Positions 1 through 64,000 of a stretch of 64,000 nucleotides of DNA are shown here, piece after piece. The position numbers were made by a program, and so were the translations under genes. The notes under the pieces were generated by a model. That model did no database searches, had not been told where the DNA came from, and saw nothing but the letters and a program-made list of their open reading frames with translations. Within the stretch, counting starts at the first letter, position 1. Each line of letters opens with the position of its first letter. This DNA is from an uncultured Gammaproteobacteria bacterium (lineage in GTDB: Bacteria; Patescibacteriota; Microgenomatia; 0-14-0-10-38-17). The DNA lies in the NCBI GenBank assembly GCA_964348895.1, contig CAYGEH010000001.1, positions 6,676 through 70,675 on the forward strand. Direction: 5' to 3'.

Positions 1-637
1 CTTAATTACTTTTTCCGATTCTTCTCCCCAAGAAGAGCCAGTTTCTTTTTCTCCTGAGCTAAATCAAACCGCTTCTCACCAAGAACAACCCCAGAGTCAA
101 AACAGTCAAGGCTTTAGTTCGTCTTTTCTTCAAGAAGAAGTGGTTTCACAAGCTTCACAAACAGAAAATCTCTTGGAGCCAAAAGAATCAATTCAAGCGA
201 GCCAGGAAAGCTATTCAAGCCCTGTCTCCCAACAAGAAAATCAGCCGGAAGGTTTTGTTTCTGAAAACCAAAGCTCAAAGCCAGCTCAAGAGCTTATAAC
301 TTCTCTAGAAGAAAGTGAAGTTAACCCGATAGAGTTAGATGACCAAGGTCAGCCAATTAATAAAATAAGCGACTCCCCTTCTCTTTCAGAACGACTAGAA
401 GAGCCAGTTAAAACAGAAACAGGCTTGTCAGAACCAGTGTCTTTATCTTCTCCTGGTCTTGAAAACCCAACAGCTACGCCAAAAGAAGTGGGTCTTCAAC
501 CAGAAACATCAAGCGAAGAAACTACAATGGAAATAAGCGATAAACCCCCTCAACAAGAAGAAGCTCCCTTCGAAGTTGCCTCAACTTCCTCTTCAGACCA
601 ACCTCCTCAAGTGGCAATTGACCCAAAGGTTGATTAA
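1..637 (+). CDS. 3' part of a gene entering from upstream; acidic Ser/Glu/Gln/Pro-rich low-complexity (likely disordered) protein tail
   Basis: Frame of the 140..637 ORF stays open back to nt 2 (LITFSDSSPQEEPVSFSPE...), so the GTG at 140 is probably internal; composition dominated by S/E/Q/P/T with no TM segment; TAA stop at 635-637. Confidence 0.45.
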   Translation, partial: LITFSDSSPQEEPVSFSPELNQTASHQEQPQSQNSQGFSSSFLQEEVVSQASQTENLLEPKESIQASQESYSSPVSQQENQPEGFVSENQSSKPAQELITSLEESEVNPIELDDQGQPINKISDSPSLSERLEEPVKTETGLSEPVSLSSPGLENPTATPKEVGLQPETSSEETTMEISDKPPQQEEAPFEVASTSSSDQPPQVAIDPKVD

Positions 638-639
638 AA

Positions 640-660
640 AAGCTTCAAAAAAAGAAGTTT
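640..660. terminator. Short hairpin between convergent genes (aagcttc-aaaaaaa-gaagttt), followed by a T-run on the minus strand
   Basis: 7-bp stem (one G-U) with 7-nt loop, directly downstream of both stop codons; minus-strand reading gives hairpin+TTTTT. Confidence 0.3.
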
Positions 661-662
661 TA

Positions 663-1184
663 CTAATTCTTGATTACCTGTGCTTGAGAGCCAATGTCGA
701 AATTTTCAATTCTTTTGGTGGAGCCAGCAGAAATCTCTAGAACGAATTTAGCTCTTTCCTTTGGTCGATAAACCGGCAATTCTTTTGTTTCTCTAGTGCC
801 TTGAGGTTGGGCCCAAGCCAAATAATCAACCACCTGCCATTTTTCGTTAAACCAAATAATATCAAGAGGAATCAGAGTATTTTTCATCCAAAAAGCATGG
901 TATCCTTTTTGGGGAAAAATAAAAACCATCCCACACTGTTCGCAAAGAGAGGTTCTTCCTGATAAACCCTTAGCCCTTTCTTCAGCGGTTGCTGCCGTTT
1001 CTACTTCAAAAGCTACTCCCTCAAGGATAATTTGTCTGATTGGAGCAATGTTTTTGTTGTTCTTGCTTGGTTGGTAATAATGCCGCCAAAAATAAAACAC
1101 TCCTGCCCCAAGAAAAACTAAAATTAAAGTTAAGATAAGCCAGGTTTTCGCTGCCATCTTCTTTTTATAATAGCACTCTTTCAC
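663..1184 (-). CDS. DUF192 (COG1430) family protein with N-terminal TM anchor
   Basis: Motifs GLSGR...GMVFIF...AFWMKNTLIPLDIIWFNEKWQVV are characteristic of DUF192; N-terminal hydrophobic helix WLILTLILVFLGAGVFYFW; the true start may be the internal Met at 1157. Confidence 0.7.
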   Translation of the reverse strand: MKECYYKKKMAAKTWLILTLILVFLGAGVFYFWRHYYQPSKNNKNIAPIRQIILEGVAFEVETAATAEERAKGLSGRTSLCEQCGMVFIFPQKGYHAFWMKNTLIPLDIIWFNEKWQVVDYLAWAQPQGTRETKELPVYRPKERAKFVLEISAGSTKRIENFDIGSQAQVIKN

Positions 1185-1437
1185 TAGAAGAGCTCTTGGT
1201 GAATTTTTCTTGAGGCTTAATTAGTTGGAGTTAAAATGATTGAAACTAGTAGATGTTTTACTGACTCTTCCTGATATTAAACATCAGGAAGAGTTAATTG
1301 AAGCACAAATTATTGGTCTAGAAAAACAGGCAACTATTAATTTCTGTCAAAATCTATCTATATCTATAAGTATTGCTTTAATCTTAGTTAAGCTTAAAAT
1401 GACAAAAAACAAAACTAATGTTAGTATTTAATCATAT

Positions 1438-1944
1438 ATGACTGAAATTTCACCACAGGTTGACTCTGTAGAACAGCAACAGTCTCAAAACTCCGTTAGT
1501 CGATTGATTGGGTTAATTAAAGAAAAGCGAACTGCTTTTGGGATTGATCGAGAAGAAGACACCTCTTTGGGTTCTGGTTCAAAAACAGAAACCTCTAAAC
1601 TCAAAGAAAATATTAGAGTTAACAGTGATCGAGTTTTGTTCTATTTGCAAGAATTTATCGAACAAAACAGGGGTGATAATTTTAATTCTTTAAGTGACCT
1701 AATTAAATCTCTAAATAAGTTAACTAAAAACAGCTCAGATCATTTTCCCGACGTTGGAGACAATATCACTTTTAATAATATTTCTGGTCAGATAGCTATG
1801 ATTGGAGAAGATGATGTTATTTATGATTACCTTGATAGCCAAGACAACAGCAACTTACGCATGCTTTTCGGAGCTAACACTTGGGACAATCCAACAGAAG
1901 ATCTTAGGGGAAAACTTTATTTGCCGATCATTTATCTTTATTGA
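1438..1944 (+). CDS. Hypothetical soluble acidic protein
   Basis: 168-aa ORF with no recognisable motifs and no TM; one of the few plus-strand genes. Confidence 0.35.
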   Translation: MTEISPQVDSVEQQQSQNSVSRLIGLIKEKRTAFGIDREEDTSLGSGSKTETSKLKENIRVNSDRVLFYLQEFIEQNRGDNFNSLSDLIKSLNKLTKNSSDHFPDVGDNITFNNISGQIAMIGEDDVIYDYLDSQDNSNLRMLFGANTWDNPTEDLRGKLYLPIIYLY

Positions 1945-1958
1945 AGTTGTTAAAAAAA

Positions 1959-3182
1959 CTATTTTAAAATTTTATTAACAAAGCTTTGGTTTAAACCTAA
2001 GCGAATAACTTCACCAATTAATAAGCTAGCTGCCCCGCCAGCAATACCCCACTTATTAGGCAAAAAAATTGCTAACAAAAAAACTAAAATAAAATGCCCC
2101 ACGGCCCAAGGAGTAAATTTTTTTACTTTTTTAGAATTTTCGATAATGTTGGCTGCCAGAAAATTAAAAAAAAGCAAAGGCAAAACTAGACCCAAAACTT
2201 TTAAGGCCGAAACAGCTGACAAATATCGTTCCCCATAAATTATTTCAATAAAGGCTTCTCCTGCAAATAAAAATACAGCAAGGGGAAGCAAAGAAATAAA
2301 AAATACACCCAAGCTAACTTGGTGATAAATTGTTTTTAACTGACTCTTGTTTTGAACTAGCAAACGAGAGAAAGTTGGAGCCATTGCCAAAGAAACTGCC
2401 TGAGGAATAAACACTCCAGTTTCAAGGAACTTGGATACAGAACCATAAACGCCAGCCCAATAGTCCCCCATAGTTTGACCGATAGTAATTAAAGGAAGAC
2501 GAAGGTAAAAGTTACCCATTACCAAAAGGACAGCAAAAAATCGACACTCTTTCCAAACTAACAAAATAACCTTTTTATTAAATCGAGGCCTTAGGGGTAA
2601 ATTCAGTTTTTTGGCTCGAACAATAACTCCCAAAGAGGTAATTAACAAAGAAACAAGGTAGGTAACAAACAACCAGATAACATCAAGGCCTAAAAAAATT
2701 GCCCCAGCTCCCATTAGTGCCCCCAAAATAGAAAAAAATATATTAGCGACAACTCCAGTGACAACCTCTTCTCGAGCGTTTTGAAAAGAAGTTGTTAAAT
2801 GAATAATGTTATTAGGCAAAAAAATCAAGGAAAAAATGATTAACGAAACCAACCTTTCACTCGATAAACCCAGAATAAAGCCCAAAGAAGCAGTTAACAA
2901 AAAAGTTGTTCCGGCCAGAGCAATCTTTAAGCCCAGTAGATCGCGAAAATATTCCTTTGCCCGATCCAGTTGCCGAGGTAAATTCTTTAAAATGTAGCGT
3001 TCAATGCCAAGATCGGCAACAGGTAAAAAATTATAAACAAATCCCAAAACCCAAGCATAAACACCAAAATTTTCTACTGTTAGTTGACGAGCAAGAAAGA
3101 TAAAGTAAACAAAGCCGACAACTCTCCCTGTCAGTTGACCCAAGATCAAGTAAAGTCCGTTTCTGGTAACTTTTTTTTCCAT
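1959..3182 (-). CDS. Polysaccharide biosynthesis protein / Wzx-like oligosaccharide flippase (MOP superfamily)
   Basis: 407 aa, about 12 predicted TM helices, N-terminal LILGQLTGRVVGFVYFIFLARQL typical of the Wzx/PST family. Confidence 0.6.
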   Translation of the reverse strand: MEKKVTRNGLYLILGQLTGRVVGFVYFIFLARQLTVENFGVYAWVLGFVYNFLPVADLGIERYILKNLPRQLDRAKEYFRDLLGLKIALAGTTFLLTASLGFILGLSSERLVSLIIFSLIFLPNNIIHLTTSFQNAREEVVTGVVANIFFSILGALMGAGAIFLGLDVIWLFVTYLVSLLITSLGVIVRAKKLNLPLRPRFNKKVILLVWKECRFFAVLLVMGNFYLRLPLITIGQTMGDYWAGVYGSVSKFLETGVFIPQAVSLAMAPTFSRLLVQNKSQLKTIYHQVSLGVFFISLLPLAVFLFAGEAFIEIIYGERYLSAVSALKVLGLVLPLLFFNFLAANIIENSKKVKKFTPWAVGHFILVFLLAIFLPNKWGIAGGAASLLIGEVIRLGLNQSFVNKILK

Positions 3183-3451
3183 TAGTTTAATAAAAAAGGT
3201 TTTTTAAATTATTTCTTTTTGAGGGTTTATTTAAGCTCTGCTTTTTTTTAAATAAAAGAACAGTTGATAAGAAATAGCAAGAATTGCAAAACAAAATTCG
3301 TTGCAGGGGCAAGTAAAAATAAAAAACGCTTTTTGTTTAAAAATCTTTAGTCAAGAAAAAATAACACAATAGATATTAATAAAAAAATAAGATTTTTCCA
3401 ACTTTTAAGCTTAGCATTTTTTTTGGTGTGTTGCTTTAATTGAAAAAAAGA

Positions 3452-4135
3452 CTAGGGATATAAAAGATAAGATTGACCAGAAAACTCCTTTAGAGGGCTG
3501 TCTTTTCTTCCAGCAAGAAGAGTGCCAATGTTTCTTCCGCAATCAAATAAGGAAACAACCCTTAAGCGTGAAGAAAACAAATTACGATATTGTTCTTCTG
3601 AGCGATAATAAATAGGGGTACGGTTTCTTATTTTACCCATAAAATTATCAAGGGGAACTGTTTGACTAAGGAAAGGGAGGCGAAAAGAGCTAACCACTAG
3701 GCCATTTCTTGTTAAAACCCTGTTTGTTTGTTCAAGAAAAAGATTAACTTGTTCGTCATCCATAAACATTGTTGTTCCGTCTAGAAAAATTAAATCCAAA
3801 GAATTACTGTGGAAGGGTAGTTTAGTTAGATCGGCCTGAATAAAACTAACCCCTTTTTGATTATAAATATTAAAAAAGGATCTTCTCATGGGGGCCTCAT
3901 TAAAATCAAGCAAGAAAAATTTATCTTGATAGTTTGGTCTTAAGGTTTGGCAATATTTAACAAAACTAGAAGCAGTTTGAGTTTGAGGTGAAAATCCACC
4001 TAAGACTAAATTAAGACTTTTTCCATCGGGAAAAGCAGGTCCATTTCTATTTTCAAAAATTCTTTTTAAGAGGTCATAGCCAAATTGGACACAAAAAGAC
4101 TCAGGAACAGTTCTATAATATTCAGACCAACCCAC
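3452..4135 (-). CDS. Putative class I SAM-dependent methyltransferase
   Basis: LVLGGF (glycine-rich motif I-like), acidic loop ADLTKLPF, and SLDLIFLDGTTMFM (motif II/III-like); soluble; embedded in the glycan locus. Confidence 0.45.
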   Translation of the reverse strand: MGWSEYYRTVPESFCVQFGYDLLKRIFENRNGPAFPDGKSLNLVLGGFSPQTQTASSFVKYCQTLRPNYQDKFFLLDFNEAPMRRSFFNIYNQKGVSFIQADLTKLPFHSNSLDLIFLDGTTMFMDDEQVNLFLEQTNRVLTRNGLVVSSFRLPFLSQTVPLDNFMGKIRNRTPIYYRSEEQYRNLFSSRLRVVSLFDCGRNIGTLLAGRKDSPLKEFSGQSYLLYP

Positions 4136-4185
4136 TTTTAAAAGATAAAATATTAAATAATTGTGTCTTTCATTTAAAAATTATT

Positions 4186-4701
4186 TTATTTTTTCATTTG
4201 ATAAGCCTGAAAGGAAAAACGATTAAAAAAGCGATAAATAAAAAAATAGGAATGCCGATTGCCAGCACAAACTAGCTGATCCCAAGACAGGTGAGCAAGA
4301 TAGGCAAGGCTGGTCCACTCTAGGCCGGCGATTCCCAGCCTGTTGCCCCAAGAGCGAAGGAGGAGCCAAAACAGAGGAACTAACTCCCAACCATGAAAAG
4401 GAACAAAAACCTTTTGATTTTTAACAACATAAGCTTTAGGAGATAAAAAGCTTTTTAAATGAAAGATTGGATCAAACCAAAGTTTTTTTTTAACAAAAAG
4501 GCGGTTTTTTGAAAAATAATATAAATAATCAACGATATGGTCGAAGTCGATTAAGAAGCCCATTAAAAGAGAAAAAGCGATTAGCCAAGGAGAAGAGAAA
4601 ACAATCATCAAAACAAAGCCTATTATCAAGGAAAGAAAGAAGTGAACACCCTCATCAACCAACAGTTTATCCAATCCTAGAGACTGGCCAATGTTTTTCA
4701 T
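4186..4701 (-). CDS. Hypothetical polytopic membrane protein with several conserved His (possibly a membrane-bound metal-dependent hydrolase)
   Basis: 171 aa, 3-4 TM helices, His-containing segments DFDHIVDY, PFHGWE, LAHLSWD; family not resolved. Confidence 0.3.
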   Translation of the reverse strand: MKNIGQSLGLDKLLVDEGVHFFLSLIIGFVLMIVFSSPWLIAFSLLMGFLIDFDHIVDYLYYFSKNRLFVKKKLWFDPIFHLKSFLSPKAYVVKNQKVFVPFHGWELVPLFWLLLRSWGNRLGIAGLEWTSLAYLAHLSWDQLVCAGNRHSYFFIYRFFNRFSFQAYQMKK

Positions 4702-4746
4702 TTTGATTTAGGCATTATCTTATCATCTCAAGAATTAAAGCGCCAA

Positions 4747-5835
4747 TTATTTTTCTAAAGAAGAAAGAACATTTTGATAAACCCCTAGCGTTTCTTTGGC
4801 ACACTTTTTCCAAGAAAATTTCCTAGCCTGGAGTAGTCCTCTTGCCGACAACTTGTTGGCAAGTTCTTTGTCACCAATCACCGTTTCAATCGCCCTAAAA
4901 AGGGAATTTTTTTGATAAGGGTTAAAATAAAGCACGGCTTCTTCTCCAACTTCTGGCAAAGAACCAGTATTGGCCGAAACTACTGGCGTTCCGCAGGCCA
5001 TAGCTTCAACTAGGGGCAGACCAAACCCTTCGTAAAAAGACGGTTGACAATAAATCGAGGCAAGGTTATAAAGGATGGGCAAATCTTCATCAGGAACATA
5101 GCCCAAAAGATGAATTTCTGCTTCATTTTTAGCCATTTTTTGTAACCAAACCAAATCTTGGTTTTCGGGATGATTTCGGTCGTAGTTTTGACTAATTGCT
5201 TGTTTTCCAGCAATTACCAAGGGGAGATTAACTTGCTGACAAGCCTTAACGAGGTTGGGGATATTTTTGTTCCAGTTGACATCGCCAACATAAAAAACAA
5301 ACTTTCTTGGCAGACAGTATTTCTGCCTAATCACCTCTTTAATTTTTTCATTTTTTATTTTTTTAAAGCTTTCCCCCACCCCTAAATAAACAACAAAAAT
5401 TTTTTCTGGCTTATAGTTTACCAAGCGGGCGATATCTTTCTTAGAGTTTTGAGAGTCGGTAATAATAGCTTCGACTTTTTGTAGTTTTTTTTTCTGCCCT
5501 AACCAGTTTATTCTTCCCCTAACACCTGAAGGATAGTGACTAGGAAAAACTAAAGGAGTAAGGTCGTGAACAGTGACGATCGTTGGTCTTGTTTTTCTGG
5601 GTAGGGTGGGAAAAAAAATATCAAATTGGGGATAATGAACAAGAGAAGGTGATTGGTTGTTTGAGTGGTCGAAGGGCTCATCGATCATTTTTATTTTAAA
5701 ATCAGCATATTTCCTATCCTCTTTAATTGTTGCCAATAAGCCTTCAGTTAAGTTTTTGGTATAAAAACCTATTCCGCGAAAACGATGAGAGTTTTTAAGG
5801 GGAGAAATATCAATAGCAACACAAACGGCTGTCAT
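4747..5835 (-). CDS. Glycosyltransferase family 1 (GT4-type, GT-B fold)
   Basis: C-terminal EGFGLPLVEAMACGTPVV nucleotide-sugar binding motif; 362 aa. Confidence 0.85.
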   Translation of the reverse strand: MTAVCVAIDISPLKNSHRFRGIGFYTKNLTEGLLATIKEDRKYADFKIKMIDEPFDHSNNQSPSLVHYPQFDIFFPTLPRKTRPTIVTVHDLTPLVFPSHYPSGVRGRINWLGQKKKLQKVEAIITDSQNSKKDIARLVNYKPEKIFVVYLGVGESFKKIKNEKIKEVIRQKYCLPRKFVFYVGDVNWNKNIPNLVKACQQVNLPLVIAGKQAISQNYDRNHPENQDLVWLQKMAKNEAEIHLLGYVPDEDLPILYNLASIYCQPSFYEGFGLPLVEAMACGTPVVSANTGSLPEVGEEAVLYFNPYQKNSLFRAIETVIGDKELANKLSARGLLQARKFSWKKCAKETLGVYQNVLSSLEK

Positions 5836-5867
5836 ATTATTTTAACAAAACAAATGGAGCCAGTTTT

Positions 5868-6644
5868 TTAGTCTTTTTTGCCACGTTTTTTCTCCCAATA
5901 TTTAATAAAGGCGACAGGATAATGGAGGGCAGAAAAAAAAGCGAAAATTAGGCCGGGAAAACCATCATAAAAGCCCTTGTGTCTTAAATAGCGAAACAGA
6001 AACTCCCCCATCGCCCTTAACTCTATTAAAAAATATTGTTTAATTGTTGGCTTAATTTTGGGGTTAGCTAAATAATCTTTTGCTGTTAACTCAGTATAGC
6101 GATTAAACTTGACCAAATACTCAGCAAAATTAGGATAGGGATAATGAAGTAAGTGGCCAGAAAGCTGATCAATCTTACCAGAGGGAACCTCCATTTGTTC
6201 GTGAACTGATTGGCAGGGTAAATAAGCCCGACCCTTCTTAAAAAACCTAATCACAGAGTCTGGATACTGTCCTCCCTTAGAAAGCCAGTGATTCAAAAAA
6301 AAGTTTTTTCTTTTAATAAAAAAAGCTTCGGCCTCACTCCCCTTCTCGGCTATGGCCAAGATTTCTTTTCTTAGATCTTGGTCAACAATTTCATCAGCAT
6401 CAAGCTGAAGAACCCACTCCCCTTTGCAGGCGTCAATGGCCATTTGTTTGTTAATGTGAAAAATGGGCTTATTAGTGGTTTCAATTACCCTTGCTCCATA
6501 TTCTTTGGCGATTATTTTAGTTTTATCGACAGATTCCCCATCAACAATAACAATTTCTTCTGCCCAATCCTTAACTGCCCCAAGACAAGCAGCAAGGTTT
6601 TTTTCTTCGTTATAAACCGCCAAGGCAATTGAAATTTTTACCAT
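5868..6644 (-). CDS. Glycosyltransferase family 2, WaaE/KdtX-like
   Basis: ISIALAVYNEE...EEIVIVDGESVDKT...LQLDADEIV; paralog of 13723..14511 and of the second domain of 15590..17191. Confidence 0.8.
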   Translation of the reverse strand: MVKISIALAVYNEEKNLAACLGAVKDWAEEIVIVDGESVDKTKIIAKEYGARVIETTNKPIFHINKQMAIDACKGEWVLQLDADEIVDQDLRKEILAIAEKGSEAEAFFIKRKNFFLNHWLSKGGQYPDSVIRFFKKGRAYLPCQSVHEQMEVPSGKIDQLSGHLLHYPYPNFAEYLVKFNRYTELTAKDYLANPKIKPTIKQYFLIELRAMGEFLFRYLRHKGFYDGFPGLIFAFFSALHYPVAFIKYWEKKRGKKD

Positions 6645-6661
6645 AGCACTATTTTTGTTAT

Positions 6662-8332
6662 TTAATCATCAAAACCAATTTCAAAGGCTTCGTTTCCATC
6701 GGGGAAATAAACTGTTTTAACAATCCAATCTTTCGGGAGGTCTCCCGGTTTGCCAACAAAAAGATTTCTCCCCTCTTCTCTTGCGGAAATTTCTTTAACC
6801 GAGTCTCCCGGATCACCAAAATTAGGAAAATAAAACCTGTCAAACCAATCTACCCAAACCCAACCATAGCGTTCAGCCCTAATTTTATCCATTGCCTGAT
6901 ATTTTTCGGGTGGATATTGAGAGTAAAACAAAAAAAAGATATAGGGTTCTCCATAATGGCGAGTAAAAAAAGCTTTGTCAAAATTTTCTCTATTTTCCCA
7001 AACAAAACTAACCGCTTCTTTATAGCCATATTGCCAGTCTCTGGCTTTAGTTCTAGGATAAACAAAATGGTATTGTCTTAGATAGTAAGCAAAGTTTAGT
7101 GTTAAAAGAAGAAAAAAAACAAATAAAAAGATTTTCTTTGTTTTTAGTTTTTTTACTTCCAGCCAAAAACCCCAAAGGCCGAAGGCAATAATTATTTGCC
7201 AGGCCGGGAGAGAGCAGAAAGTTCTTAAGGCATGGGGTATAGAATTTATGGTTGTGGCGGCGGCAACAGGAGAAATTAAAATTTGGGCAAATAAGAGAAA
7301 TGCCGACAAAGACTTTTCTTTAATTAATTTTTTTCCCAACAGGTAGGTTCCCCAAAGAAGAGCGGGGGCAAAAATAATCATAAATTGTCCAAAACCAGGA
7401 ATGCTTTGCTGAGTGTGTTCGGCCCCGTCAATAAAAAGAAATTGAGGAGAAAAATGGGCTAAATAATTTTTTCCAAAAACCCAAAAATAATGAGTAGCCT
7501 TATTATGAATTAATCTTGCGGCCGGATCCGGCCAGCCCAAATCCCAAAGGCGACCCCGTGCTTCATTAATTCTCAAAACAAACCCTGGATCACCCTGAAT
7601 GCTAATCAGACTATAGCGACCCTGAACAATTGGGGTATTAAAATTTAAAATTAAAGGTAGGGCAAAAATGGCGGCGATCAAAGCCCCTCCCAGCAAAGCT
7701 TTTTTATTCTTGAGAAATAAGCTTCTGTCAAAAAGAAAAACAGCAGAAAAGAAAAGGGGTACAAAAACTCGCGAAGAATTATAGGTATAAACCGAAAGGG
7801 AAGCAAAAAGAAATGACCAAATTAAGGAGGTGGGCTTTGTTTTAGCTCGATAAAGAAAGAAAATTGACACCAAAAGGAGTAATTGGGCTAAACCAGCTTC
7901 AAAAGCAACTCTAGTAATTTGTAAGTGCCAAATGTCAATTGCCAAAATAAAAGCAGACAGTAAAGCCAAGACTTTGTTTTTAAAAAGCTGTTTAACAAAA
8001 AAATAGCTGAAGCCAACACCAATAACACCAAACAGTGCTGGCATAAAGCGAGCCCCAATCTCGCTTAATCCGAATAGCCAAATCCCAGGAATAGTGGCAT
8101 AAATAAAAACGGGCAACTTATATTCTCCAAACGATTCAAACCCCAAAAGAGGCCAAGACTTTCCCCATTCATCTTTGCCGGTTTGAAGAATAGAATGGGC
8201 GTTATAAGCAATTGCCACCTCATCCCAATTAAGAGAAGGAGGAACCTGATTTAAGCGAAAAAAGCGCAAGAAACCAGCCAAAATTAAAATTAAAACTAAA
8301 TAGAAAAAAGGAGATTTAAAAAAAGATTTCAT
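6662..8332 (-). CDS. GT-C fold membrane glycosyltransferase, ArnT/PMT-like (GT39/GT83-like)
   Basis: 556 aa, >10 TM; first extracytoplasmic loop carries the DE motif (NWDEVAIAYNAHSIL...GKDEWG), as in ArnT/PMT enzymes. Confidence 0.6.
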   Translation of the reverse strand: MKSFFKSPFFYLVLILILAGFLRFFRLNQVPPSLNWDEVAIAYNAHSILQTGKDEWGKSWPLLGFESFGEYKLPVFIYATIPGIWLFGLSEIGARFMPALFGVIGVGFSYFFVKQLFKNKVLALLSAFILAIDIWHLQITRVAFEAGLAQLLLLVSIFFLYRAKTKPTSLIWSFLFASLSVYTYNSSRVFVPLFFSAVFLFDRSLFLKNKKALLGGALIAAIFALPLILNFNTPIVQGRYSLISIQGDPGFVLRINEARGRLWDLGWPDPAARLIHNKATHYFWVFGKNYLAHFSPQFLFIDGAEHTQQSIPGFGQFMIIFAPALLWGTYLLGKKLIKEKSLSAFLLFAQILISPVAAATTINSIPHALRTFCSLPAWQIIIAFGLWGFWLEVKKLKTKKIFLFVFFLLLTLNFAYYLRQYHFVYPRTKARDWQYGYKEAVSFVWENRENFDKAFFTRHYGEPYIFFLFYSQYPPEKYQAMDKIRAERYGWVWVDWFDRFYFPNFGDPGDSVKEISAREEGRNLFVGKPGDLPKDWIVKTVYFPDGNEAFEIGFDD

Positions 8333-8402
8333 GGATAGTCAGAGCAATAGCTAAAGTTTAACATGATTTTAGCAAACTAGGAAAACTCTTAAATTAAAAG
8401 AA

Positions 8403-10931
8403 TCAAGACCTCTTTCTTATTAGTAAACCATAGCCAGCAATTACCACCAGCGAAAAAAGGCTAACTGTGTTGGCAATTTTTTGAATCTTACTTTCTTGCC
8501 AATAAACCCTAAGATTATGTTCGCCACCAGGCAAGTTAATGGCAATCAAGCCGGTTTTTTCTTGGGGATGGAGATTGCCAAGGTTGCTTTGCCAACTGGG
8601 AAAATAAAATTTAGCAAAAACAACTTCTTTTTCCTGATCTAAATTAATAACGGTTTGACAATAAAAATCTTGACACGGGAGGGCTAAATTAAAGTCGTAA
8701 CGATAATAATCGAGTGGAGCCCAAATGGGTAAAACTTCATTAGCGGTGGTGGTTGTTTGGCTGGCCTCAGGTGAGCCCAAAACTTTTTCTTCACTGATTT
8801 CTCTTTTTATTCTAGGGTAGGGGTAATAAAAAGCGATGGTAATTGTCAAAAAAATTAAAATAATAAAATTTACCCAGAAAAGCTTTTTAAAGCTAATTAT
8901 TTCATTAAAAAGAAAGGTGATTGGAAAAACAAGAGTAAAGTTAAGAAAACCTAAAAAACGCCAAGGAAACTGTGTTCGAGGCAAAAATGGTAGATTCTGC
9001 CATAAAAACGAGGAGCGATGATTCATTAGAAAAATGAGAAAAAAAGAAGCCAAGATAAACAAAATCAAGGGTTTTATTATCGGCGAAGAGAGTTTAATTT
9101 GTTTTTTAAAAAAGTAAATTGTGATTAAAAGCAGGGCAGATAAAAACAACAACAAATGGGGTGGGCCGACCTGAAAGGACATTGAGTCTCCCGGTCCAGG
9201 CAAAGAAACTCCGTAATCCCAAGGGGAATAAACTAACTGACGAATAGTGGGAAAGTGATCCCACCAATTAAAAGCCCTTTCTTTAGAAAGATGAGCAAGG
9301 GGCATTTCTAAAAGAGCTGGAAGCCAGAAAAATGCCGATAAACCTAGGGCAGTTAAAACTGGAAAAGAAAAAATAAAAAACTTCTTGCCAAAGCAAAAAA
9401 CAATAAAAATTAAAAAAAAGATTAAACCCCAAAGGGCAACAATGTTGTGGGCAGTTATTAATGAAGCACCCAATAAAGCAAATAGAAATAAGTTAAGAGG
9501 GGTTATTTTCTTGCTTAAAAATATTTTCTTTGTCAAGCCAAAAAGCCCTGGCAAAAGCATCAGGGCCCAAAATTCCGCCAAGGTTCCTCTAACATAAATA
9601 TTAGAAAAAGTATAAGGAGCAAAGACATAGAAAAAAGCTCCGACCAAAGAGGCAAAAACGGAAAAATAGTTCTTTAAAAATAAAAAAGTAAACCAAAAAC
9701 CTAAACCTAGTCCTAGAACAAAAAGAAGCCTAATTGAAGCAGCTAAAGAAAAGCCTAAAAGATGAAAAAATCCGCCCAAGTAATAAACAAGAGGATAAAG
9801 ATAGTTAAAAACAGGAGCCCCAAGGCCCCCAGCTAACCCCGGAGCCCAACGAGGAGGAAACTGTCCAGCCCTAATCGCCTTATCAAATTCAGCCAGTCTA
9901 ATTAAATGAAAAAAACCATCATGAGAGTCAAAGAATTGATATCTTAATAAAGGAAAAACAGCATAAAGCAACAGACCGCCAATTATCAAAATTAAGGGCA
10001 ATAGACTCCGATAAGGAGAAGCTTTAATTAAAAAATTAATTAAACTGTGTTTTATTATTCCGTGAAATTTTTTACTACTTTCTATTAAATATCGATTCAT
10101 TTTCTGTGGTTCCTTTTTTCCACTAGCACCATGATGGTGAACCATTTTTGCCTGAGGAACATAGTAAACTTTCAATCCCGCCCTGCCAACTCTTTGACAA
10201 AAATTAAGGTCTTCATAATACATAAAGAATTTTTCCTCAAAATGACCAACCAAAGCAATAACTTTTTTGGGAATCAACATTGCCGCCCCCACCACCGCCT
10301 CAACTAAGCTTGGCTGTCCTCCGCGAGGCAAATACTTGCTAAAAACACCACTTTTGTTCAACCAAAACTCTTGAAATGTCCGAGCAATGGTGGGCAGGTT
10401 ATAGCAAGAAGCCTGTGATGTTTTGCCATCTTTATTAAGAAGCTTTGGAGCGACAATGCCAACGTTTTTCTTTTCATTGGCTACTTCAATTAGCTTTGTT
10501 ATTGCTCCTGGTAAAACTCTAATGTCAGGATTTAATAAGAGAAAGTATACCCCCGTTGACTTTTTAAGACCTTGATTTACTGCTCGAGCAAATCCAGCGT
10601 TTTCTGAGTTAAAAATTGTTTTTACTTTTAGGAATTGATTTTGACTGAGCAAAGAAGCTGTTTCTTTAGTTGTTGGTCTTTCTTTCTTGGCAGTTAAGGC
10701 TTCAAGATACTCTCTGGTTCCGTCAGTGGAGTTATTATCAACCACAATTACTTCAAGATTAGCTAAAGACAAGACCTGATCAGAAACCTCTTGGTTATTA
10801 GAAACTACTCTTGGGCTTTTTATCTTCTTAGTAGTAGGAGAACCATTAGCAAGAGAACTAACAATGCTATCCAAGCACTGCTCTAGCAGTTCTTTGGTGT
10901 TGTAAGAAACGATGATGATTGAAAGTAGCAT
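8403..10931 (-). CDS. Fusion protein: N-terminal rhamnosyltransferase-like GT2 domain plus C-terminal polytopic membrane domain of the QFPPRW paralog family (putative GT-C)
   Basis: N-term IIIVSYNTKELLEQCL...VIVVDNNSTDGT...YYEDLNFCQR (GT2); from about aa 300, 12+ TM helices with HDGFFHLIRL...GQFPPRWAPG, NIYVRGTLAEFW, SPWDYG...DSMSFQVG and C-terminal FYFPSWQ plus a final TM. Confidence 0.7.
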   Translation of the reverse strand: MLLSIIIVSYNTKELLEQCLDSIVSSLANGSPTTKKIKSPRVVSNNQEVSDQVLSLANLEVIVVDNNSTDGTREYLEALTAKKERPTTKETASLLSQNQFLKVKTIFNSENAGFARAVNQGLKKSTGVYFLLLNPDIRVLPGAITKLIEVANEKKNVGIVAPKLLNKDGKTSQASCYNLPTIARTFQEFWLNKSGVFSKYLPRGGQPSLVEAVVGAAMLIPKKVIALVGHFEEKFFMYYEDLNFCQRVGRAGLKVYYVPQAKMVHHHGASGKKEPQKMNRYLIESSKKFHGIIKHSLINFLIKASPYRSLLPLILIIGGLLLYAVFPLLRYQFFDSHDGFFHLIRLAEFDKAIRAGQFPPRWAPGLAGGLGAPVFNYLYPLVYYLGGFFHLLGFSLAASIRLLFVLGLGLGFWFTFLFLKNYFSVFASLVGAFFYVFAPYTFSNIYVRGTLAEFWALMLLPGLFGLTKKIFLSKKITPLNLFLFALLGASLITAHNIVALWGLIFFLIFIVFCFGKKFFIFSFPVLTALGLSAFFWLPALLEMPLAHLSKERAFNWWDHFPTIRQLVYSPWDYGVSLPGPGDSMSFQVGPPHLLLFLSALLLITIYFFKKQIKLSSPIIKPLILFILASFFLIFLMNHRSSFLWQNLPFLPRTQFPWRFLGFLNFTLVFPITFLFNEIISFKKLFWVNFIILIFLTITIAFYYPYPRIKREISEEKVLGSPEASQTTTTANEVLPIWAPLDYYRYDFNLALPCQDFYCQTVINLDQEKEVVFAKFYFPSWQSNLGNLHPQEKTGLIAINLPGGEHNLRVYWQESKIQKIANTVSLFSLVVIAGYGLLIRKRS

Positions 10932-11036
10932 AGGGTTTTTAGTTTAGGTTAAGTATAGGGAAAGAGAGAGTTAACAACAAGAGTCTTTCCTTGTTTTGAC
11001 CATCTCATTCTTTTGCCCAAATTATATTTTAAGCCA

Positions 11037-11969
11037 TTAGCTTGCCTGATTGCTTATTTTTTCGAAAACCTCTCTGTCTGATAAAACGGCTAGCCTTTTT
11101 TCTAATCGACGCTTAGTTAAAATTTGGAGTAATTTTAGCCCAGCGGTTAAAAAAACTCCGACATATTTGGGTTGGTAAATTAGACGCTTTAATAAATTAA
11201 AGCAATGATCTGTTATCATTTTTGAATCGTGAATATTTTTCCAAATAAAAAAAAGCTGATTTCTTTGGGCGACAAAATTAATTTTTTGATTAGAAAAGTT
11301 TTGTCGGATAACACTTTCCTCATGACGGTGATCAACTCTGGCTTTTGATTCCCAAATAATCTGATATCCTCTTTTCCAGGCTCGGTAACAAAGATCAGTT
11401 TCTTCAAAATAAAATGGAGCAAAAAGAAGGTCAAGCCCACCAAGTTTTTGCCAAATTGATTTTCTAAACAGAGAGTGGCCCCCAGAAACCCAAAAAGAGA
11501 AACTTGACCCAGTCGTTTTTGAAAAAACCTCTTTCGCAGAAGAAAGATCTAAAAATCCATTTTTAAAATTAATCACTCCTCGTTTCCAGTCGGCATTAGC
11601 GCCAACAGCAAAAGTGTTGGGGTTTTTGAAGTGAGGCAAAAGCGACTCAAAACAGCCGCTTTTAACGACAACGTCAGTGTTAAGCAAGAAAACTAATTCT
11701 GCTTGGGCAAGACTTACCCCTTGATTAACGCTATCAGCAAAACCCCTATTTATTTCTTTTTTTAAAATGATAAATTTTTGAAAAATCTTTTTTTTCTTTA
11801 TTTCTGCCAAAACCATCAAGCTGTTGTCAGAAGAAGCATCATCAACAACAATTACTTCTGTTTTTATTTTTGAACCAGACAAAGCTTTGGCTAAAAGAGG
11901 CAAATTTTTTCCCAACTGCTTTTCTCCATTCCAGTTAGGAATAATAATAGAAATGATTGGTGTTTTCAT
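11037..11969 (-). CDS. Glycosyltransferase family 2
   Basis: ISIIIPNWNGEKQL...VIVVDDASSDNS...DxD-type region; 310 aa, soluble. Confidence 0.8.
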   Translation of the reverse strand: MKTPIISIIIPNWNGEKQLGKNLPLLAKALSGSKIKTEVIVVDDASSDNSLMVLAEIKKKKIFQKFIILKKEINRGFADSVNQGVSLAQAELVFLLNTDVVVKSGCFESLLPHFKNPNTFAVGANADWKRGVINFKNGFLDLSSAKEVFSKTTGSSFSFWVSGGHSLFRKSIWQKLGGLDLLFAPFYFEETDLCYRAWKRGYQIIWESKARVDHRHEESVIRQNFSNQKINFVAQRNQLFFIWKNIHDSKMITDHCFNLLKRLIYQPKYVGVFLTAGLKLLQILTKRRLEKRLAVLSDREVFEKISNQAS

Positions 11970-12700
11970 TGAGTAAACTTTAAAACAATTAGCTTACGAT
12001 AAGGAAAAAAATTAATTTTAGCTAAAAAATTTCTCAAAAAAAAGGTTAAAAAAAACAGTCTGGTTAAATATTTGTTCTGACTAAAACCAAAAAGCAATAA
12101 ACCAAGATGAAGAAAACCACTGGTATTATTAACAATCTTTTTTTTAATAATTTTTTTGTTTTGTTTTTGGGCGATTTTAGTCAACTCAACCACTACTTCC
12201 TCTGTTTTGGGAAGAGAAAACTTAAGATGTTCAGTTAAAAAATTAAATTTTTTTTGATGAGTTTTTTGATAATACCAATTAAGAATCCTATCGACTAAAA
12301 AAGACTGTCTTCCACTAGGAAAGGAAATTAAAAGATATTTTTTGGTCAAAGAAACCATGTTCTTTAAGGCTAGGTTTCTATCACTGGGAGGAAGATGTTC
12401 CATCATGTCAACACTTAAAACCAGATCAAATTGATTTGTGAACCTCTTAGGAATTTTATTGGCTGAGGCAACAATTGGTTTTAAAAATGACGATTTAGAA
12501 TTAGAAAAAGCAACGTCAAAGCCAATAAAATTTTTTTTTAAATAAGGGCCGATACCCAAACTTCCAGATCCCACTTCGGCTATTTTTAACTGACTCTTTC
12601 CGGTAAGATTGTCAATTACTTTTACAATCGGTTGATACCGAAGATAAGTTGTGATGTCAAAGTTGACGGGAATTTTTTTAAAGATTTTTTTCAATTTCGT
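11966..12700 (-). CDS. Class I SAM-dependent methyltransferase (start uncertain)
   Basis: IAEVGSGSLGIGPYL (motif I) and DLVLSVDMMEHLPP (motif II). The 313-aa track ORF (to 12907) overlaps the upstream GT1 gene by about 230 nt, so the real start is probably a non-ATG codon near 12675-12700. Confidence 0.55.
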   Translation of the reverse strand, partial: TKLKKIFKKIPVNFDITTYLRYQPIVKVIDNLTGKSQLKIAEVGSGSLGIGPYLKKNFIGFDVAFSNSKSSFLKPIVASANKIPKRFTNQFDLVLSVDMMEHLPPSDRNLALKNMVSLTKKYLLISFPSGRQSFLVDRILNWYYQKTHQKKFNFLTEHLKFSLPKTEEVVVELTKIAQKQNKKIIKKKIVNNTSGFLHLGLLLFGFSQNKYLTRLFFLTFFLRNFLAKINFFPYRKLIVLKFTQ

Positions 12701-13730
12701 TGGCAAAATTAACAACAGAGAATTGTTTGGCCAAAGGAAGCAAAGAATTAAAAGAGGGTTTCTCGACAGCCACTTTCTTGGTTTTGTTAACCAATTCGTC
12801 TTTCTTGGTCCACAAACAAAGATTCTTTTGGGAGAAATCTCTAAAGATTTCTTTTTGGCCACCAGCCGAATAAACCAGGGGCCAGCAGCCAGAGGCAATT
12901 GCCTCAATGGTGGTCATACCAAAATGCTCTACTTTTTCTGGTTCTTTTTTTTCATCAATACCAAATCCCGCCGCATGCCAAAAGATTTTTGCCTTAGAAT
13001 AAGTTTTTTTTAGTTCTTCAAAAGAGGCGTTAACCTTGAATTCAATCGGATAGTTTTGGGCTTGTTTCCTAAGGCTTTTTAAAAACAAGTTCTTTTCTTC
13101 TTCAGCCAAAGAGCCACCAATTAAAACTAACTTCCAGTTCGAAAGACCATCATCAACCATCTTTTTAAAAACAGAAATTAAAATATCTTGCCTCTTAACA
13201 TTCATTGTTGTTTCAAATCGACCAACGGCAACAATTATTCTTTCTTTTTCTTGAGGAGAAAAGTCGTCAATCGCTACTGGTGGATACCAAACAGACGAGG
13301 ACACACCATATTCTTTGTCAATAATTTTTTTGGTAAAAAAAGAGTTGCAAATTATTTTATCAACAAGCCTTAGCTTCATTATATTAAACAATCCCCTGCC
13401 GTTAACATTGTGAAATGGAACCTGAAAATGAAGCCAGTTTTTTTTAGCCATCATCAACGGAATACTGCCATCAGATACCCAAAAAAGCAAGTCATACTTG
13501 CATTGATTGAAAAAAGACTTTTTTTGTAAAAGATTTTCCTCAATAAGAGCCAGGTTTTTAAGGGGCAAATTAAACCTTCTTCTGGCCTGATCGAGAAGAT
13601 CCTTATTCTTGAAAGTTACCTCAACTTGCCATTTGTTGTTAAGAAGAACCTGGCAGAGGGTTAGAATATATCTTTCTCCTCCCCCCAGAGTTTGGGCGTA
13701 TGGTGTATAAATTGCGGCTCTTTTAATCAC
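12678..13730 (-). CDS. Glycosyltransferase family 1 (GT4-type)
   Basis: C-terminal FGMTTIEAIASGCWPLV motif with E-x7-E-like region; 350 aa. Confidence 0.8.
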   Translation of the reverse strand: MIKRAAIYTPYAQTLGGGERYILTLCQVLLNNKWQVEVTFKNKDLLDQARRRFNLPLKNLALIEENLLQKKSFFNQCKYDLLFWVSDGSIPLMMAKKNWLHFQVPFHNVNGRGLFNIMKLRLVDKIICNSFFTKKIIDKEYGVSSSVWYPPVAIDDFSPQEKERIIVAVGRFETTMNVKRQDILISVFKKMVDDGLSNWKLVLIGGSLAEEEKNLFLKSLRKQAQNYPIEFKVNASFEELKKTYSKAKIFWHAAGFGIDEKKEPEKVEHFGMTTIEAIASGCWPLVYSAGGQKEIFRDFSQKNLCLWTKKDELVNKTKKVAVEKPSFNSLLPLAKQFSVVNFANEIEKNL

Positions 13731-14511
13731 TTTCTTTAGAAGAAACTTGTTTTTCCCAAACTCGAGCCTGAGTAATAAAAACAGAAAAAACTTGATAAAT
13801 AACTTGTATTATTCCTGCTGGTCCATCTAGTAAACCCTGATTTTTTACGCCTCGCCGCCAAAACTCTCCTAGCATTCTTCTAATTATTAAAAGAAAGTTT
13901 GTTTTTTGTCCAGCCTCAAAAAGAAGATTGGCCTCCTTTTCTGAATAACGAATAGTTCTTTCTAGCATTTCTTCAATGCTTTTAATTGCAAGATGAATAA
14001 AGGGGATGTCGACATTAACAATCTCCCCTTTTATTTTAGGAAAACTATGAATTTCTTTTGGCCAATCAATAAAACTTCTTTTTTTGATAAAACGAACCTG
14101 ATAATCAGGCCACCAACCACCTTTTTTTAACCAAAAACCAAAATTAATATTTTTTCTGGCAATGGCCATGGCGCCAACACTGTCTTCAATTTGATTAATT
14201 CTTTCTCTCAAAAAACTGGCCAACTCTGGTGTAATTCTTTCGTCGGCATCTAAAATAAAAACCCAATCACCAGAGCATTTCTTAATACCAAAACTTCTAG
14301 CTGGCTCAACATAACCAGTTTGGACATGAGAATAAACCCTATCGGCTATTTTTTGAGCAATTTTCTTGGTTTGGTCTTCAGACTCCATATCAACAAAAAC
14401 TATTTCGTCTGCTAAAAGGCGGGCCGACTCAAGACATTCGCCAATATCGTCCTCCTCGTTACGAGCAATAATGTTAATCGAAATTTTTGGGGCTATTTTG
14501 TTTCTTGCCAT
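13723..14511 (-). CDS. Glycosyltransferase family 2, WaaE/KdtX-like
   Basis: ISINIIARNEEDDIGECLES...ADEIVFVDMESEDQT...LDADERITPEL closely resembles the WaaE/KdtX signature; 8-nt overlap with the downstream gene. Confidence 0.8.
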   Translation of the reverse strand: MARNKIAPKISINIIARNEEDDIGECLESARLLADEIVFVDMESEDQTKKIAQKIADRVYSHVQTGYVEPARSFGIKKCSGDWVFILDADERITPELASFLRERINQIEDSVGAMAIARKNINFGFWLKKGGWWPDYQVRFIKKRSFIDWPKEIHSFPKIKGEIVNVDIPFIHLAIKSIEEMLERTIRYSEKEANLLFEAGQKTNFLLIIRRMLGEFWRRGVKNQGLLDGPAGIIQVIYQVFSVFITQARVWEKQVSSKESD

Positions 14512-14642
14512 TTAATTTTGCTGAAAAATAAACCAGAAAAAAGGTTTATTTAATTATAATAAGACTAGTGATTAAAACAAGAGATAAAAGTAATTTAAAT
14601 AACAAATTATAACAAGGCGACTAGATGTTGATGCTGTTTATT

Positions 14643-15593
14643 CTATTGAATTAATTTCTTTCCACCAAGATTGCCAATTAAAAAGTCACAAACTGCTGTT
14701 TTTCTGGTTTGATCTTTTCCAAACATTATTCTTAGCAAATCAATTAATAAGAATATTTTTATTCTCCAGTTTCCATGCTTAAAGCCAAAAAGAAGTCGGT
14801 TTCTAGTCAAATAATAATTTTGTAATTTTGAACCAGAACCGCCAGAGGAAGCAGCGTTCTTATGATAAACAAGAGCTCGGGGATTAAATAAAATTTTAAA
14901 ACCAGCCTTGGTTGTTCGCAAAGAAAAGTCTAAATCTTCTAAATATAGGAAAAAACGTTTATCAAAAAAATCAATTTTTTTAAAAACTTCCTTTTTAGCT
15001 AAAAAAGCACAGCCAGTAGCAAAAGAAGACTCTTTTTCTTGATCATGTTGGCCCTGGTCTACTTCGTCAACACCAATGTGACGACCCAAAACATTAATCC
15101 AATCAATTGTTCCGCCGGCATACCAAATTACTCGACCTAAATCTTTTTTTTGATAACGGTCCTGATGAAACTCAAAACCAGGGGCATAATAAATTTTAGG
15201 GGCAATAACTCCCGCTTTAGGATTTTTTTCAGCTGTTTTGATCAGTTCCGTCAAGCAGTTTTGTTCTATTTCTGTGTCGTTGTTAAGAATAAAAAGATAA
15301 TCGGCGCTATTTTTAAGAGCTTGTCTAATCCCCTGATTGTTACCCTCAGCAAAACCTAAGTTTTCTTTGTTTTCTATTAAAACGAAAGAAACCTTTCTGT
15401 TTCGTTTTTGAAACCTAACCTGATCAATTCGTTGTTTTAATTTTTCAACAACCTCAGGCTGAGAAAAGTTGTCGACTAAAATAACTTCTAAGTTTATACT
15501 CTCGCCTCTTTTGGCGGCTAAAACAGAATTAAGGCATTGAACTGTTAGCTCTGGCTGATTCCAGTTAAGAATAATAACAGCCAGTTTTGTCAT
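14643..15593 (-). CDS. Glycosyltransferase family 2, rhamnosyltransferase (WbbL/RfbF)-like
   Basis: AVIILNWNQPELTVQCL...VILVDNFS...FFLYLEDLDFSLR motif; adjacent rml operon supplies dTDP-rhamnose. Confidence 0.75.
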   Translation of the reverse strand: MTKLAVIILNWNQPELTVQCLNSVLAAKRGESINLEVILVDNFSQPEVVEKLKQRIDQVRFQKRNRKVSFVLIENKENLGFAEGNNQGIRQALKNSADYLFILNNDTEIEQNCLTELIKTAEKNPKAGVIAPKIYYAPGFEFHQDRYQKKDLGRVIWYAGGTIDWINVLGRHIGVDEVDQGQHDQEKESSFATGCAFLAKKEVFKKIDFFDKRFFLYLEDLDFSLRTTKAGFKILFNPRALVYHKNAASSGGSGSKLQNYYLTRNRLLFGFKHGNWRIKIFLLIDLLRIMFGKDQTRKTAVCDFLIGNLGGKKLIQ

Positions 15594-17191
15594 TTATTAA
15601 TTTTTCTTAAAACTTTGTAAAAAATAACCTTCGCCTTATTTGTTTCTTTATTAATTAAAAATGTTAGTTGCCAAAAACGCCAATCTTTCTTAATTTTTTT
15701 TAAAACCTTTCCCTGGGGCAGTGGTTGTTTATTAAATCCTTCGAATTCCCAAACCTTAAGATAAATCGCCAGAGTATAAAAGATCATTAAAAACGATAGG
15801 GCCAACCCATGGAAGCCATCTTTCCACCCCTGCAGAGCAAAAAAACGACGAAAAAACTCTTCTATTGGTCGAAAAAAAATATCTGATTCCTGAAGTTTAT
15901 AACCAGAAGAAGTCAACTGTCTGGCTTCAGCATCAGTATAGCGATTTAATCGGTCAATAAAACTAGAAACAGTTTGATAATTATAATGGACTAAAGGACT
16001 TTTTAAATAACCGACGCCTCCTTGAAGAGAAATTCTTTCATGAATTATTTTATCAAAACTACCATACCCCTTAACAAAGAATCTTAGCTGATAATCAGGA
16101 TACCAGCCGGCATGATTAATTGTTTGACCAAAAATAATATTCTTTCTTGGTAAAAAATAACCATTATAAGATAAATCGCTAGTTACTTCTTTTAGCTCTT
16201 TTGCTAATTTAGACGAAACTACTTCATCAGCGTCAAGCGATAAAACCCAGTCTCCTTTGGTTTGGTTAATGGCAAAGTTCTTTTGAGAAGAAAAGTCATC
16301 AAACTCTCGATAGAAAATTTTAGCTTTAAACTTTTGTGCCACTCGATAAGTTTCTCCTTTAGTTTTTTGATCTAAAACAACCACTATTTCATCAGCCATT
16401 TTACTAACAGAAGCTAAAACCTCGTTAATTTTCGGTTCATCTGGTCGAGAAATAATTGCAACGCTGATTTTTTTGGCAGGCTTTTTCCGTCGCCAAGAAG
16501 AACCCTGAAAATGATAAGAAAAGCTATTTAGGGCTCGCTTAAACTCAAAACCAGCTAACTTGGCTTTTTCTATAAAGGCAACGTCATTAGCAGGAGCATC
16601 GCGAGAACCAAATTCACCCTCAGTCGGCCAATTTCCCAAAAAATTAAAATCGCTCTTGTGAACCACCATTGGAATAAAGAAACCATCGTCCATCAAATTA
16701 GGAGTTGCAGTTTTATTTATAAAAGTTAAAAAATCTTTTTCCTGAAACTCTTCGGGATTATGACCAAAATTCTTTTTAATGTTAGTTTTCCAGACCGGAA
16801 TTAAGCCTGGCTCAACCAGCTGTCCTGTCAAAAGACGCTTTCTTTTTTTAAAAACCCACAAAGCCCGATCCCAGTTAGGAGCAAAATATTGATCGTCAGT
16901 AGCAAAAACTAGCCAGTCTTTCGAGGCTAGTTTGGCTCCTAAATTCCAGTTTTTATAAGGACCCAGATTTTCTTTGTTTACAATTGACTTAACTTGGGCA
17001 GTTTTTAAAGTTGACAAAATAGGTTGGCTAACTCCTCCATCTTTGAGGCGATCGACCACAACAATTAACTCGTTTTCAAAGTAACTATTTTTTTTTATTG
17101 ACGAAATCGCCAAGGCTAGTTCTCGATTGGCATTATAGGTGGGAATAATTATAGAAAAGCCAAGTTGTTTTTTAGAAGATGAAACAGCCAT
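15590..17191 (-). CDS. Two-domain glycosyltransferase (tandem GT2 domains)
   Basis: First domain FSIIIPTYNANREL...LIVVVD; second domain ISVAIISRPDEPKINEVL...ADEIVVVLDQKTKGET...LSLDADEVV (WaaE-like); 4-nt overlap with the downstream gene. Confidence 0.75.
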   Translation of the reverse strand: MAVSSSKKQLGFSIIIPTYNANRELALAISSIKKNSYFENELIVVVDRLKDGGVSQPILSTLKTAQVKSIVNKENLGPYKNWNLGAKLASKDWLVFATDDQYFAPNWDRALWVFKKRKRLLTGQLVEPGLIPVWKTNIKKNFGHNPEEFQEKDFLTFINKTATPNLMDDGFFIPMVVHKSDFNFLGNWPTEGEFGSRDAPANDVAFIEKAKLAGFEFKRALNSFSYHFQGSSWRRKKPAKKISVAIISRPDEPKINEVLASVSKMADEIVVVLDQKTKGETYRVAQKFKAKIFYREFDDFSSQKNFAINQTKGDWVLSLDADEVVSSKLAKELKEVTSDLSYNGYFLPRKNIIFGQTINHAGWYPDYQLRFFVKGYGSFDKIIHERISLQGGVGYLKSPLVHYNYQTVSSFIDRLNRYTDAEARQLTSSGYKLQESDIFFRPIEEFFRRFFALQGWKDGFHGLALSFLMIFYTLAIYLKVWEFEGFNKQPLPQGKVLKKIKKDWRFWQLTFLINKETNKAKVIFYKVLRKINK

Positions 17192-17292
17192 GGTAAGCGG
17201 TATTTTAATAAAAAAAGATAATTATCTTATAAAGACAATTAATAAGTTACCTTAATAATATTTTTTTTAATTTAACTAAGTCTATGTTTAGA

Positions 17293-18798
17293 CTATTTTT
17301 TTATTTGCTTTTTAATTATTTCTTGAACCCCTTTTGGTATCAAACTTCTGGCCAAAGACAACTCTTCTTTGATTTTACCTCTCAAAACTAAAAAAAGACA
17401 GCCCAGATAAACAAGTCCTCCAAAAAACACCCACAAAATTAAACTTCGTAGCTGATTAACTAAGTTTGTCATTGGCCACCACAAAATCAGAGCCATTAAA
17501 ATGGAGGCTAACAGTGGAGCTTTTATTGCCCCAACTAAAGAAAAAGAAATCTTGGCTTTTTTAAGGTTTCGGCTAACCAAAAAAACACTAGACAGTCCAA
17601 CTACCACTCCAGCCCAAGCAATTCCTTCAAAACCCAAGTTGACAATCAGGGGGAAACCAACGACCCAGGTTAAAATAGTGTAAATTATCATCAGGCGTAA
17701 AACCGTCCGAGACTCCCCTAAAGAAAACAAAACATTAGTAGCAGTGGTAGTAAAAACTACTGGAATTGCCCCTAATAAAAAAGGATAAAGAGCTGGTAGG
17801 GCTGGCAACCATTTGTCAGACTTGGCGGCATAAACTAATCTTAAAACTGGTTGAGCCGAAACCAGCAAGCCAAAAACAAGAGGTAAATAAAGGTAGGCCA
17901 TCAACCTAACTCCTTTTTCTAACCATATTCCGACCCGAACCTTATCGTCTTGAATTTTGGCAAAAGTAGGAAAAACTACTCGATTAACCACATTAGTAAC
18001 CTCCATTGGTTTGGCAGCAATACTTTGAGCCAAATTAACAAAACCAACAGCAGCTGGTCCATAAAAAAAGGCAATTACCGTTGGGGTTAAATTATCTTTT
18101 AAAAGAGCCAAAAGAGAATTAGCCTGATATGGTAGACCAAACTTAAGTAACTCTTTAAGAGAATTTCTGTTAATGGTCAAAGAAATTGACCAGGGAGAAA
18201 CAAAACCTAAAACAATTGCCCCAAGCAAGGTTCTTAATAACAGTGCGCCAGTTAAACTCCAAACTCCAAATCCCAAAACCGCTAACATTACCGCCACTAA
18301 ATTATAGGCAACACTTTCAGTAATTTCAGGAATTAACAGTTTTTGATAAAGGAGGTTTCTTTGTAATAGGGCGGAGGGAATTGTTTTAAAACAAGTGATT
18401 AAAAGACAGAAAGCGGTAGACCGTAACAGCCAAATTTGAGGAGCGGAAAGCTGATAAAGGCGAACCAGTGTTGGTGACAACAACCAAACCAAAATATTGA
18501 TAATCAAAACCAATAAAATTTGAACAGTAAAAACTGTTGCCGTGTCAACTCTTTTAAGAGTGGTTCTTTTTTGAATTAAAGATGCTCCCAGGCCAATATC
18601 AGACAAGAAACCAAAAAGAGTAAAAACAATAAAATTGATAATACCAAAAATACCAAACTCTATTTCGGTTAAAAGTCGTGCTAAAAAGATTATGCCCAAG
18701 GCGTCAACCGCCCTAATGGCAATTCTTTGTATTGCCAAGGTCATTGTCCCCTTAATCGCTCTATCCTTAACCTGCTCTGGCTGATCTCTTAAAGCCAT
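17293..18798 (-). CDS. Wzx-like flippase / polysaccharide biosynthesis protein (MOP superfamily)
   Basis: 501 aa, about 14 TM, N-terminal TLAIQRIAIRAVDALGIIFLARLL typical of O-unit flippases. Confidence 0.65.
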   Translation of the reverse strand: MALRDQPEQVKDRAIKGTMTLAIQRIAIRAVDALGIIFLARLLTEIEFGIFGIINFIVFTLFGFLSDIGLGASLIQKRTTLKRVDTATVFTVQILLVLIINILVWLLSPTLVRLYQLSAPQIWLLRSTAFCLLITCFKTIPSALLQRNLLYQKLLIPEITESVAYNLVAVMLAVLGFGVWSLTGALLLRTLLGAIVLGFVSPWSISLTINRNSLKELLKFGLPYQANSLLALLKDNLTPTVIAFFYGPAAVGFVNLAQSIAAKPMEVTNVVNRVVFPTFAKIQDDKVRVGIWLEKGVRLMAYLYLPLVFGLLVSAQPVLRLVYAAKSDKWLPALPALYPFLLGAIPVVFTTTATNVLFSLGESRTVLRLMIIYTILTWVVGFPLIVNLGFEGIAWAGVVVGLSSVFLVSRNLKKAKISFSLVGAIKAPLLASILMALILWWPMTNLVNQLRSLILWVFFGGLVYLGCLFLVLRGKIKEELSLARSLIPKGVQEIIKKQIKK

Positions 18799-20238
18799 TT
18801 ATTTATATTTAATAATTCTAACCTGATCGTAGTCTGAAGGAGAATTAATTCCTTGATAATAAACAGGTGGGGGTTGATAGTGACAAAAATAAGCAGGACC
18901 CCAGTGGTTAAGTAAGGCAAGGCTAGCTTCATAAGCAGATAGGCTGGGACTATCAACAAAATAAACTCCCCTTTCAAGGCAAAGGTTTTTGTTTTGAAAA
19001 ATCCCAAAATACCTTTGAGCAATTTCTGATCTACCTGTGGTCCAATGAAGCTCTTGATCAATGCTTACCGAAACCCAAGCATTGGCTAAAAAAGCTAAAA
19101 ATAATAAAACCCATAATATTTTAAGCCTTTTTGTTTTTAAAAACAGTTTCCCCACTATTATTAAAAGAGCAAAGAAAACTAAATCTAAATAATGAGAATA
19201 GCGATGATAAGGAAAAAAACTAACTGGCAACAAGCTAATAACAAAAAAAATTAACCAATAAAAAATTATAATAAAGTTTTCTTTAATCTTGGTTGTAATA
19301 AGCTTCTTTTTAACAATTAAAAGGGTAATTAAGCAAACTAAAAGAATGGTTGCTAAAAATGTGCCTAAAAAGGTTATTCCCAATAAACCGCTATCTTTCA
19401 GGAAACTCTCCCAGCCAAAATCAAGAATGCGACCAGCATATCTGGTAATGGTCTCTGGAGCTCCAATCAGCCAAACTAGATACCAGCGCCAAGAGCTAAT
19501 TAGGGTTCTTGGCGAAAAGGAAAACTGATAATTACCTCCCGGAGAGGCAGTAAAATTTGTTAAGCGAATTAAGCCATACAAAACTATTATAAAAATAAAA
19601 AATAGCCAAAAAGAAAACTCTTTCTTAAAGCGATTAAAACAGCCAGACAGAGTTTTTTCGGGTCTTATAATATAAGAAAAGATTAGAAGTAGAGCGGGAA
19701 AGATTAGGGCGGTTTCTTTAGAAAGCAAAGCTAAGATAAAAAACAAATAGATCCATCTTTTTTGGTTTAAAACAAAAAACCAAAAACCTAACAGTTGCCA
19801 AAAAGCGGCTAAAATTTGTTGAAAGGCTGAGATGTAATAAAGGCTCATAAAGTGAAGCGGAGCAATTAAGTAGGCTCCAGCCAAAACCATTGCCAACTGT
19901 TCTTGTTTTAAAATCTTCCTCAATAATTTAAAAATTAAATAAAAATTAGCTAAATGAAAGCTTAGGGCAACTAAGCGTAAGGCAATTGGTGCTAAAGCCG
20001 TAGGTAGACCGTGGGCAACCAAGAAAAACAATTGAGTCCCTAGGGGTCGAAAATAAAAAACCTCCTGAGTTTGAGGATTAAAGAAATTAACAACATCAAC
20101 TAAAGAATTAGCTCGGGCTAAACTAAGATAATAGAAATCGTCTTGAGAAAAAAAGCTAGTAAAACTAGGCTGATATAGTAAGAAAAAAAAACCTAATATT
20201 AAAATCAATAAAAATATGCTTTGACGATTCTTAAACAT
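18799..20238 (-). CDS. Polytopic membrane protein, putative GT-C glycosyltransferase (DD-motif type)
   Basis: 479 aa, 12+ TM, FFSQDDFYYLSLA acidic motif in the first predicted external loop. Confidence 0.4.
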   Translation of the reverse strand: MFKNRQSIFLLILILGFFFLLYQPSFTSFFSQDDFYYLSLARANSLVDVVNFFNPQTQEVFYFRPLGTQLFFLVAHGLPTALAPIALRLVALSFHLANFYLIFKLLRKILKQEQLAMVLAGAYLIAPLHFMSLYYISAFQQILAAFWQLLGFWFFVLNQKRWIYLFFILALLSKETALIFPALLLIFSYIIRPEKTLSGCFNRFKKEFSFWLFFIFIIVLYGLIRLTNFTASPGGNYQFSFSPRTLISSWRWYLVWLIGAPETITRYAGRILDFGWESFLKDSGLLGITFLGTFLATILLVCLITLLIVKKKLITTKIKENFIIIFYWLIFFVISLLPVSFFPYHRYSHYLDLVFFALLIIVGKLFLKTKRLKILWVLLFLAFLANAWVSVSIDQELHWTTGRSEIAQRYFGIFQNKNLCLERGVYFVDSPSLSAYEASLALLNHWGPAYFCHYQPPPVYYQGINSPSDYDQVRIIKYK

Positions 20239-20239
20239 A

Positions 20240-21895
20240 TTAGAAAATAAAAATAATTAACAAAATAATTAACCCTAAAATTGTTAGAGCATAAGCGATT
20301 TTTTCCCAGAAAGTGGTAACAAAAGAAAGTTCATATTCACCAGAATTATTAGCCCAAAATTTAATTCGACCAGTTTCTTTTTCGCCTTTAATCGCTATTG
20401 GTTCATTGTTATCAACAAAATTTAATTGCCAACCAGGAAGATAAAAGCGGTTAACAGTAACCTGACCAGGATTGTTTAAGCGAAAAATAATTTTAAAAGG
20501 AGTATCTGCCACTAGTTCGGCAGTTTGGTTATTCGACAGGGTCAGAGGCCAATCTGGCTTTGCTTTTGGACGAACAATAGTCCCAGCAGGATAAAATTCA
20601 GCCGCAGCTTGAGCTGATTCCCAAATTTTCTCTCTCTCAAGATAATAGCTCTTGGCTTCAGCAATAATCATTTGAGGTTGAAAATATTTAAGGTTAAAAT
20701 AACCAAGAAAAAAAATAGCCAATAGGGCAAGAGGGGGGGTTAGGATTTTATTTAAACAGGGGCGATTTTTTCCACCAGCCACTACGCCACCAGAAAAGAA
20801 AGCAATAATCGGAGTTGCCAAGCCCAAGAATCGCCAAGGAAATTGAACTATTGGCAAAAAGGGCAAAGTTTGCCATAAGGGTGCAGACCAAGAAAGAGAC
20901 AGAAACAACCCCCAACAGCAAAGCAGAAATAGCATTGCGATGGTTTTCCTTTTCTTTCTTTCAAGTAAAGCAAAAAACAAACCAGCAAGGGCTAAAACAA
21001 TTTGAATTTTACCAATTCTAAAAGAAATTCCGTCGGCTAAACCCGGAGTTGAACCACCAAAACCCCAAGACCAATCCCAAAGCTGGGTTAAATAAACAAA
21101 GTGATCAACAAAGTTGGTTTTAGTTGCTTGGGTTAAGGCTCCAACTCTGCCAAGATCAATAATGGCTGGCAACCAAAACCAAGCCGCTAAAGATAAAATT
21201 AAAAAAGTTGACCCAAAAACAAGCAAGAACCTTTTTTTTAAATTAACGGCTTGGGTTAAAAAATAAATTATTAATATCGGTAAACAATAGGCTAAAATAA
21301 TTAAAAATAAATTATGGGCAAGCAATAGACTCAAGCTAGACAAAATAAAACCAATAACAATTTTTTTATTAAAACGATCCTTGGTTAAACGAATAAAGAA
21401 ATAAAGCCAAAAAGGCAAAAGATTGATCGCTAAAATTTCCGAAAGGGCCGCTCTAACAAAAATATCTAGGGCACGAAAGGGTAAGAAAATAAAGGCAACT
21501 GAGGCCACCAGACCGCCCCAAAACCCCCAAAATCGTCGTGCTAAATAAAACATTCCCCAAGAACCAATCAGATTACCCAAAAAAACAGCCAAAAGAAGAG
21601 AAAGAGCATAATCTCCAATTATTTTGAAAATAAACCAAGATAAGAAAATAAAAAGGGGAGCATAATACTTAAATAAAGGATAACCGAAACCATAGGCCAT
21701 ATCGGGAGCTAATCGAGGCGGAAATTGACCAAGAGAAATTGTTTTGTCAAATTGTTGAAGGCGAACAAGCCAGGTGGCGTCGTGAGCTGGAAAGAAAACA
21801 TCAGGGCCAATTAAAACCGGTCGTAAAATTAACCAGTTTAAAAACAGAAAAAAACCAAAAATCAACCAAACCTTAATTTTTCTTAAGTACCTCAT
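20240..21895 (-). CDS. Polytopic membrane protein of the QFPPRW paralog family (putative GT-C)
   Basis: AHDATWLVRLQQFDK...GQFPPRLAPDMAYGFGYPLFKYY, DIFVRAALSEI, WDWSWGFGG...DGISFRIG, C-terminal FYLPGWQ plus a final TM. Confidence 0.55.
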   Translation of the reverse strand: MRYLRKIKVWLIFGFFLFLNWLILRPVLIGPDVFFPAHDATWLVRLQQFDKTISLGQFPPRLAPDMAYGFGYPLFKYYAPLFIFLSWFIFKIIGDYALSLLLAVFLGNLIGSWGMFYLARRFWGFWGGLVASVAFIFLPFRALDIFVRAALSEILAINLLPFWLYFFIRLTKDRFNKKIVIGFILSSLSLLLAHNLFLIILAYCLPILIIYFLTQAVNLKKRFLLVFGSTFLILSLAAWFWLPAIIDLGRVGALTQATKTNFVDHFVYLTQLWDWSWGFGGSTPGLADGISFRIGKIQIVLALAGLFFALLERKKRKTIAMLFLLCCWGLFLSLSWSAPLWQTLPFLPIVQFPWRFLGLATPIIAFFSGGVVAGGKNRPCLNKILTPPLALLAIFFLGYFNLKYFQPQMIIAEAKSYYLEREKIWESAQAAAEFYPAGTIVRPKAKPDWPLTLSNNQTAELVADTPFKIIFRLNNPGQVTVNRFYLPGWQLNFVDNNEPIAIKGEKETGRIKFWANNSGEYELSFVTTFWEKIAYALTILGLIILLIIFIF

Positions 21896-23432
21896 AAAGC
21901 CTTAAAGAACCCTGATTATTAACTTTAAAAAATTCTGCCACTAGAGAAAAATTTTCCTGACTAAAGTCTCCCGGAGTATTATTCACGACAAAGAAGGCTC
22001 TTTTTCCTTCTTGAACTAAACCAAGAAAGTCTTCTGGTGGCAAAACCGGCAAAGGATGAAATCCAAGAACGCGAACATTAGGATTAAAGGCAAAATAAAT
22101 TTCCAATCCTTGGGATAAAAGACCAAAGTTTCCCTCGGTGCCGACCACCACTTGTTGAGTCTGAGAGGCTTGATTTAAAATACTAACTATTTCTGGAATT
22201 CCATAGCCAGCCGTCCAACCCTCAAGATAGCCCCGATCGGTCTTGGTAAAAGGAAACTGTTCGGGGGAAAAAATTAACTGATAGGTTCTAACCAGGGGAA
22301 GAAGAAGGACTAACATCATAAACAAGGAAAACAGTCTAGTCCCAATCTTTTTTCTTAGTTGATCTAGTCCAAAGGCCGCCCAAAGCAAGGGCAGAAAAGC
22401 CAGAAAGGCCAAATAACGAGAATTATAGATTCGCGCAATCAAGTTGATGGCGCCAAATGGCAAAAAAAACCAACCAGCCAAAAAAAGACCTTGACGCCAA
22501 TCTCTTTTCAGCCAAAGAACAAGACCAACCAAAGAAAACAAAAAAACTGGCCAGGTTAAATAAACCCAAAACCAACTAAAAGAGCTTCTTAGGTTACGCC
22601 AAAAAAAGGGCCACTCTCTTAAGGCCACTAAAATCGGAGCAGTAAATTCTTGATTTTTCTGATCGATCAAGTGCATCCAGCCAGAGAGTCGCTGAATGTT
22701 ATAAATAAAATAAGCAATCAAGGCCGAAATTAGAAATAGGCCTAGAAATTTAAAAGCCTGACGAAAATCTTTTTTAATAAAGTTAACTGGAACAAAAACT
22801 ATTCCTAGAGGAAAAAGAATCAAGAAAAATAAAGCCTGTGATTTAACCAACAAGGCAAAGCCCAACCAAGCACCGGCAAGCAAGGCCACATCTAATCGTC
22901 TAGTTTTAGCTAATAAATAAGAAAAAAATAGCGAACCAGCGGCAAAGAGAGTTAAAAAGCTTTCTGCTAATGCCATTCGGTTGTGAAAAAGAAGATAGGG
23001 TGAAAAAATAGCCAAGAAAAAGACAATTATTGGCAGCTGTTTTCTTTTAGGAAAAAAGGCAATTGTTGTTGCACTCAAAACAAAAGGAAGAATTAGGCCT
23101 GCCAGGGCCGCTTGTGCTCGACCAGCAACCAGAGGGTCGTTAAAAGATCTTAAAAATGGAATGGTAATCCAGGTTTGAAAGGGTTGCTTGCCGTCAGTTA
23201 AAGAAATAAAACGCAAAGGGGCTTCTTTCCAGGCAATTTGTGACCAACGAATATAAATTGCTTCATCACAGAAAATTGGAAACCTCGCCAAATTAATGGT
23301 TCTGGTTAATCCTAGTAAAACTAGTCCTAAAACTAACCACAACCAAGCTTTTCTTTTAAAAAGAAAGTCTTTTAGGGTTTTACTCCAGGTCTCCCCTGCT
23401 TTCATATTCGAAATTATATCAAGATCTGACAC
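21873..23432 (-). CDS. GT-C fold membrane glycosyltransferase, ArnT/PMT-like
   Basis: 519 aa, multi-TM, FCDEAIYIRWSQIAW DE motif in the first loop. Confidence 0.5.
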   Translation of the reverse strand: MSDLDIISNMKAGETWSKTLKDFLFKRKAWLWLVLGLVLLGLTRTINLARFPIFCDEAIYIRWSQIAWKEAPLRFISLTDGKQPFQTWITIPFLRSFNDPLVAGRAQAALAGLILPFVLSATTIAFFPKRKQLPIIVFFLAIFSPYLLFHNRMALAESFLTLFAAGSLFFSYLLAKTRRLDVALLAGAWLGFALLVKSQALFFLILFPLGIVFVPVNFIKKDFRQAFKFLGLFLISALIAYFIYNIQRLSGWMHLIDQKNQEFTAPILVALREWPFFWRNLRSSFSWFWVYLTWPVFLFSLVGLVLWLKRDWRQGLFLAGWFFLPFGAINLIARIYNSRYLAFLAFLPLLWAAFGLDQLRKKIGTRLFSLFMMLVLLLPLVRTYQLIFSPEQFPFTKTDRGYLEGWTAGYGIPEIVSILNQASQTQQVVVGTEGNFGLLSQGLEIYFAFNPNVRVLGFHPLPVLPPEDFLGLVQEGKRAFFVVNNTPGDFSQENFSLVAEFFKVNNQGSLRLYEVLKKN

Positions 23433-23468
23433 CAGGGGCTAGTGGTGAACCATAAGGGTAGAATAAAA

Positions 23469-24602
23469 TCATTGATGAAGGCGAAAGAATTTAAAAAGTA
23501 ACCCCTGAAGCTTGGGAAGAAGAAAAAGAAAAAACAAAGCCAAAGAAACGAAAAGAGCTCTAAAAAAGACAAAAAACCCTGTCCCCTCCCAAGAGCCACT
23601 GGCTAAAAATGGTTGGTATTTTAAAACCAACAAAAAGAACTGGAAAACAAAAACCACTAACCAAGAAAAGGTTGTCATTTTCATCAAAGGAAAGGCCAGA
23701 AAAAGCCAAGTAAAATACCAGGGTTGAAAGCGATTAATTTGCCAGGCAAAACCAAGCAGGCCAAAAAAAACAAACATCGTTGCCCAGAAGGGTTTATTTT
23801 TAAAAAAAATTAGTGGCCAAGCTAATCCGCTCATAAACTTTACCCCCAAAGAGGCTAAAAAAGCCAGGGTTGTCAAGATTGATCTTTTTTGTTGAGAAAA
23901 AAACAAAGCAACAAAAAACAAGCCAATCATAAGCAGGTCATTGTGGCTGTTGACCAACAACTCTATTAACAAAAAAGGATTAAAAAACCAATAAGCAAAA
24001 ACCTTTCGATCCTGTTTACTAATTTTTAATAAAAGCCAACCAGAAATAAAAAAGACCAATCCGCCCAAAAGCTTCAGACCATAAAAGTTTAAAATAAATC
24101 GGCCAAAAGAAAAAACTGCCGGTAACAAGCTATAAATAAGCCAAATCGGACCATATGGGGCAACACGATGAGTCCAACGCATAAATCTTAACCAAGGATC
24201 AGAAGAAAAATGATCGGGAGCGAAAAGATAGGGATTTTCTTGATAGTACCAAATTATTTTAGCATCAAATAAATAGCTAAAAATATCATAAGACAGAAAC
24301 GGATAAGCCAAACAAGAAATCAGCGTCACCACTCCGGCTAATAATAAAAGTTTTCTAAGACTTGTCTTGTAAATAAAACGAGAAAAAAGCAAGTAAATTT
24401 GAATCAAAACTAAAAGAATAACAATAATTAAATAAAAACGAGAAAAAAGGGGCCGATTAAAATAACCTAAGTGTTGAAATCTTTCTAAAAATTGACTTAT
24501 TGGCTCCCAGGAGATTAAGGTTAAATTAAAGTCAACCCAAAAATAAGAAAAAACTAAAAGAAGAAGGTAACTAATGGGGATTATAAAAAAAAGAAGAGGC
24601 AC
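23469..24602 (-). CDS. Polytopic membrane protein, possible DUF2029/PIG-M-like mannosyltransferase (GT-C)
   Basis: 377 aa, about 10 TM, acidic loop motif SYDIFSYLFDAKII reminiscent of GPI/PIM mannosyltransferase D-x-D loops; weak. Confidence 0.35.
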   Translation of the reverse strand: MPLLFFIIPISYLLLLVFSYFWVDFNLTLISWEPISQFLERFQHLGYFNRPLFSRFYLIIVILLVLIQIYLLFSRFIYKTSLRKLLLLAGVVTLISCLAYPFLSYDIFSYLFDAKIIWYYQENPYLFAPDHFSSDPWLRFMRWTHRVAPYGPIWLIYSLLPAVFSFGRFILNFYGLKLLGGLVFFISGWLLLKISKQDRKVFAYWFFNPFLLIELLVNSHNDLLMIGLFFVALFFSQQKRSILTTLAFLASLGVKFMSGLAWPLIFFKNKPFWATMFVFFGLLGFAWQINRFQPWYFTWLFLAFPLMKMTTFSWLVVFVFQFFLLVLKYQPFLASGSWEGTGFFVFFRALFVSLALFFLFLLPKLQGLLFKFFRLHQ

Positions 24603-24674
24603 GAAAGTCAGTTTTTAATCTTAAGGTTTAAATTTTTTTTAAAAAAACCGTCTTGTAACTGGAAAAAATAAAAC

Positions 24675-25454
24675 TTATTTGTATTTTCCTTTCCAATCAT
24701 TCTTTTTAACATTGACAATCTGTTCTAGCATTTGACGAGACTCTTTAATAAAACTTTTCTTCTTACCAACAGAAACGTCTTCGTCTTGCCAGGCCACTTC
24801 TATTTCTTTAACCTTAGAGCCTGATTTCTGAGCCAAATAGAGCAGCTCAACATCAAAGGCCGTTACTCGCCAACCAGAAGCTTGTTGCCAGTTTTCCAAA
24901 ACCGATAACTTAGGAAAAAGCCTTTGGGCAACCTTGGTTTTAAAAGCCTTGAAACCACACTGGGTATCTTTAATGTTAGGCAAAAGAAGTATTCTCCTTA
25001 AGGAAAGAAAAATTAAAGCAGCCAACTGACGATAAAAAGGAGCCCCCTTTCTTTTTATGCCCCTAGAGCCAATTACCACCTCAAAGCCCTGATCAAAATA
25101 GGGTAATAATTTAGCTACTTCTTTAATTGGAGTTGACTGATCCATATCGGTAAAAAGAACAATCTTTCCCCGAGCTTTTTTAATACCCTGCCAAACAGCA
25201 TAGGGCTTACCACCATGTTGATTCTCCAAAAGAACAAAGCCGGAATGTTTTTGAACAAACTCTTTGGCTACCTCTCTGCTATTGTCGCTTGAGCCATCAT
25301 CAGAAACAATAACCTCCCAAGAGTATGTTTGTTTTTTTAGATAGTCAACTACCTGATTTAATACTCCTTGGCGAAGATTAGCTTCTTCGTTATAACAGGG
25401 AATAACTACCGATAAAAACATTTCTTTATTGCTCTTTGCCGAAGAAGTGGTCAT
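24675..25454 (-). CDS. Polyprenyl-phosphate sugar synthase (DPM1/GtrB/ArnC-like GT2)
   Basis: LSVVIPCYNEEANL...EVIVSDDGSSDNSREV...GKPYAVWQGIKKARGKIVLFTDMDQSTP matches the Dpm1-type signature. Confidence 0.7.
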   Translation of the reverse strand: MTTSSAKSNKEMFLSVVIPCYNEEANLRQGVLNQVVDYLKKQTYSWEVIVSDDGSSDNSREVAKEFVQKHSGFVLLENQHGGKPYAVWQGIKKARGKIVLFTDMDQSTPIKEVAKLLPYFDQGFEVVIGSRGIKRKGAPFYRQLAALIFLSLRRILLLPNIKDTQCGFKAFKTKVAQRLFPKLSVLENWQQASGWRVTAFDVELLYLAQKSGSKVKEIEVAWQDEDVSVGKKKSFIKESRQMLEQIVNVKKNDWKGKYK

Positions 25455-25520
25455 AAGTCATTATTATCAGAAAATAAAACAAAAATCAAACCCCTTTTAT
25501 TATTTTTTAAAATATAAGTC

Positions 25521-27044
25521 TTAGAGGGTTTCTTCTTTTTGTTTCAGTTCGTAAACTAGAACCCCCCAACCGGCCTGTTCTGCTGAAACAACTTCCAGAA
25601 CTCCAAACTGGGCGATTTCCCATAAAGGGTTGCTCTCTGGATTACCACACTCGCCCCCCTCGCAAATAGCAAAAACAGAAGAGGGGTTCAGTGAGTCGAC
25701 TTTAAATTCAGCAAGATAAAGATAATAGCGATAATGATATGCAGAGGGAGAGCCAGTCAAAGAAGTAACAAAGATATTTTTATCCTCAGCTTTTGCCTGA
25801 ATGTGGGCAGCCACCCCTTGAGCCCGTTTAATTTGTTGATTGTTGTCTTTTTGAAAAATTTGTTCATAGTTAACTCTAGAAAGAGAAAACAAGATTGCTA
25901 TAAACAGAAAAAAGTTAACTAACCCCAGGGGGGCAAATCCAAAAACACGAATTTTTTGCCAGAAATAATCGGCCCCACCAATAATAATAAAAAATATTGG
26001 TAAAAGTAACCCAAGGTAATGAAGGTGAATTTGATCTCTAATCACTGTCACGGCAATTAATAAGCTTGAAAAAAAGATTGCCAAAATCAAAAAAACTAAC
26101 CCCAATCTTTTCTTGTTTTTCTTGCGAAAAAAAATAAGAAAAGTCAAAAAGACCAGCAAGCTAACTAAAAAATAAACAAAAGCCCAATTAACTATTAAGG
26201 CTTCTTGGGCAAGCCTTTCTAATAAATCTACTTGTCCTTGAAATAAAGACAATAGTGGTCTCGCTTCGGTTGGTCCAGAATCAAAAACAAACCGCCAGCC
26301 AGCCCGAGTATTAATAAAACGATGTTTTATTTCAAAAAGAATAAAGGGTACTAAAGGAAGAATTGCCCCCCCCAATCCAACTCCCGCTAATTTCAATAAA
26401 ACAATCAAGCCTTTGTTTTTATTCTTAATTGCCCATAGTAGGTAGCCAAGTAGGGCAACTAAAAATAAAACTCCAGTAACATAGTGGAGTTGAATTAAAA
26501 CCCCTAGGGCTGCCCCCGCTAAAAACAAAAACAAACCGCGCCCCCTTTCCCAAAAATCAAGAAAAAACCATAAGAATATTAGGGTGAATAGGGGTACTGG
26601 ATTGGGATTCCAAATAAAACGAGAATTTTGCACAATTAGAGGAGAAAGGGCATATAAAAAAGATCCGATAAAGGCGGAACGAAGATTAAAATATTTAGCC
26701 AAAAGAAAAAATAAAGCAATGTTAGCCAGCCAACCTAAAAAAGCAACAAAAAGAATTGGTCCAGCTGGACTAAAGTTAGCTAACCAGAGAAATGGGGTGA
26801 TTGCCCAGTAGAATAACGGGCCCAAATAAAGACTCCCCATAGAAGTCATCGGACCAATAAAGGGAATGTCTCCCTCTTTGAGAATTTCGGCTGCGACCAA
26901 AACGTCTCGTCCTTGATCGTCTAGAAAGGTAGTTAGCGCCAAAGGACGATAGTGGCGTAACCCAGCACTAATCAATAAAAGGAGCAAAAATAAGATCAAA
27001 ACCCTTCTGGAAGCCAAAATTTTTATTTTAAAAAATTCAATCAT
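25521..27044 (-). CDS. GT-C fold membrane glycosyltransferase, ArnT-like
   Basis: 507 aa, multi-TM, FLDDQGRDVLVAAEIL motif comparable to the ArnT DETRYAEI loop. Confidence 0.5.
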   Translation of the reverse strand: MIEFFKIKILASRRVLILFLLLLLISAGLRHYRPLALTTFLDDQGRDVLVAAEILKEGDIPFIGPMTSMGSLYLGPLFYWAITPFLWLANFSPAGPILFVAFLGWLANIALFFLLAKYFNLRSAFIGSFLYALSPLIVQNSRFIWNPNPVPLFTLIFLWFFLDFWERGRGLFLFLAGAALGVLIQLHYVTGVLFLVALLGYLLWAIKNKNKGLIVLLKLAGVGLGGAILPLVPFILFEIKHRFINTRAGWRFVFDSGPTEARPLLSLFQGQVDLLERLAQEALIVNWAFVYFLVSLLVFLTFLIFFRKKNKKRLGLVFLILAIFFSSLLIAVTVIRDQIHLHYLGLLLPIFFIIIGGADYFWQKIRVFGFAPLGLVNFFLFIAILFSLSRVNYEQIFQKDNNQQIKRAQGVAAHIQAKAEDKNIFVTSLTGSPSAYHYRYYLYLAEFKVDSLNPSSVFAICEGGECGNPESNPLWEIAQFGVLEVVSAEQAGWGVLVYELKQKEETL

Positions 27045-28779
27045 TTTTTTTGAAAAAATTTTTAGGCAAAAACCGACCAGTTAAGGTAAAAAACAAAAAT
27101 GCCCCCCAAGAAAATAAGCTAATCCAATTTGCAACCCTTCTAACGGAAGTATCTTGCAAGGAAATTTCCACCACAACCTTTCCTTCCGGTAAAGATAAAA
27201 CCATAAAACCATTTTCATTAGTTCTAATATCAACAAGCTCTTTGTTTACTCTTGCTTGCCAACCAGGAAAATAAAAGCGTTTAATAATTACCTCTTCTTC
27301 TTTCGGGAGCAGGGCAGCAAAAATAATTTTATCAGCTCGATTAAGGCTAATTTCTACTTTTTCTTGAGCAACAACTAGAGGCGGTTGGTAATGATCTTCC
27401 GGAACTTCTTTAACCGTTTTAGGTAAATAGTCGGTTAGAAACTCTCTTTGTTGATACTGCCATAGAGGATAAGATAAATAAGACTGGTCGTTAATGGCTA
27501 ATCTTTCTCGGGGCTGAAAATAATTAAAGTTTAATCCCAGTAAGGCTAAAAACAAGAAAACAAAAACTAAAAAGAAGCCTTTCCGTAACCAATTAACCAA
27601 GAATCCTGCTAAAACTGAAGCAGAAAGGCCAATAAAAATTAAAAAACGCCAAGGAAATTGTAAAAAGGCCAAAAAGGGCAATCCTTGCCAAATAAAAATA
27701 GACCGCTGATGACTTAAAAAGGCAAAAAACCAAAAAAAGACCAAAAAGAATAGCGGCAAACAAGCTTTCTTGTCTTGATAAAAAAACTTTCTATCGCTAA
27801 GCCAGCGCCAACCAAGTAGGGCTAAGGTTAGAAAAACGGCCAGCCAGTGAAAATGGCCAATCTGAAAAGACATTCCATCCTCTATTCCAAAAACAGACCC
27901 CCCATAATTCCAATATCGAGAAAGAAATAATTGGCGCAAAGAAGGAAAGTGATTGTAATAAGCATAATAACCACTAGTCATATCAGCAATATGGGTTAAA
28001 TTCTTTTCTAAAATTGCTGGAAGAATAAAAAAAGCGGCCATTCCCAGGGCTAAAATAAAAGAAAAATCAAAAAAGGCCCCCTGTTTAAGTTTGGTCCAAG
28101 ACCAATCTCGATTAGCAACAAACAAAAATAAAACGAAAACCACTAGCCAGGCTAAACCAATTAAGGCAACTGCATTATGAGCAATCAAAATTAAAAACAA
28201 ACTAAAGGTAAGACAAAGAAACTTTTTTATATTTTGCTGATCAAAAAAGCTTTTGGCAAAATAAAAAGCAAGTGGTAACAAGTTCATTCCCCAATATTCA
28301 GCTAAAGTTCCTCGAACATAAATACTTAGCGCACGATATGGTAAAAACAACCAAAATAAAGCTGAAATTGCTCCACCCCAAAAACCAAACAACAGTTTTC
28401 CTAAAAAAAAGATACTAATTGTTCCAACCAGCCCCGCTAGGGCAAAACTTAACTTGTTGGCTAAAGTGAAGGAGGTCCCCAAGAAGCGGAAAATCATTCC
28501 AGCAAAATAAGACAGAGGTGGATAAAAATTAAAAAAAGGGTAACCATAGCCCTTGCCCAGGTCTGGCAACCAACGAGGGGGAAACTGACCTTCGCCTAAA
28601 ATTCTTTCTAGATTATAAAGACGAATAAAATGAACTCCGTCGTGGGTGGGAAAATCTCCTGTTAAAAAGAAAAAGCGATGGGTAAGAATGAAGGCGACCA
28701 ACAACAAAAACAAAACTAATCCCTTTTGCCAGCGGGAATTTAACCAGACCATCATTTTCTTTTTCTTAAAAAATAACAA
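27037..28779 (-). CDS. Polytopic membrane protein of the QFPPRW paralog family (putative GT-C)
   Basis: THDGVHFIRLYNLER...GQFPPRWLPDLGKGYGYPFFNFY, SIYVRGTLAEYW, RYWNYGGS...DGMSFQIG, C-terminal FYFPGWQ plus a final TM. Confidence 0.55.
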   Translation of the reverse strand: MLFFKKKKMMVWLNSRWQKGLVLFLLLVAFILTHRFFFLTGDFPTHDGVHFIRLYNLERILGEGQFPPRWLPDLGKGYGYPFFNFYPPLSYFAGMIFRFLGTSFTLANKLSFALAGLVGTISIFFLGKLLFGFWGGAISALFWLFLPYRALSIYVRGTLAEYWGMNLLPLAFYFAKSFFDQQNIKKFLCLTFSLFLILIAHNAVALIGLAWLVVFVLFLFVANRDWSWTKLKQGAFFDFSFILALGMAAFFILPAILEKNLTHIADMTSGYYAYYNHFPSLRQLFLSRYWNYGGSVFGIEDGMSFQIGHFHWLAVFLTLALLGWRWLSDRKFFYQDKKACLPLFFLVFFWFFAFLSHQRSIFIWQGLPFLAFLQFPWRFLIFIGLSASVLAGFLVNWLRKGFFLVFVFLFLALLGLNFNYFQPRERLAINDQSYLSYPLWQYQQREFLTDYLPKTVKEVPEDHYQPPLVVAQEKVEISLNRADKIIFAALLPKEEEVIIKRFYFPGWQARVNKELVDIRTNENGFMVLSLPEGKVVVEISLQDTSVRRVANWISLFSWGAFLFFTLTGRFLPKNFFKKND

Positions 28780-28847
28780 GGCTTTCTTTTCTTTAAGTAT
28801 TAAACACTAATTGTATAATTAATGTATTATCATATAATATAGGAAAA
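28780..28847. promoter_or_regulatory. AT-rich divergent intergenic region (probable promoters for 27037..28779 and 28848..30047)
   Basis: 68-nt AT-rich spacer between divergent start codons. Confidence 0.3.
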
Positions 28848-30047
28848 ATGAAAAGAAAAAAAGTTAAAAATATTTGGAGCAAGACTCAAGCCTTGGCTCT
28901 TCGTTTTCCCTTAATCACTCTTGGTTTCGCTTTTGTTATTAGTCTTTCTGTTCTTTATTTTCCCTTCATTTTTCACCTCGACTCCTTTTGGGGTTTAGCC
29001 TACACCTTTGACCGATTCAACTTTTCTACCATTTTACTTAACTTTGATAGCCTTAATTATATTATTGTTGCCAAAACTTGGTATTTGCCAGAACAGATTG
29101 TTACCCTCTTTCCAGGCATTGCCGAACCACCCCATTATTTTCCAGCTCACTTTCCTCTTTATCCAGCCCTAATTTGGCTAGTGGCTAAACTACCAGCTGT
29201 TAACTATCCCTATGCCTCAATTTTAGTTACCCTAGTTTCTTCTGTTTCTACAATAATAGTTTTTTACTATTTTGTTAAAATGTTTTTGGGCGAAAAGAAG
29301 GCTTTAATTTTATCCTTGGTGTTCTTGGTTTTTCCTGCTCGGTGGCTGGTTGTCAGAGCTGTTCCTAGTCCAGAGCCATTATTTTTAACTACTATCCTGG
29401 GAGCAATTTATTTCTTCAAAAAAGAAAAATATGCCAAAAGCGCACTTTTTGTAATTTTTTCTCAAACTCTTAAAAGCCCTGGAGTTTTATTGGCTGGCTC
29501 CCTAGGCTTAATTACCTTAGTTAAAATTTATCAAGAAAAAAATCAACTTAAAGATGCGCTCAAAAAATATTGGCCAATGTTAATTACCCCAGTTGGATTA
29601 TTGGCGGTTTTCTTTTTTTATTATTTGGTTACTGGTGACTTTCTCATGTACTTCAAGACTGGGGACAATATTCACCTTTATTGGCCACCATTTCAGGTTT
29701 TTAATTTTCTAGAAAGATGGGTTAACACAATTTGGTTAGAAGATGTTGTTTTTATTTATCTTGCCGGTTTAATTTTACTCCTTAAGCTCTGGGAAAAGTA
29801 TCGTTTTGACATTTTGTTTCTTTTTCCTGGAATTTTTTATCTATCAATTCTCTTTGTTTCTCATCGGGATATCAGTCGATATCTTCTTCCTGCAGTCCCT
29901 TTTTTAATCTTGGGAGGAGAAAGCTTTTTTACCAGCAAAAAATTTCTTATTGCCTTAGCGATTCTTTTACCAGCTTTATTTTTATATTCCATTAACTTTA
30001 TTTCTTTTAACGTTATGCCCCTGGCCGACTGGACCCCCTATCTTTAG
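28848..30047 (+). CDS. Polytopic membrane protein (possible GT-C-like), unknown family
   Basis: 399 aa, about 10 TM; plus strand, divergent from the main operon. Confidence 0.35.
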   Translation: MKRKKVKNIWSKTQALALRFPLITLGFAFVISLSVLYFPFIFHLDSFWGLAYTFDRFNFSTILLNFDSLNYIIVAKTWYLPEQIVTLFPGIAEPPHYFPAHFPLYPALIWLVAKLPAVNYPYASILVTLVSSVSTIIVFYYFVKMFLGEKKALILSLVFLVFPARWLVVRAVPSPEPLFLTTILGAIYFFKKEKYAKSALFVIFSQTLKSPGVLLAGSLGLITLVKIYQEKNQLKDALKKYWPMLITPVGLLAVFFFYYLVTGDFLMYFKTGDNIHLYWPPFQVFNFLERWVNTIWLEDVVFIYLAGLILLLKLWEKYRFDILFLFPGIFYLSILFVSHRDISRYLLPAVPFLILGGESFFTSKKFLIALAILLPALFLYSINFISFNVMPLADWTPYL

Positions 30048-30144
30048 TCTTCTTCTAATAAAAGGCATATTTCTTAAATCCGCTAAAAACAAACCCTGTC
30101 CGATTTTTTTGACAAAAAAAGAGGCTGATGTTGCCAAGAAGGGG

Positions 30145-31332
30145 TTATTTTTTTGTTTTAACCCTTAAAAAGGAAGGGGCAAAAGCCTTCCAAATAACAA
30201 CGTTGTACATTAACCAATTATAGGGAATAACCAAAAAACCAATTGCCAACACAAGCCAAAGGTGTCGCCAGGCGTTTCCTGTCAGACTGGTTCCTAGCCA
30301 AACGACTAGAGTTTGTAAAATTAAGGCTCCCGCCGAGGCTAGATTAAAGGCAAGAAACTTTTTTAGAACCTCAAAAAAGGTTTTAAACTGATAAGTTTTA
30401 AAAGTCCAAAAATTATTAAATAAGAAATTAGAAATAATGGCCATTTCTGTGGCCAAAAGAGTTGCTAGGGCAATTGAAAGGTTAAGTTGATAGAAAAGCT
30501 CCAACCCTGAAGCGTTAACTAAATATCCAATAAAACCAACTAAAGAAAACTTTAAAAATCGTTGGCTGACCGGATCGTGCCAGCGAAGCAGAACAACAGT
30601 TCGAAAAATGTCTTTGGCGGTATTAGAAGAAATTTTTGATTCTCCTTTAATTCGTAACCCAAATTGTAAGGGAATTTCACTGGTTTTTGCTTTTAAACTA
30701 ACCACCATGCGATAAAGTAAGTCTAATTTATAGCCAAACTTATAAGAATAAAGCTTGTCTAGGTTGATTTTGTCAACGAAACCCCTAACTCGAGAAGCCC
30801 TCAGGCCGGTGGTAGGATCAGTAATGCTAAAAAAATTCTTCGTAGGAAAGAAAAGAATAAATCGCGCTACTAGTCCGCCGACTTCAGAAAAAAACACTCT
30901 CTTTATCCCCCACCCTTTAGGGTTAGAACCGCCTTTAATTTTCCTAGAACCTAAAACATAATCATAGCCTTGGTCAATTTTTTTTAACAAAACAGGAATG
31001 TCTTTAGGTGGGTGTTGAAAATCAGCATCAAACTCAATTATTACTTCAGCAGACAATTTTTCTATCGCATAACGAAAACCAACCACATATGCCCAACCAA
31101 TACCCATTTTTTCTTTATTCAAATAAAGATGAAGATTGGGATATTGGGCTTGCTTTTTTTGAACAATTTTATAAGTACCATCAGGAGAAGTGTCGTCAAC
31201 AATTAAAAGATAAATTTGCCAATCAGCAACTTTAGGAAAAGTTTTGCTGAAAAGATGATCAATCATTTCTCCAATTACCTCAGCCTCGTTATAAGTGGGA
31301 ATGATTACCACGGCTGTTTTCTTTTTTGTCAT
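30145..31332 (-). CDS. Polyprenyl-phosphate sugar synthase (DPM1-like GT2) fused to a C-terminal GtrA-like membrane domain
   Basis: AVVIIPTYNEAEVI...LLIVDDTSPDGT...EFDADFQHPP (Dpm1 signature), then 4 TM with FLKFSLVGFIGYLVN...NFLFNNFWTF (GtrA-like). Confidence 0.75.
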   Translation of the reverse strand: MTKKKTAVVIIPTYNEAEVIGEMIDHLFSKTFPKVADWQIYLLIVDDTSPDGTYKIVQKKQAQYPNLHLYLNKEKMGIGWAYVVGFRYAIEKLSAEVIIEFDADFQHPPKDIPVLLKKIDQGYDYVLGSRKIKGGSNPKGWGIKRVFFSEVGGLVARFILFFPTKNFFSITDPTTGLRASRVRGFVDKINLDKLYSYKFGYKLDLLYRMVVSLKAKTSEIPLQFGLRIKGESKISSNTAKDIFRTVVLLRWHDPVSQRFLKFSLVGFIGYLVNASGLELFYQLNLSIALATLLATEMAIISNFLFNNFWTFKTYQFKTFFEVLKKFLAFNLASAGALILQTLVVWLGTSLTGNAWRHLWLVLAIGFLVIPYNWLMYNVVIWKAFAPSFLRVKTKK

Positions 31333-31417
31333 AATAATTGAAATATATCACAAAATTTTTTAAAAGTTAAAAAATTTTTATTCTTAAAATAGCCTCGGTG
31401 GTGATAAAATAGAAAGG

Positions 31418-32107
31418 ATGATTATCCACATAATAACTCTTTTTCCTGAGGTTTTTGATCCAATCTTAAACATCAGCATTTTAAAGCGAGCCCAAAACAA
31501 GGGCCTAGCAACAATCAAGCTTTATAACTTAAGAAACTGGACTAGCGATAAACATAAAACAGTTGATGACCGACCATATGGAGGCGGGGCGGGCATGATA
31601 CTAAAGGTTGAGCCAGTTTATCGGGCAATAAAAGAAATTAAGACTAAGACTAAAAACAATCAACTAAAAACCTTTCTTCTTTCTCCAAGAGGAAAAATTT
31701 TTAATCAAAAACTTGCTCAAGATCTGGGTGGTCTTAAAGAAATTTTATTAATTTGTGGTCGATATGAAGGCTTTGACGAGCGGATTAAAAATTTTATTGA
31801 TGAAGAAATTTCAATTGGCGATTATGTTTTAGCCGGTGGCGAAATTGCTGCTATGGCAATAACTGAGGCTGTTATTCGTCTTCTTCCGGGTGTTTTAAAA
31901 AAATCAGAAGCAACAGAAAACGAATCTTTTTCTGGCCTTAACGACCAGATTCTTCTTGAATATCCCCAATATACTAGACCTGAAGTTTTCTTAAATTTTA
32001 GGGTTCCCAAGGTTCTTCTTTTGGGAGATCAGCAAAAAATAAATCTTTGGCAAAAAACAAAAAGCCAGAAATTAACTAAAAAACATCGGCCAGATTTACT
32101 AAAATAA
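31418..32107 (+). CDS. trmD: tRNA (guanine37-N1)-methyltransferase
   Basis: IITLFPEVF, RPYGGGAGMIL, ICGRYEGFDERI, GDYVLAGGEIAAM motifs. Confidence 0.95.
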   Translation: MIIHIITLFPEVFDPILNISILKRAQNKGLATIKLYNLRNWTSDKHKTVDDRPYGGGAGMILKVEPVYRAIKEIKTKTKNNQLKTFLLSPRGKIFNQKLAQDLGGLKEILLICGRYEGFDERIKNFIDEEISIGDYVLAGGEIAAMAITEAVIRLLPGVLKKSEATENESFSGLNDQILLEYPQYTRPEVFLNFRVPKVLLLGDQQKINLWQKTKSQKLTKKHRPDLLK

Positions 32108-32177
32108 TATTTTTTTTGCCAAGTCGTTTGTTCTTCTGGTTTTTTTATATTTTTCGTAAAACCAGCAAAGCAAAAAA

Positions 32178-33074
32178 TTAAGTTAATTTAATTTGATTCT
32201 TCATTTTAACTAAACTTTTATCAAGGGGGGTTATTTTAATCCCAAGGCTTTTAACTTTTTTATTGCTAAGAGCTAAATTTTTTTGCCAAAAACGAGAGGT
32301 TTTGTTTAGGTTCTTTTGATATTGCCTTAAACTCCCCTTTTTAACTAAGCTCGGATCAAAAATAAAGATTTCTGCTACTTTTCTAGCTAATTGATAAGGG
32401 GAAAGATTTTCTGAACCTACCAAGTGAAACAAGCCCCTTTTTTTAGAACTTAAAAAATAATCAACTCCTAGGGCAACATCGTCAATAAAGGTTGGAGTAA
32501 TTATTTGATCCTCAAACATGGGGTAAAGGCTTTTTTCTTCTAAACCGTTAATAATTTTTCTAATTAAATCTTTTTTGGGAATAAAATTAGAACGATAGGG
32601 AAAAGCAATCCGAAGAATGGTGGTCGAAGCCTTGCTGTCTAGAAGGAGCTGTTCTGCTTCATATTTTGTTTGTCCATACCAATCGATTGGGGCAGGCCGA
32701 TCTTCTTCGTTATAAAGCCCATCTTTTTCTCCTGAAAAAACAAAATCAGTTGAAAAGTGAATTAAGTGTTGGCCGTACTTTTGCGATTGATCAAAAACGT
32801 TTTTTGTTCCAAGAACATTAAGTTGATAACAAAGCCCTTTTTTATTACCCCTATCTTCATGAGCAAGACTAGTGTCGGTAAAGGCAGCTAAATGTAAAAC
32901 TGCCACTGCATCGCTGTGTTCTTGAAAAGCTTTTTTTAAAACAGACTGGTTTAAAATATCAACACCACTAGTTAATGAAAAATCAATTAAATAATATTTA
33001 TTGCTAAGTAATTCAACAAGTCGAGAACCAACCAAACCAGATAAACCAGTACCGATTATTTTCGTTTTCTTCAT
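32178..33074 (-). CDS. rmlD: dTDP-4-dehydrorhamnose reductase
   Basis: N-terminal Rossmann GTGLSGLVGSRL, YGQTKYEAE (YxxxK); position downstream of rmlC-rmlB-rmlA. Confidence 0.8.
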   Translation of the reverse strand: MKKTKIIGTGLSGLVGSRLVELLSNKYYLIDFSLTSGVDILNQSVLKKAFQEHSDAVAVLHLAAFTDTSLAHEDRGNKKGLCYQLNVLGTKNVFDQSQKYGQHLIHFSTDFVFSGEKDGLYNEEDRPAPIDWYGQTKYEAEQLLLDSKASTTILRIAFPYRSNFIPKKDLIRKIINGLEEKSLYPMFEDQIITPTFIDDVALGVDYFLSSKKRGLFHLVGSENLSPYQLARKVAEIFIFDPSLVKKGSLRQYQKNLNKTSRFWQKNLALSNKKVKSLGIKITPLDKSLVKMKNQIKLT

Positions 33075-33089
33075 TTTAAATTAAAAAAA

Positions 33090-33641
33090 TTACCAACTTA
33101 AATCAATTTTAATTTCTTCAAAAAAGGGAAGCTTTTGATCCTTCTCTGAAACCATTAAAGTTTTTGTTTGGGGCCAGGCAATGTTTAGGCTACGATCATT
33201 CCAGACTACTCCCCCTTCGGAATCAGGCCGATAAGGATTGCTAACCTGATATTCTAAATCAACCAGTTTGGTAAGAGCCAAAAATCCATGAGCAAAACCC
33301 TTGGGAATAAAAAATAGTTGCCTATTGTTTTCTGATAGCTCTACTCCCTGCCACCCTCCAAATGTTTTTGAATCAGGCCTCAGGTCAACCGCCACATCGA
33401 AAGCTCGACCCCGCACCACCCTTACCAGCTTGTCTTGAGCAAATCGACCTTTTTGAAAATGAAGACCACGCAACACTCCTCGACTCGAACAAGAATGATT
33501 ACTTTGAACAAAGTTAGCCTTAATCCCGTTTTGAAGAAACTCTCTTTTACTATATGTTTCCATAAAAAAGCCTCTTTTATCGGTAAAAACTTTAGGGGTA
33601 ATCAGAAACAGGCCCTTAATTTTAAGCTTAACAAACTCCAC
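33090..33641 (-). CDS. rmlC: dTDP-4-dehydrorhamnose 3,5-epimerase
   Basis: FTDKRGFFMETY...RGLHFQ...FIPKGFAHGF cupin signature. Confidence 0.9.
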   Translation of the reverse strand: MEFVKLKIKGLFLITPKVFTDKRGFFMETYSKREFLQNGIKANFVQSNHSCSSRGVLRGLHFQKGRFAQDKLVRVVRGRAFDVAVDLRPDSKTFGGWQGVELSENNRQLFFIPKGFAHGFLALTKLVDLEYQVSNPYRPDSEGGVVWNDRSLNIAWPQTKTLMVSEKDQKLPFFEEIKIDLSW

Positions 33642-34651
33642 TATTTTTTAGCTAAACGCTGATAAAAAGATTCTGATTCTTTCTTCTTTTTTTCCCACCA
33701 AGACCGATTATCCTCATACCAAGTAATTGTTTTTTTCAAACCCTCTTCAAGGTTGTATTTAGGCTCCCAGTCTAACTCTCGATTAATTTTCTCCCAATTA
33801 ACAGCATAGCGCCGATCGTGTCCGGCCCGATCGGGAACAAATTCCAACCAATCATCTGGACTTTTCCCCATAATTTTAAGAATTAATCTTGCCAGTGATA
33901 AATTATCAACATCTTTTTTTAACCCACCAACACAATATGTTTCTCCTGGCTTACCCCCAGCCAAAACTGCCTCAACTGCTCGAAGGTGATCTTCAACATA
34001 AAGCCAATCGCGAACATATTTACCATCACCATAAATAGGAATTTTCTTTCCTTCTAGGATATTAGTAATCATTCGGGGAATAAATTTTTCTGGATATTGA
34101 TAGGGGCCATAGTTATTAGAGCAATTAGTGATTGTTACTGGTAGCCCAAAAGTATGATAATAAGATAAAATTAAATGATCCGCAGCAGCCTTAGAGGCAG
34201 AATACGGGCTTGAGGGGCAATATTTAGTTGTTTCGCTAAATTTATCTTCACTGTTTAGGGGCAGGGCACCAAAAACCTCGTCAGTGCTAATGTGATGAAA
34301 TCGCCTGGCTTTGTTTTTTAGGGCAGATTCCAGTAAGTTATGGGTTCCCAGAAAATTTGTGATTAGAAAAGCTTGGGGGTCAGCGATTGAGCGGTCAACA
34401 TGAGATTCAGCGGCAAAATTAACTATAACATCAACATTCCTTACTAGCTTAGACACTAAGTCTTTATTGCCAATATCTCCCTGAACAAAGCGATAGTTTG
34501 CTGACTTTTCAAGTTTTCTTAAATTTCTCCTGTCTCCAGCATAAGTCAGCTTGTCGAGGTTAACAATTAAATCTTGGGGGTAAGTCTGATGATGGTAGAA
34601 AATAAAATTAGTGCCAATAAAACCCGCCCCACCAGTCACCAGCAATTTCAT
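33641..34651 (-). CDS. rmlB: dTDP-glucose 4,6-dehydratase
   Basis: LLVTGGAGFIGTNF, YSASKAAADH (YxxxK), 336 aa extended SDR. Confidence 0.95.
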   Translation of the reverse strand: MKLLVTGGAGFIGTNFIFYHHQTYPQDLIVNLDKLTYAGDRRNLRKLEKSANYRFVQGDIGNKDLVSKLVRNVDVIVNFAAESHVDRSIADPQAFLITNFLGTHNLLESALKNKARRFHHISTDEVFGALPLNSEDKFSETTKYCPSSPYSASKAAADHLILSYYHTFGLPVTITNCSNNYGPYQYPEKFIPRMITNILEGKKIPIYGDGKYVRDWLYVEDHLRAVEAVLAGGKPGETYCVGGLKKDVDNLSLARLILKIMGKSPDDWLEFVPDRAGHDRRYAVNWEKINRELDWEPKYNLEEGLKKTITWYEDNRSWWEKKKKESESFYQRLAKK

Positions 34652-34715
34652 CTTGTTTGATTTTAGGGAAAAAGGCCAATTTAGTCAAGACAAAAAGATT
34701 CAAACCAAAAGTCCT

Positions 34716-35444
34716 TTAAAGCTGAGAAGATTTTTTTTGAGCCCAATATTGGCTTGAGCGAAACAAGCTATCAAAGGTGCCAGCATCTGACCAAAACCCA
34801 TTCAACTCAAACCAGGTTAATTTGTCTTTTTTCAAATAGTGATTGTTAACATCAGTAATTTCTAGCTCTCCTCGCTTGGAAGGTTTTAGAGTGCCAATAA
34901 TGTCAAAGATTTTGTGATCATAAAGATAAAGCCCAGTAACGGCAAAGTTTGATTTAGGCTTGGTCGGTTTTTCCTCAATTCTAACAATCTTTCTTTTGTC
35001 TTGAGAGTCAAATTCTGGTACCCCAAACCTCTCCGGATCGGGCACTTTTTTTAAAAAAATCGCTGCTCCGTCAGTAAATTTCTTTATTGCTCCCGCAATA
35101 TCAGCATCGGTGGTGTTGTCTCCTAGAACCACCGCCACAGATTCATTAGCAACAAAATCTCTAGCTAGCGACAGGGCGGCGGGAATACCCCCTTCGCCCT
35201 CTTGAAAGGCAAAGCGTAAATGTTTTAACCCTAGCTCTTTTCCATTTTTTAAAACCCTCAGAAAGTGTCCAGCATGAGGACCACCAGTAACCACCAAAAC
35301 CTCGCTAATCCCAGCTCGAACCAGGGTTTGAATGGGGTAAAAAATCATTGGCTGATCATAAACAGGCAAAAGGTGTTTGTTTGTCGCAGCAGTAAGTGGC
35401 ATTAACCTCGTTCCTAATCCTCCAGCTAAAACAACCCCTTTCAT
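34716..35444 (-). CDS. rmlA: Glucose-1-phosphate thymidylyltransferase (short form)
   Basis: GVVLAGGLGTRLMPLTAATNKHLLPVYDQPMIFYPI; 242 aa, shorter than the typical RmlA length. Confidence 0.7.
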   Translation of the reverse strand: MKGVVLAGGLGTRLMPLTAATNKHLLPVYDQPMIFYPIQTLVRAGISEVLVVTGGPHAGHFLRVLKNGKELGLKHLRFAFQEGEGGIPAALSLARDFVANESVAVVLGDNTTDADIAGAIKKFTDGAAIFLKKVPDPERFGVPEFDSQDKRKIVRIEEKPTKPKSNFAVTGLYLYDHKIFDIIGTLKPSKRGELEITDVNNHYLKKDKLTWFELNGFWSDAGTFDSLFRSSQYWAQKKSSQL

Positions 35445-35477
35445 AAGAATGAGAATAACCCAAAGCTTTTCAATTTG

Positions 35478-35735
35478 TCAAATCAAACTAAACAATAAAA
35501 CTGCCCCCAAGAGTGACACCACAAAGTACTCTAAAATAACCCGAAGCTCTAATTCTTCTTTTCGATAGTGATACCACAGGCTCCAAAGAAAATACCAAGT
35601 AGCCAGGGCAATAATTGCCCAATTTTTCTTTTCCGATAAGGGGGGTAATAATAAAAAAACAATTACCCCAATAAATAAAACCATTACTAAGACCAAATAA
35701 GCAATTAAGTCAGAAAATATTCTTTTTTTTCTCAT
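35478..35735 (-). CDS. Small two-TM membrane protein, hypothetical
   Basis: 85 aa, two hydrophobic helices; 4-nt overlap with the upstream gene. Confidence 0.3.
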   Translation of the reverse strand: MRKKRIFSDLIAYLVLVMVLFIGVIVFLLLPPLSEKKNWAIIALATWYFLWSLWYHYRKEELELRVILEYFVVSLLGAVLLFSLI

Positions 35736-36670
35736 AAGCTAGAAATTGACCTTAAAATTGTTCCTGGCTGAGATAGCAAAACAAGCAGTAAAATAACCAC
35801 TAAAAAACCAAGATGGGTCCAGTTATTGCCAGCTAGTCGACTAATCCCTTTCCTTCTAACAACTAGGCGATCAATTAAAAGAGCAACTATTAACAAACTC
35901 AAAACAAAAACAGCAATCGCCTTGCTAATGGTTAAAGGATTAACAGGCTCTGTTCTGTTTTGATAGGCTAAGTTTTCCTCTGCTTGAAGAAGAGTTTCCT
36001 GTTGATTCCCTGCTTGGCTTGACCCACCCTGTTCTGCCAAAATAGAGGCCGCTTCGATTAATCCATTTGCCTCATCGGATGACTCTGAAGCGACAGTTTT
36101 ACTTGAAGCACCAAACATTTGTACCACCAGGGTTGTTTGCATTCCCCCCAGCTCTCCTTCCACCACCGCTACCCCAATTTCTAGATATTGATCATTAATT
36201 AAATTATCTTTGTGGGTCGGAGAGGCCATCCAAGCAGAAACCACTGCTTCGGCTGAAGAAAAATCTCGAGCTAAGTTTTCGCCAGCATAAAGATAGTCAT
36301 AGCCAACTTCTCTAAAAAAAGACCAGGGGTCTCTGCCAGTGGGCGAATTGTGAGACCAGTAATCAAAAACAAACATATCCGCCGCCTTTCTTCTCGCCGC
36401 TTCATTAAGATCTTTGTTCATTGTTAACCCATTTAGCCCCATCTTTGTTCGCTCTTGGTTGGTTAACTCTACAATTCTTTCTAGGGTAATTTGAGAAGAA
36501 TAACCCAAAACTGCTGGACGACTTAAGGCGATTAGGGCTGTTCCTGTTTGCGACAACAAAAATAAAAAAACTAAAACCAGCAAAGACGGCAAATGTAGTA
36601 TTTTGGCCCGATAATTATTAGAACTAGAAGGCACAAACAGGTTGTAAAATTTATTCTTTTTTTTCTTCAT
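35732..36670 (-). CDS. CAP/SCP (PR-1-like) domain protein with N- and C-terminal TM anchors
   Basis: NEAARRKAADMFVFDYWSHNSPTGRDPW...YLYAGENLA (CAP signature); hydrophobic segments at both ends. Confidence 0.55.
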   Translation of the reverse strand: MKKKKNKFYNLFVPSSSNNYRAKILHLPSLLVLVFLFLLSQTGTALIALSRPAVLGYSSQITLERIVELTNQERTKMGLNGLTMNKDLNEAARRKAADMFVFDYWSHNSPTGRDPWSFFREVGYDYLYAGENLARDFSSAEAVVSAWMASPTHKDNLINDQYLEIGVAVVEGELGGMQTTLVVQMFGASSKTVASESSDEANGLIEAASILAEQGGSSQAGNQQETLLQAEENLAYQNRTEPVNPLTISKAIAVFVLSLLIVALLIDRLVVRRKGISRLAGNNWTHLGFLVVILLLVLLSQPGTILRSISSL

Positions 36671-36838
36671 TGGTTCTTTATTATTAAATGTTAAGCCCTC
36701 AATCTTGTCAATAAAATTTCAATAAAAGTCTTCTTTGGTAAAAAAATCACCTTAACAAACTTTAAAAAACCAATTAAGGTTTTTAAAAAAAATAGACCCA
36801 AGAAGAACAAGAATCGCGGTTCTCTTTTTGCCCAAATT

Positions 36839-38617
36839 TTACTTCCTAATTTGATAAAAGACCAGCACTCCTCCAACCAAGAAAGCCAAAATAAAAATCA
36901 CTAAAACCCTGGGCCAGTTAAGGGCAAAACCTGCTTCTTTTTCCTCTGTTGTTCTTTCTGTTTCTTCATTTTGGGAGAGATCTTCGAGCGCTTTGCCGGT
37001 TTCGCCTAAAGTCAAGCCTCCTCCGTCCTCGTTTTTGCTAGCAAAAAGATTGTCGGTTGTAAAAGAAAACTCCTGACTGTAAACAACTGGGCTTCCAAAG
37101 GCTAAAATCCGACCAAAATACTTCCCTGAGGGCAGGGCTGGCAAGCGATATTGGTGAGTCATCACTTTATCCTTACTAAGCTGATCGCTTGCCCAAGCAT
37201 AGCCTAAATTGAGAAAATCATCTCCCAAACTATTTGGCTCTAGGGTTCGTGACTGACGATCATAAACTACTCGACTAAAACTAGGATAGTTTGTTTGCCA
37301 AGATAAAACTCCATCAACTAAAAAAATATTAAAAATTTTTAGATTTCTTTTTAGACTGATTTCCTTTTTGCCAATATTTCCTGCTAAATCTGTCACCTGA
37401 GCCAAAAGCCGATAGTCGCCCAAGGGTAAGTCGTTGGGAAAATACCAGGGTGTTTCTTTTATTTCCTGCCAAGAGTTGCTACGATAGCGATAGAAAAAAC
37501 GAACCCTCTCTGTTGGCTTGCCTAAAGAATCTTCTGTTGTTATTTGGAGTTCTAGTGGCTCGACCAAGCTATCACCATCAACTGGACTTTGCCAGAAAAG
37601 CTCTGGTGGAGTTTGATCAAAAACAAAGCGACTAGGAGAGTCAATAATAACTAACTCCTCATCCTGATTGTAAACTCTAGCCCGAAGAAGAAAACTACCT
37701 TCTTCTGTTGGAAACCAACGATGTGACCAATAATAATTTTTCAAACTAAGATCCTGGTCTAGCAGGTTTCGCCAAGTTTTTTCATCAGAAGAAAATTGAA
37801 TAATAATTCGACTAAGGCCTTTGTCATCCCAAGCTTTAAAAGCTAAATCCACTGATTCATTAAAATAAACTTTTACTTTGTTGTCTGGAAGTAAAAACTC
37901 TCCTCTTGGTAAGTTTTTTTGAACAGACGGAGAAGGCGTTGGTGTTGGTGAGGGTAATGGTAAAACGGTTGGGATGGGAGAAATCGGCGGTTTGGTTGGG
38001 GTTGGCTCTTGAAGGTTGGGTCTTGCTTCAATAATTGCCTGATCTATAGCCAACATCATTGATTGACTTGAGACTAAGGGCAGGGCTCTAATCTCTAGTC
38101 TCCAAGGGCTATCATTTTCAGTTAGTCCTAAACTAGGAAAAAGCAAGGAAAGATTAATAGTCTTTTCTTGCTTCTCTTCACTAAGAATGAACCAGTCTTC
38201 GTTTTGTTGAAAGGAAAGATCTTTCCAGCCATCTCCCCAATCAAACCTTAGCTTAATTATTCCTGTCGAGGCGGTTACACTTTTAAGGTTAAGCCGTAAC
38301 CACAAATCCTCCCCTGAAGAACCTAAAACAAAAGAATTAAAAGTAAAAGTAAGCTTTTGAGAAGAATCTTGACCATCAAAAAAACCCTGAGAAAAATAAA
38401 ACCAATTATCATTGTTCTTTACTGCTGGTAGGGCAAAGCTTTCCCCTCGACAAAGCCAAAACCATCTTTCTTCTGAACAAAAAAAATTGTAAAAAGTATT
38501 GTCTTCAATTTCGACCGTAAGGGAAGAACTGTTTTGGGAAAAAACTGGACTAAAGTTTAGAAAAGAAAAAGAAAATAATAAAATTAAAAATAAGAACAAG
38601 CCCTTTATTCTCTTCAT
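36839..38617 (-). CDS. Large secreted/cell-surface protein with signal peptide, Pro/Thr linker and C-terminal TM anchor
   Basis: N-terminal MKRIKGLFLFLILLFSFSFLNFSPVFSQ; central PTPTKPPISPIPTVLPLPSPTPTPSPS; C-terminal LVIFILAFLVGGVLVFYQIRK. Confidence 0.45.
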   Translation of the reverse strand: MKRIKGLFLFLILLFSFSFLNFSPVFSQNSSSLTVEIEDNTFYNFFCSEERWFWLCRGESFALPAVKNNDNWFYFSQGFFDGQDSSQKLTFTFNSFVLGSSGEDLWLRLNLKSVTASTGIIKLRFDWGDGWKDLSFQQNEDWFILSEEKQEKTINLSLLFPSLGLTENDSPWRLEIRALPLVSSQSMMLAIDQAIIEARPNLQEPTPTKPPISPIPTVLPLPSPTPTPSPSVQKNLPRGEFLLPDNKVKVYFNESVDLAFKAWDDKGLSRIIIQFSSDEKTWRNLLDQDLSLKNYYWSHRWFPTEEGSFLLRARVYNQDEELVIIDSPSRFVFDQTPPELFWQSPVDGDSLVEPLELQITTEDSLGKPTERVRFFYRYRSNSWQEIKETPWYFPNDLPLGDYRLLAQVTDLAGNIGKKEISLKRNLKIFNIFLVDGVLSWQTNYPSFSRVVYDRQSRTLEPNSLGDDFLNLGYAWASDQLSKDKVMTHQYRLPALPSGKYFGRILAFGSPVVYSQEFSFTTDNLFASKNEDGGGLTLGETGKALEDLSQNEETERTTEEKEAGFALNWPRVLVIFILAFLVGGVLVFYQIRK

Positions 38618-38736
38618 TCTATTAAATTAAAATTTATTTATAACTAATCTAATAAAAATTAAAAATAACAAATATCTAAAACAAAAACATCACTAAGATT
38701 CGCTTCGAAAAACAAACAATAGATTAACAATTCTTA

Positions 38737-39750
38737 TTAATAAGACCAGCCATTGGGATGGTTCTGGTACCAAGCGGCCAAAGAACTAATCGTTTGACCA
38801 AGATCTTTTTGGGGCTCCCAGCCAAGATGTTTTTTCGCCTTAGCAATATCAGCGTAAACCTTGGCATATTCTCCTTTTCTGGTTGGCCCCTTATTAATTG
38901 GAAAAAAAACCCCTGTATTTTTCTTAACTCTTTCAATAATTTCTAAAACCGAATTTCCCCGACCAGTCCCCAAGTTAAAAACCTGACAACCGTTTTCTTT
39001 TTCTAGCCAGTCAAGGGCCAAAAAATGAGCAAAAACTAAGTCTTCAACATTAACATAGTCTCTAATTGGAGTTTTGTCTGGTGTCGACACCTCAGGGCAG
39101 GTTAACTGGAAAGGTTCTATTCCTAAAGCGCCCCGAACAGCGTTCTGAACTAATAGCTGAGACGGCTTTTTGCTATCGCCAATCAAACCAGTAGAGTCAG
39201 CGCCAGCTACATTAAAATAACGAAAAATTACCGCTCTTAAGTTGAATAAGCGACAAAACCAAAAGATTTCTTTCTCTGCCATTAGCTTTGATTCACCATA
39301 AGGATTAGTAGGATTAATCGGGTGATTCTCGTCAACGGGCAAATATTGGCTTTCTCCATAAACCGCACAAGTAGATGAAAAAACAAGTTTGCCAACCTCA
39401 TGTTTTTTCATTGTCTGTAGCAAATTCAATGTTCCCAGAACGTTGTTTTCAAAATAATCAGCTGGTTTTTCCATTGATTCATTAACCAAACAAAGAGCAG
39501 CAAAATGTAATACACTAAAAAATTTTGTTTCTTTAAAAACTTTATTAATTTGATCCAAATTTCTTAGATCGCCCACAACTAAGCTTAAGTCAGAAAATTT
39601 CTTTTTTAGAGTATCAATTGGCTCTTGATACCCCCGAAAAAGATTATCAAAAACCACTACTCGAAACCCTTTTTCTAAAAGAAGCTTAACGGCATGAGAG
39701 CCAATATATCCAGCTCCACCAGTAACTAAAATCGTTTTTTTCTCAACCAT
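38737..39750 (-). CDS. galE: UDP-glucose 4-epimerase
   Basis: ILVTGGAGYIGSH, YGESKLMAEK (YxxxK), 337 aa. Confidence 0.85.
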   Translation of the reverse strand: MVEKKTILVTGGAGYIGSHAVKLLLEKGFRVVVFDNLFRGYQEPIDTLKKKFSDLSLVVGDLRNLDQINKVFKETKFFSVLHFAALCLVNESMEKPADYFENNVLGTLNLLQTMKKHEVGKLVFSSTCAVYGESQYLPVDENHPINPTNPYGESKLMAEKEIFWFCRLFNLRAVIFRYFNVAGADSTGLIGDSKKPSQLLVQNAVRGALGIEPFQLTCPEVSTPDKTPIRDYVNVEDLVFAHFLALDWLEKENGCQVFNLGTGRGNSVLEIIERVKKNTGVFFPINKGPTRKGEYAKVYADIAKAKKHLGWEPQKDLGQTISSLAAWYQNHPNGWSY

Positions 39751-40045
39751 ATTTTGGAAGAATAATTTGTTTTTGGGAAATCATTTTTCCATTAACAGGA
39801 ACTTCTAAAAACCAACCTAAAACATTTGCTACAGAAAGCCCTATTCGTAATCCAGTAAAAGATCCTGGTCCCGAACTAATCTTAATTGAAGTGATATCGC
39901 TTAAGCTAAATTTTTTAGTCGACAAAAGGTTAACAATTAACCCTAGCAGGTCTTGGCTTTTTTGCTTTGAAGAAATTTTTTTTCCTTGTCCATTAAAAGA
40001 AATAAACAAGGAAGAAGTCTTGGTAGTGTCGATAGTTAAGGTCAT
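39743..40045 (-). CDS. tsaB: Minimal (about 100-aa) TsaB/YeaZ-like protein
   Basis: GPGSFTGLRIGLSVA signature of TsaB/YeaZ; only the N-terminal half-domain is present; directly downstream of tsaE. Confidence 0.65.
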   Translation of the reverse strand: MTLTIDTTKTSSLFISFNGQGKKISSKQKSQDLLGLIVNLLSTKKFSLSDITSIKISSGPGSFTGLRIGLSVANVLGWFLEVPVNGKMISQKQIILPKYG

Positions 40046-40491
40046 TCTTTTTTTAAAATGCTAATTTTCCGACTTTTTTCTTTTTTACAATACTCAAAGT
40101 ATATCTCAATTCTTTGTTTGGGTAAAACCCCTAGACCTCTGTCTGCCCATTCAATGGCAACAATGTTTTCTTGACTGAAAATCTCTTCTAGCCCTAAGGC
40201 CACTAACTGTTGTTGGGTATCAATACGATACCAGTCAAGATGAAAAAAACGACCACTTTGATTTTTAAGAAAATAATCCCGAATAACAATAAAGGTTGGG
40301 CTTAAAACTCTTTCTTTTATTCCTAACCCCTCTGCCACTCCCTGTAAAAATGTGGTTTTGCCTCCCCCTAAGTCTCCAAATAAAGCCAAAACCACCCCTG
40401 GTTTTAAATCAGTGCCAATTTTTCGGCCCAAACTCTTAGTTTCTTGGGCGCTTTTGGTAAAATAATCCATAATAAAATTAAACCAAAACAA
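40042..40491 (-). CDS. tsaE: tRNA t6A biosynthesis ATPase TsaE (YjeE)
   Basis: FGDLGGGKTTF P-loop, SPTF, HLDWYR; the start probably lies downstream of the annotated Met (overlaps the VanZ-like gene). Confidence 0.85.
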   Translation of the reverse strand: MFWFNFIMDYFTKSAQETKSLGRKIGTDLKPGVVLALFGDLGGGKTTFLQGVAEGLGIKERVLSPTFIVIRDYFLKNQSGRFFHLDWYRIDTQQQLVALGLEEIFSQENIVAIEWADRGLGVLPKQRIEIYFEYCKKEKSRKISILKKE

Positions 40492-40838
40492 ATTCCTAAA
40501 GAGTCAATTAAAATATCTCTTAAGGTTCCACTTCTGGTGGGGACATAAAGTTGATGAATTTCGTCAATCACTGCCCAAAAAAAAGCAATTATTCCTGCAC
40601 CCCAGGCAGAAGAAAGTTTATTTTTAGTTATCGTCGTTTTGATGGCTCGATAAAGCAAAACAAAAAGAAGGGCGTATTCTAAAAAATGTAAACTTTTAAA
40701 AAAAATAAAGTTTTGCCAACCCCCAGAGCCAATAATAAAGGTGGGCCGAGAAGAAAGATAAAAAATTATCACCATTAGGACCATTGGTGGAAACCAATAA
40801 TTTAGCCAAAAAAGGGCTTTTTTCACTTTGCTTGTCAT
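40404..40838 (-). CDS. VanZ-like membrane protein
   Basis: IDEIHQLYVPTRSGTLRDILIDSLG matches the VanZ family core; 4 TM. Confidence 0.55.
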   Translation of the reverse strand: MTSKVKKALFWLNYWFPPMVLMVIIFYLSSRPTFIIGSGGWQNFIFFKSLHFLEYALLFVLLYRAIKTTITKNKLSSAWGAGIIAFFWAVIDEIHQLYVPTRSGTLRDILIDSLGICFGLILLWIILPKAPKKLRVWAEKLALI

Positions 40839-40882
40839 TATAGCCTATTGTTATTAAAATCGCGAAATTTTGCTGAAAAATT

Positions 40883-42178
40883 TTAAATTAAAAATTTTCG
40901 CCTAAAGATTCTTGTTAAGCCAAAACCAAAACTACCACCACCCCAAGAGAGTAATAACCAATCAGGAAGCCAATAATCAGAAACCCTATCAAGTCTTTTG
41001 CTTGCCAACAATAAAGACGGCAATTCTTTTTCTTCTTTTAAATAAGTTTTAAAAATTGGAGCTTTATTTAAATAAACATAAACAGAAGCTTCTTCGCCTA
41101 AAACATTATTTTCCTCTTTGGGGGTTTTTAGAGCTGGGGGTTGAGTTATTTTGCTTAAAACTGGCGAGGATATTGTCGGTGTTATCCTGGAAGCAGAACA
41201 GGGCAAGTTCTGCTGACCAGGAGTGGCCTCCTGAAAACACCAACTATTAGATTGTTTACCCCAACCCTGGCTTGACTCTGTTTTGGGATAAACCAAAAAG
41301 TCTTTTGGTTCTCCCAAAGAATCTGTTAACCTTACTTCGTCCCCAGCGTTGTTAAGCATGGTCTTGCCCAGACTAACCACCCCATAGCTATTGGCTTCTA
41401 TTATAAGAGAAAATTTCCATGGATTACTCCCCCCTTCAGCCAAATCATCAATTAACCAATTAACTAAGTTAATCTTAAAATCGTTATCGTTATATAATTC
41501 TACCCACTCAGGTCCTTCTTGGGGATCGGCCATGACTTCGTTAAGAAAAATTTTATTATAGTTTTGAGTTGGACTAGTAGGATTGGGGGTTGGGGTGGGC
41601 AAGATTGTTGGTGTTTCGGTTGGGGTTGGAAGCAGCGAAGGGTTAATTGTTGGCGAAATTGTTGGTGAAGGCGACGGCAGAACGGCAGTTGGCGAAACAC
41701 TTGGGAGAGGAACAATGGTGGGAAAAAAACAAGCCTCATCTTGAGGGGTTGGCACTAAAAACACTTGCCAAAGATTAGCCCCATTTGAAACTCTTCCCGT
41801 AGATTGATTAAGCAGGTGGGCAGGGACAAGGTCAGAGAAATAAACTATTCTATTAACCTCATTACTGCTGTTATCAATTAATCTAATTTCATCACCACCA
41901 TTATTGAGTCGATTAGAAAAATCAAACTTTCTAAAAGAATTGGGACAAATTATTCCTTCTAGATTTATTTTGTTCGTTTGGGTTTCATCACGAAGCTCCC
42001 AGCCGTCAAGGTTAATAATTTCTTCTCCTAAATTATAAAGTTCAACCCAATCGGGAGAAGATAAGGCTGAAAATTCATTAATAACTACCCCTTGGGCCCA
42101 AACTAGAAAATGTCCTCTATTCCAAAATAAAAATATCGCCAAATTAATCAGAAAAAAGAAAAGCTTTTTAATTAACAT
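40883..42178 (-). CDS. Secreted protein with two lamin-tail (LTD) domains separated by a Pro/Thr-rich linker
   Basis: VVINEFSALSSPDWVELYN...LDGWEL and IFLNEVMADPQEGPEWVELYN...LVNWLI (LTD signature twice); linker PTISPTINPSLLPTPTETPTILPTPTPNPT; N-terminal signal/TM. Confidence 0.55.
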   Translation of the reverse strand: MLIKKLFFFLINLAIFLFWNRGHFLVWAQGVVINEFSALSSPDWVELYNLGEEIINLDGWELRDETQTNKINLEGIICPNSFRKFDFSNRLNNGGDEIRLIDNSSNEVNRIVYFSDLVPAHLLNQSTGRVSNGANLWQVFLVPTPQDEACFFPTIVPLPSVSPTAVLPSPSPTISPTINPSLLPTPTETPTILPTPTPNPTSPTQNYNKIFLNEVMADPQEGPEWVELYNDNDFKINLVNWLIDDLAEGGSNPWKFSLIIEANSYGVVSLGKTMLNNAGDEVRLTDSLGEPKDFLVYPKTESSQGWGKQSNSWCFQEATPGQQNLPCSASRITPTISSPVLSKITQPPALKTPKEENNVLGEEASVYVYLNKAPIFKTYLKEEKELPSLLLASKRLDRVSDYWLPDWLLLSWGGGSFGFGLTRIFRRKFLI

Positions 42179-42453
42179 TTGCTAAACTGATCCCTAGCGT
42201 ACTTTGGACTAGTAAGGTTATCTTACTTTAAATTAAAACACTTTCTCAACTTATTTTTCTTTTTTTTAAAGACAAGCAGAATTAAACTTAGTATTTTTAT
42301 TTTCAAAAATATTCTTGGGGATCCCAGAAGAGAATTAAAGTTCTTACTTGTCTTAGTTTTTTAGTTTGAAATGAAAGCTTGGGTTGCTCCAGATAGTCTC
42401 ATAAAAAAAATAAATCTAGTATAATAAAGCACTATAGTCCTAAAAAAATTATT
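42179..42453. promoter_or_regulatory. AT-rich divergent intergenic region with a TAGTATAAT -10-like element at 42417-42425
   Basis: 275 nt between divergent starts; consensus TATAAT 28 nt upstream of the 42454 ATG. Confidence 0.3.
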
Positions 42454-42930
42454 ATGAAAGAAATAGAAAGCAGCAAAAGCTATTGTCAAAGGGTAAAAGA
42501 AAAATTTTTTCTTGAAATTTTTTTAGCCTTGTCAATAAGTTCTTTTGAAAAAATGAAAATAAAAGAACGGCTTAGTCTTAACGACGAAGAACAAGAGCTT
42601 GCTACTATTTTTCTAGCCGAAAGAATTACTCTGGCCTATCAATATTTTTTGCAAAGAAAAAATACTAAACGCCCTTTCTTGCCCCAAGCTGATTATTCTT
42701 CCCAAGTTTTTCAAAAAGCTCCTGAAATGATAACAGCAGGAGAAGAAACAAGACTAAGAAGACAGACAATTTATTTAGCAATTAACGACCTTAGTGCTAA
42801 CATTAATCACAATAATGATCAACAAAAATTAGACCTAATCCTCTATTTTGCTAATTATCAACTGAGAGACTTTGAGCTTGATCAATGGGGAGAAAAATGG
42901 CAAAGAAAACTTAAAAATCAACCCAATTAA
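42454..42930 (+). CDS. Hypothetical protein
   Basis: 158-aa ORF, no recognised motifs. Confidence 0.3.
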   Translation: MKEIESSKSYCQRVKEKFFLEIFLALSISSFEKMKIKERLSLNDEEQELATIFLAERITLAYQYFLQRKNTKRPFLPQADYSSQVFQKAPEMITAGEETRLRRQTIYLAINDLSANINHNNDQQKLDLILYFANYQLRDFELDQWGEKWQRKLKNQPN

Positions 42931-42963
42931 GCTTCTTCCTATTTTCTTGCCCAAAAACTCATC

Positions 42964-44154
42964 TTAGATCCTAGCATAGTTAACATGAAGATAGAGGGTG
43001 GAAAAATTTGAGTTTTCGTGATCTACCTTTACATACCTCAGTGTTCCTCCACCACAGGGGATGCTACCATTGTAAAGAGTTCCCCCTTGAACAGCCAAAA
43101 CAGACAAGTCTTCGGCCACAATATCAATACCCGAATGAAATTCATACCAAGAACCACCACTAGTAATCCACCAGGTGTCACCGCCAAACCCTTGGGTTAA
43201 CCGAATCGTTCCCGAAAGAGGCCAGGGCCAATCGCCACCAAAATGATATGAGTCTCCCCCAGAGCGATTATCAATTCTGGCCGACCTCAGGTAGTCAAGG
43301 GGGTTTCTGACCATATTCCCCTCCCTCACTTCGAAATGTAAGTGAGTACCAGTAGAACAAGCGGATTGGCCAACAATAACTGAAGCAATTCTTTCCCCTT
43401 GTCTAATCTCGCCAACCCTAACCTCTCTTCCTCTTCCTGCAATAATAGCCTGAATTGCTTGGTACTCAGCCCTAGCGGCTGACAACATCGCCTGATAACG
43501 GTTCTCGTCATTTTGAGTAACTGTTAATAGGCGTTCTTTACCTATTTTTTGTCGAGCCAAAACAGCATTCTGTTCTTCAAGTTGAGTTCTTAGTCTTTCT
43601 AGGGCCGCCTGTTTTTCTTCTTTAAGATTTTTTTGGCGATCAAAGTCCTGTTTGGCCTCTTCAATCGCAATCATTAACATTCTGTCATGCTTTTGGGCCA
43701 CTCTTAAATACTGTTGATTTCTAATAAAATCCTCTGCATTTTCGGCAGTCAACCAATAGAAACTTGGATCAATTTGGCTTCCTTTATAGCTCGCTACAAT
43801 TCGACGTAATAAAATTTTAGAAATTTTATCTAAAGATAGGTCTAATTTGCTAATTTTTTCTGACAAAGAGGAAATTTCTTCTTCTAAAACCACAACACTA
43901 GCCTTGGTTTGGGTGATTCTTAGGGTGGCCAGTTGAATTTGCTGGTTCATCTGAACGACTTGAGAAGAAAGAGTTCGTCGCTGCTCTCTTGTTTGTGACA
44001 CCTTTTCTTCTAGTTCTTTAATTTCTCTTTGGATCCTTTCTAGGTCTTCTCCAACAACTGCTTCGGGTAAGGAGGGGGGGCGACTAAAACTAAAGGCTGC
44101 CAACAAAAACAATAATAATAAAAGAATAACAAGGTTCTTTTTCATCATCATCAA
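42964..44154 (-). CDS. Coiled-coil M23 (LytM-type) metallopeptidase, EnvC-like partner of FtsEX; M23 domain apparently circularly permuted
   Basis: Signal/TM, about 200-aa heptad-rich region, then GQSACSTGTHLHFEVREGNMVRNPLDYL (M23 C-terminal motif) preceding WYEFHSGIDIV...VKVDHENSNFSTLYLHV (M23 N-terminal motif); last gene of the ftsE-ftsX operon. Confidence 0.8.
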   Translation of the reverse strand: MMMMKKNLVILLLLLFLLAAFSFSRPPSLPEAVVGEDLERIQREIKELEEKVSQTREQRRTLSSQVVQMNQQIQLATLRITQTKASVVVLEEEISSLSEKISKLDLSLDKISKILLRRIVASYKGSQIDPSFYWLTAENAEDFIRNQQYLRVAQKHDRMLMIAIEEAKQDFDRQKNLKEEKQAALERLRTQLEEQNAVLARQKIGKERLLTVTQNDENRYQAMLSAARAEYQAIQAIIAGRGREVRVGEIRQGERIASVIVGQSACSTGTHLHFEVREGNMVRNPLDYLRSARIDNRSGGDSYHFGGDWPWPLSGTIRLTQGFGGDTWWITSGGSWYEFHSGIDIVAEDLSVLAVQGGTLYNGSIPCGGGTLRYVKVDHENSNFSTLYLHVNYARI

Positions 44155-44167
44155 CCGCTAAAAGTAT

Positions 44168-45061
44168 TTACCTTAGATAACGACGAGTGGCGATATAACT
44201 GCCTAAGCCACAAATTAAGGAGGAAAAAAGAGTGAGTCCCCCCAAAAGAATTAGTAAAAACTCTTGAGAAATTGGAAAAACACCAATATCGGCAAAAAAA
44301 GAAAAGTCGATTAGAGTTTTCCCTAATTGAGACAGGGCAAGATACATTCCTCCAAAACCAAGAAATGTTCCTAAAACGCCGTAAATTATTCCTTCTACTA
44401 AAAAAGGTGATCGAGCCTGCCAAGAAGAAGCCCCTAAGAGTTTTAAAATTTCTACTTCGTCTTTCCTTAGGGCAATTTTCATTGAAGTAATGACAACCAT
44501 CAACAGCAATGTTTGCGAAATCAACAATATTCCTCCTCCTATTCCTACCTGTCTTATTGCCTTCGTCCACTCTTTTAACGACTCAGCAATATTTTCTGCA
44601 AAATCAATTTCTTTCCGACCCCCCTCAGAAACAGAAACAATTTCTTCCTTGGTTAGAATATCAGCGATTTCTTTTAAGTATTCAATTTTAAGCGCAGACA
44701 CCTCAATGCTGGCCGGCAAAATTTCTGCTGTAACCATTTCCAATAAGAGTGGACTATCTTTATTAGCCTCCTGATAAATTTTTAAGGCATCCTCTTTAGA
44801 AACATAAATGATTTCTTCGACCATGCCAGTATTTTTTAGTCTAAGAATCAAATCATCAACCTCTTCTTGTTCGGCAGAATCCTTTAAATAAGCGATCACT
44901 TGAGGTTGGGCTTCAAAAAAAATCAAAACCCGTTGAGAAACAAAGGAAAGGGTCGCAAAAGAAGAAATTAAAAAAAAAGCAAAACCCAAAACCATCACCA
45001 CTAAAAACGACTGATATGGTGACCGAATAATGTGGTTAAGGGCAACTTTTATTGTTTTCAT
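44168..45061 (-). CDS. ftsX: Cell-division ABC transporter permease FtsX
   Basis: TM1, then a large extracytoplasmic loop, then 3 C-terminal TM; start overlaps the ftsE stop (TAATG). Confidence 0.8.
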   Translation of the reverse strand: MKTIKVALNHIIRSPYQSFLVVMVLGFAFFLISSFATLSFVSQRVLIFFEAQPQVIAYLKDSAEQEEVDDLILRLKNTGMVEEIIYVSKEDALKIYQEANKDSPLLLEMVTAEILPASIEVSALKIEYLKEIADILTKEEIVSVSEGGRKEIDFAENIAESLKEWTKAIRQVGIGGGILLISQTLLLMVVITSMKIALRKDEVEILKLLGASSWQARSPFLVEGIIYGVLGTFLGFGGMYLALSQLGKTLIDFSFFADIGVFPISQEFLLILLGGLTLFSSLICGLGSYIATRRYLR

Positions 45062-45765
45062 TAATCTTTTTTCTCAACCTCTTTTTGATACTTAGACTGG
45101 GCTTCATCTCTGATTATTTTTCCTTTATCAATTTCAATTACCCTAACCCTTAAGGAATTAACAATATCCTCGTCGTGGGTTGCTATCAAGAGAGCGGTTC
45201 CTTCTTGGTTAACCTTCTTTAACAGTTTTATTATCTGCCAAGAGTTTGCTGGGTCTAGATTGCTGGTTGGTTCATCGACCAGCAAAATTTTAGGTCGATA
45301 AACTAGTGCTCGAGCAATGCCAACTCGCTGCTTCTCCCCTTCGGACAGCTGGGCTGGAAAAAGATGGGCCTTTTTTTCTAAGCCCACTAGCGCCAAAACC
45401 TCCTCTAGGGTTTGATGAGAAGAGTCAAAAATGTCAAAAGCAATTTCAATATTTTCTTTTATCGTTCTGTCGGCAATCAATTTTAGGTCTTGAAAAACTC
45501 GACCAAGCTGACGCCTTAACCAAACTAAACGACCACTTGATAACCGACCAGAAACCTCTTGGTCTAAAAACCTAATTTCCCCTGAGGTAAGAGAAATCTC
45601 TCGGGACAAAAGCCGAAAAAGGGTGGTCTTACCAGAACCAGAAGAGCCAACCAAAAAAGCAAGCTCGCCAGGTTTTAGGTCAAAGCTCACCGAATCTAAA
45701 ATCGTTTCCTGGCCAAACTTTTTAGTAACTTCTTTTAAGGACAGAATAGGTGCCGTTTTCGCCAT
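45061..45765 (-). CDS. ftsE: Cell-division ABC transporter ATPase FtsE
   Basis: GSSGSGKTTL Walker A, LSEGEKQRVGIARAL signature, LLVDEPTSNLD Walker B. Confidence 0.9.
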   Translation of the reverse strand: MAKTAPILSLKEVTKKFGQETILDSVSFDLKPGELAFLVGSSGSGKTTLFRLLSREISLTSGEIRFLDQEVSGRLSSGRLVWLRRQLGRVFQDLKLIADRTIKENIEIAFDIFDSSHQTLEEVLALVGLEKKAHLFPAQLSEGEKQRVGIARALVYRPKILLVDEPTSNLDPANSWQIIKLLKKVNQEGTALLIATHDEDIVNSLRVRVIEIDKGKIIRDEAQSKYQKEVEKKD

Positions 45766-45782
45766 AAAACAAAAATCATTTT

Positions 45783-46325
45783 TTAATCTAACACTTTTAG
45801 TTTACCAACATCCATTAACCAACCTGCTTTTTCTGCACTAAAAGTTTCTCCCCAAACCTCAACCCTGCGACCAACAAAAGAATTCAAATCTAAAACTGAA
45901 GAAAATAAGAAAACTGTTTGAAATGGACCTCCCTCTCTTATAAGGTGGTGTGTTCCTTCACCGTTAACGCCTCCTTCGGCAACTTCACCAACAGCATTAT
46001 CAGAAAAAACATTCTTATCTTGTACTCCAAACTCTTCTCCTTTTTGAGGTTGCTGGCCTTCGCTAACTTCAAGTAAAAGCGGTTTTTGATTAAAAGCCGG
46101 ACCTCTGGCCAACAATCGACCAGAAAACACCCCTAAACCAACAATTACTAACAAAACAACAGCTGTCATTAAATTTCTCTTGGGGGAAAAGCTTTTTGAG
46201 AAAATAAGCGCCTTCTCCTCGAGTGGCCAAGAGGGAGAACTTGTGATTCTTTTAGATTGATCTTTATTAAGATTAATTTCTTCAATCATTAGAGTTAGTT
46301 TAAAGCTAGGATCACTATAGCACAA
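45783..46325 (-). CDS. Hypothetical single-TM protein
   Basis: 180 aa, one hydrophobic helix (AVVLLVIVGLGVF); sits between prfB and ftsE. Confidence 0.3.
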   Translation of the reverse strand: MCYSDPSFKLTLMIEEINLNKDQSKRITSSPSWPLEEKALIFSKSFSPKRNLMTAVVLLVIVGLGVFSGRLLARGPAFNQKPLLLEVSEGQQPQKGEEFGVQDKNVFSDNAVGEVAEGGVNGEGTHHLIREGGPFQTVFLFSSVLDLNSFVGRRVEVWGETFSAEKAGWLMDVGKLKVLD

Positions 46326-46328
46326 TTT

Positions 46329-47384
46329 TTAGCTGGTTGCCAAGAGCTTAATACTGGCTTCAACAAAATCATTTAAATCGCCATCTAAAACTGCTTCAAC
46401 ATTACTGGTTTTATGTTCTGTTCGCAGGTCCTTAACCATTTTATAAGGGTGTAAAACGTAGGAGCGAATTTGGTTACCCCAAGAGGGAGCATGGTATTCC
46501 CCTTTAATCTTAGCCTCCTCCTTCTTTCTTTCCTCTTCAGCCAAAGACCAAAGCTTGTTTCTCAACAAATCAAGAGCAATCTTGCGGTTTCGCTGCTGTT
46601 CTCTTTCTGATTGGGCGGTAACCACAACTCCAGTTGGTTTGTGGCGCAAACGAACGGCAGTGGCAACTTTGTTAACATTTTGCCCGCCAGAACCCCCAGC
46701 TCGAAAAGCTTCAAGCTCAATTTCATTTTCATTTAATTCAAAGTCTGTTTCCGACAAAACCGGCAAAACTTCTACTCGAGCAAATGAAGTTTGGCGAAGC
46801 TTATCGGCATTAAAGGGAGACTGGCGAACCAACCGATGAGCTCCTTGTTCGTGTTTTAGAGTACCATAAACATTGCTTCCTTCAACTTTCATCACGACGC
46901 TTTTTATGCCGGCTTCGTCACCGCTTGAACGATCTAGGGTTTGACAAAACCAGCTTCTTCTTTCAAAGAACCTTTGATACATTCGCTCTAAGATAAGAGT
47001 CCAATCCATCGCTTCTGTTCCCCCTTGTCCTGCTTGAATGGTAATTACTGCCCCCCCTCGGTCATACTCACCAGAAAAATAAAGTTCTTTTTCTAGTTCT
47101 CTAATTATTTGCTGTGTTTCTGTTAGTTTTCCTTCTTCAAGTAATAGTTGGGCCATTGTTATTTGTTCAATCCATGACTCTAGGGTAGCAATTTCCCTCA
47201 TGGTGTTGGCCGCTTTTTGGTGATCTTGCCAAAAAGATTGACCCCTCATTTCTTCTTTAAGCTCAGACAATCTTTGGGTTTTCTTTTCGACTTCTAGCTT
47301 CTTAAAAACAAAGTCCAGCTTTTTTTTTAATTCTTCCCTGGTCATAGTTTTATTTTCCTTATTAGTTTTTAATTTTTTATTCAC
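46329..47384 (-). CDS. prfB: Peptide chain release factor 2
   Basis: SPF tripeptide (RQSPFNADK) and GGQ ([12 protein letters not shown]); single uninterrupted ORF. Confidence 0.9.
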
Positions 47385-47835
47385 AAAGACAGCGACAGTT
47401 AGGAAAAATCTCTTTAATTAATTGTTCTTTAACTTGAGCTAGTTGTTGTTGGGGTAGTTTTTTTATTTCTTCTATTAGGGTTGTTAAAGATTGATTAAAT
47501 TTTAAATTTTCTAATTGTTGCTCTCCAAGGTTAGGATTGTTTTCCTCTGTCACTAGTTGAGGTAGGGGAGCCAAGTCTTCTTGGTTGGGCCAACGAACAT
47601 AGCGACCAATAATGTCTTGAGCGGGAGTTAAAATTCTTTCTTCGACTGTTGGCTTAAGATTTTCTCCTAAAACCTGAGGGGAAAGAGGGAGTTTGACGGC
47701 TTGATCAGGACCAATAAAATAAATCAAAGCCCCTAACAGAATTCCTCCTAAAAATATTTTTTTTACTGCCGAACCTAGCACAAGTTCATTATAATACAAA
47801 TAGAGTATTAGTCCAAAAAAACTTTTATCGACCAA
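47377..47835 (-). CDS. Hypothetical membrane-anchored protein with a Cys-rich C-terminus (CRCLCE)
   Basis: 152 aa, N-terminal TM. Confidence 0.3.
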
Positions 47836-47891
47836 ACCCTTAGGGTGGGGAAGTGAAAATGATTATTTTTAAACAAAGCTTATCCTCATTA

Positions 47892-49616
47892 TTACTCAAC
47901 CTCTGTTTGAATTTTCCATAAGTGTTGATAAAATCCGTCTTTTCGTCTTAGCAGGTTTTTGTGACTACCAACTTCAACCACACGACCGTTATCTAAAACT
48001 ACAATTCTATCGGCTCGTCTAACCGTTGAAAGTCTGTGAGCAATAATAATAGCAGTCTTCCCCTTCTTTGCTCGCCAAAAAGACTCTTGAATTAGTTTTT
48101 CCGAACCTGAGTCTAATTGAGAGGTGGCTTCGTCGAAAATAATTATTTGAGGGTTAACCAAAATCATTCGAGCAATAGCTAGTCTTTGTTTTTGGCCTCC
48201 AGATAGTTTAACTCCCCGCTCGCCAACTAGAGTTTGATAACCCTTGGGAAGAGAGTTAATAAAATCGGTTAAATTGGCCATTTTGGCGGCAGCAACAACC
48301 TTATTTTGATCGTGGCGATCTAGACCATAGCCAATGTTATAGGCAATAGTGTCGTTAAAAAGAACTGGCTCTTGAGGAACAATGCCAATCAATGCTCTTA
48401 ATTCACTTTTGGGTAATCTTCTAATGTCGACTTCATCAATCAAAATTTTCCCTTGATCGAGGTTGTAAAAACGAATCAATAACTTAATAATTGTTGACTT
48501 ACCAGCCCCAGAAGCACCAACAAAAGCAACAGTTTCTCCAGGACGAATGATTAAACTAAGGTCGCTAATTGCTCCGAGCCTCCCTCCAGGATAAGAAAAA
48601 TTAACTTTATCAAAAATAATTTCTCCTTTAATTTTATTTAATTTGGCTGGCCTAACAGGGTCTTTGACCAAAACTGGCTTAGTCAAAACTTCAAAGTATC
48701 GCTTTAGGTCAACGTGTCGAGAGGTTAGGTTCCTTAAATTAAAAAATATTTCAAACAAACGAGGAAAAAAGCTATTAACAAAGCCCAAAACCAAAACAAA
48801 GTCGCCCGGAGTAATTTGACCCGCAACTAATCTTCCTAAAGTAATTAATAAAATCAACCCAACGCCTAAATTGGAAACCGCCCCCAAAGAAACATCCATT
48901 AATCGAAAAGAGTTGGCAAAACGCCATAATTTATCACTCCAATTCGTAAACGATTCTTTTAGGCGCTCACGTTCCCATCTTTCTTTGGCAAAATATTTAA
49001 CCGTTTCAAAATTAATTAAATTGTCGGTGATAATAGCAGAAATTTTATCTTCAGCGTCGTTAAACTCCTGTCGCCTGCTCATATTAACCAAAACCAATCG
49101 ATAAACTAAGGCAAGATTAATAATAAAAACTAAAAACAAAGGAAAGGTTACCCAGCGATCAACTTCGACAAAAAACAACAACATCACAATAAAAATAACC
49201 CCAATTCTAAATAAATTCATTAAATTGTGGAAAATATCAAAAAAAGCACTATCTCCTCGTTTAAAAGCACTAATAAGGGCCCCAGTGTTTTTTTCGGCAT
49301 GATAAGCAAAATCTAAATCTTGAACTTGAGCAAAAACTCGCAATCGAGCATCTCTGGCTGCTGGAATCAAAACTTTATCACCTAAATAATAGGTTGCCAC
49401 TGAAACTAGGTTGTCCAACAGTCTAACGCCAACATAAATCAACAAAATCCTTATTAGTAGGCGATAGTCTAATGAAGGTAAGTTGTCAACAAAAATTTTA
49501 TAAAAATAGGGTTGAATTGCCGTTAAAATCGACCCTGTTAATAAAACTAAAACAAAAACAACAAGTAAATATTTATAACGCCACAAAAAGTAAAAGAAAA
49601 AGCTAAATGTTTTCAT
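47892..49616 (-). CDS. ABC exporter, fused permease/ATPase (MsbA-like)
   Basis: 6 TM followed by GASGAGKST Walker A, LSGGQKQRLAIAR, IIFDEATSQLD. Confidence 0.85.
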   Translation of the reverse strand: MKTFSFFFYFLWRYKYLLVVFVLVLLTGSILTAIQPYFYKIFVDNLPSLDYRLLIRILLIYVGVRLLDNLVSVATYYLGDKVLIPAARDARLRVFAQVQDLDFAYHAEKNTGALISAFKRGDSAFFDIFHNLMNLFRIGVIFIVMLLFFVEVDRWVTFPLFLVFIINLALVYRLVLVNMSRRQEFNDAEDKISAIITDNLINFETVKYFAKERWERERLKESFTNWSDKLWRFANSFRLMDVSLGAVSNLGVGLILLITLGRLVAGQITPGDFVLVLGFVNSFFPRLFEIFFNLRNLTSRHVDLKRYFEVLTKPVLVKDPVRPAKLNKIKGEIIFDKVNFSYPGGRLGAISDLSLIIRPGETVAFVGASGAGKSTIIKLLIRFYNLDQGKILIDEVDIRRLPKSELRALIGIVPQEPVLFNDTIAYNIGYGLDRHDQNKVVAAAKMANLTDFINSLPKGYQTLVGERGVKLSGGQKQRLAIARMILVNPQIIIFDEATSQLDSGSEKLIQESFWRAKKGKTAIIIAHRLSTVRRADRIVVLDNGRVVEVGSHKNLLRRKDGFYQHLWKIQTEVE

Positions 49617-49784
49617 CAGAATTTTTCCAAAAATAATTATTACCTAGATAAAGCCAACCAAAAAACCAAGGGTTCTTTAAAAACCGGGGAGATTGCCTAT
49701 TAACCGAAATTATAACACAGCAAGTCGCTTCTTTATTTTTTTATTTTAAAATTTAAAAAGCAAAAAAATAACCCTTCTCTTTTC

Positions 49785-52517
49785 TTAGCCGTATTGGGGA
49801 TAGCAGCAGTGTTTATATTTTTTTGAAGTCCCGTCTTCTTTTTTTGCTCCACAAGGACAAGGATCATTTCTTCCTGGCGATTCATTCTGATGAACCATTG
49901 TTTGGGTTGTTGGTTTTGATTCTGACCAGTTTAAGTTGTTTTGACGAATCAACCCCATTCCGTCTTGATTGTTAACGTTAGTTAAGAGGTTGGCTTGATT
50001 AGGAATAACGGTTTGATTGGCAAATTGAACTCTAAAAAATCTTCTGGCGACTTGATAATCAATTTGATTCATTAATTGCTCAAACTGAATAAAAGCTTCA
50101 TTGCGATAGATTGATAGTGGATCTTGTTGACCATAAGAACGAACCCCCACTCCTTCTCTCAAGTCCTCCATCTGGTCGAGATGATCAACCCAAAGCCGAT
50201 CAATTGTCCCCAAAATAACAGTCTTGTTAATGTCAATTAGTCTTTTTTCACCTAACTTTACGGTTAACTCTTTATAAAAGTCATCAACTAAAGACCTTAA
50301 GTGCTGTCGAGACTGATCCTGCTTTTTCTCTTTCAAAACCTTGGCTAATTTTTGTTGTGAGTCATTATTTAGGGGGATGATTTCGGCAAATTCTCTGACC
50401 AAAGCTTGATAGTTAACCGAAGCCTCTTCTGACTCGGACCCAGGAGTAAAATTAATCGTAATTAAATTGTTAATTTCTTGATAAACCCTAGAAAGTAGAT
50501 TGCTTTTTAGAGCCTCAAAGTCTTCTTGGTCAGCTAGACTTAAAATTCGATCACGAACTCGATAGACAATTTCTCTTTGTTTATTCATAACATCGTCATA
50601 TTCTACTAACCTTTTTCGAGCGTCAAAGTGAATTCTTTCAACCTTAGCCTGAATTTGCTCAATAGAACGACTAATCAATCTATTCTCAATTGGAACATTG
50701 TCGGGAAAGTTAAATTTAGTCATTAACGAGGCAATTTGTTCGCCACCAAAAACTCTCATCATGTCGTCATCCAGGGCAATAAAGAATCGACTGGAACCAG
50801 AGTCTCCTTGACGGCCAGCTCGCCCCCTAAGTTGATCGTCAATTCTTCTTGCCTCGTGTCTTTCTGTTCCTATTACATGTAAGCCCCCCAAGGCTACCAC
50901 TTCGTTATGTTTTTTCTGCCAAGTTTGATGATTTTTTCTGTAGTTATTTTGGGTTTTTTTAGGCTCTTCTCCTCCCAAAACAATATCAACTCCGCGTCCA
51001 GCCATGTTTGTTGCCACGGTAACCGCTCCTTTCGCGCCAGCTTGAGCCAAAATTAAGGCTTCTCTTTCGTGATTTTTAGCATTCAAAATCTGATAAGGAA
51101 CCTTTTTATGTTTTAGCAGGCGAGCGATTGTTTCGTTTTTTTCAATTGAGGTTGTGCCAACTAAAACCGGTTGTCCTTTCTGGTAGCATCGGGCGACTTC
51201 GTTGGCAACAGCAGTATATTTAACTCTCTGGTTTTTAAAAACAGCATCTTCGGAGTCTTTTCTGATTAATGATCGATTAGTGGGAACAGCCAGGGTGCTT
51301 AATCCATAAATTTTTCTAAATTCTTCTGCTGAAGTCAGGGCAGTACCTGTCATTCCAGAAAGATGACGATAAAGTCGAAAATAATTCTGAAAAGAAATGG
51401 TTGCCAGCGTTTTAGACTCCTGTTTAATTTCCACTTCTTCTTTTGCTTCAACCGCTTGATGAAGTCCCCCAGACCAGCGTCGACCAAACATTAATCGACC
51501 GGTAAATTCGTCTACAATCACAATTTCTCCGTCTTTGATAACATAGTCTCGATCACGACGAAACAACTCTCTTGACTTAAGGGCGTTTTCAAGGTGATGA
51601 ATGGTTTCAAAATCTTTTTCATAAAGATTTTCTACCTTAAGAATTTTTTCTATCTTGGTAATACCATGATCTGTTAAGGAAACCATTCGCGACTCTTCGT
51701 CAACCAGATAATCAGTCTGGGGCGACAATAAGCGAATCATTTGGGCAAACTGATAATAGCGCTGGGTTGGTTGGGCTTCCGGAGAAGAGATGATTAGCGG
51801 AGTTCTGGCCTCGTCGATTAAGGCAAAATCAACTTCATCAACAATAGCAAAATAATGAGAACGCTGTACTTTATCGACTAAATTATAGGCCATATTATCT
51901 CTGAGGTAATCAAAGCCAAACTCATTGTTAGTACCATAAGTAATATCGGCTAAGTAAGCGTTTTTTCTTTCTACTGGTCGTAAGTGCTTTAACCTCTCGT
52001 CATCAGCTTCTTGACTAAAATCGGGATCATAAATAAAGGCTTGATCGTGAATTATGCCTCCGGTAGATAGACCTAATAAATGAAAGATTTGCCCCATCCA
52101 GCCAGCGTCTCTTCTCGCCAGATAGTCATTAACTGTTACCAAGTGGGCCCCTTTGTTTTCTAGGGCCCTTAAAAAGAGGGCAGGGGTCGCCCCCAATGTT
52201 TTTCCCTCACCAGTTTTTTGTTCAATTGTTTTTCCTTCAAATAAGGCAATTGCCGCCATCATTTGAACATCAAAATGTCTTTGACCAATAGTTCGCTTAG
52301 CTGCTTCTCGCACTAAAGCAAAGGCTTCTGGCAAAACAGCCACCGTCGAGGATTCTTTGCTGACTTTCTTTTTTAATTTTTCTGCCTTACTTCTAATCTG
52401 ACTATTATCTAGTCGATCAAGCTTCCCCTCCCAGTCATTAATTTGATCAACTAATTCTCTTAGGCGAGCAATTTCTTTTTCTTGACTGGAAAATATTTTC
52501 TTCAAAAAATCAAGCAT
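49785..52517 (-). CDS. secA: Preprotein translocase ATPase SecA
   Basis: 910 aa, DEAD-like motor motifs, C-terminal Zn finger CPCGAKK...KHCC. Confidence 0.95.
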   Translation of the reverse strand: MLDFLKKIFSSQEKEIARLRELVDQINDWEGKLDRLDNSQIRSKAEKLKKKVSKESSTVAVLPEAFALVREAAKRTIGQRHFDVQMMAAIALFEGKTIEQKTGEGKTLGATPALFLRALENKGAHLVTVNDYLARRDAGWMGQIFHLLGLSTGGIIHDQAFIYDPDFSQEADDERLKHLRPVERKNAYLADITYGTNNEFGFDYLRDNMAYNLVDKVQRSHYFAIVDEVDFALIDEARTPLIISSPEAQPTQRYYQFAQMIRLLSPQTDYLVDEESRMVSLTDHGITKIEKILKVENLYEKDFETIHHLENALKSRELFRRDRDYVIKDGEIVIVDEFTGRLMFGRRWSGGLHQAVEAKEEVEIKQESKTLATISFQNYFRLYRHLSGMTGTALTSAEEFRKIYGLSTLAVPTNRSLIRKDSEDAVFKNQRVKYTAVANEVARCYQKGQPVLVGTTSIEKNETIARLLKHKKVPYQILNAKNHEREALILAQAGAKGAVTVATNMAGRGVDIVLGGEEPKKTQNNYRKNHQTWQKKHNEVVALGGLHVIGTERHEARRIDDQLRGRAGRQGDSGSSRFFIALDDDMMRVFGGEQIASLMTKFNFPDNVPIENRLISRSIEQIQAKVERIHFDARKRLVEYDDVMNKQREIVYRVRDRILSLADQEDFEALKSNLLSRVYQEINNLITINFTPGSESEEASVNYQALVREFAEIIPLNNDSQQKLAKVLKEKKQDQSRQHLRSLVDDFYKELTVKLGEKRLIDINKTVILGTIDRLWVDHLDQMEDLREGVGVRSYGQQDPLSIYRNEAFIQFEQLMNQIDYQVARRFFRVQFANQTVIPNQANLLTNVNNQDGMGLIRQNNLNWSESKPTTQTMVHQNESPGRNDPCPCGAKKEDGTSKKYKHCCYPQYG

Positions 52518-52632
52518 ACTTTATTGATTATATCAGCAATAGCGGTCAGAAAGAGAAAATAAGTTTTAGAAAAACAACAAAGGATAAATTCTTTTGTTAT
52601 TCTATTTTTTTCTTCTGTAATATAATTCTCTT
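52518..52632. promoter_or_regulatory. Divergent intergenic region between secA and the methylthiotransferase gene
   Basis: 115-nt AT-rich spacer between divergent start codons. Confidence 0.25.
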
Positions 52633-53949
52633 ATGGCTATAATCACCTTTTTGGCCAAAACACTAGGTTGTCGGGTTAATCAAGCTGAAACTAAACAAAT
52701 TGTTAATGAATTAATCTCTTTAGGCTATCAACCCTTTGGAAACCAATCATCCCCCAAAGTTATAATTCTAAACACTTGTGTTGTTACCCAAAAAGGAGAG
52801 CGAGAAAGTGCCAAGACCATTCGCCATCTAAGCAAGCAATACCCAAAGAGTTTGTTGGTTGTCACTGGTTGTGCCGCTAATCTTTGGTTAAAAGAAGGCC
52901 AAAGCAAAATACCCTCAACTTGTCTTTTCGTTGCCAATGAAGAAAAAAGCCTTATTCCCAAAATAATTAAAAATAGGCTTCCTCTTTCTTCAAGAAAAAA
53001 AAGTTTAAAAAACAAATTAAACCAGAGCGATTTTAGAGTTTTTATTAAAATTCAAGATGGTTGTAATCAGTTCTGCACTTATTGTCTCGTTCCCTTGGTT
53101 AGAAACAAGATTGTAAGTCAATTGCCAGTTAAAATTATTAAAAATGTTAATCAAGCAAATCTCCTTGGCGGCAAAGAGGCAATTTTATCTGGCATCAATT
53201 TATCTTTATACGGCCAGGAACTAACTCCACCCATTTCTCTAAATCAGTTAATTAAAGAAATCCTAAAAAAAACTAATATTCCCCGTCTTTCTTTGAGTTC
53301 ACTTAAGCCAGAGTTAATTAACCAAGGCTTGCTAGAAATTTTTAATAACGAGCAAAAACAAGCCCGAAGGCTATCAACTTATCTGCATTTATCGCTTCAA
53401 TCGGCCTCAACAGAAGTTTTGGCCAGAATGGGCAGACAAAACAATCTTAATAGTCTCAAAAAAACATTACTTTCTCTTAAAGAAATTGTTCCAGAAATTA
53501 CCCTTAGGGCTGATATTATTGTTGGCTTTCCTGGTGAAACCGAACAAGAATTTGAGGCCACTCTTAGTTTTGTTAAAGAAACAGGAATTTCCTTCGTCCA
53601 TTCGTTTAAATATTCTCCTCGACCAGGAACTGTTGCTCAAAAAATGATAAACAAAAAGCATTGGAGTCAGGTGCCGGAACAAATAAAAAAAATCCGGCAA
53701 AAAAAACTTCTTCGAATTGTTCAAAAAAATCAACAAAAACAAGCCCAAGGTTTGATTGATAGCGTTAGGCCGGTTTTAATTTTAAAAGAAACCAGGAAAG
53801 GTTGGTGGGGACTATCAGATAATTATTGGCCAACCAATGTTATTTTTAACCAATCTGAGCAAAAAAATTATTTAGGGAAAATTGTCCCCGTCAAAATAGT
53901 TAGTTTTCAGAGTAAGATTTTACAGGGTAATTTTTTCGATTCCAACTAA
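52633..53949 (+). CDS. Radical-SAM methylthiotransferase, MiaB/RimO/MtaB family (MtaB-like)
   Basis: N-terminal MTTase TLGCRVNQAET, radical-SAM CNQFCTYC, C-terminal TRAM-like region. Confidence 0.8.
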   Translation: MAIITFLAKTLGCRVNQAETKQIVNELISLGYQPFGNQSSPKVIILNTCVVTQKGERESAKTIRHLSKQYPKSLLVVTGCAANLWLKEGQSKIPSTCLFVANEEKSLIPKIIKNRLPLSSRKKSLKNKLNQSDFRVFIKIQDGCNQFCTYCLVPLVRNKIVSQLPVKIIKNVNQANLLGGKEAILSGINLSLYGQELTPPISLNQLIKEILKKTNIPRLSLSSLKPELINQGLLEIFNNEQKQARRLSTYLHLSLQSASTEVLARMGRQNNLNSLKKTLLSLKEIVPEITLRADIIVGFPGETEQEFEATLSFVKETGISFVHSFKYSPRPGTVAQKMINKKHWSQVPEQIKKIRQKKLLRIVQKNQQKQAQGLIDSVRPVLILKETRKGWWGLSDNYWPTNVIFNQSEQKNYLGKIVPVKIVSFQSKILQGNFFDSN

Positions 53950-55191
53950 GCCTCTTAAAACTTGGGGAATAATAATTGAACCGTCGGGCTGTTGATAATT
54001 TTCTAAAATTGCAACTAAAATTCTAGGGCTAGCCAGAACTGTATTATTAAGGGTGTGAACCAAAACTTTCTTTCCTTGTTTATTCAAATAGCAAATATTA
54101 AGTCGACGTGATTGCCAGTCGGTAAGATTAGAGTCAGAATGGGTTTCGCCGTAATCGTTGCGAGAAGGCATCCAGGTTTCGATGTCGTACATTTTTCGCT
54201 TTCCTGCTCCCATATCTCCAGTACAAACTTGGACTACGCGATAGGGCAAACCTAGGTCACGTAAAATTCCAGCGGAAATGTTTTTCATTTCTTCTAACCA
54301 TTGATCGGAGATTTTATTGTCAGCCTGACAAAGAACAACTTGTTCGACCTTGGCAAACTCATGAACTCGATAAATTCCTTGGGTGTCTTTTCCATAACTG
54401 CCCGCCTCAGAGCGATAACAGGGTGTCCATCCCGCCACCCGAATTGGTAAGTCTGCTTCCCTTAAAACAGTATTAGCAAAATAAGCCAAAAGAGATGGTT
54501 CTGCAGTTCCAGCCAAGTATTCTGAATCAATTATTTTCTCACCACTGGCTAAAAGACCAGGATTAGCGATTTGATAAACATCTTCTTTGAAAAAAGGAAA
54601 GTGGCCGCTACCAACAAAAGCAAACTCTTTTAAGATCGTTGGCGGCACCATTGGATTAAAACCAACCTCAACAATCTTCTGCCAAGCATAAAATAAAACC
54701 GCAAAATGAAGTTTAGCAGCCGCGTTTTTAAGGTAATAACCTCTAAAACCAGATGTTTGGGCTCCTTTTTTTAAATCAATTAAGTCTAGCTTTTCGCTTA
54801 ATTCAATGTGGCTGAGTGGAGAAAAATTGAAATTTGGTTTTTCTCCCCAAGTTTCAAGAATTAAATTATTTTCTTCGTTTTTCCCAATCGGCGTATCTTC
54901 AGATGGCACATTGGGGACCTCAAGCATTAACTTAAAATATTGTTCTTCAACTTCTTTTAACTGAGGCTCTAGTTCCCCAAGTTTAATTTTAACCTCTTTC
55001 CCTAAATCAATGTTTCTGCTCCTAGCAGCCTCATTTCTTTGTGCCCGCAAGCTGTCAATTCTTTCAATAAGTTCTCGGCGTCGGTCATCAACGCCAAGAA
55101 GACGGTCAATTAAGTCCTCAGCCATTTGTTTATCACGAACCGCTTTTTTAAGCAATTCTTGATTCTCGCGAATAAAATTAATATTAAGCAT
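53920..55191 (-). CDS. serS: Seryl-tRNA synthetase
   Basis: N-terminal coiled-coil arm plus class II core motifs; 423 aa. Confidence 0.95.
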   Translation of the reverse strand: MLNINFIRENQELLKKAVRDKQMAEDLIDRLLGVDDRRRELIERIDSLRAQRNEAARSRNIDLGKEVKIKLGELEPQLKEVEEQYFKLMLEVPNVPSEDTPIGKNEENNLILETWGEKPNFNFSPLSHIELSEKLDLIDLKKGAQTSGFRGYYLKNAAAKLHFAVLFYAWQKIVEVGFNPMVPPTILKEFAFVGSGHFPFFKEDVYQIANPGLLASGEKIIDSEYLAGTAEPSLLAYFANTVLREADLPIRVAGWTPCYRSEAGSYGKDTQGIYRVHEFAKVEQVVLCQADNKISDQWLEEMKNISAGILRDLGLPYRVVQVCTGDMGAGKRKMYDIETWMPSRNDYGETHSDSNLTDWQSRRLNICYLNKQGKKVLVHTLNNTVLASPRILVAILENYQQPDGSIIIPQVLRGLVGIEKITL

Positions 55192-55238
55192 AAGAAATGT
55201 TTTTCTTTGTTTTTAACCCTTAGCCTTTGCTTTTAACT

Positions 55239-55799
55239 TTACAACTCAAGCTCTTTGCTAATCTTTTTCATTGACTCCAGTCCGATTGAAACAAATTCCT
55301 CCAAGGAAAGAGTTAGTTTCTCAGAAGAAAGATTTATATCTTCTCTTCTGCTTCCAGCAGCAAAGCGCTTAATCGGAAATTTTTTTAAAATAGATTCTGT
55401 TGTAACCGAAGCAAGTTTTTTATCTGGCATTACTAAAGCACAAGCAACAATTAACCCTGTTAAAGAATCTCCACAGAACAAGGCCCAATCCATTGCCGTC
55501 TCAGGCTTAACTCCATTATTATGCCAATTATGAGCAGCCACAGCCCGAAGAACATCACCTGACAAATTAATTCCTTCTTTCTCTAAAAGTTCCCCAACTT
55601 TAAGACCGTGTTCTTTTGGGGTGTTCTTGTCGTTATAATCTAAATCGTGAACTAGGCCAGCTAAGCCCCAAAGATCCTCGTTCCCACCTAAATGTTTAGC
55701 CAAGCCCCTCATAAAGGCTTCCATCGCCAACATATGTTTAATAATATTTGGGTTTTTAATTTGGTGCCTAATGACGGTTAAAATTTTATTTCTATCCAT
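55239..55799 (-). CDS. HD-domain phosphohydrolase
   Basis: H...HD (LAGLVHDLDY) metal-binding motif; 186 aa. Confidence 0.6.
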   Translation of the reverse strand: MDRNKILTVIRHQIKNPNIIKHMLAMEAFMRGLAKHLGGNEDLWGLAGLVHDLDYNDKNTPKEHGLKVGELLEKEGINLSGDVLRAVAAHNWHNNGVKPETAMDWALFCGDSLTGLIVACALVMPDKKLASVTTESILKKFPIKRFAAGSRREDINLSSEKLTLSLEEFVSIGLESMKKISKELEL

Positions 55800-55925
55800 A
55801 AAAAAAATAAAAAAAGGACTAACCCTTAAAATTCTTCTAATATTCTTCCGGTAAGTAAAATAAAAACTTGTAAATTAAGAAGAAATAAGGTTTTACTTCT
55901 TCTTGGCCTATTTCTTTATTGTTAA

Positions 55926-57398
55926 CTATTTTCTTTTAAGAGAAATTTGCTTTTGCTTCTCTGGCTTTAGGGTGGGGAATAAAATCACATCTCGAATGTT
56001 TTCCTGACCAGAAAAAAGCATTACCATGCGATCAATCGCCAGACCTAAACCACCAGTGGGGGGCATACCATGCTCTAGGGCCTCCAAGAAATCCTCATCC
56101 ATTGGCGGAGCTTCCTTATCGCCAGCTTCTCTGGCCTTCACTTGTTCTTCAAAAAACTGACGTTGCAAGAGGGGATCGTTCAGCTCAGAATAAGCATTGC
56201 CCACCTCAAAACCAGCAATATAGGGCTCAAAACGCTCAATTAAGTCTTGATTTTCCGGCTTTAATTTGCAAAGCGAGGTGGTTTCTTTGGGATAGTCGGT
56301 AATAAAAATTGGTCCAATTAGATGAGGCTCAACCTCTTGAAATAAATCAGCGATCGCCAAACCTCGGTTATAACTACCCACCAACCTTGTTCCTTTCTTT
56401 TTTAATTTATTTTTTAGGTCTCGATCAGAAATTTTATTAGCATCCCAGCCCAAGTATTGCTTAATCGCCTCAAACATTGATAGTCTTGGCCAAGGGGCCT
56501 TAAAATCAATTTCTTGCTTTCCAAAGGTAACCTTAGTTGTTCCCAACACTTTTTTGGCAATTTGAGAATAAATTTTTTCTGTTAACCTCATCATGTCAAG
56601 ATAGTCAGCATAGGCCCAATAACACTCCATTAGAGTAAATTCAGGATTATGACTTTTATCAATTCCCTCATTTCTGAAGTTATGATCAATTTCGTAAACC
56701 TTATCTAGTCCACCAATAATTAGTCTTTTAAGATAGAGTTCATCAGAAATTTTTAAATAAAGATCGTTGTTTAGGGCGTTGTGTCGAGTAATAAATGGTT
56801 GGGCGGAGGCACCACCATAAACTGGTTGTAGGGTGGGGGTCTCTACCTCTAAAAAACCTTCATCATCTAAAATCTGTCTCATCGTGGTAATAACCTTGCT
56901 TCTGATAATAAAAGTCTTCACGGTAAAATCATTAGCCAAAAGATCTAAATATCTTTTTCTTGATCTTAGTTCAACATCCTGTAGTCCCCTCCATTTGTCG
57001 GGAAGGGGCCTTAGTGATTTGGCTAAAATCTGCCACTTGCTTATTCTAAGCGTAGTTTCTCCTCGTTTTGTTTTAAAAACTGTTCCCCAAGAAGCTAAAA
57101 AATCTCCAATATCTAATAAGCTTAATCGACGATATTGCTCCTCACCTAGGTCGTCTAAGAAAAACGCTAATTGAATTCGTCCCGAACCGTCTTTTAAATC
57201 AGCAAAAGTCATTCCTCCGTGAGATCGCCAAGCAATAATGCGACCAAGCACAGTTACCCGGCTACCTTCTTTTTCTCGAGCCTGGCTAATACTTAAATGT
57301 TTGGGAGAACGTGGGGGATAAGGGTCAATTCCTAAATTACTCAGCGTCTTTAATTTGGCAATCCTTTCTTTTTTTAAACTATCTAGCCGAGCAACCAT
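55926..57398 (-). CDS. lysS: Lysyl-tRNA synthetase (class II)
   Basis: N-terminal OB anticodon-binding domain plus class II motifs; 490 aa. Confidence 0.95.
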   Translation of the reverse strand: MVARLDSLKKERIAKLKTLSNLGIDPYPPRSPKHLSISQAREKEGSRVTVLGRIIAWRSHGGMTFADLKDGSGRIQLAFFLDDLGEEQYRRLSLLDIGDFLASWGTVFKTKRGETTLRISKWQILAKSLRPLPDKWRGLQDVELRSRKRYLDLLANDFTVKTFIIRSKVITTMRQILDDEGFLEVETPTLQPVYGGASAQPFITRHNALNNDLYLKISDELYLKRLIIGGLDKVYEIDHNFRNEGIDKSHNPEFTLMECYWAYADYLDMMRLTEKIYSQIAKKVLGTTKVTFGKQEIDFKAPWPRLSMFEAIKQYLGWDANKISDRDLKNKLKKKGTRLVGSYNRGLAIADLFQEVEPHLIGPIFITDYPKETTSLCKLKPENQDLIERFEPYIAGFEVGNAYSELNDPLLQRQFFEEQVKAREAGDKEAPPMDEDFLEALEHGMPPTGGLGLAIDRMVMLFSGQENIRDVILFPTLKPEKQKQISLKRK

Positions 57399-57435
57399 TT
57401 GGCTATTAGTTTATCATAAAAATACCAAAATACCC

Positions 57436-57897
57436 TCAGTTAATGTCAATTATTTTATAGTTTACTTTTCCTCGTGGAGCTTCGAATACAACTTCATCGC
57501 CCGTCCTCTTGCCCATTAAAGCCTGTCCCAAGGGAGAGGTATAAGAAATCTTCTTGTTAAGAGGATTAGATTCATGTTCTCCAACCAACCGATAAACAAC
57601 TTCTTCATTGCTATCATTTTTTAGCGTTACTAGACTTTCTAGTCCCACACTGGAGGCATTGCTGTTTTTGTCAACAATTTGAATGTTGGCCAAAACTTCT
57701 TTTAACTCATTGATTTGAGTGTCCAAAAGAGTTAAATCTTCTCGGGCAGCATGATATTCGCTGTTTTCTCTCAAATCTCCCATTTGTCGAGCAGTTTCAA
57801 CTCGCTCAACCGCTCCAGGACGCTGACCCTCAAGCTTGGCAAGGCTTTTTTTAAGGTCGTCTAATCCGTTTCTGGTTATCAAATTCTTCTTAATCAT
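57436..57897 (-). CDS. greA: Transcription elongation factor GreA
   Basis: N-terminal coiled-coil with DLRENSEYHAAREDL acidic tip signature. Confidence 0.9.
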   Translation of the reverse strand: MIKKNLITRNGLDDLKKSLAKLEGQRPGAVERVETARQMGDLRENSEYHAAREDLTLLDTQINELKEVLANIQIVDKNSNASSVGLESLVTLKNDSNEEVVYRLVGEHESNPLNKKISYTSPLGQALMGKRTGDEVVFEAPRGKVNYKIIDIN

Positions 57898-58253
57898 TAT
57901 TTTCTTTCTTAAAGAATATATATAGTTTTACCAATAAAAAGCAAGTTTTTTGTTATTCAAAAAAAGAGAAGTAAAAATCGCCAAAACCGAAGGCTCTTTT
58001 TAGTGTTTTCCCAAGATAATGAAGAAGATTATATTCTTCCTTGATTTAATTGTCAAATATTTCACCACTAGAGCCTTTCGATTAAAAAGTTAAAAAAGCC
58101 TGGTCGACTCAAGATAATCTGTTTTTTTTAAATTAAAAATAATTATTTTGTTCTTAATTTTAAGATAAATAATAAAAAGTTTTTATTTTTTTTAGTATAA
58201 TCAACAAGTAGAAATTAAGAAAATAAAGACTTTGTTCTTTTAATATTTTTATT
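57898..58253. promoter_or_regulatory. AT-rich divergent region upstream of greA and tRNA-Glu, with TAGTATAAT at 58193-58201
   Basis: Consensus -10 hexamer about 52 nt upstream of the tRNA 5' end; the same 9-mer recurs at 42417-42425. Confidence 0.3.
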
Positions 58254-58325
58254 GGCCCCATCGTCTAGCGGTCAGGACGCTAGGTTCTCATCCTAGTAAC
58301 GCGAGTTCGATTCTCGCTGGGGCTA
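58254..58325 (+). tRNA. tRNA-Glu (anticodon CUC); CCA not encoded
   Basis: Manual fold: 7-bp acceptor (GGCCCCA/TGGGGCT, one G-U), D-arm GTCT/GGAC, anticodon stem CTAGG/CCTAG with loop TTCTCAT, T-arm GCGAG-TTCGATT-CTCGC. Confidence 0.8.
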
Positions 58326-58485
58326 CTGACCCCCAAGAGAAAAGGGGTTAACTAGGGCTTCCGATAAAGTAAAACAAATAAGTCGATTTTGGCAATAATT
58401 AATCTAGGAGTGGGTTAGAAAAAAATGTTTCGTGACCTTCACTGCTCGTTAAAGCAAAGAATAAAATAAAAAAAGGCAAAAAAAA

Positions 58486-60849
58486 CTATTTTTTTATCAA
58501 GACTTTGTCCAAAACCTGATCTAATCGATCAGCAAAAACAAACTTTAGCTCCTTTTTTATTTTAACAGAGACGTCTTCTAAATCTTTTTGGTTACTTTTA
58601 GGCAAAACTACCATTTTTAAACCTGCCCGATGGGCAGCTAAAATTTTTTCTTTAACCCCACCTATTTCTAAAACCCATCCCCTAAGAGTAATTTCTCCAG
58701 TCATTCCAACATCATGCTTTAATGGCTTTTTTGTTAGGGCAGACACCACCGCGGAGGCAATTGCCACTCCAGCCGAAGGACCATCTTTGGCAACCGCCCC
58801 TTCTGGCACATGAATATGAATGTCAATTTTTTCAGCAAAGTCTTCGCTTAAACCATATGTGCTCCAATGAGAACGAACATAGGAAATAGCCGCCTGACAA
58901 GATTCTTTCATAACTTCACCTAATTTACCGGTCAATAAAATTTTTCCTTTTCCTGGCATTAAGGCCACTTCAATAAATAAAATCTCTCCCCCAACTTGAG
59001 TCCAGGCCAAACCAGTCGCCTTGCCAATCTCGTCTTTAACATCAGCCGCTGTTTTGGAAAATTGAGCCGGACCAAAAAGAGAGCGCACCTGACTAACGGT
59101 AATTTGCTTGCTAATTTTCTTCCCCTCAGCAATTTGACGAGCTAATTTTCTGGCTAAACGGGCCATTTCCCTTTGCAGTTGACGCACTCCCGCCTCCTTG
59201 GTATAGCGATCGATAATTTCATAATAAACACTTGTGTTTAATTCAAACTTATTCTTGCCTAAACCCTGATTATGTGTTTCTCTGGGCCATAAATAATCTT
59301 TGGCAATATGGTGCTTCTCTTCGTCGGTATATCCAGGGAAGCGAATTGTTTCCATTCTGTCTCGAAGGGCGGGGGGAATAGTATCTAAAACATTACCCGT
59401 AGTAATAAAAAAAACCTGAGATAAATCATAGGGAACCCCCAAATAATGATCAGAAAACTCTTTGTTTTGTTCTGGATCTAGGGCTTCTAAAAGAGCTGCT
59501 GAAGGATCACCCCGAAAGTCATTTCCTACTTTATCAATTTCATCCAACATAAAAACTGGATTAATGGTGCCAGCCTCTTTCATTCCCTGAATTAATCGTC
59601 CTGGCAGGGCTCCGACATAGGTGCGTCGATGTCCTCTGATTTCAGCCTCATCTCTTAGTCCTCCTAAAGAAACTCGAACAAATTTTCTCCCCATCGCTCG
59701 AGCAATTGATTTTCCGACTGAAGTTTTGCCCACTCCTGGTGGACCAATAAAACAAAGAATGGTAGGCGAAAAGGCTGTTTTTTTCTGTTTCGCCTGTAAT
59801 TGAATGACGGCTAGGTGTTCTAAGATTCTCTCCTTGATTTTATCCAAACCGTAATGGTCTTGATCGAGAATTTTCTTTGCCTTTTTAATGTCTAGGTTGC
59901 TTTTAGACTTTTTACTCCAAGGAAGGTCAGTTAACCACTCTAAATAGGAATGAATATAGCCGCTCTCTGGGTTCATCGGAGACATTTTAGTTAATCGATT
60001 TAATTCTGCCCTCGCTTTTTGGGCTACTTTTTGGGGCATTTTTCCCAGTCTTATTTTCTGTCTTAGTTTTTCAATTTCTGGATCGGCAACCTTATCGCCA
60101 ATTTCCCCTAATTCCCGATCAATTGTTTCTCGTCGCTGTCTTAAAATCGCCTCTCTCATTGACTTATCAAACTTATCTTGGGCCTTGGAGCTAATTTGCT
60201 GATCTAGCTCTAAAACTTTTATTTCTTGGGCTAAATATTCAACTACCCTGTCCGCCCGTTCTCTTAAGCTGTCAATTTCTAGCAATAATTGTTTTTCTTT
60301 ACCAGAAATTTCTAAAATCATCGCGATACGATTGATCAACTCCTGGGGGTTTTCTGAAGAAAGATTTCCTATAGCTTGAGGGTCAACTGCCTTGCCTAAA
60401 GACATCGCTTTTCTTAGTTGTTCAACTAATAAACCAGCTAAAATAGTAAGATTTTCCCGACCCCTTCCCTCCTTGTCCGATAAAGTCGTTACCTGTCCAC
60501 TAAAAATAGGCTTTTCTGCCCCAAGACTCTCAAGTTTAGCTCTAGTCAAGCCGCGAACAATAACATAAATTGCTTTTCCAGACCTTAAGACGTTGTCTAT
60601 TCTGGCAATTGTTCCCACTCGACAAAGATCTTCCTCTCCTGGGTTATTAATACGGGGGTTTTTTTGGCAAACTAAGAAAACTTCTCTTTTTTCTCGAAAA
60701 GCCAAACTAATTGCTTCCACTGACTGTGATCTTCCAAAGGTAAGAGTTGCTTCTGTTTGGGGAAAAACAACAGTATCGCGCAAAGCGACAACAATCATTT
60801 CTTTGTTAGCTTGGTTCTTTCGTCCAGATTTTCCTAAAATAATGGCCAT
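58486..60849 (-). CDS. lon: ATP-dependent Lon protease
   Basis: GPPGVGKTS Walker A, PKDGPSAG catalytic Ser region; start taken at the internal Met (MAIILGK) to avoid overlap with xseB. Confidence 0.9.
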   Translation of the reverse strand: MAIILGKSGRKNQANKEMIVVALRDTVVFPQTEATLTFGRSQSVEAISLAFREKREVFLVCQKNPRINNPGEEDLCRVGTIARIDNVLRSGKAIYVIVRGLTRAKLESLGAEKPIFSGQVTTLSDKEGRGRENLTILAGLLVEQLRKAMSLGKAVDPQAIGNLSSENPQELINRIAMILEISGKEKQLLLEIDSLRERADRVVEYLAQEIKVLELDQQISSKAQDKFDKSMREAILRQRRETIDRELGEIGDKVADPEIEKLRQKIRLGKMPQKVAQKARAELNRLTKMSPMNPESGYIHSYLEWLTDLPWSKKSKSNLDIKKAKKILDQDHYGLDKIKERILEHLAVIQLQAKQKKTAFSPTILCFIGPPGVGKTSVGKSIARAMGRKFVRVSLGGLRDEAEIRGHRRTYVGALPGRLIQGMKEAGTINPVFMLDEIDKVGNDFRGDPSAALLEALDPEQNKEFSDHYLGVPYDLSQVFFITTGNVLDTIPPALRDRMETIRFPGYTDEEKHHIAKDYLWPRETHNQGLGKNKFELNTSVYYEIIDRYTKEAGVRQLQREMARLARKLARQIAEGKKISKQITVSQVRSLFGPAQFSKTAADVKDEIGKATGLAWTQVGGEILFIEVALMPGKGKILLTGKLGEVMKESCQAAISYVRSHWSTYGLSEDFAEKIDIHIHVPEGAVAKDGPSAGVAIASAVVSALTKKPLKHDVGMTGEITLRGWVLEIGGVKEKILAAHRAGLKMVVLPKSNQKDLEDVSVKIKKELKFVFADRLDQVLDKVLIKK

Positions 60850-60904
60850 TTTTATAAAACTAAAAAACTTAAGGTGATTATTTAGCAGTCTAACATAAAA
60901 CCTG

Positions 60905-61132
60905 CTAATCGTCAATTTCTTGATAATTTTCTCTTATTTTGTTTACCTTGTGCTCTAAGCTTGAAAGTTGTTTTTTTAAAAAAGAGGCTAGACTTAGCCC
61001 TCTTTCAAGCTCATCAATTCCTTTTTCTAAATCTATTTCTCCCGTTTCAAATTTATCTGCAATTACTTCCAGCTCCCTAAAGGCCTCTGCTAGGCTTTTT
61101 TCTTGTTTTTGTTTGGGTTTCTTGGGGTTCAT
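60905..61132 (-). CDS. xseB: Exodeoxyribonuclease VII small subunit
   Basis: 75-aa helical protein LAEAFRELEVIADKFETGEIDLEKGIDELERG; 4-nt overlap with xseA. Confidence 0.8.
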   Translation of the reverse strand: MNPKKPKQKQEKSLAEAFRELEVIADKFETGEIDLEKGIDELERGLSLASFLKKQLSSLEHKVNKIRENYQEIDD

Positions 61133-62325
61133 TGTTTTAATTTGACTTGAGAAACAACCTCTCCTCGATAAAAACGAGTAACTATTTGATCGTTTAGAAA
61201 AACATTTTCAGGGCTGGTAATTATTTTACCACGATCATTTATGGTTAAAGTGAATCCTCGTTTTAAAATATTCCGATAGTCAAGACTAGAAAGTAATTTT
61301 TTAAGACCAGAAAGGGTTTCTCTTTTAGTTTTTAACCAAGACTCACAAGTGTTAATTGTTCTTCCAAAACGGCCCAAAAGAAGATTAACTTCGCTAATTT
61401 GTTTTTGATAATAAAAAAGCAACGAACCGGTCAGGCTGGCAACTGCCCTTTGTTCATTTAAAATTGCCTGTTGGTATTGATTAACAATTAGTTTTGATAA
61501 GTCGTTAATGTCAACTAAAACCCTTTGGTTTTGACCATTAATAATTTGAGCGGCTCCGGTTGGAGTGGGGGCTCGAACATCGGCAACCAAATCAATTAAA
61601 CAATCGTCCTCTTCGTGACCAATAGCCGCTAAAATCGGCACCGAAGACCCATAAACCGCTTCAGCTAAGGCTTTGCTGTTAAAGGGAAGCAAGTCCTCTA
61701 GGCTTCCGCCACCCCTAGTTAAAACTAGCAAGTCATAATCTTTGGCTCGGCGGTTAAAAAAGTTTAGGGCTAGTTTTATTTGTGTAATCGCCTCATCGCC
61801 TTGGACTAAAACCGGATAAAAATCAACTTCTATTCCAGCCGGCTGATCGCCCAGAACAGCGACAAAGTCAGAATAGGCTCGAGAACCAGAAGCTGTAATT
61901 AACCCAATTTTTCTAATGAATCTAGGCAGGGGTCGCTTGCGTTCGGGAAGAAAATAGCCAAGAGTACTTAAATCTTCTTTTAATTTTTCTAATGCTTCTT
62001 TTAGCGCTCCCCTTCCGGCTGGAGTAATGGTAAGAGCAAACAGGGAAAATTTGCCAGTTTTTTGATAAATTCTGGGATTAGCACTAACTCTTACTTTCAT
62101 TCCCTCCTGTAGGGTTTGCCAATTAGAAATTTTAGTTAAAAGTGAAAAAATTTCAACACTGGCTTGATCATCTTTTAGGGTTGCGAAAAACCAACGCCCA
62201 GAATTAATTCTAATTTGAACAAGCTCTCCTTCCACTAAAACTTGAAGAGGGGAAACAATTTCATTAATTAGCTGATTAAACTGGGTAACCGACAAAACTT
62301 GGTTTTGAAGATTAAAGTCTGACAA
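61129..62325 (-). CDS. xseA: Exodeoxyribonuclease VII large subunit
   Basis: N-terminal OB fold plus central catalytic region; 398 aa. Confidence 0.85.
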   Translation of the reverse strand: MSDFNLQNQVLSVTQFNQLINEIVSPLQVLVEGELVQIRINSGRWFFATLKDDQASVEIFSLLTKISNWQTLQEGMKVRVSANPRIYQKTGKFSLFALTITPAGRGALKEALEKLKEDLSTLGYFLPERKRPLPRFIRKIGLITASGSRAYSDFVAVLGDQPAGIEVDFYPVLVQGDEAITQIKLALNFFNRRAKDYDLLVLTRGGGSLEDLLPFNSKALAEAVYGSSVPILAAIGHEEDDCLIDLVADVRAPTPTGAAQIINGQNQRVLVDINDLSKLIVNQYQQAILNEQRAVASLTGSLLFYYQKQISEVNLLLGRFGRTINTCESWLKTKRETLSGLKKLLSSLDYRNILKRGFTLTINDRGKIITSPENVFLNDQIVTRFYRGEVVSQVKLKQ

Positions 62326-62330
62326 CTGAA

Positions 62331-62900
62331 TTACTCCTTAGCTTTACTAACATAAGCACCATCTTCGGTTCTAATAATAATTAGGTCGTCGTTTTTAATA
62401 AAAAGTGGGGTTTCGATTTCAATTCCACCCTCTATTATTACCTTTTTGGTTGCCGCAGTGGCGGTATTACCAGCCGTTGCCTTAGGGGCCTGAATTGCTC
62501 GTCGCTTAATTTTAGCTGGAGGAATAATCCCCACCGGTTGTTCACCAACAAATTGTAGCTTATAACTTTCGCCTTCCTTTAAAAACCGAGCAAAATCTCC
62601 AATCTGTTTTGCCAACAAACTAACTTGATCGTAAGTTCTGTTATCCATAAAAAAAACCTCTTCTTCCAAGCGATAAACAAAGTTCATCGTTTGTAAGGAT
62701 AAATCAACCGCCTCAAACTTATCAGTTGGTCGAAAGGCTTCTTCTAGTGTTGCTCCAGTTTTAAGGTTTTTTATCTTGACCCGATAAACTGCTCCGCCTC
62801 GACCTAGGTGCTTGGCTCTAACAGAAAGAAGCACAAAGGGGTCTTCGCGAAAAATAAAAGCTTCTCCAGGTTTAAAATCGGCAATAGAATTTTTTATCAT
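62331..62900 (-). CDS. efp: Elongation factor P (Arg at the modification-loop tip)
   Basis: Three-domain EF-P; the loop reads HLGRGGAVYRVK where E. coli has KPGKGQAFARVK. Confidence 0.9.
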   Translation of the reverse strand: MIKNSIADFKPGEAFIFREDPFVLLSVRAKHLGRGGAVYRVKIKNLKTGATLEEAFRPTDKFEAVDLSLQTMNFVYRLEEEVFFMDNRTYDQVSLLAKQIGDFARFLKEGESYKLQFVGEQPVGIIPPAKIKRRAIQAPKATAGNTATAATKKVIIEGGIEIETPLFIKNDDLIIIRTEDGAYVSKAKE

Positions 62901-63005
62901 CTTAAGCTTAATAATAACTCTTTAGCCTTTAGTATTCAAGAAGAAACAAAAAAATTTAAGTTCTTAAAATTCACCCAGCTTAAGCGTTTTTAACTTTTTT
63001 ATTAA

Positions 63006-64000
63006 CTATAAGTCTTTGCTTTTCTCTTCGTTTTCTAATATTTTCTCTATTTCGACTAAGTTTTTAGCTTCAACCAGCCTCTTTCTTAGTTTTTTTGCCC
63101 CAGAAAAGTTATTAATATACCAAACCAGATGCTTTCTTAGGGTTACAAAGCCGTCTTCTCCAAAAAGACCAAGATAATAACGACAATGTTCCCTCATTAC
63201 CGAAAAACGCTCTTTGTTTTCAGGAATTCTGTCCACAAACAGCCAAGGATTCCCCATTACTCCTCGTCCCAGCAAAAAACCATCAAGTCGATATTGATCA
63301 GTGATCTTTTTTGCTTCCACCAAGGTTTTGACTCCACCGTTACCTAAGAAAATTTTTCCATTTCTTCGAGCAATTTCTGCTCCTTGACCCAGAGCTTGAT
63401 AGTCGACTGGCCCAGAGTGACCAGCAACTAAAAGCCTACCATGAACCGTCAGGGCGTTAATTGGTAGCCTGGAAAGGAAGCCAAGCCAATCCTTAACAAC
63501 CGGCTTATTAGTTCCCAGTCTAGTTTTAACAGATAAACCCACCATCTTTCTTTTTCCATTTCTTTTCACCCCTAACTTCCGAATTTCTTTTTTAGTTTTT
63601 TTAAGAGCAACCAACAGTTTTTCTTCAATTGCTATCTCTGGTTTCTTGTTTTTCTCCCAATCATCAAGTCCTTTTCTTGTTGAAAGAATTAATTTTTCTG
63701 CTAAGGGCTTGTTGTTAATTAAACCTGCTCCAGCACCTCGACGAGTAACGCTTCGAGCTGGACACCCCATATTAATATCAACTCCATCAAAACCTAGGTC
63801 AGCGGCAATAAAGGCAAACTGATAAAAAAGCTTGGGACTAACCCCAGAAAGCTGAGCTACAATCGGATGCTGATTTGGAGAATACCAGAAGCGGGCCAAG
63901 AGCTTGTCGGGACGAGCAATAGCATACTCGACATTGATAAATTCAGTAAAAACTATGCTGGGTTGACCGTATTTGGCGGTAATAAAGCGCATTGCCTGAT
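63006..64000 (-). CDS. dus: tRNA-dihydrouridine synthase (5' end beyond the window)
   Basis: GFDGVDINMGCPA catalytic Cys region, FMN-binding TIM-barrel motifs; the N-terminal FMN-binding region is missing, so the gene continues past nt 64000. Confidence 0.85.
   Translation of the reverse strand, partial: QAMRFITAKYGQPSIVFTEFINVEYAIARPDKLLARFWYSPNQHPIVAQLSGVSPKLFYQFAFIAADLGFDGVDINMGCPARSVTRRGAGAGLINNKPLAEKLILSTRKGLDDWEKNKKPEIAIEEKLLVALKKTKKEIRKLGVKRNGKRKMVGLSVKTRLGTNKPVVKDWLGFLSRLPINALTVHGRLLVAGHSGPVDYQALGQGAEIARRNGKIFLGNGGVKTLVEAKKITDQYRLDGFLLGRGVMGNPWLFVDRIPENKERFSVMREHCRYYLGLFGEDGFVTLRKHLVWYINNFSGAKKLRKRLVEAKNLVEIEKILENEEKSKDL

Follow-up and report, generated by a model that had tools for sequence, protein, structure and literature searches.

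The gene that follows ftsEX in a Microgenomates bacterium (candidate phyla; Patescibacteria) encodes a 396-aa protein which, by homology, is a member of the M23 superfamily, albeit one whose motifs are not colinear with those of the superfamily. M23/LytM domains are among the most studied cell-wall hydrolase families and enzybiotic scaffolds and are treated as a single colinear fold, for which HxxxD followed by HxH serves as the definition in the 2022 review "One fold, many functions". The 396-aa protein departs from the colinear order HxxxD, YxH, HxH; its motifs run HxH (residue 271), HxxxD (residue 340), and YxH (residue 390). Sequence comparisons confirm the permuted order: it is well outside what chance could produce, and a large family has it as its conserved state. 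Overall, we consider it probable that the protein is an FtsEX-gated, circularly permuted, and directly active septal M23 endopeptidase carried on an EnvC-type scaffold. Only the topology is new; canonical-order, FtsEX-linked coiled-coil M23 proteins are already seen in Clostridia.

Gene context and domain architecture

The features of the locus are listed in Table 1, with positions given in the window, i.e. the whole 64-kb stretch of DNA that was analyzed. The peptidase gene lies 13 nt downstream of ftsX, co-oriented with ftsE and ftsX, and a convergent ORF begins 34 nt from its other end. The called start is a TTG codon; because ATG codons come right after it, the start is uncertain by 1-3 codons, and P0001, a 99% identical homologue, is 393 aa long. 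The sequence-only reading had placed the permuted domain at 42964-43452, which on the minus strand does correspond to residues 235-396 plus the stop codon, but its residue numbers were off by 1-3. No canonical M23 domain was found elsewhere within the 64-kb window.

Table 1. Features of the ftsEX-peptidase locus (coordinates in the window; residue numbers of the 396-aa protein)
Feature	Coordinates	Strand	Basis
ftsE, ABC ATPase, 234 aa	45061..45765	-	PF00005, E 4.8e-34
ftsX, 297 aa, extracellular domain	44168..45061	-	PF18075 FtsX_ECD, E 1.7e-12; PF02687, E 2.8e-12
Coiled-coil permuted-M23 gene, 396 aa + stop	42964..44154	-	Uninterrupted ORF
Putative N-terminal signal peptide or membrane anchor, residues 1-25 (MMMMKKNLVILLLLLFLLAAFSFSR)	44080..44154	-	Sequence; AF2 helix 5-23
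Coiled-coil helix I (long), residues 31-126	43777..44064	-	AF2 helices 31-56, 62-126
Short hairpin-tip helix, residues 130-136	43747..43767	-	AF2 helix 130-136
Coiled-coil helix II (long), residues 140-213	43516..43737	-	AF2 helix 140-213
Ala-rich arm helix, residues 217-238 (ENRYQAMLSAARAEYQAIQAII), carries E230	43441..43506	-	AF2 helix 217-238
Segment A, residues 243-289, canonical C-terminal third of M23	43288..43428	-	Pfam positions 62-96
C266, first Cys of family-specific pair, segment A	43357..43359	-	Position co-varies with C367
HxH motif H271-L-H273 (H271 predicted catalytic, H273 predicted Zn ligand)	43336..43344	-	Invariant in alignment A1
Linker, residues 290-308 (RSARIDNRSGGDSYHFGGD), old C terminus to old N terminus	43231..43287	-	Between both Pfam stretches
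Segment B, residues 309-393, canonical N-terminal two-thirds of M23	42976..43230	-	Pfam positions 2-54
HxxxD motif H340-S-G-I-D344 (predicted Zn ligands)	43123..43137	-	Invariant in alignment A1, 85 sequences
C367, second Cys of pair, segment B	43054..43056	-	Position co-varies with C266
H390, predicted catalytic His equivalent to LytM His260	42985..42987	-	Invariant in alignment A1

From its N terminus onward, the protein consists of a putative signal peptide, a coiled-coil hairpin like that of EnvC, a short "arm" helix, and the permuted M23/LytM domain, and the AF2 model of the full-length chain has a pLDDT of 93.2 and a pTM of 0.78. Residues 1-25 could serve either as a signal or as an anchor. 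The succession of a long helix, a 7-residue tip helix, a second long helix, and an arm fits the description of EnvC (PMC7668044), in which a six-residue linker helix lies between the two FtsX-binding sites (PMC7668044). The tip helix is the counterpart of this EnvC linker helix at the tip of the hairpin, and by analogy FtsX would probably bind the coiled-coil tip here as well. Similarly, the arm helix occupies the position of the EnvC restraining arm, ahead of the LytM/M23 domain, although it is shorter (∼22 residues compared with ∼50 in EnvC), and the likeness suggests a putative autoinhibitory role. Of 312 permuted sequences, 98% retain its Glu230.

The M23 motifs are arranged in a circularly permuted order

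The sequence-only reading had proposed a permuted M23 order and had predicted that the Pfam M23 profile would match in two partial stretches in reversed order, and this is what we obtained. Profile PF01551 matched the protein in two stretches with a summed score of 39.1 bits (gathering cut-off, 28.7 bits). On their own, residues 236-296 matched profile positions 62-96 with 24.2 bits and residues 297-396 matched positions 2-54 with 21.8 bits, both below threshold. When the two halves were re-joined in silico in the canonical order, they merged into one stretch covering positions 2-96 of 96, with 53.6 bits and an E value of 2.6e-14. Consistent with the Pfam results, phmmer aligned residues 333-392 to residues 35-92 and residues 246-289 to residues 97-140 of PDB chain 9gy1_A. 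We further compared 203 permuted domains with 43 canonical M23 domains by hhalign: the permuted family as found gave two reversed matches (E 6e-20 and 9e-17), and after de-permutation it gave a single match over 133 columns (E 1e-36).

These alignments show where the chain is rearranged: the break in the canonical chain falls in the loop that follows the "YxH" strand, and the last ∼50 residues (the hairpin and HxH) are moved to the front, immediately behind the arm helix. Segment A contains the hairpin v.vG..V..G..IA, CSTGTHLHFE, and NP..YL, with VGQSACSTGTHLHFEVREGNMVRNPLDYL spanning residues 261-289, and it corresponds to canonical HMM positions 100-145 and to positions 108-153 of the canonical-family profile. 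A linker of 19 residues then joins the old termini, and segment B follows with WPWP...TQGFG, HSGID, and ...YLHVNY (WPLSG... from residue 311 and ...STLYLHV up to residue 391). The chain ends 3-6 residues past the YxH strand. Two places in which a missing canonical half might lie were considered. A degenerate N-terminal half hidden before residue 243, i.e. ahead of the first motif, was ruled out because the AF2 helix extends to residue 238, and an HxH lost after residue 393 was ruled out by the downstream sequence, in no frame of which was a second HxH segment found.

No earlier account of a permuted M23/LytM domain was found in the literature searched, which included work on FtsEX/EnvC in Patescibacteria/CPR and covered few subscription journals. 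The single match to "circularly permuted" in that literature concerned NlpC/P60 proteins, in which whole families (YaeF/poxvirus G6R, LRAT-like) have the order of their catalytic residues swapped (PMC6403190); no M23 equivalent was found there. Permuted NlpC/P60 proteins thus provide a precedent within a cell-wall hydrolase superfamily, but they are papain-like Cys peptidases of another fold and another chemistry.

Predicted fold, catalytic residues, and cysteine pair

Conservation, AF2 modeling, and Cys covariation together suggest that segments A and B would fold into one ordinary M23 sandwich, thereby rebuilding a zinc site (H340, D344, and H273) and a catalytic pair (H271 and H390). The AF2 model of the domain has a pLDDT of 94.0 and a pTM of 0.90, with both segments at a pLDDT of 95-98. 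Further, the permuted module, together with the arm helix, is found as the C terminus of proteins of 894-2492 aa (P0179, P0215, P0231, and the cluster member P0270), and it therefore behaves as a self-contained domain. In the BFVD viral library, Foldseek found nothing that matched the permuted domain significantly. With the full-length model, the top Foldseek matches in the PDB (8tzl_E and 6tpi_A among them) were the V. cholerae FtsEX-EnvC complex, EnvC-FtsX, RipC, and PcsB; the coiled coil dominates these matches, which do not address the M23 topology.

The zinc of M23 enzymes has three ligands, two contributed by HxxxD (its His and Asp) and one by HxH (its second His); the other His of HxH and an additional His ∼30 residues ahead of that motif are catalytic and not ligands (PMC9662197). 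The earlier claim that "all four Zn ligands" are retained was thus right about the residues but not about their roles, as three of them are ligands and the fourth is catalytic. All five residues (H271, H273, H340, D344, and H390) are present and conserved, with little or no variation over two deep clades whose domains are about 31-33% identical, and the protein therefore differs from the degenerate LytM domains of amidase activators. His390, which lies in YLHV and aligns with YaH of the profile, is kept in 99% of 312 sequences, in which it was not a selection criterion. It is located 6 residues from the C terminus and 117 residues after HxH, compared with ∼30 residues before HxH in canonical M23. 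Enzymatic activity and the expected geometry of the zinc site are accordingly predicted. The offset of the oxyanion Tyr (LytM Tyr204) is not fixed: Tyr337 lies 3 residues before H340, and the family consensus is 5.

A pair of Cys residues is specific to the family. The location of the first Cys, -5 or -6 relative to HxH, co-varies with that of the second, -23/-22 or -20/-19 relative to H390; both pairs occur in two sequences and neither pair in another two, and the canonical relatives have no Cys at either position. In the clade of this bacterium, a putative C266-C367 disulfide may therefore staple the two M23 pieces together. MI-APC covariation over 312 sequences placed many segment A-segment B pairs among the top 30, but these are not counted as contact evidence because the two-clade split confounds them.

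Comparison with known FtsEX partners and proposed mechanism

The closest known systems include EnvC of E. coli, V. cholerae, and P. aeruginosa (PDB codes 6TPI, 8TZL, and 8HD0), the FtsEX-bound coiled-coil LytM factor, and the M23B peptidoglycan endopeptidases LytM, lysostaphin, and StM23 (PDB codes 2B0P, 4ZYB, 4LXC, and 9GY1). Like EnvC, the permuted protein is encoded after ftsEX and has a putative signal sequence, an antiparallel hairpin with a tip helix, a helix ahead of the domain, and a C-terminal module predicted to have the M23 fold. Positions 24-243 of the family profile align to residues 31-248 of E. coli EnvC (8hd0_E; E 3.7e-15), so that the whole coiled coil is homologous. However, the LytM domain of EnvC has the canonical strand order, has lost the catalytic residues, and activates AmiA/AmiB, whereas the domain described here is permuted and keeps all five residues. 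The NCBIfam EnvC equivalog NF008644 matched no more than the coiled-coil part, with 41.8 bits (cut-off, 270).

Among proteins with the canonical order, those that scored best against the permuted domain were uncharacterized FtsEX-linked Clostridia proteins that combine CC_PcsB and M23 (MBP3415630.1, i.e. P0272, and P0271). These share with the permuted protein the position after ftsE-ftsX, the length (386-395 aa), the coiled coil PF24568, intact HxxxD, YxH, and HxH motifs, and a "D[ST]Y..GGxWxWP" lead-in to M23, which is common to them and the permuted family. They differ in having the canonical order HxxxD, YxH, HxH, in ending ∼20 residues after HxH, and in being without the Cys pair. Of the view that an FtsEX-coupled M23 with intact motifs would be unusual, the rewired topology is therefore the part that stands, as an intact-motif coiled-coil M23 protein after ftsEX is found in Clostridia. 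PcsB (S. pneumoniae), CwlO (B. subtilis), and RipC (M. tuberculosis) are FtsEX-activated coiled-coil hydrolases of monoderm/mycolate bacteria and are represented among the Foldseek matches. They have an FtsX-gripped coiled-coil scaffold and an active C-terminal hydrolase that is autoinhibited until FtsEX acts, a mechanism predicted to be shared (PMC7668044), but for catalysis they use CHAP or NlpC/P60 cysteine peptidase domains and not M23 metallopeptidases.

By analogy with EnvC, PcsB, CwlO, and RipC, we propose that the extracellular domains of FtsX would grip the tip of the coiled coil, that ATP binding by FtsE would change the conformation of the coil and free the catalytic groove from the arm helix, and that the freed enzyme would then cut peptide cross-links of septal peptidoglycan itself and not via an amidase. 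Direct hydrolysis rather than amidase activation is suggested by the conservation of the residues. The permutation could also mean a different mode of gating, in which the active site is assembled by a switch instead of its groove being unblocked as in EnvC. A 4-residue turn separates the arm helix from the hairpin and strand that bear HxH, and the new chain ends lie beside His390; since the helix runs straight into the HxH hairpin, a shift of the coiled coil could directly bring part of the active site into place or displace it. Alternatively, the near-invariant Glu230 of the arm helix might be withdrawn from the zinc in the manner of a latency cap, for which Asn117 of latent LytM is an analogue. 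We regard such gating, in either form, as possible but doubtful.

In another reading, the protein would be a noncatalytic, EnvC-like adaptor, whose M23-like module binds and activates a separate amidase or hydrolase and whose His and Asp residues are structural or serve in binding. The homology of the coiled coil to EnvC, the variable position of the oxyanion Tyr, and the name "murein hydrolase activator EnvC family protein," given to one member by NCBI, are in line with such a role. We nevertheless consider it unlikely, because the known LytM-type activators EnvC and NlpD have lost their catalytic and Zn residues (PMC9662197 and PMC7668044), whereas here all five persist over both deep clades. 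Moreover, close relatives of the second deep clade (clade B) have a papain-like Cys-peptidase-type domain (sub-threshold Pfam matches) in place of the M23 module, an exchange consistent with an enzyme slot like that of PcsB, CwlO, and RipC.

Less likely again is complementation between chains, in which the two M23 pieces would pair in trans within a domain-swapped dimer or oligomer and activity would depend on dimerization. Although intermolecular complementation is possible for circular permutants and half-domains, and PcsB was crystallized as a dimer (4cgk, among the Foldseek matches), AF2 models the monomer as one confident domain (pTM 0.90), and giant proteins carry the module as a single domain at their C terminus. 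The linker of 19 residues and the distance of 69 residues from HxH to HxxxD also match the junction of natural tandem M23-M23 proteins, across which the spacing is ∼66 residues, and EnvC binds the FtsX dimer as a monomer (PMC7668044). We therefore favor a directly active, FtsEX-gated endopeptidase with a single intramolecular M23 domain.

If so, ultra-small, host-dependent bacteria would appear to retain a dedicated and apparently active septal endopeptidase under FtsEX control. The permuted family also offers a natural experiment on FtsEX mechanotransmission, in which coiled coil, arm helix, and catalytic domain are all retained but the arm helix is connected to another strand of that domain; because of this difference in wiring, comparison of the canonical (Clostridia) and permuted (Microgenomates) proteins can reveal which connections matter for gating. 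In addition, the natural permutant shows which new termini are tolerated, namely in the loop after the YxH strand with the old termini bridged by ∼19 residues, and this is useful for engineering lysins and biosensors. The permutation accounts for the weak, "faint" M23 profile calls obtained for FtsEX partners across a Patescibacteria class and for their labels as "hypothetical," "CwlO-like," or "EnvC," and annotation pipelines need a dedicated model for permuted M23.

Conservation and origin of the permuted family

In the first set of homologues (42-99% identity), all 120 of 120 have HxH ahead of HxxxD and stop at the YxH strand, and in clade B 111 of 114 do so as well, as anticipated by the sequence-only reading for Patescibacteria orthologues. 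These homologues come from independent metagenomes and MAGs and agree in motif order, in end point, and in length (about 390-400 aa), and relatives are encoded in 247 GTDB species. A misassembly or frameshift that scrambled a canonical M23 gene in this contig, which the earlier reading had named as grounds for refutation, can therefore be given practically no credence, because the rearrangement recurs in independent assemblies of these species and the ORF is uninterrupted, is modeled at a pLDDT of 93, and is followed by no frame with a second HxH. The permutant is natural, ancient, and evolutionarily successful.

The most likely origin is a single permutation event in an ancestor of Microgenomates, from a canonical coiled-coil M23 protein like those encoded after ftsEX in Clostridia. 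The sequence-only reading had suggested tandem duplication followed by terminal truncation, a route that is plausible. There are proteins with tandem M23-M23 domains, and the permuted domain is matched by the region that spans their junction; however, those found belong to Clostridia/Oscillospiraceae and are not FtsEX partners, and an intermediate with a coiled coil and one and a half or two M23 domains was sought in the Microgenomates lineage and not found.

The proposed link to FtsEX is upheld both by the homology of the coiled coil to EnvC and by gene order, which is conserved as prfB, a gene for a small protein, ftsE, ftsX, and the permuted-M23 gene. Matches to CC_PcsB (PF24568) in members of the permuted family also support it. 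Among 87 related loci, ftsX is directly upstream of the peptidase gene in 81, and ftsE is upstream on the same strand in 80. At two loci, L080 and L081, the permuted-M23 gene is located away from ftsEX.

Domain order and distribution

We searched the window protein, a coiled-coil M23 peptidase, with PF01551 and obtained two partial matches in reversed order (39.1 bits; threshold 28.7 bits), as the sequence-only reading had anticipated; the motifs quoted there were located at residues 261-289 and 311-391. Similarly, in a phmmer search of the PDB, the M23 peptidase 9gy1_A was aligned through its positions 35-92 to residues 333-392 and through positions 97-140 to residues 246-289, and the family profile recovered the same reversed alignment. 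Scanned alone, both halves fell below the 28.7-bit threshold: residues 236-296 scored 24.2 bits against Pfam positions 62-96, and residues 297-396 scored 21.8 bits against positions 2-54. Re-joined in silico in canonical order, the halves covered positions 2-96 of 96 without a break, scoring 45.1 bits and reaching 53.6 bits (E 2.6e-14) with the junction trimmed. Comparison of 203 permuted with 43 canonical M23 domains by hhalign gave, as found, two reversed matches (query 3-49 to template 108-153, E 6e-20; query 59-151 to template 9-103, E 9e-17) and, after de-permutation, a single match of 133 columns (E 1e-36). The chain is cut in the loop past the YxH strand, at about Pfam positions 55-61, and residues 290-308 connect the former termini. 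No second HxH segment was present downstream of the peptidase stop in any frame. The order of the M23 domain is reversed in the window protein.

All of the 120 best homologues, which are 42-99% identical and about 380-430 aa long, likewise carry HxH before HxxxD, and their chains end 3-6 residues past YxH; a regular expression flagged four of them as canonical, solely because HxxxD occurs by chance in their coiled coil. A second deep clade (C-terminus ...GKMTLYLHLQ), about 31-33% identical to the first over the domain, has the permuted order in 111 of 114 proteins, and the arrangement is therefore kept in related Patescibacteria, a check that the sequence-only reading had proposed. Of 1.84 billion cluster representatives scanned exhaustively with HMMER, 97 matched with E < 1e-10, overwhelmingly over the full domain in a single stretch and in proteins of ~400 aa. 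Among GTDB species genomes, a pattern scan showed that 247 species encode a relative. Homologues in both clades and in these 247 GTDB species rule out misassembly as the origin of the reversed order; the permuted order is biology, not an artefact. Wherever a name is taxonomically informative, it belongs to Microgenomates, a group within Patescibacteria (Shapiro-, Pace-, Beckwith-, Woese-, Davies-, Levy-, Ames- and Gottesman-bacteria); for the window protein, the closest named relative is from 'Microgenomates bacterium 39_6' (76% identity). Many contigs of relatives (among the GTDB loci L007-L084), as well as the records of homologues P0065 and P0289, carry a Microgenomates-type operon under titles such as 'uncultured Gammaproteobacteria/Pseudomonadales bacterium', 'Candidatus Bathyarchaeia archaeon', 'candidate division TM6' or 'Clostridia bacterium'; such titles, probably placeholder names or the outcome of mis-binning, are unfit for inferring distribution.

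Catalytic residues and cysteine pairs

All five M23 catalytic and zinc-binding residues are present in the window protein. H271, H273, H340, D344 and H390 are invariant in an 85-sequence alignment, and H390, which played no part in selecting the 312 permuted sequences, is conserved in 99% of them across both clades. In M23 peptidases, three residues bind zinc, namely the two residues that H(x)nD supplies and the second HxH His; water is activated by the first HxH His together with a His ~30 residues upstream, LytM His260 (PMC9662197). The four residues originally listed as zinc ligands are thus all kept, but the first HxH His is, by this account, water-activating. Here the His260 equivalent follows HxH by 117 residues and sits at the extreme C-terminus. 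The site is split between the halves, neither of which is a complete domain; because both parts are jointly conserved over the depth of both clades, the alignments argue that residues 243-289 (segment A, with HxH) and 309-393 (segment B, with HxxxD and YxH) would assemble into one domain. AlphaFold2 gave pLDDT 93.2 and pTM 0.78 for the whole protein, and pLDDT 94.0 and pTM 0.90 for residues 236-396 alone, with both segments at 95-98; the zinc-site geometry would be reconstituted across the halves.

In ~150 sequences, a Cys at -5 from HxH is paired with one at -22/-23 from the terminal His, and in ~30 they lie at -6 and at -19 or -20, respectively; both pairs occur together in two sequences, and neither occurs in two others. 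In the permuted family, the first position co-varies with the second. No canonical relative in the match set has Cys at the first position. Exactly two Cys occur in 108 of 110 second-clade domains, located in the new linker ('SCDD') and the 'TQCYG' strand. C266-C367 is probably a disulfide stapling the permuted halves, and the pairs of both clades would be staples acquired after the permutation in phylogenetically few events.

Operon and scaffold

The span first reported, 42964-43452 on the minus strand, comprises the last 162 codons and stop of the peptidase ORF, which starts 13 nt downstream of ftsX. The proposed FtsEX association extends to the relatives: directly upstream of the peptidase gene, ftsX was found in 81 and ftsE in 80 of 87 loci; among the exceptions, three lie on contigs of insufficient length to reveal the upstream genes, and a fourth encodes the giant protein P0179. 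The recurrent synteny is prfB, small membrane protein, ftsE, ftsX, peptidase gene, LTD protein and VanZ.

Coordinates of features in the window and of selected loci in relatives
Feature	Position	Strand	Description
VanZ-like protein	40404-40838	minus	
Two-LTD (lamin-tail domain) protein	40883-42178	minus	431 aa; Pro/Thr-rich linker
Convergent ORF	42454-42930	plus	158 aa; no Pfam match; begins 34 nt past peptidase stop
Peptidase ORF	42964-44154	minus	396 codons
C367	43054-43056	minus	segment B; 22-23 residues before terminal His
C266	43357-43359	minus	segment A; 5 residues before HxH
Arm helix	43441-43506	minus	E230 at 43465-43467; E-x-Q-A-I motif
ftsX	44168-45061	minus	FtsX_ECD + FtsX permease
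ftsE	45061-45765	minus	ABC ATPase; abuts ftsX
Small protein	45783-46325	minus	180 aa; one predicted transmembrane helix; no Pfam match; between prfB and ftsE
L081	CAZFRF010000001.1, 685-5413		GTDB contig; non-ftsEX locus
L080	CAYORA010000008.1		GTDB contig; non-ftsEX locus
P0188 gene (L085)	DNMO01000006.1, 4001-4735		Candidatus Amesbacteria; 244 aa as annotated

LTD and VanZ-like genes follow the peptidase gene both here and in distant relatives, forming a conserved envelope gene cluster. A comparable unannotated ORF (132-177 aa) occupies the slot of the small protein in five related loci (L001, L002, L004, L085 and L087), and the small protein may be an extra conserved operon member. The convergent ORF fills the 786-nt gap between the peptidase and LTD genes; it may be a lineage-specific insertion or spurious, because the LTD gene is directly next in the syntenic L001 and L002. 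P0188 was probably shortened N-terminally by the gene call: in a tblastn search with the window protein, the match continues to 3707, near the ftsX end.

Past a putative signal or anchor sequence, AlphaFold2 predicted two long helices (31-126 and 140-213) with a seven-residue helix (130-136) between them, and then an Ala-rich arm helix of 22 residues (217-238). This layout agrees with the published anatomy of EnvC, whose hairpin has a six-residue helix connecting its two long helices and leads into a restraining arm that occludes the LytM groove (PMC7668044). Foldseek returned the V. cholerae FtsEX-EnvC complex and E. coli EnvC-FtsX as best matches, followed by RipC and PcsB; the family profile matched E. 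coli EnvC residues 31-248 (E 3.7e-15), and Pfam CC_PcsB was matched in family members. Conservation of the arm helix is strong: its E230 is present in 98% of 312 sequences. The helix could be a zinc-capping or autoinhibitory element.

Proposed mechanism and precedent

The system combines an operon link, an EnvC-type scaffold, a permuted M23 domain with intact residues and a conserved arrangement. We propose that the FtsX extracellular domains would bind the hairpin tip, that ATP binding by FtsE would reshape the coil, freeing the catalytic groove from the arm helix, and that the M23 domain itself would then cut septal peptidoglycan cross-links, with no amidase activation. Such direct cleavage would resemble that by PcsB, CwlO and RipC of monoderm and mycolate bacteria, unlike degenerate EnvC, an amidase activator. 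The arm helix runs directly into the HxH hairpin in the permuted arrangement; that the permutation alters gating seems unlikely.

Three close relatives of the second clade (P0329, P0387 and P0392) keep the coiled coil, being 72-84% identical to P0108 over 60% of its length, and their M23 domain is replaced by a Cys...His domain with weak, sub-threshold matches to papain-like Peptidase_C39-like and C70 families. This looks like a catalytic-domain swap on the FtsEX scaffold, and because a papain-like domain substitutes there, the C-terminal position can be viewed as an enzyme slot.

FtsEX-coupled coiled-coil hydrolases, and intact-motif M23 domains in that position, are already known kinds. We found no description of a circularly permuted M23/LytM domain in full-text searches, which took in few subscription journals; a review of M23 peptidases makes no mention of circular permutation (PMC9662197), and no curated Pfam or NCBIfam model spans the permuted domain in one piece. 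In public databases, members of the permuted family appear under names such as 'hypothetical', 'CwlO-like', 'EnvC family' or 'DD-metalloendopeptidase family'. Permuted families are known among the unrelated NlpC/P60 hydrolases. The permuted M23 is solidly real and lineage-wide, and is not a novel system type; its usefulness lies in protein engineering and in the dissection of FtsEX mechanotransmission.

Origin of the permutation

The top-scoring canonical-order matches were 386-396-aa proteins that combine a coiled coil with an intact-motif M23 domain, two Clostridia examples being encoded immediately after ftsE-ftsX. These canonical proteins share a 'D[ST]Y..GGxWxWP' lead-in with the permuted proteins, where it follows the new linker. 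Tandem M23-M23 proteins with both motif sets (P0198, P0202, P0220, P0224, P0226, P0235 and P0247; Clostridia/Oscillospiraceae where named) match the permuted query in one stretch spanning the domain junction, with an HxH-to-HxxxD spacing of ~66 residues versus 69 in the permuted domain. It follows that duplication with loss of the outer pieces, the route first suggested, is feasible, and the tandem proteins are a possible model of the intermediate, but no such intermediate was found in Patescibacteria. An identical end product would result if the 3' segment had been transposed directly.

Permuted domains outside ftsEX loci

At L080 and L081, the permuted coiled-coil M23 gene lies away from ftsEX, with DsbD-like/cupredoxin, DsbB and DsbA-like thioredoxin genes upstream and a CDF cation/zinc efflux gene downstream; the peptidase has 43% domain identity and retains the Cys pair. 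This neighbourhood, although anecdotal, suggests a disulfide-bonded zinc enzyme. Giant proteins with the permuted M23 at or near the C-terminus (P0179, 1256 aa, L086; P0215, 2174 aa; P0231/P0270, 894/2492 aa) have no ftsEX context; the arm helix accompanies the domain even there (P0179 and P0231). P0231 continues past the usual end of the domain with a Cys-rich tail of ~60 residues, so a protein need not stop where the domain does.
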